Shown here one piece after another: positions 1-34,832 of a DNA stretch of 34,832 nucleotides. Within the stretch, counting starts at the first letter, position 1. Every line of letters begins with the position of its first letter. The stretch lies in IMG/VR virus record IMGVR_UViG_3300009497_000003, positions 1 to 34,832 of that record. One strand, given 5' to 3'. Origin of the DNA: a virus. The translations under genes were made by a program, and so were the position numbers. Under the pieces are notes generated by a model. The model was not told where the DNA came from, did no database searches, and worked only from the letters and a program-made list of their open reading frames with translations.

Positions 1-123
1 CAAACAAACAAACAATCAAACAATGAAGCACAAGTACGAAATAGGACAACGAGTAGTCTATCGAGGAGACTTCGGAATGGGACGAAGAGAAGAAGTAGTC
101 ATCATTGGAATGGGTGAGAAGAA
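1..123. repeat. Terminal direct repeat, left copy (identical to 34710-34832)
   Basis: Direct comparison shows the first 123 nt of the window are identical to the last 123 nt. This gives a genome unit of 34,709 bp. It is either a circular-assembly overlap or a short DTR. Confidence 0.95.
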
Positions 124-196
124 CGATAGGCCAGTATATGACTTAGATAATGGTCACTGGTGCTATGAAAATCAAATTGAAAAAGTCAGAAAATGA
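23..196 (+). CDS. hypothetical small protein (57 aa, MKHKYEIGQRVVYRGDFG...)
   Basis: ATG at 23 follows the CAAACAAACAA leader directly. The TGA stop at 194-196 overlaps the next ATG (ATGA coupling). The ORF is below the ORF-track size cut-off. Its 5' part is duplicated at 34732-34832. Confidence 0.55.
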   Translation: MKHKYEIGQRVVYRGDFGMGRREEVVIIGMGEKNDRPVYDLDNGHWCYENQIEKVRK

Positions 197-429
197 AAGA
201 GTTAATGGAACTTCAGAAACTTCATAATGAAGCGGCTGAAATATTGAAGCAGATAATTGTAGTTGATCAACAACTGGATTCTGCTCGTGTCATTCTGGAC
301 TCAGACATCAGTAGCAAGATGAGGGCAAAAATATTAGTTGAGGTCACTAAGTTTCTGGAGAAATACAAGGACCTGAGATTGAATTACGATAAAGTCACAA
401 ATCAAATCAAACAAGCAAATTACCTATAG
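193..429 (+). CDS. hypothetical protein (78 aa, helical/coiled-coil-like)
   Basis: ORF track entry. ATGA overlap with the upstream ORF and tight packing with the next gene. Confidence 0.6.
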   Translation: MKELMELQKLHNEAAEILKQIIVVDQQLDSARVILDSDISSKMRAKILVEVTKFLEKYKDLRLNYDKVTNQIKQANYL

Positions 430-431
430 AA

Positions 432-1502
432 ATGAATGAACTATCAATTGAGGTCAAGCCAGTACAGGTAAAGATCTCCAAAGCAGTCAAGGGATGGACA
501 CCAGAAGAAGTTGCCATCATTCAGAAGGATATCGCCAAAGGCACATCACCAAGCGAATTAGCTTATTTCCTGAATGTTTGCAAGGCGCATGGACTTAATC
601 CATTTCTCAAAGAAATTTGGTGTTACAAGGACCATAAAGGAAACCTGATAATTTTCGCAGGTAGACAGGGACTTTTGACAATGGCCCAACGCAATCCGCA
701 ATACTCTGGAATGAGATCTTGTGAAGTATGTGAGAATGATCAATTCTCCATAGATGTTGCAAACGATCAAGTGATTCATACAGTCACAGAAATGGACCCG
801 AAAAAACGAGGCTCCATAGTTGGAGCCTATGCCCGATGTTTCCGGAAAGATGGTGAACCTTCATTGGCCTTCGTTCCAATTGGGGACTATGACAAAGGAG
901 GTCGGGGACCTTGGACAACTCATAAAGCCGACATGATTAAGAAGGTTGCTGAAGTGAGAGTCTTGAAATTGGCCTTTGGATTTGCAGGAGTTCAAAACCC
1001 TTATGAGTGGGATGTGGATTCAACCGGAAAGACTATGCCCATTAGAACAGAAATAGCCGGGTTTGAATACATTGGACGAATAGAAACCCTTGCAGAAAGT
1101 GTACTTGCCGGTGATGAACTGGAAGATTGTCTGGATGAATTGTCACGCGATATTCCAAGATTCAGAGCAGACCAAATCTGGGGTTATCTGAAGGAGAAGC
1201 AGTCGCATGATCCTTTAGCCCAAAACGTATTCTCAGGCAGTCTATACGACGAAGTGAAGGACTATGAGAAGAGACACCCGGAAATCAAAAAGGAAGCGAC
1301 TAAGGCAGTTGAAACGATCAACCTTGACGATGTAAGCGCAAAGATTGTAGAGGCTGAAGCCAAAAGGGAATTGAACTTTATTCAAAAAATGTGGGCCTGT
1401 ACTGACATTGAAGCACTGGATAAACTCTACAATTCAATTCACAAGAAAAGTGAGTCAATTACGAAAGAGTACAAACAAATCAAAAAAGAAATCAATGGTT
1501 AA
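432..1502 (+). CDS. recT: RecT/Bet-family single-strand annealing (recombination) protein
   Basis: The N-terminal 200 aa read like the RecT/phage Bet family: TPEEVAIIQKDIAKGTSPSELAYFLNVCKAHGLNPFLKEIW...IFAGRQGLLTMAQRNP...GAYARCF...HKADMIKKVAEVRVLKLAFG. Identified by eye only. Confidence 0.7.
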   Translation: MNELSIEVKPVQVKISKAVKGWTPEEVAIIQKDIAKGTSPSELAYFLNVCKAHGLNPFLKEIWCYKDHKGNLIIFAGRQGLLTMAQRNPQYSGMRSCEVCENDQFSIDVANDQVIHTVTEMDPKKRGSIVGAYARCFRKDGEPSLAFVPIGDYDKGGRGPWTTHKADMIKKVAEVRVLKLAFGFAGVQNPYEWDVDSTGKTMPIRTEIAGFEYIGRIETLAESVLAGDELEDCLDELSRDIPRFRADQIWGYLKEKQSHDPLAQNVFSGSLYDEVKDYEKRHPEIKKEATKAVETINLDDVSAKIVEAEAKRELNFIQKMWACTDIEALDKLYNSIHKKSESITKEYKQIKKEING

Positions 1503-1806
1503 TTTTATCAATCGGAGAAATCTGACATTAGGAGTCCCAAGGATTCCAGTGTTCAAAGCCTACCTGTATAAAGCAGAGAAGATATTTTTCTTCTTCAATG
1601 TTTTATCTGAGAAGTGCATAGCTGCTTCAGGAGTTCAATCTAAAGTACACGATTACTTGATTGACATTGGGTACACAGAAGGCATAGGAAGCTACCAAGA
1701 CATTCTTGATACTGGAGATAAAGATGCATGGGTAGAAATTCACATGGAAATGTGTACTGAAGTAGCCATAGTAATCATGAAAAGAGAGGGTATTTACCAT
1801 GAATGA
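1495..1806 (+). CDS. hypothetical protein (start uncertain)
   Basis: This is the only open frame across 1503-1798. The track ORF starts at 1408 but would overlap recT by 95 nt. The ATG at 1495 overlaps the recT stop by 8 nt. The N-terminal part looks weakly protein-like. Confidence 0.4.
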   Translation: MVNFINRRNLTLGVPRIPVFKAYLYKAEKIFFFFNVLSEKCIAASGVQSKVHDYLIDIGYTEGIGSYQDILDTGDKDAWVEIHMEMCTEVAIVIMKREGIYHE

Positions 1807-2014
1807 AAAATTCGAAAATGTTGCAGAACAAATGGGTCGAGATCTTCTTGCCCAAGGAGAATTGGCGTGGGTGGAATTTATAGTGTGTATGGGTGATTCA
1901 GTAAGCCTGAATGAAAGGGATAAGGATATGTTTATTGCTGGACACCTAAGGGGAGCTACCAATGGTCTACTGCTCTACAAAAAAGCACATGACTCACTCG
2001 ATGACAAAGACTAA
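1799..2014 (+). CDS. hypothetical protein (71 aa)
   Basis: ORF track entry. The ATG overlaps the upstream stop (ATGAATGA). Confidence 0.55.
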   Translation: MNEKFENVAEQMGRDLLAQGELAWVEFIVCMGDSVSLNERDKDMFIAGHLRGATNGLLLYKKAHDSLDDKD

Positions 2015-2195
2015 GTTTTCGAAAGGGGACAAAGTTTCCTTCAAAAAGAAAGGTAAGTGGTACTATGGGACCATATATGACGGAGAGTTGATTGCTGGTT
2101 CCACCTATTACCGGATCAATTCAAAAGAAGAAGAAGCCAAATTTGGTAGAGTAATTAAAAATGAAAACGATATAAAGTATGCGTTTGACAATTGA
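1989..2195 (+). CDS. hypothetical small protein, SH3/KOW-like look (KGDKVSFKKKGKWYYGTIY)
   Basis: The track ORF is 1962-2195. In-frame ATGs occur at 1962, 1989 and 2001. 1989 was chosen because it has the A-rich upstream context. The start is uncertain. Confidence 0.5.
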   Translation: MTHSMTKTKFSKGDKVSFKKKGKWYYGTIYDGELIAGSTYYRINSKEEEAKFGRVIKNENDIKYAFDN

Positions 2196-2385
2196 AATCC
2201 TGAACAAGGAGTTAGTAATGTTATTCATAGAAGAACGTCGAATCCGAGAGGTCTGTTCAAAACAGATCATTGAAGACAATCAAAAGTTAGCCTTGAAAGA
2301 AATTGAATCGAGAGTCCATGAACTCACAAACACTCTGGAAACCCTGCTGTTAGTGGAGTCAGTCATCGATAGTTCCAAAAAATAA
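2179..2385 (+). CDS. hypothetical protein (68 aa, coiled-coil-like)
   Basis: ORF track entry. It is the last gene before an intergenic promoter region. Confidence 0.55.
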   Translation: MRLTIEILNKELVMLFIEERRIREVCSKQIIEDNQKLALKEIESRVHELTNTLETLLLVESVIDSSKK

Positions 2386-2395
2386 ATTTTCACTT

Positions 2396-2428
2396 TTTGT
2401 TAGACTTTCGAAGAAATGCCTACTTTTA
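2396..2428 (+). promoter_or_regulatory. Bacteroidota-type promoter cassette (copy 2, degenerate)
   Basis: TTTG at 2396-2399 lies 21 nt upstream of the -7-like box TACTTTTA (2421-2428). The cassette-like sequence TTTCGAAGAAATGCCTAC starts at 2406. It is followed by the leader AAATCAAACAAACAAACAATCAAAACAACAAAAG and the ATG at 2465. Confidence 0.55.
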
Positions 2429-2464
2429 CAAAATCAAACAAACAAACAATCAAAACAACAAAAG

Positions 2465-2653
2465 ATGAACACAGTAGAAACAGCAAAACAGGAATTAAGC
2501 AAAGTAGATTTTCAACACATTATTGCAATAGCAACCAAAAAATTCTCAGATGCTTGTTATGATGAAGGCTTGTCAGTTGAAAAGGCAAAACAATTATTAT
2601 ACAGCAAACAAGGTCTTGATACAATAGCTAAAATAGCAGCCAAATTAATATAA
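2465..2653 (+). CDS. hypothetical protein (62 aa)
   Basis: ORF track entry, preceded by a promoter and A/C-rich leader. Confidence 0.6.
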   Translation: MNTVETAKQELSKVDFQHIIAIATKKFSDACYDEGLSVEKAKQLLYSKQGLDTIAKIAAKLI

Positions 2654-2686
2654 AAATAAAAGCACTAAAAAAACTCACCTCACCTG

Positions 2687-2716
2687 CTCCGCCTCCTTCA
2701 TTGGTCGCGGGGTTTT
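2687..2716 (+). terminator. possible weak intrinsic terminator / GC-rich hairpin
   Basis: CTCCGC (2687-2692) can pair with GCGGGG (2707-2712), with an inner CC/GG pair. TTTT follows at 2713-2716. This is the only GC-rich island in an AT-rich spacer. The U-tract is short. Confidence 0.35.
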
Positions 2717-2744
2717 CGAGGTAAAAACAAACAAACCAAGCAAA

Positions 2745-3083
2745 ATGGAGAATTTCAACATTACAATTCAAGAAGAAGTCAAGAAAGCAATGACTTGGCA
2801 CCAAGCCCCGGAATTTATTCAAGCAATTCGAAGGTCAGTAAAGGTCTGGAGTTGGGGTCCTCAGGCTTTCAAACTTTACGACAAAAAAATAGTTCGATTC
2901 AAAGTAAACGCCCACAGATTCAAAGGCCACGTTTATCTCTGGATAAATTTTTCTGATACAATGGAGGTTCGCTTAGTGACAACCAAGGGAAGGTTAGTCA
3001 AAGAATGGAGTGGAATTTACATTGATCAAGTCATTGATGTAATTGATCGTGAGATTGAATACATAGCAGAATACACAAGATGA
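2745..3083 (+). CDS. hypothetical protein (112 aa)
   Basis: ORF track entry, preceded by the leader AAAAACAAACAAACCAAGCAAA. Confidence 0.6.
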   Translation: MENFNITIQEEVKKAMTWHQAPEFIQAIRRSVKVWSWGPQAFKLYDKKIVRFKVNAHRFKGHVYLWINFSDTMEVRLVTTKGRLVKEWSGIYIDQVIDVIDREIEYIAEYTR

Positions 3084-3436
3084 TACAAGGTTTCGAAGAT
3101 TACACGCACGAACTTACCAAGGAAGAAATTTCCTTGGCTTTAGTAATGAAAATAGCTTTCATGAATCACCACAACAATGTCAGTAATACTGTTGCAGCCT
3201 CCAGAATAGTAGCGTGGGCTAAAGCAAGATTCAACATTAAAATCACAGGTCCAAGAATTCGCAAGATTATTCACTACCTCAGAGTGACTCATGAAATGCC
3301 TATAGTTGGAACAAATTCCGGATACTATCAAGCCACCAACAGAGAAGAGGTTAGGAAGTACTTAGTTGGATTGAAACAACGCATTGATAGCCAAGTTGAA
3401 ATCTATGAGATCATGCAAATAATATCAAACAAATGA
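3080..3436 (+). CDS. hypothetical protein (118 aa), possibly winged-helix-like
   Basis: ORF track entry with ATGA coupling at both ends. The function is not recognisable by eye. Confidence 0.6.
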   Translation: MIQGFEDYTHELTKEEISLALVMKIAFMNHHNNVSNTVAASRIVAWAKARFNIKITGPRIRKIIHYLRVTHEMPIVGTNSGYYQATNREEVRKYLVGLKQRIDSQVEIYEIMQIISNK

Positions 3437-3582
3437 AGCAGTACGATTTAAGCAAACTGACACCAGAAGAAAGAGTGTTATGGAATTACTACCAAGATAA
3501 AATTCAGTATGAGGGGGTCATAGTATCCGAAAAGGCGAGAAAAAAATTGAAGGAACTTCAGAAAAAAGCCAGTACCAGATGA
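3433..3582 (+). CDS. hypothetical small protein (49 aa, MKQYDLSKLTPEERVLWNYYQDK...)
   Basis: Hand-translated ORF that exactly fills the gap between two genes, with ATGA overlaps at both ends. It is below the track cut-off. Confidence 0.5.
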   Translation: MKQYDLSKLTPEERVLWNYYQDKIQYEGVIVSEKARKKLKELQKKASTR

Positions 3583-4253
3583 AAGACCCGGCATTTTTAT
3601 TCTATTCGTCAGACTTTTTGACTGGAGTTAGTGATCTTACTATGGTTGAAAGGGGCCAATACATCACCCTCCTGTGTCTTCACCATCAAAAAGGACGATT
3701 GACACCTAAAACAATTTCTGTAGTCATACAGGACGTTTCTGTGGATGTTCTCGCAAAATTCGAAACGGATGAAGAGGGTAATTTGTTCAACTCCAGATTG
3801 GAGGAAGAAATGGAGCGACGAGCAAAATTCAAAAAGAAGCAAAAAATCAATGGGGCAAAGGGAGGTAGACCAAAGAAAACCCAAACCATAACCCAAAGAA
3901 AACCCAAAGCAAACCCTTTAGAAGATGAAGATGAAAATGAAACTGAAACAATAGTTAGAACAAGAAAAAAGAAATTTGAAAAGCCAAGTATCGAAATGAT
4001 CCAATTGCAAATGCAAGCAAAGGGATTAAGTCCGGATGATTCATTTCTGGAAGCTGAGAGTTTTTTCGATTACTATGAAAGTAACGGATGGAAAGTTGGA
4101 AAGAATCCAATGAAGTCCTATGCACACTCAATAAACAACTGGATACGAAACAAAGAAAAGTTCACCAATGAAAAACAAAGTCCAAAAGATCGACGCTCAA
4201 ACCTTGCCAACATTCTCAACCAACGTGGACATATTAATAGCCATGAAGAGTGA
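3579..4253 (+). CDS. DUF1376-like phage replication-associated protein
   Basis: The N-terminus FLFYSSDFLTGVSDLTMVERGQYITLLCLHHQKG matches the DUF1376 pattern (FxFYxxDFLxxTxxLxxxExGxYxxLL). A basic/acidic linker follows, then a C-terminal FFDYYESNGWKVGKNPMKSY...NW module common in phage replication organisers. Confidence 0.6.
   Translation: MKDPAFLFYSSDFLTGVSDLTMVERGQYITLLCLHHQKGRLTPKTISVVIQDVSVDVLAKFETDEEGNLFNSRLEEEMERRAKFKKKQKINGAKGGRPKKTQTITQRKPKANPLEDEDENETETIVRTRKKKFEKPSIEMIQLQMQAKGLSPDDSFLEAESFFDYYESNGWKVGKNPMKSYAHSINNWIRNKEKFTNEKQSPKDRRSNLANILNQRGHINSHEE
3870..3950. repeat. Iteron-like direct repeats plus GAANNT hexamer tract inside the DUF1376 gene linker
   Basis: The 16-mer CCAAAGAAAACCCAAA occurs at 3870-3885 and 3893-3908. 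Five phased hexamers follow: GAAGAT GAAGAT GAAAAT GAAACT GAAACA (3921-3950). Confidence 0.7.
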
Positions 4254-4659
4254 GTACCAACTGAGTAAGTTGAAGAGATCCGGGATTGGAATTTCCTATG
4301 TAGCAGCTATGCTGAACGAATTGACTGCATTTGTTCGATGTGATCTGAATGATTTACAGGTGGTCCAAACTGCAGAAATGATTTGTCAGGAATTTTGGTA
4401 CCTGAAAGCTGAAGAGTTAATCTTGATATTCAAGAAGGGAATGAAGACCAAACAGTATGGTGGATTCAACTTCCAGATCTTCTGTGAGTGGGTTCAGAAT
4501 TACGAGCAAAGCAAATTGGAGGTCATAGAGAGTATGCATCAATCCATCAAGGGGAAATATCACATCAATGCTGAAAGGACCTCAGAAGTAGCCAGAATAA
4601 GCAAGGAGTCAATTGACTGGGCAAGTCAGCAGAAAGCAATTCAAAACCTGAAGAAATGA
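4243..4659 (+). CDS. hypothetical protein (138 aa; start uncertain)
   Basis: The track ORF starts at 4168, which would give an 86-nt overlap. The ATG at 4243 overlaps the upstream stop by only 11 nt. Confidence 0.55.
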   Translation: MKSEYQLSKLKRSGIGISYVAAMLNELTAFVRCDLNDLQVVQTAEMICQEFWYLKAEELILIFKKGMKTKQYGGFNFQIFCEWVQNYEQSKLEVIESMHQSIKGKYHINAERTSEVARISKESIDWASQQKAIQNLKK

Positions 4660-5576
4660 GGCACGGAAGTCTATTCTCTGGAATTGGTGGCTTTGACCTT
4701 GCTGCAGAATGGATGGGGTGGGAGAACGTCTTCCATTGTGAGTGGAACGAGTTCGGAAGAAAAGTATTAAATCATTATTGGCCTGAATCAAAAAGCTATG
4801 AAGACATCACTAAGACAGACTTCACTATTCACAGAGGAGAAATCGACGTACTCACCGGAGGATTCCCATGTCAACCATACTCAACAGCCGGAAAGCGAAA
4901 AGGGAAGGAAGACGAACGCCATCTCTGGCCTGAAATGCTTAGAGCAATTCGAGAGATTAAGCCGACCTACGTTGTGGGCGAAAATGTTCGCGGCCTTGTT
5001 AATTGGTCAGGGGGATTGGTATTCGAGGAGGTGTGCGCTGACTTGGAAGCTGAAGGGTACGAAGTACAGCCGTTTCTACTTCCAGCTTGCGGCAAAGACG
5101 CTCCACACAGAAGAGATCGAATCTGGTTTGTTGCCCACCGTAACAACGGAAACGGGGAGAAAGTCGGACTTCAAGCAAGGAGGGAAGAGTATTTGGACGG
5201 GCTTAAAGACGTCAGGGATGCTGCCAACTCCAAGAGAAGCCGCAGCGAGAGGGAACACATCAATAGACAGAAACAAAGGAAACTTGGAAGATGTGATAGC
5301 GAGAATGCTCCCAACACCTACGGCAAGCGAGGGTGGAACAAAAATGACGGGGAACGAAAAGGAGAAAAGAAGTGTACTACAATTAGTCAAGCAAGCGCAT
5401 GGGAAAACTTCCCAACTCAATCCCCGATTTGTGGCGGAGATGATGGGCTTCCCGACAAATTGGACGGAATTACCTTTCCTAAATGGAGAAACGAAAGCAT
5501 TAAAGCCTACGGAAATGCGGTAGTGCCTCAGATACCTTTTGAGATATTCAAAGCAATTCAAAACCTGAATGAATGA
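4656..5576 (+). CDS. dcm: DNA (cytosine-5)-methyltransferase
   Basis: Motif I is LFSGIGGFD, motif IV is GGFPCQPYS, motif VI is VVGENVRGL, motif VIII is PHRRDRIWFVA and motif X is AYGNAVVPQIP. The TRD region is a charged low-complexity tract. Confidence 0.9.
   Translation: MRHGSLFSGIGGFDLAAEWMGWENVFHCEWNEFGRKVLNHYWPESKSYEDITKTDFTIHRGEIDVLTGGFPCQPYSTAGKRKGKEDERHLWPEMLRAIREIKPTYVVGENVRGLVNWSGGLVFEEVCADLEAEGYEVQPFLLPACGKDAPHRRDRIWFVAHRNNGNGEKVGLQARREEYLDGLKDVRDAANSKRSRSEREHINRQKQRKLGRCDSENAPNTYGKRGWNKNDGERKGEKKCTTISQASAWENFPTQSPICGGDDGLPDKLDGITFPKWRNESIKAYGNAVVPQIPFEIFKAIQNLNE
4798..5523 (+). other. Nested +1-frame ORF (241 codons) inside dcm with methyltransferase-like motifs
   Basis: No stop codon occurs for 726 nt in the second + frame. 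The C-terminal half reads LLPTVTTE...MLPTPREA...MLPTPTASEGG...QLNPRFVAEMMGFPTNWT. Its status is unresolved: dual coding, recoding, an indel pair or a composition effect. Confidence 0.3.
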
Positions 5577-5776
5577 TGGTAAAAGTGAAAATAGAGGTTG
5601 AAAACGATGAATCTAAAGATGAAAGTCAAATCTACCAAGTGCCAGTGGTCCCGGAGAATGGAGAATTAATATACGTCATGTGGGGAGGAGAAACCTCAGT
5701 AATTCAATTGAGTGGTAAACTCTGGACAATGGACAACCTTGAATATGACGTTTGCTTCAGGGGAGATATATTGTAA
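5573..5776 (+). CDS. hypothetical protein (67 aa)
   Basis: ORF track entry with ATGA coupling to dcm. Confidence 0.55.
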   Translation: MMVKVKIEVENDESKDESQIYQVPVVPENGELIYVMWGGETSVIQLSGKLWTMDNLEYDVCFRGDIL

Positions 5777-5785
5777 ATAGAGATC

Positions 5786-5992
5786 ATGAAAAGTTGTAAA
5801 ATTTCAGTCAAGTCCTTAAAACCAATAGATCCATGTAAACAGGTTCGTTCTTACTATGAAGACTATCCAATTTTAGATTGTCCCAAATGTGGTAAGACTC
5901 ATCACCAACCAGAGTACCTAAACCCCAAACACCCTGACTTTGGAGTAGGATTCAGATGTATGACCTGCATGAGTTTCAATGAATTAATTTGA
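5786..5992 (+). CDS. hypothetical zinc-ribbon-like protein (68 aa)
   Basis: Cys pairs CPKCG...CMTC fit a four-Cys zinc ribbon. Confidence 0.55.
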   Translation: MKSCKISVKSLKPIDPCKQVRSYYEDYPILDCPKCGKTHHQPEYLNPKHPDFGVGFRCMTCMSFNELI

Positions 5993-6018
5993 AAAAAAGC
6001 CGATATTTTATGTTGGAA

Positions 6019-6040
6019 TTTGAAAAACAGCCTATATTCG
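6019..6040 (+). promoter_or_regulatory. Bacteroidota-type promoter cassette (copy 3)
   Basis: The sequence is TTTGAAAAACAGCCTATATTCG. The -7-like box TATATTCG is at 6033-6040. TTG at 6013-6015 lies 17 nt upstream. It is followed by the leader CACCATCAAACAAACAAAAAAACAAACAAAA and the ATG at 6072. Confidence 0.65.
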
Positions 6041-6071
6041 CACCATCAAACAAACAAAAAAACAAACAAAA

Positions 6072-6215
6072 ATGATGTGCTACATTGAATATTTAAATGC
6101 GGAAGAAGGTCACAGACTTACACGCAGAATCTTCATGAACTTCGACAAAGCAGAAGCATGGGGACGGAAACAACTCAGCAATTTTAGTTACGACATGATA
6201 CACCTTTTGAAATGA
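6072..6215 (+). CDS. hypothetical small protein (47 aa, MMCYIEYLNAEEGHRL...)
   Basis: Hand-translated. It starts directly after the leader, and its stop overlaps the next ATG (ATGA). Confidence 0.5.
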   Translation: MMCYIEYLNAEEGHRLTRRIFMNFDKAEAWGRKQLSNFSYDMIHLLK

Positions 6216-6796
6216 GACAGACAGACGAAGAATTCGAGCAAGAGATTCAGCAAAAGCGAGAACTCAGAAAAATAGAGAAAGAAATTAGGTCCAACTTAGA
6301 AGGAGCCGACTTAAAGATCTTCAGAACAGGAGTAAACAATGAAAAGGTGATGATTTATGTATCTGGTTTCGAGTTTCTGGAGGAGGTAATTACAAAATAC
6401 CCACCAACTAAGTTGAGTCGATTCATAGAGCATGGAAGAACCGAAAATGAATTGTTGAGTCCATACAAATTGGACATTGAAAACAAAGTTCGAGAATCAG
6501 CCGACTTAGCCATTCGATACATTTCTGGAAATCATGAAGTTTGGATTAAAGGAAAAATGCCTCCAGACATTAAAGCGAAATACTGCGTGATAGGTAATAG
6601 AAATTTACCTACATCTTGCTACCATTACTTCACAGGAGTCTCTGGTTCCCAATTAAGGTCCATGAAATTACCAGACTTGAAATGGAATTCAAACTACAAA
6701 ATGTTAAACTGGTACGGAGGACAACATACATTGATGGATGAGTATGCAGTCGAGCTGATAATGGAATCATTGAAAAAACTAAAAAAAGAAGCATGA
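6212..6796 (+). CDS. hypothetical protein (194 aa)
   Basis: ORF track entry, coupled to both neighbours. Confidence 0.65.
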   Translation: MRQTDEEFEQEIQQKRELRKIEKEIRSNLEGADLKIFRTGVNNEKVMIYVSGFEFLEEVITKYPPTKLSRFIEHGRTENELLSPYKLDIENKVRESADLAIRYISGNHEVWIKGKMPPDIKAKYCVIGNRNLPTSCYHYFTGVSGSQLRSMKLPDLKWNSNYKMLNWYGGQHTLMDEYAVELIMESLKKLKKEA

Positions 6797-7476
6797 AGAC
6801 AAAGAGTATTCCTATCAAGGAAATAAAGCCGAACCCGAACAACCCAAGGTTGATAAAAAAAGATCGGTTCAATCGATTAAAAAAGTCAATCAAGCGCACT
6901 CCTTCATTCATGGAACTGAGGCCAGTCATTCTGGATAAGAACAATGTCATTCAAGGAGGAAACATGAGGTTGGCAGCTTGCAAGGACCTGAAATGGAAAC
7001 TCATTCCGGTTGATGTCTATACTGAAGAAAGGTATCAGCAGGATCTTGAAGCCAGAAGAGAAGAAGCAAAAGAAAATCAAGTCGAGTATGTTGATGAATC
7101 CTACGAAGATCTGTGTCGAGAATTTGTAATCAAAGACAACCACCACGAAGGTCAGTGGGACTACGATGTTCTTGCAAACGAATGGCCTGCAGAAACTTTG
7201 TTCGACATGGGAATTGAGATACCCGGAGTAGAGAACATTAAAAGCGACCAAGATTTTGAGGACCGCTTCAATAGAATGGGTGATGAAACAGCTTTATATC
7301 CAATTGCCCCAAGATTCGATGAGGACCATGAGTTGATTGTAATAGTTTGTGAAACTGAAATCGACTTGAACTGGATTCGGGAGCGTCTTGGTATGCAAAA
7401 GATGAAATCCTATAAACGAGCAGAAATAGCCAAGTCAAATGTTATTCATGTAAACGACCTGAAGAATGTCTTGTAA
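6793..7476 (+). CDS. ParB-like N-terminal (ParB/Srx nuclease-like) domain protein
   Basis: The sequence reads IPIKEIKPNPNNPRLI...LKKSIKRTPSF..PVILDKNNVIQGGNMRLAACKDLKW..IPVDV, followed by DNHHEGQWDYDVLANEW...DMGIEIPG. This resembles the ParB-domain modules usually fused to phage or plasmid DNA methylases. No methylase domain follows here. Confidence 0.7.
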   Translation: MKTKSIPIKEIKPNPNNPRLIKKDRFNRLKKSIKRTPSFMELRPVILDKNNVIQGGNMRLAACKDLKWKLIPVDVYTEERYQQDLEARREEAKENQVEYVDESYEDLCREFVIKDNHHEGQWDYDVLANEWPAETLFDMGIEIPGVENIKSDQDFEDRFNRMGDETALYPIAPRFDEDHELIVIVCETEIDLNWIRERLGMQKMKSYKRAEIAKSNVIHVNDLKNVL

Positions 7477-8206
7477 AATAGTAGTACCAAGCCACAACAG
7501 AGCCGACAGGGTGCTAACTACTGAAGTGATAGACTCACCTATCATTTGTGTAGAAAAGTCTCAGGAGGAAGCTTATAAAGAGTACAACCCAGACTGCGAA
7601 ATTGTAAGTCACCCAGATTCGGTGAGGGGATTGGTTCCCAAAAGGAACTGGATGTTGAATCATTTTGGAGATCTGTTCATGGTGGATGACGATTGTTTGT
7701 CCTTCAGGAAGATGTATGTTGACATGGGTGAACACCAGAAAGTTGACAGCAAAATGGAGGTCAACCAAAGAATCTTAGAGTTGTACGACTTAGCAAAGAC
7801 TCTTGGGGTTCACCTTTTCGGATTTACCAAGAACCCAAGGCCGGAACAATATCCAGTATTCAAGCCTTTCTCTATGAGCAATTGCATCAATGGAGGAGCG
7901 TATGGAGCCATACAAGGGGAACACGTTGTCTGGAACGAGGAGTTCAAGCTAAAAGAAGACTTCATGATATCTTGCTTAGTCAAGCACCACTACAGGAAGA
8001 TTCTCATTGATAACAGGTACAACTTTTCACACAGAGAAACTTTCAAAAGCACTGGAGGGTTGGCTGAAATCCGAAACCATGATGAAGAAATCAAGAACAT
8101 TCTAAGATTGAGAAAGTATTTTGGTGATGTAGTCAACCTAAAGAAGAACCGGATCAGTAGTAAGTTGGTAAAGAAATACGATGTCACGGTAAGATTCAAG
8201 TTTTGA
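7466..8206 (+). CDS. putative GT-A-fold glycosyltransferase-like protein (DxD)
   Basis: The N-terminal beta-strand/loop KIVVPSHNRADRV and the motif LFMVDDDC (DxD) look like nucleotide-sugar transferases, including the TET/JBP-associated GT-like proteins described in phages. The assignment is by eye only. The gene overlaps the ParB-like gene by 11 nt. Confidence 0.4.
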   Translation: MSCKIVVPSHNRADRVLTTEVIDSPIICVEKSQEEAYKEYNPDCEIVSHPDSVRGLVPKRNWMLNHFGDLFMVDDDCLSFRKMYVDMGEHQKVDSKMEVNQRILELYDLAKTLGVHLFGFTKNPRPEQYPVFKPFSMSNCINGGAYGAIQGEHVVWNEEFKLKEDFMISCLVKHHYRKILIDNRYNFSHRETFKSTGGLAEIRNHDEEIKNILRLRKYFGDVVNLKKNRISSKLVKKYDVTVRFKF

Positions 8207-8218
8207 AGTATCAATCAC

Positions 8219-8241
8219 TTTAGGATAAATGCCTATATTTC
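8219..8241 (+). promoter_or_regulatory. Bacteroidota-type promoter cassette (copy 4)
   Basis: The sequence is TTTAGGATAAATGCCTATATTTC. The -7-like box TATATTTC is at 8234-8241. The leader AGTCAATTACAAACAAACAAA precedes the ATG at 8263. Confidence 0.6.
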
Positions 8242-8262
8242 AGTCAATTACAAACAAACAAA

Positions 8263-8838
8263 ATGAACCTAAGAACAAAACGTGGATATGACTTTTACGA
8301 AGCTGCGAGTACACTTCAAAAAGCAATTAGACGAAACGATGTCAAAGTAGCAGGATTCTTTGCTCTGGAACTTTGGGAGTCAGGATACCGGAACTATGTC
8401 TGGAAAAGACTTTTCACAATTTCAGCCGAAGATCTTGGAGGGATGATCACCAAGGAAGTTGACGCCCTTTACCGGGGACATGAACTGGTCAATAAAAATG
8501 CCAAAGGACCCAAAGGAAGAATCTTTGTAAGCAAGGCAGTAATGTTGATGTGCCAGTGGCCAAAGAACAGGGACGCAGACCATCTGCAGAACTTTGTTTA
8601 CGACAAGTACATGGGACTCTCTGAAGAGGACATAGAAAAGCAACTGGATGAAGACAGGAAAGATCCTTTAATAGTTCCAGAATACGCCTTCGATGTTCAC
8701 ACGAAACGAGGAAAAATGATGGGCAAAACCAAAGCCGACTTCATAAAGGATGAGTATGAATGTTTGGACCCAAAACAACCCGGTCTATTCGATGAAATGG
8801 TGAATTGGGGATGGCCAAAGCCACATAAATTGAAGTAA
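8263..8838 (+). CDS. stand-alone RarA/MgsA C-terminal-domain (MgsA_C-like) protein, no ATPase domain
   Basis: [34 protein letters not shown]...[14 protein letters not shown] aligns by eye with the E. coli RarA segment [55 protein letters not shown] aligns with PKSNAVY, and [12 protein letters not shown] aligns with VHLRNAPTKLMKEMG. Confidence 0.65.
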   Translation: [191 protein letters not shown]

Positions 8839-8847
8839 TCCAATAAT

Positions 8848-9072
8848 ATGACAAAAGCAGATCAAACACCAGATAATGCGACTCATTTCCTAAAGTGTAG
8901 ACACGTTTACGGAGACAAAGCAATTGACTACCTTATGCCCTGTATTGTAGTCGGACGAAACAAGAGAACGAACATGACCAGAATACTTGTTTTCGGAAAT
9001 CGGTTCAAGGGAAACACTGAAAAGAAAAACTATAGGTATGTCCACCCAAATCAAATTGAGTTGAAGAAATGA
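8848..9072 (+). CDS. hypothetical protein (74 aa)
   Basis: ORF track entry with ATGA coupling to the next gene. Confidence 0.55.
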   Translation: MTKADQTPDNATHFLKCRHVYGDKAIDYLMPCIVVGRNKRTNMTRILVFGNRFKGNTEKKNYRYVHPNQIELKK

Positions 9073-9866
9073 ATGTAATCATTACAGGAAGCGAAGGCTT
9101 TATAGGTAAAAACCTACAGGAAAGGCTTGGGTTTCTTTTGGGTATTGGAATAATTGAAAACCTGAAAGTCCTCGGAATAGACATGAAAAATGGGGAAGAT
9201 GTAAACCTCATCGATATGTATGCCAACTTCAAACCAGACGTAATCATTCATTTAGCTGCAGAAGTATCGGTATGGAACCCGAATCATGAAATCATTGTCC
9301 ATAGCAACGTCCGGGGATTCATAGCCGCCTCACAATACGCAAGAGAAATTGGAGCAAAATTTATATACGCCAGTAGCAGTGCGGTCATTAAAAGAACCTC
9401 TCTTTACGGAATCAGTAAGCACATGAACGAAGAGTACTGCAGAATATACCACCCGGAAGCAATCGGCCTTCGATTTCACAACGTCTACGGACCACAACAG
9501 AGAACTTCGTCGCTTTTTGGCATCATTCAGTCAAAGAAGCCATTCAAGGTATTCAACTATGGACAGAACACCAGAACATTCACCCACGTTCACAATGTCT
9601 TAGACGCAATATTGTACTACATGGAAAACGATGGACCTCCAATTGTCTCAGTAATGAGTCCGGAAACATCGACAACACTGGAATTCGTGAAGGAGTGTGA
9701 AAACTACCTTTACCTTGACTATGAAGTAGTCCCTGAAGAGAGAGAGTTCGACGTTGTAGAACAGGCCATCGACCAAAATATACCTGTTTTCCAAAAAACG
9801 CAGTACCTTCGTATTGCAGAAGGAATCAGAGAGTCGCTTTATTCGAACTTAGATGAACAAAACTGA
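9069..9866 (+). CDS. NAD-dependent epimerase/dehydratase (extended SDR) family protein
   Basis: The Rossmann motif is IITGSEGFIGKNL. Other SDR features are the catalytic region ASSSAV, YGISKHMNEEY (YxxxK), RFHNVYGP and RTFTHVHNV. At 265 aa it is shorter than typical GalE-like enzymes. Confidence 0.75.
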   Translation: MNVIITGSEGFIGKNLQERLGFLLGIGIIENLKVLGIDMKNGEDVNLIDMYANFKPDVIIHLAAEVSVWNPNHEIIVHSNVRGFIAASQYAREIGAKFIYASSSAVIKRTSLYGISKHMNEEYCRIYHPEAIGLRFHNVYGPQQRTSSLFGIIQSKKPFKVFNYGQNTRTFTHVHNVLDAILYYMENDGPPIVSVMSPETSTTLEFVKECENYLYLDYEVVPEEREFDVVEQAIDQNIPVFQKTQYLRIAEGIRESLYSNLDEQN

Positions 9867-10230
9867 ACATCATAAAAAGGCAATGCTTGAAGCACTTGAA
9901 AAGTCTTTGGGAATTGTCACATCAGCTTGCCGTTCGGCAGGAGTTGGAAGGACTCAGCACTACAATTGGTTGAAAGACGATCCAGCCTATAAAGCAGAAG
10001 TAGAATCAATCTCAGATATAGCACTGGACTTTGCTGAGACAGAATTGCACAAGCGTATTAGGGACCAAGACACAACGGCTATAATTTTTTACCTGAAGAC
10101 AAAAGGAAGAAAGCGTGGTTATGTTGAACGACTTGATCATGGTCTGGCCGACCTACCACCGAGTAAGATTGTCATTGAAATTTCGGGTGAAATGCCTGAC
10201 ATTAAAGACAACTTAGATTCGGATGAGTAA
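9853..10230 (+). CDS. terS: terminase small subunit (HTH type)
   Basis: The sequence SACRSAGVGRTQHYNWLKDDPAYKAEVE...ETELHKRIRDQDTTAIIFYLKTKGRKRGYVE is the common HTH small-terminase pattern. The gene lies immediately upstream of the large terminase. Confidence 0.75.
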   Translation: MNKTEHHKKAMLEALEKSLGIVTSACRSAGVGRTQHYNWLKDDPAYKAEVESISDIALDFAETELHKRIRDQDTTAIIFYLKTKGRKRGYVERLDHGLADLPPSKIVIEISGEMPDIKDNLDSDE

Positions 10231-11425
10231 GATAGCTTTAAGCACGACTCCAATCTTTCATGCGAATTACGACCCACCAGAAGGAGTTGAAACAATAATC
10301 AACAGGGGAGGTACTTCCTCAGGCAAAACTATCGCCATCCTTCAGGCTATCTTTGTAACCCTTCACAACGACCCCGGAAGTCTTTGTACTGTAGTTGGAC
10401 AAGACATTCCAAACCTGAAAGTTGGTGCCATGCGTGACTGCGAAAACATCATAGCTTCCAGTCCTTTGATTAAATCCTTCCTGTATGGACCATTCAACAA
10501 AAGCGATAAGTTTTATCGTTTCAAATCCGGATCAATGTTGGAGTTCAAATCCTATGAGGATGAACAAGACGCCAAAAACGGAAAACGTCAGTATGCTTTC
10601 TTCAATGAGGTAAATGGAGTTAAAAAAGGGATATTCACTCAGGTACAAATGAGAACGAGTAAAGTGGTTTGGATGGACTTCAACCCTTCAAGTGACTTTT
10701 GGCTAATGGAAGATCATTGGGAGCAAAGGCCGGGAGTACGGACCGTTGTTTCTACCTACAGGAACAATAGGTTCATTGACCCAAGTGTGAGGCGAAGAAT
10801 TGAAAGTTATGAGCCCACAGAGAAAAACATAAGAAACGGAACAGCCAATGAATATTTGTGGAAAGTTTATGGACTTGGAGAGTTTGCTCCACTGGAGGGG
10901 GCCATCTTCACAAACTGGAAGCGTGGTACTTGGGACAATAGCTTGCCCTACATTTATGGAGTCGATTGGGGGACCTCAGATCCAACCGTCTTGCTAAAAG
11001 TGGCAATCAATGAAAAGTCCAAAAAAATCTACATACAGCAATTAATCTACAAACCCACCAAGTCTGCAAGTGAGATCAAAAAGTTATTTACAGCGCACGT
11101 TCCAAATAGGGAAGACCTAATGATAGCTGATAGTTCTGAGTTGCACATTATCAACGAACTGAGGACCAAGCAAGCCGATGGAGTTTGGTTCAATTGCCAA
11201 CCTGCTTTTAAGCGAGGAGGAATTGTGAAGGAAAGAATAAAGTGGATAAATGACTACCAGATAATTCTTTGCGGTCCATGTCCGGATGTCGAGAAAGAAT
11301 TGAACAACTATGTTTGGGCCGACACAAAGGCAAAGCTTCCCATAGATCTCTGGAATCATGCGATGGATGCCCTCGGTTATGTGATGACCTACTGGAGGTT
11401 GAATGTAGTTCGTGGTAGAAGTTGA
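10223..11425 (+). CDS. terL: terminase large subunit
   Basis: The Walker A motif is RGGTSSGKT. The size (400 aa), the C-terminal nuclease-like region (DWGTSDP...ADSSE...NHAMDALGY) and the position between terS and portal all fit. Confidence 0.85.
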   Translation: MSKIALSTTPIFHANYDPPEGVETIINRGGTSSGKTIAILQAIFVTLHNDPGSLCTVVGQDIPNLKVGAMRDCENIIASSPLIKSFLYGPFNKSDKFYRFKSGSMLEFKSYEDEQDAKNGKRQYAFFNEVNGVKKGIFTQVQMRTSKVVWMDFNPSSDFWLMEDHWEQRPGVRTVVSTYRNNRFIDPSVRRRIESYEPTEKNIRNGTANEYLWKVYGLGEFAPLEGAIFTNWKRGTWDNSLPYIYGVDWGTSDPTVLLKVAINEKSKKIYIQQLIYKPTKSASEIKKLFTAHVPNREDLMIADSSELHIINELRTKQADGVWFNCQPAFKRGGIVKERIKWINDYQIILCGPCPDVEKELNNYVWADTKAKLPIDLWNHAMDALGYVMTYWRLNVVRGRS

Positions 11426-11435
11426 TTTCATTTAC

Positions 11436-11443
11436 TAAATTTG
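11436..11443 (+). promoter_or_regulatory. possible -7 box (TAAATTTG) upstream of portal gene
   Basis: An exact TAnnTTTG match lies in the 34-nt spacer, 16 nt before the ATG at 11460. There is no good -33 element. Confidence 0.3.
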
Positions 11444-11459
11444 CTGAAACCGGAACGCG

Positions 11460-12782
11460 ATGAATTTACTCCTAAAGGCAGGTCAAAGAATAGAAGCTTT
11501 CAAATCTTACCTTAGTTGGTCAAGGTCTACAGAAGCCACAGGAGGAGAACAGCGAACTTTCTACAGCCTTACTGATATAGCCAACATTTTCGGTGGTTCC
11601 GGCTCTAAGATGACCGACGCAAACGCCATCAACAACGGATATTCAAAAAACAATTCATGGTACTCAATAGTCACCAAAGTTGCCAGAGGAGTAGCTTCAC
11701 TTCCTGTTACACTATACACGATTGATGGTGAGGAAAAAACAAAAGTTGACCAAGGCGAGTTGTATGACTTGATATTCAACCCAAATCAAAATCAAAGTTT
11801 CCGGGAACTTTCAGAGGAGCAAATGATTTACCTTTCAAACAATGGTGAAGCATATTACTACTTGGACAGGGGGGCTTCCTTTGGTGGGAAAGTGAAAAGA
11901 ATTATTAGCCTCCCTCCAGAAGTGATGACTGTGCTGAAGTCAAGCAAAAGTATTTTGAGTGAGGTTACTGGATACGAAATGAGGGATGGCTCATCAAACC
12001 ATAAGTTTTTACCTGAAGAGATTCTTCACATTGTCTATCCAAATCCAACGCTAATTGGAAAGAGGACCAATAATGGTCTTTCACCTTTGGAAGCAGGTAA
12101 CTACAAGATCAATGCTTCAAACAACAACGCGATAGCACAGGCAGCCTACTTCGCAAATAGAGGAGTTTCAAATCTTGTATCAAGTGATGGTGGATCTTCT
12201 GGTTTGTCCATGACTCCACAGGATGAAGAAGCATTAGCCAGAGCAGACAAGGTAAAGTTTGGTGGTGCCGAAAAAATGGGTTCCATTGTCACCATACCAA
12301 CACCAGTAAAAGTTCATCAACTTGGGTCAAGTTCAAGTGACATGGAAATGTTGGGACACGATAAGCAATACCTGAGAGATCTATGTAATTTACTATTCAT
12401 GCCCTCAGAGTTGTTCAACGATCCGGACAATAAGACTCATGCCAACAGAAAAGAAGCAGTTAAAACAGCCTACAATGATGTCTTCATACCTAATTGTCAG
12501 TTGTTACTGGATGGTTATATGAGAACAATCATTTCCTTTTACAGCAAGGCGCATGGTTCTAACTACAGCCTCCAGATTGACTATGACAAAATAGATGCCC
12601 TGAAGCCGGACCCACTTGCTTTGAGAGAGTTGCTGATTAAAGAAGTTGACTCTGGAATCAAGACACCAAACGAAGCAAGGTTGTTGGCTGGTGATGAATT
12701 GCACCCAGATGAACTGATGGATGTTCCTCGAATTAGAAACAACTATGTATCAATCACAGAAGTAGATGGACCCAAAGAGTAA
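11460..12782 (+). CDS. portal protein (HK97-like family)
   Basis: 440 aa, located directly after terL and before the prohead protease and capsid genes. The sequence is compatible with Phage_portal-type proteins. Confidence 0.8.
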   Translation: MNLLLKAGQRIEAFKSYLSWSRSTEATGGEQRTFYSLTDIANIFGGSGSKMTDANAINNGYSKNNSWYSIVTKVARGVASLPVTLYTIDGEEKTKVDQGELYDLIFNPNQNQSFRELSEEQMIYLSNNGEAYYYLDRGASFGGKVKRIISLPPEVMTVLKSSKSILSEVTGYEMRDGSSNHKFLPEEILHIVYPNPTLIGKRTNNGLSPLEAGNYKINASNNNAIAQAAYFANRGVSNLVSSDGGSSGLSMTPQDEEALARADKVKFGGAEKMGSIVTIPTPVKVHQLGSSSSDMEMLGHDKQYLRDLCNLLFMPSELFNDPDNKTHANRKEAVKTAYNDVFIPNCQLLLDGYMRTIISFYSKAHGSNYSLQIDYDKIDALKPDPLALRELLIKEVDSGIKTPNEARLLAGDELHPDELMDVPRIRNNYVSITEVDGPKE

Positions 12783-12875
12783 AGACAAAAAGAAGCCAAA
12801 GGTGGATCTCGATAAACTTGCAAAGAGTATTGAGTTGAAATCAAAGATATTAGCCCAATCCAAAATTGTGAGAAA

Positions 12876-13763
12876 ATGAAGTTACCAGAATTCAAGACAC
12901 AGAAAGACCTGTTCAAGCATCTGCGAGAAAACAAAACCAGACTCATTGGGCTGAAGAAAGCACAGATTAAACTTTGTGACAACATTTTGTCAGATCCTAC
13001 TGGTTTGGAGTTAAAGGGCATGCCTGCAAGTTATCCAGATGACACCGACGAAATGATTACAAGGTCCATAGTCGGAAACACTTATGGTTGGATGGATTCA
13101 CACGACGATGTTCACATCAAAGGTATTTTCACCAAATCAATAAACGAGTCAGGCCACAAGGTTATGCACCTTCATGACCATGTTCACCAATTGGACGCTG
13201 AAGTGGGTGACAACCTGAAAGTTTATGAAACCGAAATAGAGTGGAAAGAAGTTGGCCATGACTCTACAGGAAAGGCCACAGCTTTAGTGATGGATACCGA
13301 AATCCGGAAGGAGTATAACCCTCGTATTTTTCAGAAGTACAAAAAGGGACAGATTGATCAACATTCGGTTGGTATGCAGTATGTGGACATATTCCTTTGC
13401 CTCAATGACAAGGATGACAAAGAGCATTATGGCAACTGGAAAAACTACATCGATGAAGTCAAGAACTCAGAAGTTGCAGAGGAGCAAGGTTACTTTTGGG
13501 CAGTCACCACAGCTAAGTTGATTGAGATCTCCTGCGTTATAAGAGGTTCAAATGAACTCACCCCTACAATGGGGAATAAAACAGCCTTAGGGGGCTTCGA
13601 ATTCGCTCAAAAATTAGTGAATGAAATCGATGACCTTGCAGTTGTCAAAAGAATTGCTGAACTTTGTTCACTTGAATACGGAATAGAGCCGGAAGTTCCA
13701 CTCTCTCCAGAGCCGCCAAAAAGCACTCAATCAAAATCACTTTATCAATTCATCAAATACTAA
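12876..13763 (+). CDS. prohead (head maturation) protease, HK97/S78-like
   Basis: It lies between the portal and major capsid genes. The segment GNTYGWMDSHDDVHIKGIFTKSI...HLHDHVHQLDAEVG resembles the conserved core of prohead proteases. Confidence 0.6.
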   Translation: MKLPEFKTQKDLFKHLRENKTRLIGLKKAQIKLCDNILSDPTGLELKGMPASYPDDTDEMITRSIVGNTYGWMDSHDDVHIKGIFTKSINESGHKVMHLHDHVHQLDAEVGDNLKVYETEIEWKEVGHDSTGKATALVMDTEIRKEYNPRIFQKYKKGQIDQHSVGMQYVDIFLCLNDKDDKEHYGNWKNYIDEVKNSEVAEEQGYFWAVTTAKLIEISCVIRGSNELTPTMGNKTALGGFEFAQKLVNEIDDLAVVKRIAELCSLEYGIEPEVPLSPEPPKSTQSKSLYQFIKY

Positions 13764-13768
13764 AAATC

Positions 13769-15169
13769 GTGAAAAATTTGAAATTTATTTTATCAGTTGC
13801 TCTGATGGTGGCCTTCGTTGGTTCATTTGCATTTGGAGCAGAATCCTACGACATCATGACTGCTTCAGCAGCTTTGTCTGTAGTATCATTCCCGGATTGG
13901 CTACAAGAAGCCCACAAAATGACCGAAACCGAACTAAAGGCACAGGACAATGTGGAAGCACTTGCAGAGAAATACAATGAGTACAATTCAGTTTGGAAAT
14001 CAGCAGTTAAAGACGCCCTCGAAAACAAAGTTGAGGCCAATGATATCGCCAAATTGCGTAATGACTTCACCGACTCTATTGCAAAACAAGCCGGAGAAAT
14101 GAATGTTATTCTTGAAAAGCATGGAGTTGCTTTGACTCAGATCTTGAAGGGTAACACTTCAAAAGGAGCAGTATCATTCACTGAAAGCTTGAAAGAAGCT
14201 TTAACCGAAAACTTGGATCAGCTTAAAAACATCAAGGAAACTAAGTCACGCGACTCTGTAACCTTGAAGGCAGTTGGACCTATCACCAGACCACTTTCTG
14301 TAACTGGACAAGTACCAGTAGAAGACCGCATGGAAGGTATGGATCAACTTGCTCGAAGACAAGTACGCCTTTTGGATGTAATGAGTCGTCGAGGAACAAC
14401 TTCGAATCTTGTTTCTTGGGTTAGCCAAGTAGCAGGTGAAGGAACAGCAGGTCAAACTGCAGAAGGTTCAGCCAAAAATCAAGTTGATTGGGACATCGTA
14501 GTAAACAGCGAAAGCCTTAAAACTACAACCGCCTTCATCAAAGTTTCTACTCAAATGTTAGATGATGTCTCTTGGATGCAATCTGAAATTGAGTCAGATC
14601 TTATGTTGCGTGTAGCCTTGGCTCTTGAAACACAAGTTTTGACTGGGGATGACTCAGGAGAAAACCACAACGGACTGGAGACGGTTGCTGAAGGATTTAC
14701 AGGTGCAGCTTATGCAGGTCAAGTGCCAGAAGCAAACATTCTGGATGTTGCTGTAATTTCACTTGGTCAAATTGCTGAGAACGAACATACAGCAGTGCGC
14801 CCCTACATTTTCATGCACCCTTCACAAATCACTGGACTGAAACTTTCAAAGGTTGGTGGAACAGATGGACGTTACAATATGAGATTGGTAGATGCAGCAG
14901 GTCAGTTGTCTTTGGATGGTGTGCCAATTATTTCTACAACCTTAATCGCAGCAAACGAATTGTTTGTTGGTGCTATGGAAAACGCCATTCTCGTAATGAA
15001 TGATTCAATATCCATCGATGTAGGTTTGGATGCTGATGACTTTTCCAAGAACCTCAGAACCGTTCTCTGTGAAGTTCGCGCATTGACTATCGTTAAGAAC
15101 AACAAACGTAATAGCATGATCTATTGCCCAAGTGTTTCTGTAGCGATTGCAGCCCTCGAAACTCCATAA
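13769..15169 (+). CDS. major capsid protein, HK97 family (start uncertain: GTG 13769, ATG 13805/13856/13919)
   Basis: There is a delta-domain-like coiled coil after MTETELKAQDN. The HK97-type core reads RRQVRLLDVMSRRGTTSNLVSW...EGSAKNQVDW...TTTAFIKVSTQMLDDVSW...LETQVLTGDDSGENHNGL. A strong terminator lies downstream. Confidence 0.9.
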   Translation: MKNLKFILSVALMVAFVGSFAFGAESYDIMTASAALSVVSFPDWLQEAHKMTETELKAQDNVEALAEKYNEYNSVWKSAVKDALENKVEANDIAKLRNDFTDSIAKQAGEMNVILEKHGVALTQILKGNTSKGAVSFTESLKEALTENLDQLKNIKETKSRDSVTLKAVGPITRPLSVTGQVPVEDRMEGMDQLARRQVRLLDVMSRRGTTSNLVSWVSQVAGEGTAGQTAEGSAKNQVDWDIVVNSESLKTTTAFIKVSTQMLDDVSWMQSEIESDLMLRVALALETQVLTGDDSGENHNGLETVAEGFTGAAYAGQVPEANILDVAVISLGQIAENEHTAVRPYIFMHPSQITGLKLSKVGGTDGRYNMRLVDAAGQLSLDGVPIISTTLIAANELFVGAMENAILVMNDSISIDVGLDADDFSKNLRTVLCEVRALTIVKNNKRNSMIYCPSVSVAIAALETP

Positions 15170-15193
15170 GAGTTTACATGAATAAAGGAAATA

Positions 15194-15225
15194 GGCTCGG
15201 CATTTGTCGGGCCTTTTCTTTTTTG
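15194..15225 (+). terminator. intrinsic terminator after major capsid gene
   Basis: The stem is GGCTCGG / TCGGGCC (15194-15213) with a short loop. It is followed by TTTTCTTTTTT. Confidence 0.75.
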
Positions 15226-15257
15226 TACTTTAGCTGAAATTTATAAAACTCAATACG

Positions 15258-15434
15258 ATGGCAAAATCGAAGAATTCAAAAAAAGCACAAGTAGAAGTTT
15301 ATGGCATCAAATCTCCAGATGGAAAGCCGCAACATCTTAAAGTTGGTCAAAAATACCTCGTCGATGAATGGCAAGCAGAGTCAATGATCAAGAATAAACA
15401 GGCATCAAAGACGAAACCTGCAGCTTCGAAGTAA
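15258..15434 (+). CDS. hypothetical Lys-rich small protein (58 aa, MAKSKNSKKAQVEVYGIKSPDGKPQHLKVGQKYLV...)
   Basis: Hand-translated ORF that fills the space between two intrinsic terminators. It is below the track cut-off. Confidence 0.45.
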   Translation: MAKSKNSKKAQVEVYGIKSPDGKPQHLKVGQKYLVDEWQAESMIKNKQASKTKPAASK

Positions 15435-15455
15435 AAAAACTTTTAGTCTGGAAAG

Positions 15456-15485
15456 CCCTGAGATTCGTTCTCGGGGTTTTTTTTT
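15456..15485 (+). terminator. intrinsic terminator
   Basis: The stem is CCCTGAGA (15456-15463) / TCTCGGGG (15469-15476) with loop TTCGT. Nine T residues follow. Confidence 0.8.
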
Positions 15486-15510
15486 GCCAAAATGCAGACT
15501 TTTTTGCAGG

Positions 15511-15536
15511 TATATTTGGAAAAGAGCCTACATTTG
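15511..15536 (+). promoter_or_regulatory. Bacteroidota-type promoter cassette (copy 5) with a second overlapping -7 box
   Basis: TATATTTG lies at 15511-15518. The cassette TTTGGAAAAGAGCCTACATTTG has its -7 box TACATTTG at 15529-15536. TTTG at 15503-15506 lies 22 nt upstream. The leader AAACATCAAAGAAACAAATAACAACATC precedes the ATG at 15565. Confidence 0.65.
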
Positions 15537-15564
15537 AAACATCAAAGAAACAAATAACAACATC

Positions 15565-15765
15565 ATGACAATTCAGGAAATCAACGAAAGAAACGGAACA
15601 ATAGCAATTGACACAGAAGATCTACTCATGATTATCGCAAGTAATCTAAGCGATATGCAAGGAAGACTTTCTACTAACACAATGGTTGAGACTATTGAGA
15701 GAATGGACCTTTTGAAGGCTTTAATTTTCGACATGAAAAAAATGGAATCAACAAAAAACCTATAG
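15565..15765 (+). CDS. hypothetical protein (66 aa)
   Basis: ORF track entry. It is the first gene after the promoter. Confidence 0.6.
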   Translation: MTIQEINERNGTIAIDTEDLLMIIASNLSDMQGRLSTNTMVETIERMDLLKALIFDMKKMESTKNL

Positions 15766-15767
15766 TC

Positions 15768-16001
15768 ATGGATTACATCAAAGACAGAATCGCCTACGCC
15801 AAAGCAGACCTGAAGATCTTAAAAGCTAATGGTGAAATGGCAATCACCGGAACCAAACTTGGACCAATCTGGTTAAAGTACGAGAAAGGCTTATTTAGAG
15901 CCACTGACACCCTCGGAAAACAATTAATGGACCCAACCTATGAAGAGGAGGAGATAATGTTTTTCATCGCATCAAATTACGCATTTGCAATTGTTAATTA
16001 A
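15768..16001 (+). CDS. hypothetical protein (77 aa)
   Basis: ORF track entry, with a 2-nt spacer after the upstream gene. Confidence 0.6.
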   Translation: MDYIKDRIAYAKADLKILKANGEMAITGTKLGPIWLKYEKGLFRATDTLGKQLMDPTYEEEEIMFFIASNYAFAIVN

Positions 16002-16002
16002 A

Positions 16003-16035
16003 CCCAGAGTAAACCCAAACCTTACCCAGAGTAAA
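16003..16035. repeat. 11-bp direct repeat CCCAGAGTAAA x2
   Basis: The copies lie at 16003-16013 and 16025-16035. They flank AAACCCAAACC (16011-16021), which also occurs at 3877-3887. Confidence 0.85.
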
Positions 16036-16041
16036 ACCTTT

Positions 16042-16077
16042 AGAAATTGAAACTGAAACTGAAACTGAAACTGAAAT
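16042..16077. repeat. Hexamer tandem repeat (TGAAAC)4 flanked by degenerate units; the last unit contains the ATG of the next gene
   Basis: The sequence aGAAAT TGAAAC TGAAAC TGAAAC TGAAAC TGAAAT-G was read directly. The perfect units span 16048-16071. Confidence 0.9.
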
Positions 16078-16447
16078 GAAAAAACCTGAGTTTGTAGGAC
16101 CAATAGAAGTAGAGACTTTTGACGATCCTAAGGACCTGCTTTGGTCTTACTTCCTGAGAGTTAAAAACCCAGACAGGACCACGAAACGAAAAATGGTGAA
16201 TGAAATCAATTGGTGGACCTTGGAGTTGTCAAAAATTGAAGGTCTATTCATTGACACCCTGTTTCTTGCTGGAGTAGAATACGATGTAGCCTATGAAAAC
16301 TTACTTGACTGGAATCAAAAGTTACTGAAGAAAGCAAAGAAGTTAAAATACATTTCTCCGAACCAGCACTATGTTTACTTGAAATACAGGCCCGACAACT
16401 GGAAGGAACTGGAAAAAGAAAGAGAAGCGCAACAGCAAAAAGAATAG
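16076..16447 (+). CDS. hypothetical protein (123 aa), possible head-tail connector component by position
   Basis: ORF track entry. It lies between the capsid and tail genes. Confidence 0.6.
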   Translation: MKKPEFVGPIEVETFDDPKDLLWSYFLRVKNPDRTTKRKMVNEINWWTLELSKIEGLFIDTLFLAGVEYDVAYENLLDWNQKLLKKAKKLKYISPNQHYVYLKYRPDNWKELEKEREAQQQKE

Positions 16448-16461
16448 TCAAGTTTCTTTTT

Positions 16462-16469
16462 TACCTTTG
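16462..16469 (+). promoter_or_regulatory. -7 box TACCTTTG located 5 nt upstream of ATG 16475
   Basis: An exact TAnnTTTG match in a 27-nt spacer. The same TTTTTTACCTTTGA string recurs at 19763-19776. Confidence 0.4.
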
Positions 16470-16474
16470 AAGTC

Positions 16475-16981
16475 ATGGCAACTATTGTAAAGACTTCAGA
16501 CTTTGAAGATGGTATTCTTCGAATCGCCCAAGACAAATACGATGACTTTTCAAGCTACCTAAGTGAAGTCAAAGAGAATTCCTTGATCAAGCACATTTTT
16601 GGAGCCACAGAAGGCGATAAATTAATTGCAGACCTTACCGGGGACCCAAGAGTACCAGTAAGTTCAATCTGGTTGGATATTTGGGATCCTTTCGAGTTCA
16701 GCATACAAGAACATTCGTATTACTGCGTAGGCATCAAAGAAGTGATTTTAATGTTGACCTACAGAGAGATTGTTGGTGAAATGGGAGTGGTAAACCTCCA
16801 GACAGGGAACAAAAAAATTAAAGGTCAAGCTACAGAAGGTCAAGGAATCATTCGAAAGGAAGTTGTAATTCACAACAGAGCAGCCATGAGTGTAGCGACA
16901 TTACAAAAGTACATTCAGGAAAATGGGATCACATATCCTGACTATTCTGGTGATACTCTTCAAATGGAATCAATGATTTAA
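16475..16981 (+). CDS. hypothetical structural protein (168 aa)
   Basis: ORF track entry in the morphogenesis block. Confidence 0.65.
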   Translation: MATIVKTSDFEDGILRIAQDKYDDFSSYLSEVKENSLIKHIFGATEGDKLIADLTGDPRVPVSSIWLDIWDPFEFSIQEHSYYCVGIKEVILMLTYREIVGEMGVVNLQTGNKKIKGQATEGQGIIRKEVVIHNRAAMSVATLQKYIQENGITYPDYSGDTLQMESMI

Positions 16982-16982
16982 T

Positions 16983-19502
16983 ATGCAGGTATCAACACTT
17001 TTACAACAGGTAATCGATGGAATGAACGCTATGTTGGTTATCGATTCAGTCACCGCTTCTGGTTCAAACTGGATTGTTACAACTGATGACACCCTTTGGC
17101 TGAATACAAAGGACAGATTCGACCTAATTGGTAACACTTACCAAATTGTTGAATACACGAAGGACGTAAGCATTACACTGGAGGCCATAGGAGGTCATTC
17201 TACGGCCCCAATAGTAGGTTCCTACAATATACCTCCACCGACCTTTATTCATGGCAAATACAAAGCCGCAGTAAGCGAAATCAAAAGAGCCAGTGGTAGA
17301 GAAATCATTCCTTTTGTATGGATGATTGAGTTGCAGACCCGGACAAAGCCTTCAGAACTGGATAGTATCATCCAACATGAAGGACAGGTAAGGTTGTTTT
17401 TTTGTAACCAGACAAAATGGGAAGAGGAAACGGATTGGCAGTATAGTGAAGTCATCGAACCTTTACAGAGTCTTGTGGACCTGTTTATTGAAAATCTTAA
17501 AAGTCACCCTCGAATTGGTGATCTTGGTAATGTTGATATTACAAACCACGCAAAAGTCACAACAGGAAATAGTTCCATCACTGAAGAGGAAGAAAACCAA
17601 CTTTTTGACAGGGAACTGACTGGTATTGAAGTACTTGTGGACCTTCCAATCAAGATCAACATGACAGGATGCGAAGATGTTGTTGTCTCTGGATGTGAGG
17701 GAGTTCACATTTACGCGTCAGATGGCGCGTTTATTGAAACGGTTCCATCAGGTGATAAATACACTCTTAGCGGTGGAGGCGGTAGTGGCTTTGTTGAGAA
17801 CTCAGATTCAAGCTATACTAATACTGTGGCAAGTGGCTCTACTTTAGTGCTACCAGACATTAATGTGACAGATAGTGATGGCTCTATTTCAAGCGTTCCT
17901 AGTGTTCAAGACGTAGTTTGTTCACCTGCAGCAGACTCAACAGTTGAAAATAGTGACAGTAGTTACACGAATACTGTTGCAAGTGGTGCTACTTTAGTGC
18001 TGCCAGACATTAATGTGACAGATAGTGATGGCTCTATTTCAAGTGTTCCTAGTGTTCAAGATGTACTTTGCACACCAGCAGCAGACGCTACGGTAGAAAA
18101 TAGCGACAGTAGTTACACTAATACTGTGGCAAGTGGAGGTACTTTAGTCTTGCCTGACATCACAGTTACAGACAGCGATGGGAGTACTTTTACTCAGGCT
18201 TCTGTTGTGAATGTAGTTTGTAGTTTAGCGGCAGATGGTACAGTGAATGTAAATAGTGTATTTTTTGACAATGTAGCTTCAGGCGGAACTTTAAACATCG
18301 AGGTAAGACAATCGAGCGGAAACACATTAATAGGTTCAAAACAAGGTTCACATTTTAGAATCCCTGACAGCGTAATCACTTTAGACAACACAGATGGTAC
18401 GACATTATCTACCACAAACGTCTTAGCAACTGATGCATCTACTATTACTGCTCCGGATGCTACTGCTGTAATTAAAAACACTTTAAATGCAGTTCTTAGG
18501 TCAGAGTTAGTTCCTAGCAATGTGAGCGAGGATATTATCATTGGCGATGCAACCATCAACATTAACAAGAGCGATGGAACTTTAATTGCAAGTGCAACTG
18601 TAACAGCAGAGGGATCAGGAGTTTACAATGTCGCTGACTCAACTGTCAATGTGGTTAATACTCTTGGCACAGTTTTATCAAGTAACTTAGTAAAAGCCAC
18701 AGAGACTGACACAGTTCTAGCACCTGATGCAAATGTCGAAAACTCAGACAGCAGTTACACGAACACTGTTGCAAGTGGTGGAACGATTACTCTTCCAGAT
18801 ATTACAGTTACAGACAGCGATGGGACCACTTTCACTCAGCCTTCTGTTGTGAATGTAGTTTGTAGTTTAGCGGCAAATCCTACGGTTTATTGTAGGCCAT
18901 CTAACTGCGTTCAAAGTATTAGTTACGCAAACGGAGACGCAGCATTTAGCAAAGAAGATACATTTGAACACAAGCAGACGGGTAAAATTCAGCAGATCGA
19001 CCATTCGGTAGCTACACCTAACCACTTTAACACTTTGGTAGATAATGACCCTGAGTTTGGCGCAAAAGTCAGATTTACGAACGACTCAGGTACAAGTGTA
19101 TTCGGAACAAATCCAGCAAGCACTTTGATATATGACAACCTTCAGGGGGTTATCTTTGATGTGGTCGATTTTAGAAACGACAATAGGAGAACCATAGCTG
19201 ATGCGTGGACTATTGCACAAGCTAAAAGCGAAACCCTAAATGGTAAAACTTACGCGACTTGGTATTTAGCACCAATAGAGTATTTGATAGCGGTAGTAGA
19301 TGAGGACTGGACAACCACAGAACCAAGGTTATATAATGCATTTGGAACTGGGGTTATTGCTATGTCAAGCACATATTTCCGCGGTGGGATTGCTGGAAAG
19401 TACTATATATCTAACTCTACGAGTACATCCAGTGGAATAGTAGTAAAAACACCTACGAACTTTAATATGATTTACATGGCATTTATAGAAGACGGAATAT
19501 GA
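16983..19502 (+). CDS. large structural protein (839 aa) with four 50-aa repeat modules and a possible C-terminal lectin-fold (DUF1566-like) domain
   Basis: ORF track entry. The repeat VENSDSSYTNTVASG.TLVLPDI.VTDSDGS occurs three times in tandem, with a fourth copy 490 nt downstream. The N-terminal 270 aa are non-repetitive. The C-terminal part contains TWYLAPIEYLIAVVD...MSSTYF. Confidence 0.8.
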   Translation: MQVSTLLQQVIDGMNAMLVIDSVTASGSNWIVTTDDTLWLNTKDRFDLIGNTYQIVEYTKDVSITLEAIGGHSTAPIVGSYNIPPPTFIHGKYKAAVSEIKRASGREIIPFVWMIELQTRTKPSELDSIIQHEGQVRLFFCNQTKWEEETDWQYSEVIEPLQSLVDLFIENLKSHPRIGDLGNVDITNHAKVTTGNSSITEEEENQLFDRELTGIEVLVDLPIKINMTGCEDVVVSGCEGVHIYASDGAFIETVPSGDKYTLSGGGGSGFVENSDSSYTNTVASGSTLVLPDINVTDSDGSISSVPSVQDVVCSPAADSTVENSDSSYTNTVASGATLVLPDINVTDSDGSISSVPSVQDVLCTPAADATVENSDSSYTNTVASGGTLVLPDITVTDSDGSTFTQASVVNVVCSLAADGTVNVNSVFFDNVASGGTLNIEVRQSSGNTLIGSKQGSHFRIPDSVITLDNTDGTTLSTTNVLATDASTITAPDATAVIKNTLNAVLRSELVPSNVSEDIIIGDATININKSDGTLIASATVTAEGSGVYNVADSTVNVVNTLGTVLSSNLVKATETDTVLAPDANVENSDSSYTNTVASGGTITLPDITVTDSDGTTFTQPSVVNVVCSLAANPTVYCRPSNCVQSISYANGDAAFSKEDTFEHKQTGKIQQIDHSVATPNHFNTLVDNDPEFGAKVRFTNDSGTSVFGTNPASTLIYDNLQGVIFDVVDFRNDNRRTIADAWTIAQAKSETLNGKTYATWYLAPIEYLIAVVDEDWTTTEPRLYNAFGTGVIAMSSTYFRGGIAGKYYISNSTSTSSGIVVKTPTNFNMIYMAFIEDGI
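17793..18242 (+). repeat. 3 x 150-bp in-frame tandem repeat
   Basis: The units are 17793-17942, 17943-18092 and 18093-18242. Units 1 and 2 share a roughly 75-nt nearly identical core. Confidence 0.95.
18735..18884 (+). repeat. Fourth, dispersed copy of the 150-bp repeat
   Basis: It shares a 35-nt identical block (18841-18875) with unit 3 (18199-18233), and the same 50-aa module. Confidence 0.9.
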
Positions 19503-19738
19503 AACAAGCAGCACTAAAAACATTTCAGGACATAGAACTAAAGGACTTCACTTGGGAGATAGTAGAAGTTCTGTACGATTGGAAGAACAACAAGTCCAGC
19601 GTCGGAGTGGAGGCTTTAGAAGACGGCAAGACAATCAAGCACCACCGCTTTTTTGAGTTTGACTGCTCAGAAGATTGGACAAGCGAAACAGCATTAAGCG
19701 AACTTTTAAAACTCGACACCTTTAAAGGTAGCGAATAG
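19499..19738 (+). CDS. hypothetical protein (79 aa)
   Basis: ORF track entry with ATGA coupling to the 839-aa gene. Confidence 0.6.
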   Translation: MKQAALKTFQDIELKDFTWEIVEVLYDWKNNKSSVGVEALEDGKTIKHHRFFEFDCSEDWTSETALSELLKLDTFKGSE

Positions 19739-19767
19739 AATAAAATGTTTAGTTGAAAATGTTTTTT

Positions 19768-19775
19768 TACCTTTG
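19768..19775 (+). promoter_or_regulatory. -7 box TACCTTTG upstream of putative major tail gene
   Basis: An exact TAnnTTTG match in a 59-nt spacer, 22 nt before the ATG at 19798. AAAATGTTT occurs twice upstream. Confidence 0.4.
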
Positions 19776-19797
19776 AGCAAACTAAAAAAGAATTATC

Positions 19798-20745
19798 ATG
19801 GAAGTATGCGATTGTAATGTCTCACTCTCAAACACAGGACGCCCAGACTGCGTACCTATGCAAGACGCTGCAAAGCGATTGATCTTAGTTTCTCTTCAGC
19901 AGGCCGATGGCACATTGAATGAGATTGATTTGGCAACAGCCGCATTAGACCAAGCAGAAATTAATGCGCTTATCAACAATGCAGATGAATTGGCCAGATG
20001 GTTTCCAATTGGAGACATTCTGAATGTTGAAGAATCAAGAGGAGAGTCAGTTGTTGAAGAATTCAACGATGGTTCAAAAGTAAAGATTGAAGATGGTGTG
20101 AAAACTTTCACAGGTATTTTCGCAAAAGCGACTCCAGACTTCCTGAGAAAAATCAAAGAGTGGGGATGTGTAAAGCCCGGAGCCTTTGTTGTTGACAAAC
20201 AAGGCAACCTGATCGGTGATCGCACATCTTCAGATGGAAAACTTCGACCTATTCCAATCAATGCGAATACGTGGGACCCAAAGTACATTCCTGCAACGGA
20301 TACAACAGTTCCAAAAATTCAGTTGGACTTCGAATGGCGAAGAGACTTCAGCGACACTGCCCTTGGTATGTTGCTAAATTCAGACTTTGCGAGTGGAGTT
20401 GATCTTCTGGATGAAGATGGTTTGATTGACCTATTTGGTACAATCCTTACAAGCCCTGCTCCAATTGCAACAGGTTTGACCATTGACATCTTCACTGACT
20501 ATGGTTCAGCCAAAGGACGAAAAGCAGTAAGTGGACTTGATCTGGTTACTGACTTTGATGTTGTTGCTTCAACTTCAGGAGTAACAGCCATCGCAACTTC
20601 AGTAGAGGATGCGACAATCAAAGGTCGTTATGCAATCACCTTCACAAGCCTTTCTTTGGAAGATGTTTATGTTCAGAAGAAAGCAGCGACACTTGGTTAT
20701 TCAGATACCAACTTAATCACTGAAGTAGCTACACTCACAACGTAA
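19798..20745 (+). CDS. putative major tail protein (315 aa)
   Basis: The call is based on position only. It has its own -7 box, a strong terminator follows shortly after, and it lies upstream of the chaperone-like and tape measure genes. No motif was recognised. Confidence 0.4.
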   Translation: MEVCDCNVSLSNTGRPDCVPMQDAAKRLILVSLQQADGTLNEIDLATAALDQAEINALINNADELARWFPIGDILNVEESRGESVVEEFNDGSKVKIEDGVKTFTGIFAKATPDFLRKIKEWGCVKPGAFVVDKQGNLIGDRTSSDGKLRPIPINANTWDPKYIPATDTTVPKIQLDFEWRRDFSDTALGMLLNSDFASGVDLLDEDGLIDLFGTILTSPAPIATGLTIDIFTDYGSAKGRKAVSGLDLVTDFDVVASTSGVTAIATSVEDATIKGRYAITFTSLSLEDVYVQKKAATLGYSDTNLITEVATLTT

Positions 20746-20746
20746 T

Positions 20747-20926
20747 ATGAAATACGGAAGAGCGAGCATAGGGCCAGAATTGTTTTCTAATTCTAAAGCA
20801 GACAAGCAAAAATTCTTCAAGCTATTGGTACAAGGTGGCTTCAGGGGATCTTATGCGGATGCTTGGAAAGCATACCCAAAGAAGAAAACGATAAAAAAGA
20901 AAAATTCAGATTCGACAGCCGAGTAA
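20747..20926 (+). CDS. hypothetical Lys-rich small protein (59 aa, MKYGRASIGPELFSNSKADKQKFFKLLVQGGF...)
   Basis: Hand-translated. It starts 1 nt after the upstream stop and ends just before the terminator. It is below the track cut-off. Confidence 0.45.
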   Translation: MKYGRASIGPELFSNSKADKQKFFKLLVQGGFRGSYADAWKAYPKKKTIKKKNSDSTAE

Positions 20927-20958
20927 CGTAAAGGGTCTACACTTACTCAAACCTAAAG

Positions 20959-20991
20959 TCCTCCGGTATTGCACTGGGGGATTTTTTTTTT
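20959..20991 (+). terminator. intrinsic terminator
   Basis: A 9-bp stem TCCTCCGGT / ACTGGGGGA (two G-U pairs) with loop ATTGC. Ten T residues follow. Confidence 0.8.
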
Positions 20992-21007
20992 GGAACTTGG
21001 TTACACC

Positions 21008-21029
21008 TTTGGAAAAAACCCTATATTTG
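21008..21029 (+). promoter_or_regulatory. Bacteroidota-type promoter cassette (copy 6)
   Basis: The sequence is TTTGGAAAAAACCCTATATTTG. The -7 box TATATTTG is at 21022-21029. TTG at 20997-20999 lies 22 nt upstream. The leader CTGAGACAAACAAACAAAACAACAAACAAACAAAAC precedes the ATG at 21066. Confidence 0.7.
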
Positions 21030-21065
21030 CTGAGACAAACAAACAAAACAACAAACAAACAAAAC

Positions 21066-21257
21066 ATGAATCAAGCAGACGAAAAATTTCAAATTCAAAA
21101 CGAGAATCTTGAAAGCCTTTTAGATAACCTCAGAATAGTTGATATTAATGTTTCAGACCTTGAAGAAGGTGACTTTCGAACTACCTTAACTTTCACAGAT
21201 TTAAGTGAAGAAGAAAGGGGTTGGATTATGGACTTCATTCATGAGTTAGACTTTTAA
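21066..21257 (+). CDS. hypothetical acidic protein (63 aa)
   Basis: The track ORF starts at TTG 20997, but that start lies upstream of the promoter box. The ATG at 21066 follows the A/C-rich leader. Confidence 0.6.
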   Translation: MNQADEKFQIQNENLESLLDNLRIVDINVSDLEEGDFRTTLTFTDLSEEERGWIMDFIHELDF

Positions 21258-21289
21258 TACCTGAGAACTGAACCAGTAAGACTTTAGAC

Positions 21290-21631
21290 ATGAACAATCA
21301 AACCTTTTTACCAAGTTGCCACGAATTCTACATTGAGCAAGTCGACTTTTACGGAAAGCTACTTGACCTCGGATTTGATAGTAAGTCACCAGATCCATTT
21401 CACCCAGACTATGAAGTAGTACATGATGAATTCCTACTTTACGAAGATGGAAGTGATGAGTATTTGATGGACTGGATAGAAAAAACCCCTGACTATTTAG
21501 AGAAGATTCAAGAGTTCTTTGAATCGATGGAACCTAAGATGACTGAGATAATTCAAACGAGCAGAGAGATGGCCAGAAATGAGCATGGAGCCATTTTAGC
21601 CACTGAAGCTATGCTGAACAACAGAAGGTAG
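21290..21631 (+). CDS. hypothetical acidic protein (113 aa)
   Basis: ORF track entry. Confidence 0.6.
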   Translation: MNNQTFLPSCHEFYIEQVDFYGKLLDLGFDSKSPDPFHPDYEVVHDEFLLYEDGSDEYLMDWIEKTPDYLEKIQEFFESMEPKMTEIIQTSREMARNEHGAILATEAMLNNRR

Positions 21632-21654
21632 TCATTAATCAAATCTTAGTTTAG

Positions 21655-21662
21655 TATCTTTG
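21655..21662 (+). promoter_or_regulatory. -7 box TATCTTTG located 4 nt upstream of ATG 21667
   Basis: An exact TAnnTTTG match in a 35-nt spacer. Confidence 0.35.
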
Positions 21663-21666
21663 GGGG

Positions 21667-22101
21667 ATGGAAGCCCTCCTCCGAATGTCTAAAAATAGAA
21701 GCCAATTAACTTCAGGCAGGTTGTTCGCAGTCACTTTCGGAAAAGCTGAGTCACAGAAATATGCCATCTACCTGAACCAACAGAACCAACTTCGAGCAGG
21801 CAGGTTGTCTAATGGAGATCTCCTTCCATTTTATTCGAAAGTAAGTCAAAGCAAATACGGCAAACCAAACAGCAGGTGGACCCTTTATGATACAGGGTAC
21901 TTTTACAGCAGCATGGAGGTCGAAAATGTCACAGATCAATACTTCACTCTAAATGCTGATGGTGCCAAGCCAGATGGAAGAGACTGGACGGAGTATGCTG
22001 GTGGTAATGTTCTTGGTTTGACTTCAGATTCAATGGGCCAACTTGTACGCAAGATCACCCCAATAATGAGGGATATTTTGTACCTCGAGTTGTTGAAATG
22101 A
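21667..22101 (+). CDS. hypothetical tail-module protein (144 aa), possible tail assembly chaperone by position
   Basis: ORF track entry, two genes upstream of the tape measure. Confidence 0.55.
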   Translation: MEALLRMSKNRSQLTSGRLFAVTFGKAESQKYAIYLNQQNQLRAGRLSNGDLLPFYSKVSQSKYGKPNSRWTLYDTGYFYSSMEVENVTDQYFTLNADGAKPDGRDWTEYAGGNVLGLTSDSMGQLVRKITPIMRDILYLELLK

Positions 22102-22583
22102 AGATTTATAGTTCAATTGACACCCTTCCAATAACCAAATACTGGTCTATAGTTGAATCTGGGGGCCTTGATGAGTTAATATACTCTGGGAGGATACCTT
22201 ACCTACCTTGGAGAAAGAAAGCCGCCCTAAAACGCTTATATCAAGCTTGGGACAATATCGAAATTGAGTTGTATGACTTTTTGGTAAAGGATAAAGACTT
22301 CGTAGATGGTTTGAAGCAGAAGAGAAGAGACATTCTGAGAAAGATTAAAGCGACACTTTCAAAAAAACCAGTAGATGTTCTGAAATGGGAAGCGACAAAG
22401 ACTTGGCAAGAGCAGGAAAGTCCAGTAGATTTCGACTTTCACAAATCAATAGCTATACTGGAGAATATGTCACCGGGAGTTGCAATACTTGTAGCAAACG
22501 AAAAACTGACAACTCGTAAGTATCTAATTCACATGAATTTAATGAAAGAAAATGGCAGCAGGCAAGAAGATAACAAGGGATGA
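22098..22583 (+). CDS. hypothetical tail-module protein (161 aa), possible tail assembly chaperone by position
   Basis: ORF track entry with ATGA coupling upstream. It overlaps the tape measure start by 32 nt. Confidence 0.55.
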   Translation: MKIYSSIDTLPITKYWSIVESGGLDELIYSGRIPYLPWRKKAALKRLYQAWDNIEIELYDFLVKDKDFVDGLKQKRRDILRKIKATLSKKPVDVLKWEATKTWQEQESPVDFDFHKSIAILENMSPGVAILVANEKLTTRKYLIHMNLMKENGSRQEDNKG

Positions 22584-25500
22584 TTTAATAGCCAAAGATG
22601 CGATCACGGGAATAGTAAAGGATCTTGCTACGATGGATGCTGCTCTAAAAGCAATAATCAAAAGCCAAGAAAAAATTCTGAGAGCAAACCCTTTTAAGAA
22701 AGGCTCCGACATCCGGGAATTTAATTCAAGTGTTCGTGCTGTAGATTCCACCACAAAAGCATTAGTCACCACTGAGCAGAAGATGATCAAAGCCAGAAAG
22801 GAGTTGAACGTCTTAAATAGTGAGGCTTCAAAAGGCTTGACTGAAATCAATGAGCAAAAAAGAATCCAAGCCCAAAGAAACAAGCAAGAGGTCCGAGAAA
22901 ACGCAAGAATAAATGGCGTTTATAAAGCGATGTCAGCACGACTGAATAGGCTTAGAGGTCAATACAAAAATGTAGCATTATCCCAAGGGGAGAACTCAAA
23001 ACAAGCTATTCGCCTTCGAAAAGAAATTCAAAGGCTTGATACATCACTGAAGAGGGTGGACGCTTCAGCAGGTCAATTTCAGAGAAGTGTGGGGAATTAT
23101 GGCAGTGCGATGTCAAAATTCGGAGCGACCCTGAGAAACGTAGCCTCTGCAGCCGGAGTCATGTTTGGTGTATTTGGTGCGGTACAGGTGATCAGATCTT
23201 CATTGAATGTAATCAAAGAGTTCGACCTTCAGATGGCCACCCTTGCAGGAGTCTTAAATGTCAACAGATCCGAAATGAAAGCTTTGTCAGAAGACGCAAA
23301 GAGACTCGGAGCAATTACAGAATTTTCAGCCGGTCAAGTTGGAGAACTTCAAGAGGCTTATGCCAGACTCGGATTCTCACAACTACAAATTCTCAATGTG
23401 ACTGAAGCAACACTTCAAGGGGCCACAGCCCTGCAAGCGGAGTTGGGGGATGCTGCAGAGTTAGTCGGTGCGACATTGAACCAATTTGGACTACAGAGCG
23501 ACAAAGCTGCAGACACCGTTGATGTTTTATCCAGAGCAACACAAATTTCAGCCCTGAACTTTGAGAGACTACAAACAGCCCTACCAATTGTGGGTAAAAC
23601 TGCGAATGTAGTAGGAGTGGACCTGAGGAGAACTTCAGCCTTACTTGGCGTTCTTGCAAGCAACGGAATTGATGCTTCGACAGCAGGTACCGGACTAAGA
23701 AACGTCTTCATTGAACTTTCGAAGAAAGGCATAAGCTTTGAAGATGCGATGGAGCAAATCAATACATCTACAAACAAAGCAAAAACAGCCTTTGACTTAT
23801 TCGGAAAACGAGGAGTAACAATAGGGGCCACCCTTGCGGCTTCTGGAAGCAGAATAAAGGAGTATGAAGAGAATCTACAGGATGTTGCTGGAACAAGCAA
23901 GAAACTTGCTGAAACTCAGTTGAAGACCCTTGATGGATCATTGAAATTGTTGGATAGTGCTTGGAAGGGTTATGTATTGAATGTGAACGATGCCACCAGT
24001 GCAGGGGAACAGATCCGAAAAGCAATCCTGTTCTTGGCAGAGAATCTGGACACCATCATTAAAGCCATAGGTAGAGCAGCTATAGCCTTTGTTGCCTTCA
24101 AAGCGGCCTTGATTTCATATCGATTATTGACCACGATAGCGGCCTTCGCAACCAATAAACTGACATTCTCAGTTAGGTCATTGAATACAGCAGTTAAAGC
24201 AAACCCACTTGGTTTGATTGTTTCATCTGTGACCCTTTTAATTTCCTTGTTGCCAATATGGGGTGACGAAACAGAGGACCAGACAGAGAAGCAAAAGGAT
24301 TTGAACGAGGAATTAGCCCGTACGAATGAGTTAATGCGTGATGCGGATCCTGAGGAACTTGCTGGTGCTATTTTAGCCGGTGCAGACATTTCACTTTTCA
24401 GTTTGACAGAGATTGAGAAGGGTTTGAGATACTTTCAAGGAGAGTTGGAGTCTTTGAGTGAGGACCGAATAGTTCTTGGAGCCAAAGAAAACGAGTCAGT
24501 TGAAGAGTATTTGGAAAGAAGAAGTAAGGCGTACACTAAAGAGAAAATGCAGATTAAAGAAATTATCGCTGCATTGAAGGAAAGGGCCAAACAAATACGG
24601 AGTGAAAACGATTCTACTCCAGAAGGAATTATTGTCAAGGTAGAAAAGCAAATCAAAGAACTTCAAGCCAAAAAAAGTGCAAGTTTAAGTGAGTCTGAAA
24701 TCCAGAGATACAATGAACAAATAAAAGTTCTTCAAAACAGGCTAAAACAGTTGAACTCTTTAGGTGAGTTGACACCCATGAAAGCAAAAACATGGGAAGA
24801 AGCGAATGTAGAAATAGCCAAAACCAACGATGAGGTTCGAGAACTTGCAGACGGAACAGAGTCATTGGCCCGGGCAGCAAAGTTGGCTTCACAACTTGCG
24901 AGAATAGCAATGAAGGATGACATCCAGAAATTGATGGACATGTATGTAGGCTTGGCAAATGCCATTGGCACTGCTTTAGACCAGAAAGATCGCAGGATTC
25001 AGAAATCTTTGGATAGGGAGTTGGATGCGACAAAAGACAACATAAGTAGACAGGAAAGACTTGCAGAACTAGGTTTGGCCAATACTCTTGCATTTGAACA
25101 ACAGAAAGCTGCAGAAATTGAGGTACAAAAGGAACGTCAGGCAGAGAAAGCAGTCAAAAGAGAAAAAACCCTTGCATACTTGACAGCCTTCAGAGAATAC
25201 CTGAGACAGGACCCAGATACGGCTGCAGGAAAAGCATTGGCACAGATGGCTATTGCTGATACGATTTCAGGACTTTTTTACGAAGGTACCGAGCGAGTAG
25301 AGGATTCGATTAAAAACCCAATGTTCAAGGGAAGGGATGGCTATGTCATTCGAGTTGATGGGGATGAAAGGATCATGAACCCTGCTCAGTCGATGGAGAT
25401 TCGACAAAAGTTGGGCAACATATCGAACAACGATCTGGTGAAGTTAGCTACTGGAGACAGGTCCGGACTTTCAGTAAATGCCCTGAATGATTCCAGAATT

Positions 25501-25647
25501 ATAAAGCACCTGAAAGAAAACACAGAGGCGGTCAGAAGTAGTGGTATGCAGGTAGACTGGGATTCACATGACCAAAGGATAGAACGAATGGTTGATGGAA
25601 AAGTGAGGAAAGTAATTAGGACCCTTTCAAAGAAAAGTAGGTTATGA
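22552..25647 (+). CDS. tail tape measure protein
   Basis: 1031 aa. The TP901-type TMP core reads ATLAGVLNV...AKRLGAITEFSAGQVGELQEAYARLGF...LQGATALQAELGDAAELVGATLNQFGL...VDVLSRATQISALNFERLQTALPIVG...LGVLASNGIDASTAGTGLRNVFIEL. There are also hydrophobic segments and long coiled coils. Confidence 0.9.
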   Translation: MAAGKKITRDDLIAKDAITGIVKDLATMDAALKAIIKSQEKILRANPFKKGSDIREFNSSVRAVDSTTKALVTTEQKMIKARKELNVLNSEASKGLTEINEQKRIQAQRNKQEVRENARINGVYKAMSARLNRLRGQYKNVALSQGENSKQAIRLRKEIQRLDTSLKRVDASAGQFQRSVGNYGSAMSKFGATLRNVASAAGVMFGVFGAVQVIRSSLNVIKEFDLQMATLAGVLNVNRSEMKALSEDAKRLGAITEFSAGQVGELQEAYARLGFSQLQILNVTEATLQGATALQAELGDAAELVGATLNQFGLQSDKAADTVDVLSRATQISALNFERLQTALPIVGKTANVVGVDLRRTSALLGVLASNGIDASTAGTGLRNVFIELSKKGISFEDAMEQINTSTNKAKTAFDLFGKRGVTIGATLAASGSRIKEYEENLQDVAGTSKKLAETQLKTLDGSLKLLDSAWKGYVLNVNDATSAGEQIRKAILFLAENLDTIIKAIGRAAIAFVAFKAALISYRLLTTIAAFATNKLTFSVRSLNTAVKANPLGLIVSSVTLLISLLPIWGDETEDQTEKQKDLNEELARTNELMRDADPEELAGAILAGADISLFSLTEIEKGLRYFQGELESLSEDRIVLGAKENESVEEYLERRSKAYTKEKMQIKEIIAALKERAKQIRSENDSTPEGIIVKVEKQIKELQAKKSASLSESEIQRYNEQIKVLQNRLKQLNSLGELTPMKAKTWEEANVEIAKTNDEVRELADGTESLARAAKLASQLARIAMKDDIQKLMDMYVGLANAIGTALDQKDRRIQKSLDRELDATKDNISRQERLAELGLANTLAFEQQKAAEIEVQKERQAEKAVKREKTLAYLTAFREYLRQDPDTAAGKALAQMAIADTISGLFYEGTERVEDSIKNPMFKGRDGYVIRVDGDERIMNPAQSMEIRQKLGNISNNDLVKLATGDRSGLSVNALNDSRIIKHLKENTEAVRSSGMQVDWDSHDQRIERMVDGKVRKVIRTLSKKSRL

Positions 25648-27503
25648 GTTTAGTTCAAGTACACATGATAAATGGAGTCGAAGTCACTCCTCCAAAGAAC
25701 TATGAAGACATTGATGTTGAGTTAAACTTTGGTAGGGATGAAGTTGACAGGTCTGTGAGTATTTCTTCCTTTGAATGGATTGATAAAGTAGCTGCAGATT
25801 TGAAAGCGAAATTCGAATCTGGACTTTCTGGTGGAGTAGGAGTCTTTGAAGGAATACCCCATAAAATCATTCTACAAAACGGCACCTCTTCTTTGGTATT
25901 GCTTGATGGTTATATCGATATGACAAGCGCACAGTTTGATCAAGATCTTGTTACGGCTGATTCGGTTCCGGCCAGAGATATAGATTGGCTGAATGATGTA
26001 GCTGATGGGTTCACATTTGAGTACTTAGAGGCTAAAGGAATTATCACCACATCTGACTATCACTTTGTCCCATATGTAGTCGCTTCGGTACCTGCTTATA
26101 AGGAAACATTTATAGCCATACTGACACTGGTATTTGTTGGTACAGAGTTGAACGCTTTGATTACTGACATTGGTGGTTCTTCCATTGAAACAGGATCGGT
26201 AATTGATACCCTTGGTGGTGCCATTACTTTGATTGGAAAACTTGTTTACGCAATTGCATTGGTAGCAACGATAGTCAATTTAATACTGGACATGATTGCC
26301 TTAATTATTGGCTTTGTAAAATACAAACCATGTATGTTGTTGAACGACTTGATGGAAAAGGGAGCGCAGTATCTTGGTATGACTTATTCATCACCAATTC
26401 TTCAGTCATCACCTTGGAACAAAATGGTGGTAATACCTGAAAGTTATTCGAATCCAGAAGACCAAAGTGACAATAGAATTCTTGGGTTTAGGTTGCCTGA
26501 CAGAACAGAGCAAACTGGTTACTACAGAGGAACTTTTGGTGACTTGATAAGGGAGTTCAAAACCCTATTCAACCTGAGGGTAGACATCGTAAACGATAAT
26601 TTTAGTCTGATACTGGATAAGGCCCCAACTGCAGGTTCCTTTCAATTACCAGATCACTATAAGCCTCAGTTTGAAACCAATTCAAATGAAGTTATTTCCA
26701 ATTACCTGCTTAGTTTTCAACATGATAGTGTGGAAAAGCAGACTGTTGACAATTGGACCGGAAACAATGTTCAGGTCATTCTTGAACCTAAAGTGGTCAA
26801 CAATTCAAGCATGAAATTGATGAAGGGACTACAAAGTAAAAACGTCAATTTAGCAAGAGCCTCACGAAAAAAAGAACTGACAATACCAGAGCGAGTGGCC
26901 GACTCAAACCTGAATGTTGTTGGTGCGGTGATTTCAGCTTTGGTGAATGTGGCAAACGCTGTAATCGATACAGTCAATGCTGCTATTAAAGTGATTAACA
27001 AATTGGCAAAAGCCCTTCGAGTTGTAGGTATCAAGATCAACAATGAACTCGACCCAGTTCCAAAGATGGTTGACCCTGCTCTTGGTCAATTAATCGATGG
27101 GAGAATAAACATGATGTTGTTGGAAACTGACATTATCACAGTCCCAAAAGTTGCTTTGGTGAATTTGTATTCGGATGAAAAAGCGACTCGTCTTTCTGAA
27201 GACAATGACACCCACCTAAATGCTAAGTACATTTATGAGAACTTCCATAAAGGTTCAAGCTTCGCTCCGGGGAATGATACTCGTCAACGCTTTATCTATC
27301 GATTTGAAGACGTTGAAATGACTTTAGAGGACGTACAATTAGTTATGCAGGAGGGCGCAGCAAGACTGCCAAATGGAAAAGTAGTTGAAGTTGTATCTTG
27401 CTCTTGGAACCCTTCAACTCAATTGGCTAAATTTGTAGTCGAAGAACAGAGAATCTATACAAACAACATTAAAGAAGTAATCCTTGAACCAACCGGACAT
27501 TAA
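25644..27503 (+). CDS. tail/baseplate structural protein (619 aa) with a long hydrophobic Gly/Ile/Ala-rich segment
   Basis: It lies directly after the TMP with ATGA coupling. The hydrophobic stretch covers roughly aa 155-225 (nt 26106-26319). Confidence 0.5.
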   Translation: MSLVQVHMINGVEVTPPKNYEDIDVELNFGRDEVDRSVSISSFEWIDKVAADLKAKFESGLSGGVGVFEGIPHKIILQNGTSSLVLLDGYIDMTSAQFDQDLVTADSVPARDIDWLNDVADGFTFEYLEAKGIITTSDYHFVPYVVASVPAYKETFIAILTLVFVGTELNALITDIGGSSIETGSVIDTLGGAITLIGKLVYAIALVATIVNLILDMIALIIGFVKYKPCMLLNDLMEKGAQYLGMTYSSPILQSSPWNKMVVIPESYSNPEDQSDNRILGFRLPDRTEQTGYYRGTFGDLIREFKTLFNLRVDIVNDNFSLILDKAPTAGSFQLPDHYKPQFETNSNEVISNYLLSFQHDSVEKQTVDNWTGNNVQVILEPKVVNNSSMKLMKGLQSKNVNLARASRKKELTIPERVADSNLNVVGAVISALVNVANAVIDTVNAAIKVINKLAKALRVVGIKINNELDPVPKMVDPALGQLIDGRINMMLLETDIITVPKVALVNLYSDEKATRLSEDNDTHLNAKYIYENFHKGSSFAPGNDTRQRFIYRFEDVEMTLEDVQLVMQEGAARLPNGKVVEVVSCSWNPSTQLAKFVVEEQRIYTNNIKEVILEPTGH

Positions 27504-27714
27504 TAGCATATTGTCAGATTTGACTGGGGATCTGAAAAAGTTGTCACCGGGCCTCGAATCTATGTTGTCAAATTTGGACAACCTGAAAGGTCTTTTGAAG
27601 AATTCAGACCTGACACCAGAACAGGCTAAAGAGTTTGAAGCAAAAGTGGCCGAATTAAACAATCTTCGTGAGAAGTTAATTGTAACACAGAAGAAATATG
27701 CCGGGATGGGTTGA
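27484..27714 (+). CDS. hypothetical small helical protein (76 aa from TTG; 50 aa from ATG 27562)
   Basis: The ORF is in the third frame and bridges two large tail genes, overlapping both. The longest form has no ATG. Confidence 0.4.
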   Translation: MNQPDINSILSDLTGDLKKLSPGLESMLSNLDNLKGLLKNSDLTPEQAKEFEAKVAELNNLREKLIVTQKKYAGMG

Positions 27715-30700
27715 AGACATTGAGATCAATGAGGAGAATGTCACAGGAGTAGAAGACTTTTTGAAAGGAAACATCTTCCAGAAAGTTGATGCTAAAATCA
27801 CAGTTAGGTTTCAAACTTGGGCCGACATCTTTCAGGACACGAATACGGACCAAAGAGCGTATTTCAAGCCTCCATACATGGATGGTGCCGACCCTGCAAC
27901 GAATGAGTGGATTGACGATTACGATCAAGTAGGTCTTTTTGATTATTTCAATGTTGGTGATACGATTGTAATTTCCAGTACCTCAGGTTCGGTGAACGAT
28001 GATACAATGGAGATCATTGAAAAGCCGAGTAGATACTTAATCAAGGTTGGGAATTTTGTTTCCCTTCCGGGACTGACTTCTGTTTTGGATATTGCCGGCA
28101 GAATAGATCTAAAGCAAATACCTTCTGGCATAATCATGGACTATGGCTTGATTGAAAACGATGAAGGCGTAAACTTTAACTCAAAAGTCAGTGGGGACCT
28201 AATGAGATACTTTGCTGGAAGTGCTGCAGGTTTTGGATATTCAACTCCTGTTTCATTAACCCCACAGGGGATGAGAGACTGGCAATTGGGTATAGCGGCA
28301 CTTGAAGTTGGATCTGTAAAGTACATTGGAAATTCTGAGAGAGAAGGTCTATACATATACCCTTTTGAAGTAAACATAAGCTTTCTTATTCACCCATTTT
28401 ATCTGCATACACAGCTTCTTGATATCACAACGATACCAAGGACCCCCCCAAAGTATTTCGACTATCAGAAAGCCTTACGATTAGTCTTCAGGTTAAGAGC
28501 ATTGAGAGACTACCAAGACTGGTCAATATACCAAGAAGCCCTTCACGCAGAAAATGATGGAAGGACAGGTTGGTTTGATGAATTATACAATGGTGGACCT
28601 AATGAGTATGAGGTCGATGAAACGAGTCTGGTTTATGGTAATGGAATAGCCCTGACAAGGGATGATGTTGTTAGTGTAGAGTTTGACATACTGAATACAG
28701 CCGATAACATTGGAGGAGATCCAGAGTATGTATGCGTAAACTTCAACATGATGCCTGAAGCAGAACTTCAGTACAGAAAGAAGGATGAATACATGGCCTA
28801 CAATTACGGATTCGATAGAGCAAACCAACAACAAGGAGTCGCTGCTATCAATGGAGTTCAGTTTGGGACCAATGGAGAGGTAATCAAGAACCTTACAGTC
28901 ACTTCAATAACTGGAGGAGTAACAGTCAATTTCGATGTTGACTTTGGAACAGATGTTCAGGATATAATTGATAGTCTGAATGATAAGCGATACATGATTA
29001 CATGCTATGCTGTTGGTCCGGGAATGACAAGTGCCGATGCGAACTACAATTCCATGATAGTTGACATTGAAAAGATTTCAATTGACATTCCAGATTCGAC
29101 AATAGTTGGTACTCCGGAATTGTTCTTCCATGACCAGAACGACTTCTTGGACCCTGTAGTTACGCCAGAGTTTTGTATTGAAGATGAGATAGTTGCCCAT
29201 ACTGAAATACTTCTTGACCAAAGTTCATACGATGTTCAAATTGAAGAATTCAGAGGTCAAATAGTGATGCAGAAAACTGGAGAGGATGATGTCGTTCTTC
29301 AGGAACAGGTTTGGGACCTTCAGGGATCACCAGAAATAGGTCCAGTACGATTCATAAATTCAACCATACAAACACCCTTCAATGTTTCAGCAAGTGAAAT
29401 AAGAAAAGAGTACAAGGTATTTAGAGACACTTCAAGAGACTCCGGAAGTCAATATGGATACACTATTCAACATCCTTTTTTATTGCGCTGGGAGTATTGG
29501 GAACAGCTAATACTGGCCAATTTACCGGGTGACTTCCTTGATACAACAGAACAGCACAACGGATACAACCAAAACTGGATGAGGTTGGCAGGTTTGTCAG
29601 GCTGGTCCTTCGTTTATCGACTTGCAACCAATGTGGTAGTTGGCTCCACAACGAAGACGATCAACAAAGACGTCCCTTTAGTCATAGCAGACTACCTTGC
29701 AAATCCTGACTGGACTTTGGAAAGCATAACCTGTTTAGATGGAATCACGACCCTAACCTCAGGAGGTCAGCCATACATCTATTCAAAACAGGCTAAGTTA
29801 AACACTACAATTCGAGCAGAATTCACATATAGCGGAACTCCTCCGGATGTTGCTGATTTGTGGGGCCTTTTTAGAATCATTCCAACAGAGGCAGGCACAT
29901 ACATAGCAAACGAAACATTTAGTTCTGAGTACAATCGAGAATCTGTAAGTATTTTTACTTCGACCAATGGGAAAGTCACAATATCAAACCCAAGTGGTAA
30001 CATTATTCGACTGGAATGTGAGGTTGATTACTCGAAGTTGACTCCGGGGATATCTCAGTACACTATCTCAGCGAGACTTGGACAAGCTTCAAGCACTCTT
30101 TCATGGACGCCTGCTTCGATTACAACAGACCTTTGGTTGGACGGCCAAGTAGGGGTGACGGAAGCTGCAGGTCGAGTTTCAGATTGGGCAGATCAGTCAG
30201 GAAACAGCTATGACGCTTTCCAATTGACCGGATCAAATCAACCCGAACTTGGGGCGATAAATAGCTTGCAGACTATCGACTTTGGAGTTGGAACTAACTA
30301 CGCTCTTGAAGGAGTTGACATAGGTACTTGGACAGATATTGTAGTCGCTGGAGTCTTTAGGGCTTCGAATTTAGGTGGTGGCTCACATCTTATGTTTTCA
30401 GTTCGAGACAACTCGAACAACATATTGACGATGGGTACTGTCGGCAGTGATTTTTGCGCTTCGTATTACACTGGCGTAACCACAGCAATAAGCACTGGAA
30501 TCACAGTTTCAACGGATTACTATTTTGTGATTGAAGTTGTTTCTGGAGTACCTACAATGAGAGTGAACGCAGTCGCTGCTGCTGGTTCTTCAGCTATTGG
30601 AATTTCTGGTGCTTCGGATATTTACTGGCTTGGTTCACGGCTCGGAACACCAACAAGTGAACAATATGAAGGAGAAGTTGGTGAAGTTGTAGTTGTAAAG

Positions 30701-30766
30701 GGAACAATAACAGGCTCGGAAAGATGGTTGTTGGAAGACTATTTCTCAACTAAATACGCAATATGA
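27698..30766 (+). CDS. tail fiber / receptor-binding protein (1022 aa) with C-terminal LamG (concanavalin A-like) domain
   Basis: The C-terminal 220 aa read DLWLDGQVGV...GRVSDWADQSGNSYDAFQ...NQPELG...IDFG...YEGEVGEVVVVKGTITGSERWLLEDYFSTKYAI. This is the typical Laminin_G_3 pattern (LWLDA..V..W.D.SGNG..A.Q......G.IAE.I.Y...LS..ER...E.YL..KY.I). Confidence 0.7.
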   Translation: MPGWVEDIEINEENVTGVEDFLKGNIFQKVDAKITVRFQTWADIFQDTNTDQRAYFKPPYMDGADPATNEWIDDYDQVGLFDYFNVGDTIVISSTSGSVNDDTMEIIEKPSRYLIKVGNFVSLPGLTSVLDIAGRIDLKQIPSGIIMDYGLIENDEGVNFNSKVSGDLMRYFAGSAAGFGYSTPVSLTPQGMRDWQLGIAALEVGSVKYIGNSEREGLYIYPFEVNISFLIHPFYLHTQLLDITTIPRTPPKYFDYQKALRLVFRLRALRDYQDWSIYQEALHAENDGRTGWFDELYNGGPNEYEVDETSLVYGNGIALTRDDVVSVEFDILNTADNIGGDPEYVCVNFNMMPEAELQYRKKDEYMAYNYGFDRANQQQGVAAINGVQFGTNGEVIKNLTVTSITGGVTVNFDVDFGTDVQDIIDSLNDKRYMITCYAVGPGMTSADANYNSMIVDIEKISIDIPDSTIVGTPELFFHDQNDFLDPVVTPEFCIEDEIVAHTEILLDQSSYDVQIEEFRGQIVMQKTGEDDVVLQEQVWDLQGSPEIGPVRFINSTIQTPFNVSASEIRKEYKVFRDTSRDSGSQYGYTIQHPFLLRWEYWEQLILANLPGDFLDTTEQHNGYNQNWMRLAGLSGWSFVYRLATNVVVGSTTKTINKDVPLVIADYLANPDWTLESITCLDGITTLTSGGQPYIYSKQAKLNTTIRAEFTYSGTPPDVADLWGLFRIIPTEAGTYIANETFSSEYNRESVSIFTSTNGKVTISNPSGNIIRLECEVDYSKLTPGISQYTISARLGQASSTLSWTPASITTDLWLDGQVGVTEAAGRVSDWADQSGNSYDAFQLTGSNQPELGAINSLQTIDFGVGTNYALEGVDIGTWTDIVVAGVFRASNLGGGSHLMFSVRDNSNNILTMGTVGSDFCASYYTGVTTAISTGITVSTDYYFVIEVVSGVPTMRVNAVAAAGSSAIGISGASDIYWLGSRLGTPTSEQYEGEVGEVVVVKGTITGSERWLLEDYFSTKYAI

Positions 30767-30972
30767 TGACTGGAAAAAAAGTAAGAGAAGAAGAGTTCGA
30801 CACGATTCTCGAAGCGATTAATCAAGGCGAAGGATTTCCAAGCGATACAATCGAAAGTTGGTTCAAAAAAGAATATTGTTTTCACTCTGTTCATGGCTAC
30901 TTTATTCCTCAAGACCCAGTAAGCATGAAGTATTGTGACGGCTTTGAGGAGTTTGAATTGACAATCGATTAA
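30763..30972 (+). CDS. hypothetical protein (69 aa)
   Basis: ORF track entry with ATGATGA coupling. Confidence 0.55.
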   Translation: MMTGKKVREEEFDTILEAINQGEGFPSDTIESWFKKEYCFHSVHGYFIPQDPVSMKYCDGFEEFELTID

Positions 30973-30984
30973 ATAGTATTTTTG
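30952..30984 (+). promoter_or_regulatory. putative promoter: TTTG (30952-30955), 21-nt spacer, TATTTTTG (30977-30984), 4 nt upstream of ATG 30989
   Basis: There is an exact TAnnTTTG match with canonical spacing to an upstream TTTG. The -33 element lies inside the end of the preceding ORF. Confidence 0.4.
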
Positions 30985-30988
30985 AATC

Positions 30989-31906
30989 ATGAGCAAGTGG
31001 GGTGAGGTACAGAAACAGAATGTTTTCGTAATGGATGAGATCCGGGAAGACATTGTATTGCCATTGGAGGACAATCCATTTGCTCGTTGTTGTTACGAAC
31101 TTTGTGTATTCGCAGATCCAGCAGACACCGACAAGTACAAAAATGACTGGAGCAGTATCCTAAAAATCATTCCACAGCAGTATTCATCTGTAAACATGGA
31201 ACTCCAGAAAAAAGAGGATGGAGTATGGACTACAAAGGCGACATTGGTGGATGACACTTATGGCACCTATTACCCACTTGGTTTTGTAGAAAAAAACAAC
31301 AAAGACTATGTTGGTTACAAAATAAATTGGAGGGAGGTATTTAATGCTCCGACATGGGGTGGAAGGGGCAAGTACAGGATTCTTTTTGATTTAGTCAGTC
31401 GGACAATCACTTCAGAAGAATATTGCCTTGAACAATTCAGTACCCGGTCGGTAGATGGTACAATCAGAATAGAATACTTGTGGAATTCGGTTATCGGGTC
31501 CAAATACTCGGATGAGAGGCGAGATTTCAGTCAAATGGAATGGAACAACCAGATTCGATTCAAAGAAGCCATATTCGGCTATAAAAACGCATCAATGGAA
31601 GAGGAGTCGGTTCGGATGCAGGATGGTAAGCAAAGAACAATCAAAAAAGAGTGGTTGGAAGAGTACAAGATGATAATTCGAAGACTGCCTTTGGACCTTC
31701 ACGACATTTTGTTGTATGATATTGCCCAAGCTGATGAAGTAGTTATCACTGACTACAATTCTTGGAATAGTTCAGGTAATTATGCCGAGAAAGAAGTTGA
31801 ATTCTCAGGTGGTTACGATCCAAATTACTCTGGAACCACAGCACAACCTTCTGTTTTATTGACATTCAAGGACAGGTACACCAACCGACGAAAACTATAC
31901 TCATGA
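30989..31906 (+). CDS. hypothetical protein (305 aa), probably virion-associated by position
   Basis: ORF track entry. Confidence 0.65.
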   Translation: MSKWGEVQKQNVFVMDEIREDIVLPLEDNPFARCCYELCVFADPADTDKYKNDWSSILKIIPQQYSSVNMELQKKEDGVWTTKATLVDDTYGTYYPLGFVEKNNKDYVGYKINWREVFNAPTWGGRGKYRILFDLVSRTITSEEYCLEQFSTRSVDGTIRIEYLWNSVIGSKYSDERRDFSQMEWNNQIRFKEAIFGYKNASMEEESVRMQDGKQRTIKKEWLEEYKMIIRRLPLDLHDILLYDIAQADEVVITDYNSWNSSGNYAEKEVEFSGGYDPNYSGTTAQPSVLLTFKDRYTNRRKLYS

Positions 31907-32256
31907 CACAAAGAGAAGAAGCTGCTTTAGAAAGAAAATGGCACGATAGAATCAACATCGTTCAAATCGTGGTCGGCTTGATGGTAGGCTTCGTAATGCT
32001 CGGAACTTGGGTTGGTGCTGTTGAAGTAAGACTTCAAAGCGTGGAAGAATATCGTGAGGTCATTGAGCCTACAAGAATTGAAGCTATCAAGATTCTCGGT
32101 ATGCAAGAGCAAGCTTTTACAAAATTATCAAACGACTTCAACAAATTCCTTGTACGATATGAGAACGACAGAAAGGAAGATGTAATCTACAAGCTTCAAG
32201 AGCAAAAGAATATTCAAGAGTTCTACAAGATGTATGATCTAAAACGAAAAGAATGA
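31903..32256 (+). CDS. membrane protein with one TMD and a coiled coil (holin or spanin-like lysis accessory)
   Basis: The TMD is INIVQIVVGLMVGFVMLGTWVGAV. The gene lies immediately upstream of the endolysin with ATGA coupling. Confidence 0.5.
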   Translation: MTQREEAALERKWHDRINIVQIVVGLMVGFVMLGTWVGAVEVRLQSVEEYREVIEPTRIEAIKILGMQEQAFTKLSNDFNKFLVRYENDRKEDVIYKLQEQKNIQEFYKMYDLKRKE

Positions 32257-32744
32257 AAGTCGCTGAAAATTTTTGCCTTCAAGAGTTCGTTTCAAAAGAC
32301 ACTTGGGCGAAGTGGGGTACAAAATCTCTTTGGTTTGTCGATCCTAAATTATTCTCTTTGGCTCAATTCTACAAGGAGTTTTTCACGATGCACTATCAAG
32401 CTGATGATGTTTTCATTGTGATCAACAACTGGCACACAGGTGGAAGCTACATCGGTAGAGGTTACAGAGAACCACAGCAGTACAACGGAGGACAATTCAG
32501 CAAGAGCCCAAACTCAGAGAGTCAACACAGATACGGAAGAGCCTTTGATTGCGATATCATTATCAAGAACGGAACGAGGTACGAAGCCGACTACATCGAG
32601 ATTCATAAAATCATAAATGACTACAAAGATTTGTTCATGCAGAAAGGCTTGACAACTCTCGAAGATCCTGCAATTGCGAAGACTTGGCTTCACTCAGATG
32701 TTCGGAATACTGGACTTGACCATATCAAAATAGTACGACCATGA
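32253..32744 (+). CDS. endolysin, peptidase M15 (zinc D-Ala-D-Ala carboxypeptidase/VanY-like) family
   Basis: The zinc-ligand pattern is SESQHRYGRAFDCD (SxHxxGxAxD) plus WLHSD (H.D). The size is 163 aa. Membrane-protein genes flank it. Confidence 0.75.
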   Translation: MKVAENFCLQEFVSKDTWAKWGTKSLWFVDPKLFSLAQFYKEFFTMHYQADDVFIVINNWHTGGSYIGRGYREPQQYNGGQFSKSPNSESQHRYGRAFDCDIIIKNGTRYEADYIEIHKIINDYKDLFMQKGLTTLEDPAIAKTWLHSDVRNTGLDHIKIVRP

Positions 32745-33106
32745 ATGAATATGTGGCAGTAGCATTTCTCGGTGCAATACTCAGGGAATTAAACCATTTC
32801 AGGAACCACCAGAAGGAGTATAATTCAGGAAAGTCTTGGTTATTTGACCGGTGGGATGATTTAGTCTTTGGACTTGGTGGTGCTTGGGCTTTTGCCTTTT
32901 ATGGGTCCGACCTGTTTGGTTTGATCTCGGATCTTGCAATATGGCTTGAATATGAGTGGTTGTTTATCATTGGGTCTTCTTGGCATCCATTGTGGGCTTT
33001 TTTACTTGGACTCCTTTCCTCTGTGGTAGTCACTTTTTTAATCGATGACCTTTGGCCTTGGATTCAAAAAAAGCTTGGACTTGATAAGAGCGCACCTAAG
33101 GGATGA
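32741..33106 (+). CDS. putative holin (multi-TMD membrane protein, 121 aa)
   Basis: There are several hydrophobic segments (VAVAFLGAIL, LVFGLGGAWAFAFYG, LWAFLLGLLSSVVVTFLI). ATGA coupling links it to the endolysin. Confidence 0.55.
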   Translation: MNEYVAVAFLGAILRELNHFRNHQKEYNSGKSWLFDRWDDLVFGLGGAWAFAFYGSDLFGLISDLAIWLEYEWLFIIGSSWHPLWAFLLGLLSSVVVTFLIDDLWPWIQKKLGLDKSAPKG

Positions 33107-33435
33107 AATTAGTTCACCTGACATTACTCCTTGGATTCTTGTGTTTAGCCTTGTTAGGGGTTATATTTTACCCTTCTGGAGGTCTTTACTTTGAGAAAGG
33201 AGAACTTGAAGGTGAGCGTAATGAGATTTTGTCACAAATTGAAGAGAGAGATAGTCTTTTGCTGGAGAGGTCCAAGTTGATCGATAGTCTTGAAATAAAA
33301 GCAAACCAAAGATTGGTTGATACAATTCGAATAAAACAATACTATGAGAAGAGGTATGAAGTTGTTCGGTCTGCAAACTCTGATACTACTCGTATTGTCC
33401 TTAGGGACATACTCAGTAACTATAGCACAGACTGA
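33103..33435 (+). CDS. i-spanin-like protein (N-terminal TMD plus coiled coil)
   Basis: The N-terminal TMD is LVHLTLLLGFLCLALLGVIFY, followed by a charged helical region. It is the next-to-last gene of the lysis cassette and overlaps the next ORF by 92 nt. Confidence 0.5.
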   Translation: MKLVHLTLLLGFLCLALLGVIFYPSGGLYFEKGELEGERNEILSQIEERDSLLLERSKLIDSLEIKANQRLVDTIRIKQYYEKRYEVVRSANSDTTRIVLRDILSNYSTD

Positions 33436-33757
33436 CACCATTTGCATTTCAATCGATGATGCCAAAAAAGTTTGGCACATGAATGAAAGAATCGGTGAGT
33501 TAGATTCTTTGAATCAAGAATTGAAGGGAGTCATTGGAGACAAGCAAGTGGTCATACTACAAAAGAGTGATCACATCCGGGACCTGTCAAAAAACATTGA
33601 AGATCTGAAGAGAGTAGTCAATACTTGGGAAAAGCAATACGAAATTGAAGTTGACCTGAAAAGGAAGGAAGAAAGAAGAAAGAAGTTCTACAAAGTTGGA
33701 ACCTATGCAGGGGCCGGATTAGTTTCCTACTTGTTATTGAAACCATCGTTTCCTTAA
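33344..33757 (+). CDS. secreted/membrane coiled-coil protein (signal-peptide-like N-terminus, C-terminal TMD), spanin-like
   Basis: The N-terminus MKLFGLQTLILLVLSLGTYSVTIAQ looks like a signal peptide. A coiled coil follows, then the C-terminal hydrophobic segment VGTYAGAGLVSYLLL. The start overlaps the preceding gene in a different frame, as in embedded or overlapped spanin pairs. Confidence 0.5.
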   Translation: MRRGMKLFGLQTLILLVLSLGTYSVTIAQTDTICISIDDAKKVWHMNERIGELDSLNQELKGVIGDKQVVILQKSDHIRDLSKNIEDLKRVVNTWEKQYEIEVDLKRKEERRKKFYKVGTYAGAGLVSYLLLKPSFP

Positions 33758-33771
33758 AAAAAACCCTAATT

Positions 33772-33804
33772 TTTGTACTCAATTTGCAAAAGGGACTATA
33801 TTTG
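33772..33804 (+). promoter_or_regulatory. Bacteroidota-type promoter cassette (copy 7)
   Basis: TTTG at 33772-33775 lies 21 nt upstream of the -7 box TATATTTG (33797-33804). The cassette is TTTGCAAAAGGGACTATATTTG. The leader CACCCGGAACAAACAA precedes the ATG at 33821. Confidence 0.7.
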
Positions 33805-33820
33805 CACCCGGAACAAACAA

Positions 33821-34138
33821 ATGAGTGAATATCAATTTAGGAAAATCAAAAAGGAAATAGCTGAACAGCAAAAGGATGAATTCGGCCATGAGTTCTGCGA
33901 AAGATGCGGAACATCACAAGGTCCATTCGATGTTCACCATATTATCTATAGATCCGAATTGCGACAGGGTAATAGTTCACACCCAGAAGTACACAATCGA
34001 TTGAACCTGATTAAAGTTTGCTCCTTCAGAATAGGTAATTGCCATGAATGGTTTCATGAAGAGAAATCAAGAAGGGATTATTTAGTCGAGGAAAGAAGCT
34101 TAAAACAATTTTATAATTTACAGAAGTATGGCAGATAG
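33821..34138 (+). CDS. HNH endonuclease
   Basis: The sequence is CERCG...FDVHHIIYRS...HNRLNLIKVC....NCHEWFH (CxxC, HH, N, CH..H). The track start at TTG 33773 lies upstream of the promoter box, so the ATG at 33821 was chosen. Confidence 0.8.
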   Translation: MSEYQFRKIKKEIAEQQKDEFGHEFCERCGTSQGPFDVHHIIYRSELRQGNSSHPEVHNRLNLIKVCSFRIGNCHEWFHEEKSRRDYLVEERSLKQFYNLQKYGR

Positions 34139-34340
34139 TGAAGTTCAATTCCCAAAAGGTTTAAGATGCTCAGATGGACCAGAAGGCTCGTTCGTGGACA
34201 TTCAGATCGGAATTAAAAAAAGCGAGTTCATAGACTGGCTAAATACCCAACAAGGCGAGTGGGTAAACTTAGACATCAAAAGATCCAAGGAAGGTAACAA
34301 GCCTTATGCGAGATTAAATACCTACAAGCGAGAATCATGA
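34128..34340 (+). CDS. hypothetical protein (70 aa)
   Basis: ORF track entry. It overlaps the HNH gene end by 11 nt. Confidence 0.55.
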   Translation: MADSEVQFPKGLRCSDGPEGSFVDIQIGIKKSEFIDWLNTQQGEWVNLDIKRSKEGNKPYARLNTYKRES

Positions 34341-34552
34341 GTCAAACAAAGAAAAAAGTAGTCATCGCTATCTGGGACATGGGAGAAATTGAAGTATTTT
34401 CATCTTTGTCAGTATTTGTAAGATTTTATCCTACAATGAAAAGACACCAGATTGAAGCAGCTTGGCGCGAAGGAAATTATAAAGGAAACGGAGTTCTATT
34501 GTTGAGGCAAAAGATATTGCGAAACGAAGATCTTCCGAAATCTGACAACTGA
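34337..34552 (+). CDS. hypothetical protein (71 aa)
   Basis: ORF track entry with ATGA coupling. Terminators follow. Confidence 0.55.
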   Translation: MSQTKKKVVIAIWDMGEIEVFSSLSVFVRFYPTMKRHQIEAAWREGNYKGNGVLLLRQKILRNEDLPKSDN

Positions 34553-34559
34553 GTTTGTT

Positions 34560-34618
34560 GGTCCTCGTCCTGAGGATCGTTTGTTTGTAAGGGGCTTCCA
34601 CTGGAGGTCCCTTTTTTT
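34560..34618 (+). terminator. tandem hairpins / intrinsic terminator closing the HNH unit
   Basis: Hairpin 1 is GGTCCTC-gtcct-GAGGATC (34560-34578), followed by GTTTGTTTG. Hairpin 2 is GGGGCTT...GAGGTCCC (34591-34611), followed by TTTTTTT (34612-34618). Confidence 0.7.
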
Positions 34619-34682
34619 ATTCCCTAAAGACCACGTTCACAGAGTAAAATGCCCTTTTTTTTCAAGAATGTAGTAGGTGGGA

Positions 34683-34703
34683 TTTGAAAATAGCCTATAT
34701 TTG
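34683..34703 (+). promoter_or_regulatory. Bacteroidota-type promoter cassette (copy 1)
   Basis: The sequence is TTTGAAAATAGCCTATATTTG. The -7 box TATATTTG is at 34696-34703. The leader AATTATCAAACAAACAAACAATCAAACA precedes the ATG at 34732 (equivalent to 23). Confidence 0.7.
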
Positions 34704-34709
34704 AATTAT

Positions 34710-34832
34710 CAAACAAACAAACAATCAAACAATGAAGCACAAGTACGAAATAGGACAACGAGTAGTCTATCGAGGAGACTTCGGAATGGGACGAAGAGAA
34801 GAAGTAGTCATCATTGGAATGGGTGAGAAGAA
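34710..34832. repeat. Terminal direct repeat, right copy (identical to 1-123)
   Basis: Exact 123-nt identity with the window start. Confidence 0.95.
34732..34832 (+). CDS. 5' part of the same small ORF as 23-196 (wrap-around duplicate, truncated by window end)
   Basis: Identical sequence to 23-123. Confidence 0.5.
   Translation, partial: MKHKYEIGQRVVYRGDFGMGRREEVVIIGMGEK

Follow-up and report, generated by a model that had tools for sequence, protein, structure and literature searches.

The locus at positions 4656 to 5576 of the DNA stretch analysed here (the window, i.e., the complete 34,832 nucleotides of the IMG/VR virus record IMGVR_UViG_3300009497_000003) very probably encodes a two-polypeptide C5 cytosine methyltransferase, with both polypeptides specified by the same DNA in two reading frames. 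Two plus-strand ORFs are present in the ORF listing, namely alpha (4656..5576, 306 aa) and beta (4798..5523, 241 aa), the latter lying wholly inside the former and in the +1 frame relative to it. Beta begins at alpha codon 48 and occupies 726 of the 921 nt of alpha, i.e., 79% of its span. A minus-strand ORF (5076..5561, 161 aa) is also open in the window. All three had been located at these coordinates in a preliminary description of the sequence, which rightly gave the +1 frame as open over 726 nt but made this opening coincide with the low-complexity tract between motifs VIII and X; the start is actually found about 110 codons further upstream, and the opening also overlaps motifs IV to VIII. 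The features of the locus are the following.

4656 to 5576, plus strand: alpha gene, C5 cytosine methyltransferase large (catalytic) subunit, 306 aa, with PF00145, TIGR00675 and PHROG 363 matches
4671 to 4691, plus strand: alpha motif I, LFSGIGG, AdoMet binding, by motif placement
4798 to 5523, plus strand: beta gene, nested +1-frame ORF, 241 aa, putative small subunit with recognition region and motif IX
4798 to 4800, plus strand: beta start ATG, spanning two alpha codons, Tyr-Glu (taT Gaa), of the conserved segment SYEDITKTDF
4798 to 5127, plus strand: beta N-terminal region, aa 1-110, conserved, overlapping alpha motifs IV-VIII, presumed docking part on alpha
4860 to 4874, plus strand: alpha motif IV, GFPCQ, with the catalytic cysteine, aligned to GFPCQ of M.HhaI
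4980 to 4988, plus strand: alpha motif VI, ENV, by motif placement and M.HhaI alignment
5109 to 5132, plus strand: alpha motif VIII, RRDRIWFV, the same bases giving GLLPT in beta
5128 to 5319, plus strand: beta variable/recognition region with three (L/M)LPT(P/V) modules, LLPTV at 5128-5142 and MLPTP at 5218-5232 and 5305-5319
5136 to 5399, plus strand: alpha linker, aa 161-248, low-complexity, unconserved as protein and kept stop-free
5395 to 5490, plus strand: beta motif IX block (HGKTSQLNPRFVAEMMGFPTNWTELPFLNGE), from hhalign and phmmer to M.HhaI, 0.8-0.9 conserved among relatives, including QLNPRFV at 5413-5433 and MMGFPTNWT at 5440-5466
5511 to 5531, plus strand: alpha motif X, GNAVVPQ, inside which the beta stop TAG (5521-5523) falls

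The C5 methyltransferase motifs I, IV, VI, VIII and X are all carried by the single alpha polypeptide and were placed where the preliminary description had them. Alpha covers positions 1-323 of the 324 of the PF00145 profile (E 2.7e-48) and also matches TIGR00675 dcm and PHROG 363 (1.8e-72). Its alignment to M.HhaI is limited to alpha residues 3-167 (M.HhaI 14-177), the motif IX/X domain being absent from this native alignment, and neither motif IX nor a conserved target-recognition region was found between motifs VIII and X in the alpha polypeptide. The linker found at this place is rich in S, N, E, R, G, K and Q (12.5% T in the window); in the alignment of relatives, its columns are of low occupancy with a commonest residue at just 0.1-0.3, and variability is highest there at codon position 1 of alpha (1.68 bits). 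The linker is the out-of-frame shadow of the beta recognition region. A few relatives have one stop in the alpha linker, which is unexpected if full-length alpha is always needed.

Regarding beta, the early suggestion that the +1 frame resembles motif IX is borne out by hhalign, which places beta residues 200-229 on M.HhaI 267-296 (motif IX) with 37% identity (P 0.0019), albeit over a short stretch of 30 columns. The LPT and MMGFP elements of this frame are also present as in the first reading, which had seen a further likeness of this frame to the PTPTA-repeat C-termini of phage C5 methylases; so are the nucleotides common to DDGLP of alpha (5439-5453) and MMGFP of beta (5440-5454), read in two frames. 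From one to five (L/M)LPT(P/V) modules are found per relative, and MLPTPTAS is conserved at 0.6-0.9 in beta while the same bases reach only about 0.5 in alpha. The PTPxA modules may be linked to the 'TL' motif of other enzymes. A relaxed hhalign of these modules against the recognition loop of M.HhaI gave zero-confidence columns only. In the N-terminal region, G44, C47, W60, F64, W74, C79, W83, R92 and Y94-L97 are invariant or nearly so. Beta has 3422 homologues, the best at E 1e-70 with about 100% coverage, its family matches 22,669 clusters at 50% identity, and beta 15-225 aligns with positions 37-281 of the 329 of PHROG 1008 'DNA methyltransferase' (E 2.9e-21, 77 bits). With the beta profile, nothing was retrieved among PDB sequences at E <= 10. 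The AF2 model of beta alone (83 homologues) is poor (pLDDT 56, pTM 0.26), with pLDDT 64-82 at residues ~40-100; a Foldseek search of the PDB with this poor model gave nothing at E <= 0.001, and its matches were disregarded.

It could be argued that beta is a real protein overprinted on alpha with its own non-methyltransferase function, e.g., a regulator or another DNA-binding protein, considering that it has no Pfam or NCBIfam match, that its model is unlike methyltransferase structures and that its conserved N-terminal 110 aa are without known likeness. This is improbable, since beta has exactly the element that alpha is without, at the collinear position, and is labelled as a DNA methyltransferase by its PHROG family. 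Moreover, the beta-type ORFs of the inspected loci are found solely over the 3' part of a C5 methyltransferase catalytic ORF, in the +1 frame, and seven long proteins of the beta family harbor no other Pfam domain. No in-frame fusion of beta to a PF00145 domain was found among these seven proteins either.

Collinearity was examined with a chimera made of alpha1-160, beta114-236 and alpha284-306. By phmmer against M.HhaI, the chimera scores 91.4 bits with a second aligned domain over motifs IX and X, in which the beta motif IX part is aligned to M.HhaI 268-310, whereas native alpha scores 82.4 bits and has no such domain. The PF00145 scores (chimera 168.8, native alpha 165.5, shuffled insert 157.4 and deletion 149.9 bits) are spread too little to decide, the phmmer comparison being the clearer of the two. 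The locus displays the same catalytic motifs in the same order as the single-chain enzyme M.HhaI, and the alpha-beta-alpha chimera is collinear with it including the IX-X spacing, with a gap of only three residues. Unlike in M.HhaI, the small-domain part (variable region and motif IX) is here in another frame and presumably on a separate chain.

The layout, in which one frame carries motifs IV, VIII and X while motif IX falls in the +1 frame, is kept in about 150 independent loci, the relatives comprising IMG/VR contigs, genomes mostly of Bacteroidota, and isolated phages of Bacteroides, Paenibacillus, Synechococcus, Mycobacterium and Acinetobacter. It was seen in 82 of 82 loci with placeable motifs (80 IMG/VR loci examined) and in 71 of 71 GTDB genome loci, as well as in Bacteroides phages BKO1-TP3 and BS-TP4, Paenibacillus phage Bloom, Synechococcus phage S-H1, Mycobacterium phage Hades and Acinetobacter phage ABMM1. 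The isolated phages with this layout span five bacterial phyla; the clade that includes the window version occurs mainly in genomes and phages of Bacteroidota. The borders of beta are maintained as well: the distance from its ATG to the downstream GFPCQ is 59, 62 or 74 nt in 70/82 loci and 58/71 genome loci, the ATG being kept at three neighbouring positions and made by varied alpha codon pairs (Y-E/A/G, N/D/H-D, P-N-A), and relative to the G of GNA its stop is at -11 or +10 nt in 76/82 loci. Because the frame layout is conserved in about 150 loci, present-day indels or an assembly error, which had been among the explanations first put forward, are excluded.

A fixed IX-to-X spacing (71 nt in most loci) and the collinearity of the chimera with M.HhaI would also be expected from programmed recoding, in which a +1 shift after motif VIII and a -1 shift before motif X would produce one canonical single-chain enzyme, the nested ORF being its shifted middle; one +1 shift would even suffice to join motifs I-VIII to the frame with the recognition region, IX and X in Mycobacterium phage Hammer. 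Two shifts of opposite direction would be required in the window, however, and in the 100 nt before motif X a slippery heptamer is common to at most 2 of 59 loci at any position, in a scan that covered heptamers of the X_XXY_YYZ type only. The motif VIII FVA codons and the first LLPT module lie on the same bases. Recoding also leaves unexplained why alpha is kept open over the ~90-220 codons of its linker, and why an open, conserved +1 frame with a maintained ATG extends ~110 codons upstream. Finally, M.EcoHK31I acts, according to the published description, as two separately expressed chains (PMC2836561). We therefore regard recoding as very unlikely here, and separate translation of beta as the preferred reading.

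The openness of the two frames was compared with that expected from composition and from protein constraint. When the codon order of alpha in the window is permuted, 0.02% of trials leave all 242 codons of the +1 frame free of stops, the mean being 5.6 stops. For the T-poor tract taken by itself, the +1 frame is stop-free in 10.7% of codon permutations, and the caution first voiced about the composition of this tract was justified. Resampling with the alpha protein fixed gives an open +1 frame from the beta ATG to motif VIII with P ~0.01 per locus, i.e., about 0.5 of 48 loci expected against 48/48 observed; since the loci were retrieved with beta as query, this complete openness of beta is partly selected for, alpha openness being unaffected. 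Conversely, with the beta protein fixed, the alpha frame is open from VIII to X with P ~0.001 (about 0.06 expected, 46/49 observed), and it is open in 70/71 GTDB genome loci. The third frame behaves as expected, with 12.0 stops observed versus 11.7. The minus-strand ORF 5076-5561, which had been raised as a caveat, was considered as a gene and rejected: it is open only in the window, in 1/49 loci, and reflects a composition effect. The reading without a second gene, in which the +1 ORF would be open by chance or composition, by compensating indels or by assembly error, has a negligible probability: the stop-free permutations of the T-poor tract and the open minus-strand frame of the window would be in its favor, but it is already refuted by comparative data, with the layout recurring in ~150 independent loci and in isolated phages of five bacterial phyla, and further by beta homologues down to E 1e-70, by the single locus with an open minus strand and by the permutation and resampling results above.

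Constraint on codon positions follows the same pattern. Four-fold synonymous sites of alpha vary at ~1.6 bits where it is single-coding, versus 0.96 bits where it overlaps beta at IV-VIII (p 9e-4) and 0.56 bits where it does so at motif IX (p 1.4e-3), and the codon periodicity of the variable region tracks beta (1.31, 1.22 and 1.67 bits), alpha being unconserved there. At the level of sequence comparison, purifying selection on both frames is demonstrated. The preliminary description had listed genuine dual coding among its options and named four outcomes that would speak against it: no profile match for the +1 protein, stops in this frame in related genes, codon-position constraint in the alpha frame only, and open frames of such length after shuffling. 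The opposite was found in each case, with the PHROG 1008 match and 3422 homologues, a +1 frame that stays open among relatives, a variable region that follows this frame together with suppressed synonymous variation of alpha in the overlap, and open frames of this length not predicted by shuffling or resampling. Genuine dual coding is supported because of these results, and chance, another of the options, is not.

The closest precedent is M.EcoHK31I from E. coli HK31 (YGGCCR), an alpha/beta C5 methyltransferase (Lee, Kam & Shaw, 1995, per PMC2836561 and PMC3404938), in which, as described, alpha has motifs I-VIII and X, beta has motif IX, and both chains are required (PMC2836561; PMC3404938). 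Compared by its published description, M.EcoHK31I likewise has one gene for two polypeptides, with beta wholly within alpha in another frame, and the family as defined from PMC2836561 (I-VIII and X on alpha, IX on beta) also describes the window locus. The window differs in that beta covers 79% of alpha and in the place of the TRD, which these accounts put on alpha; here the alpha VIII-X segment is a linker that is not conserved, and beta has the conserved variable region. In addition, M.EcoHK31I is described as part of a restriction-modification system, while the window enzyme is phage-borne and located in a replication/DNA-modification module; no restriction-endonuclease match was found among the neighbouring ORFs scanned.

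The same architecture with homologous proteins is found in Paenibacillus larvae phages, e.g., Bloom, where BLOOM_56/57 are annotated as two nested 'DNA cytosine methyltransferase' CDS. Alpha is 36% identical over its full length to window alpha, and beta, in the +1 frame, has PTP modules and LNPxWVECLMGFPIGWT; the Paenibacillus genome paper lists both genes and does not discuss their nesting. In the M.AquI-type split C5 methyltransferases, the larger subunit has motifs I-VIII and the smaller one IX-X (PMC3404938). As predicted for the window locus, two polypeptides are needed and the split is in the variable region after VIII, but the window differs in that motif X is back in the alpha frame and that beta is nested and ends inside X, the ORFs not being in tandem. 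An M.AquI-type form does occur in a relative, namely gp91/gp90 of Mycobacterium phage Hammer, whose second ORF is in the +1 frame and has IX and X.

Taken with these precedents, we infer that both proteins are made and assemble into a complex. Alpha would be the catalytic large domain, with motifs I-VIII followed by a flexible, unconserved linker instead of the small domain, and then motif X. Beta, read in the +1 frame, would have a translation start of its own at its ATG and would supply the parts that alpha lacks, i.e., a variable/target-recognition region of (L/M)LPTPxAxD modules and motif IX, while its conserved ~110-aa N-terminus probably docks it onto alpha. In the order VIII, recognition region, IX and X, the assembled enzyme would be collinear with M.HhaI and other single-chain enzymes. 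Judging from its position and conservation, beta would hold target recognition. A plausible origin for this arrangement is a single-chain gene that long ago underwent a +1 and a -1 frameshift and whose shifted frame was later extended in the upstream direction.

A gene lying within another is not accepted by standard gene callers, and one member of a nested pair is consequently dropped. In both metagenome contigs inspected, beta is called without a Pfam match and alpha is uncalled; several phage GenBank records annotate alpha alone. Two methylase genes are listed for the corresponding locus in mycobacteriophage records. The beta family has no Pfam model despite its 22,669 clusters, and literature searches found no survey of nested methyltransferase genes in phages. 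On the comparison made above, the window locus is a further predicted case of a gene layout known since 1995 (M.EcoHK31I) but under-recognised.

The window enzyme may feed a glycosylating DNA-hypermodification module found 2 kb downstream in the same phage. ORF 6212-6796 was looked at as a candidate hidden TET-like dioxygenase; neither Pfam nor PHROG gave a match, one near-identical homologue only was found, and its single-sequence AF2 model has a pLDDT of 39.

A more far-reaching reading, put forward tentatively, is that a nested or +1-frame beta is widespread among phage orphan C5 methyltransferases, perhaps even their usual form, and not a one-enzyme E. coli curiosity. In that case, beta would represent the whole small domain (recognition and IX), one to five (L/M)LPTPxAxD modules would set one or several specificities, and the alpha linker would be selected solely for staying open. 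Annotating alpha alone, or optimising its codons, would cost enzymes of this kind their activity: beta does not survive codon optimisation or silent editing of alpha, and heterologous tests would then wrongly read as inactive. Phage C5 methyltransferases have been reported to be inactive, with aberrant motifs IX/X and TRD (PMC8256090), which loss of beta could explain. While two-polypeptide C5 methyltransferases are treated as rare exceptions in reviews (PMC3404938), the sequences compared here suggest that they are common in phages. With about 240 codons of dual coding kept in phages of five bacterial phyla, and with AquI-like and EcoHK31I-like variants among the relatives, these loci would provide a large natural data set on the origin and persistence of overlapping genes.

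The methyltransferase gene of the window holds two open reading frames (ORFs) in one sense, with a further ORF on the opposite strand:

4656-5576, plus strand: alpha, a dcm-like ORF of 306 aa
4798-5523, plus strand: beta, an ORF of 241 aa inside alpha, in its +1 frame
5076-5561, minus strand: an antisense ORF of 161 aa across the dual-coded region

Alpha is matched end to end by PF00145 (E 2.7e-48) and displays the C5 cytosine methyltransferase motifs I, IV, VI, VIII and X where the preliminary description had placed them. Beta starts at alpha codon 48 and covers 726 of the 921 nt of alpha; rather than being limited to the low-complexity tract, as first described, it also overlaps motifs IV-VIII. 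The elements LLPTV, MLPTP, MLPTP and QLNPRFVAEMMGFPTNWT follow each other in beta, and DDGLP in alpha and MMGFP in beta are indeed read from the same bases. ATGA overlaps are found at both ends of alpha, with the stop of the upstream ORF (4656-4659) and with the start of the downstream ORF (5573-5576), which suggests translational coupling of alpha and its neighbours within an operon.

Regarding the identity of beta, it matches PHROG 1008, labelled DNA methyltransferase (E 2.9e-21), and in a profile-profile comparison its residues 200-229 align with the motif IX segment of the single-chain enzyme M.HhaI (267-296; 37% identity, P 0.0019), in keeping with the resemblance to motif IX proposed in the preliminary description. 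A chimera made of alpha 1-160, beta 114-236 and alpha 284-306 gives 91.4 bits when compared with M.HhaI, with a second aligned domain running from motif IX (beta) through motif X (alpha) with a three-residue gap only, whereas native alpha scores 82.4 bits and is aligned only up to residue 167; beta thus supplies, collinearly, what alpha lacks. With Pfam, chimera and alpha are barely apart (168.8 vs 165.5 bits). The profile of beta alone matched no PDB sequence, and a fold search with the AF2 model of beta alone, a poor model, was empty. The putative motif IX of beta is therefore based on an alignment that is short but well placed, together with a family label.

The caution initially expressed about base composition was reasonable. 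While the +1 frame stays open across all 242 codons in 0.02% of alpha codon permutations (window alone), it does so over the T-poor tract alone in 10.7% of them, so that a comparison with relatives was needed. Only 1 of 49 relatives has the frame equivalent to the antisense ORF free of stops; this ORF is consequently rejected as a gene and attributed to the T-poor composition of the plus strand.

With the +1 translation as tblastn query, two Bacteroides phage methyltransferase genes were matched; both hits fall in the +1 frame relative to the annotation, where ORFs of 320 and 372 aa are nested. A set of 5.8 billion proteins contains 3422 beta homologues, the best with E 1e-70 and 53-55% identity over the full length; no Pfam domain is present in the 120 that were listed. 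A profile built from 83 beta sequences matched 22,669 clusters at 50% identity. When 80 IMG/VR loci were examined together with the window and three other relatives (L001-L003), motifs IV, VIII and X share one frame and motif IX lies in the next at every locus where the motifs can be placed. The same layout is observed in all 71 scorable GTDB genome loci, mostly from Bacteroidota, as well as in Paenibacillus phage Bloom, Synechococcus phage S-H1, Mycobacterium phage Hades and Acinetobacter phage ABMM1. Such conservation excludes an assembly error or a recent pair of compensating indels, both considered earlier, and the beta frame is kept open in related phages.

Selection was assessed by fixing one protein and redrawing synonymous codons according to codon usage within the family itself. 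With alpha fixed, about 3.9 stops are expected in the +1 frame between the beta ATG and motif VIII, which is open with P ~0.01 per locus; it is open in 48/48 loci, an openness partly selected by the search since the loci were retrieved with beta as query. This does not apply to the alpha frame, which, with beta fixed, is open between motifs VIII and X with P ~0.001 and is found open in 46/49 loci and in 70/71 genome loci. The third frame (12.0 stops observed, 11.7 expected) is a clean internal control. Synonymous variation is suppressed, four-fold sites of alpha showing about 1.6 bits where alpha alone codes, 0.96 bits in the IV-VIII overlap (p 9e-4) and 0.56 bits in the motif IX overlap (p 1.4e-3). 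Three-base periodicity across the variable region is that of beta (1.31, 1.22 and 1.67 bits), and alpha codon position 1 is the most variable there. Alpha residues 161-248 are unconserved as protein; over the same stretch beta has conserved islands, and its block GKTSQLNPxFVAEMMGFPTNWTELPFLNGET is strongly conserved. Both frames are under selection, and together with the conserved layout this favours genuine dual coding among the options first proposed.

The same gene layout occurs in M.EcoHK31I, where alpha carries motifs I-VIII and X, beta carries motif IX, and activity requires both chains (PMC2836561, PMC3404938). Single-chain enzymes have their small domain (variable region and motif IX) inserted between motifs VIII and X, and it makes all specific DNA contacts (PMC3404938). 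Alpha would thus be the large catalytic domain, in which a flexible linker replaces the small domain, and beta would be that small domain as a separate product, translated from its own ATG at 4798. We infer that both proteins are expressed and assemble, and that specificity is placed on beta. The conserved N-terminal 110 aa of beta probably dock on alpha; in M.EcoHK31I, N-terminal trimming of beta weakens association (PMC2836561). Differing alpha codon pairs maintain the beta ATG at one of three closely spaced sites, as expected for a start site in use. In Paenibacillus phage Bloom (L084, about 765-787), GGGAGG lies 12 nt upstream of the beta ATG, inside the alpha coding sequence. In Acinetobacter phage ABMM1 (L087 1047-1961), the 298-aa beta ORF begins 4 nt past the alpha ATG; the frames overlap almost completely, and one ribosome-binding site could be common to both.

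Alternatively, double ribosomal frameshifting would yield a canonical single chain. However, two opposite shifts would be needed, no slippery heptamer is conserved before motif X among relatives (none had been seen in the window either), and the openness of the alpha linker and of beta's upstream 110 codons would be left unaccounted for. A function of beta unrelated to the methyltransferase is unlikely, since beta complements alpha and, in the loci inspected, every beta-type ORF overlaps the catalytic ORF of a methyltransferase. Chance and artefact are both excluded.

Variants of the nested two-protein arrangement are found among relatives. Mycobacterium phage Hammer gp91/gp90 (L168 898-1897), a variant within the same family, has the tandem form of M.AquI: the first ORF ends just after motif VIII, and PTPxARDWKG modules are read together with motifs IX and X in a single +1 ORF. 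This suggests that nested and tandem forms are related by moving one frame junction. A single alpha-linker stop with beta intact is found in L003/L019 (L003 3516-3518), L029, L030, L032, L033, L041 and L104; the stop shared by L029, L030, L032 and L033 is probably real, as these are four contigs from four samples. In L065, a stop lies within the alpha catalytic domain. Beta proteins contain one to five (L/M)LPTPxAxD modules, and their length (189-362 aa) rises with module number (r 0.67).

The window is from a phage, with genes for RecT, a primosomal protein, terminase, portal and major head protein. The IMG/VR locus L005 (3300025894_001115) is 100% identical to it over beta residues 1-169, and L004 (3300025832_000437) is 77% identical, so that the environmental phage behind the window is probably the same or nearly so. 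Cellular relatives are closest in genomes of Flavobacterium, Aquimarina and Pedobacter, which points to a Bacteroidota host. Downstream of the methyltransferase are found:

6212-6796: ORF of 194 aa, with an ATGA overlap with the ParB-like gene
6793-7476: ParB_N-like gene, about 2 kb downstream of the methyltransferase
7466-8206: TET-associated glycosyltransferase (PF20691, E 1.2e-14, above the curated cut-off)
9069-9866: NAD-dependent nucleotide-sugar epimerase

The stretch 6793-9866 may be a DNA-hypermodification module, into which the methyltransferase might feed. Such neighbourhoods have been described for phage 5-methylpyrimidine dioxygenase pathways (PMC8256090, PMC13229309), and in 5mYOX phage pathways, glycosyltransferases, ParB and epimerases frequently occur together (PMC13229309). 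No recognisable TET/JBP dioxygenase occurs between 2.7 and 10.2 kb. The ORF at 6212-6796 is positioned as expected for one, but nothing supports it: it has no Pfam or PHROG match, only one near-identical homologue among 5.8 billion proteins, and a useless single-sequence AF2 model (pLDDT 39).

The gene layout is already known and the window provides a further instance: M.EcoHK31I dates from 1995, both nested genes are annotated in Paenibacillus phage records, two methylase genes are often listed at this locus in mycobacteriophage records, and PHROG 1008 is an established family. Two-polypeptide C5 enzymes are regarded as exceptions in reviews (PMC3404938), and our literature search found no survey of such nested phage methyltransferase genes; their scale, and the location here of the conserved variable region on beta rather than alpha, seem under-appreciated. 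Phage C5 methyltransferases of clades III-VI reportedly have aberrant motifs IX and X and target recognition domains, and on expression were scarcely active or inactive (PMC8256090, Burke et al. 2021). Should some of these be alpha/beta enzymes whose nested beta was lost or unexpressed, this would explain their inactivity.
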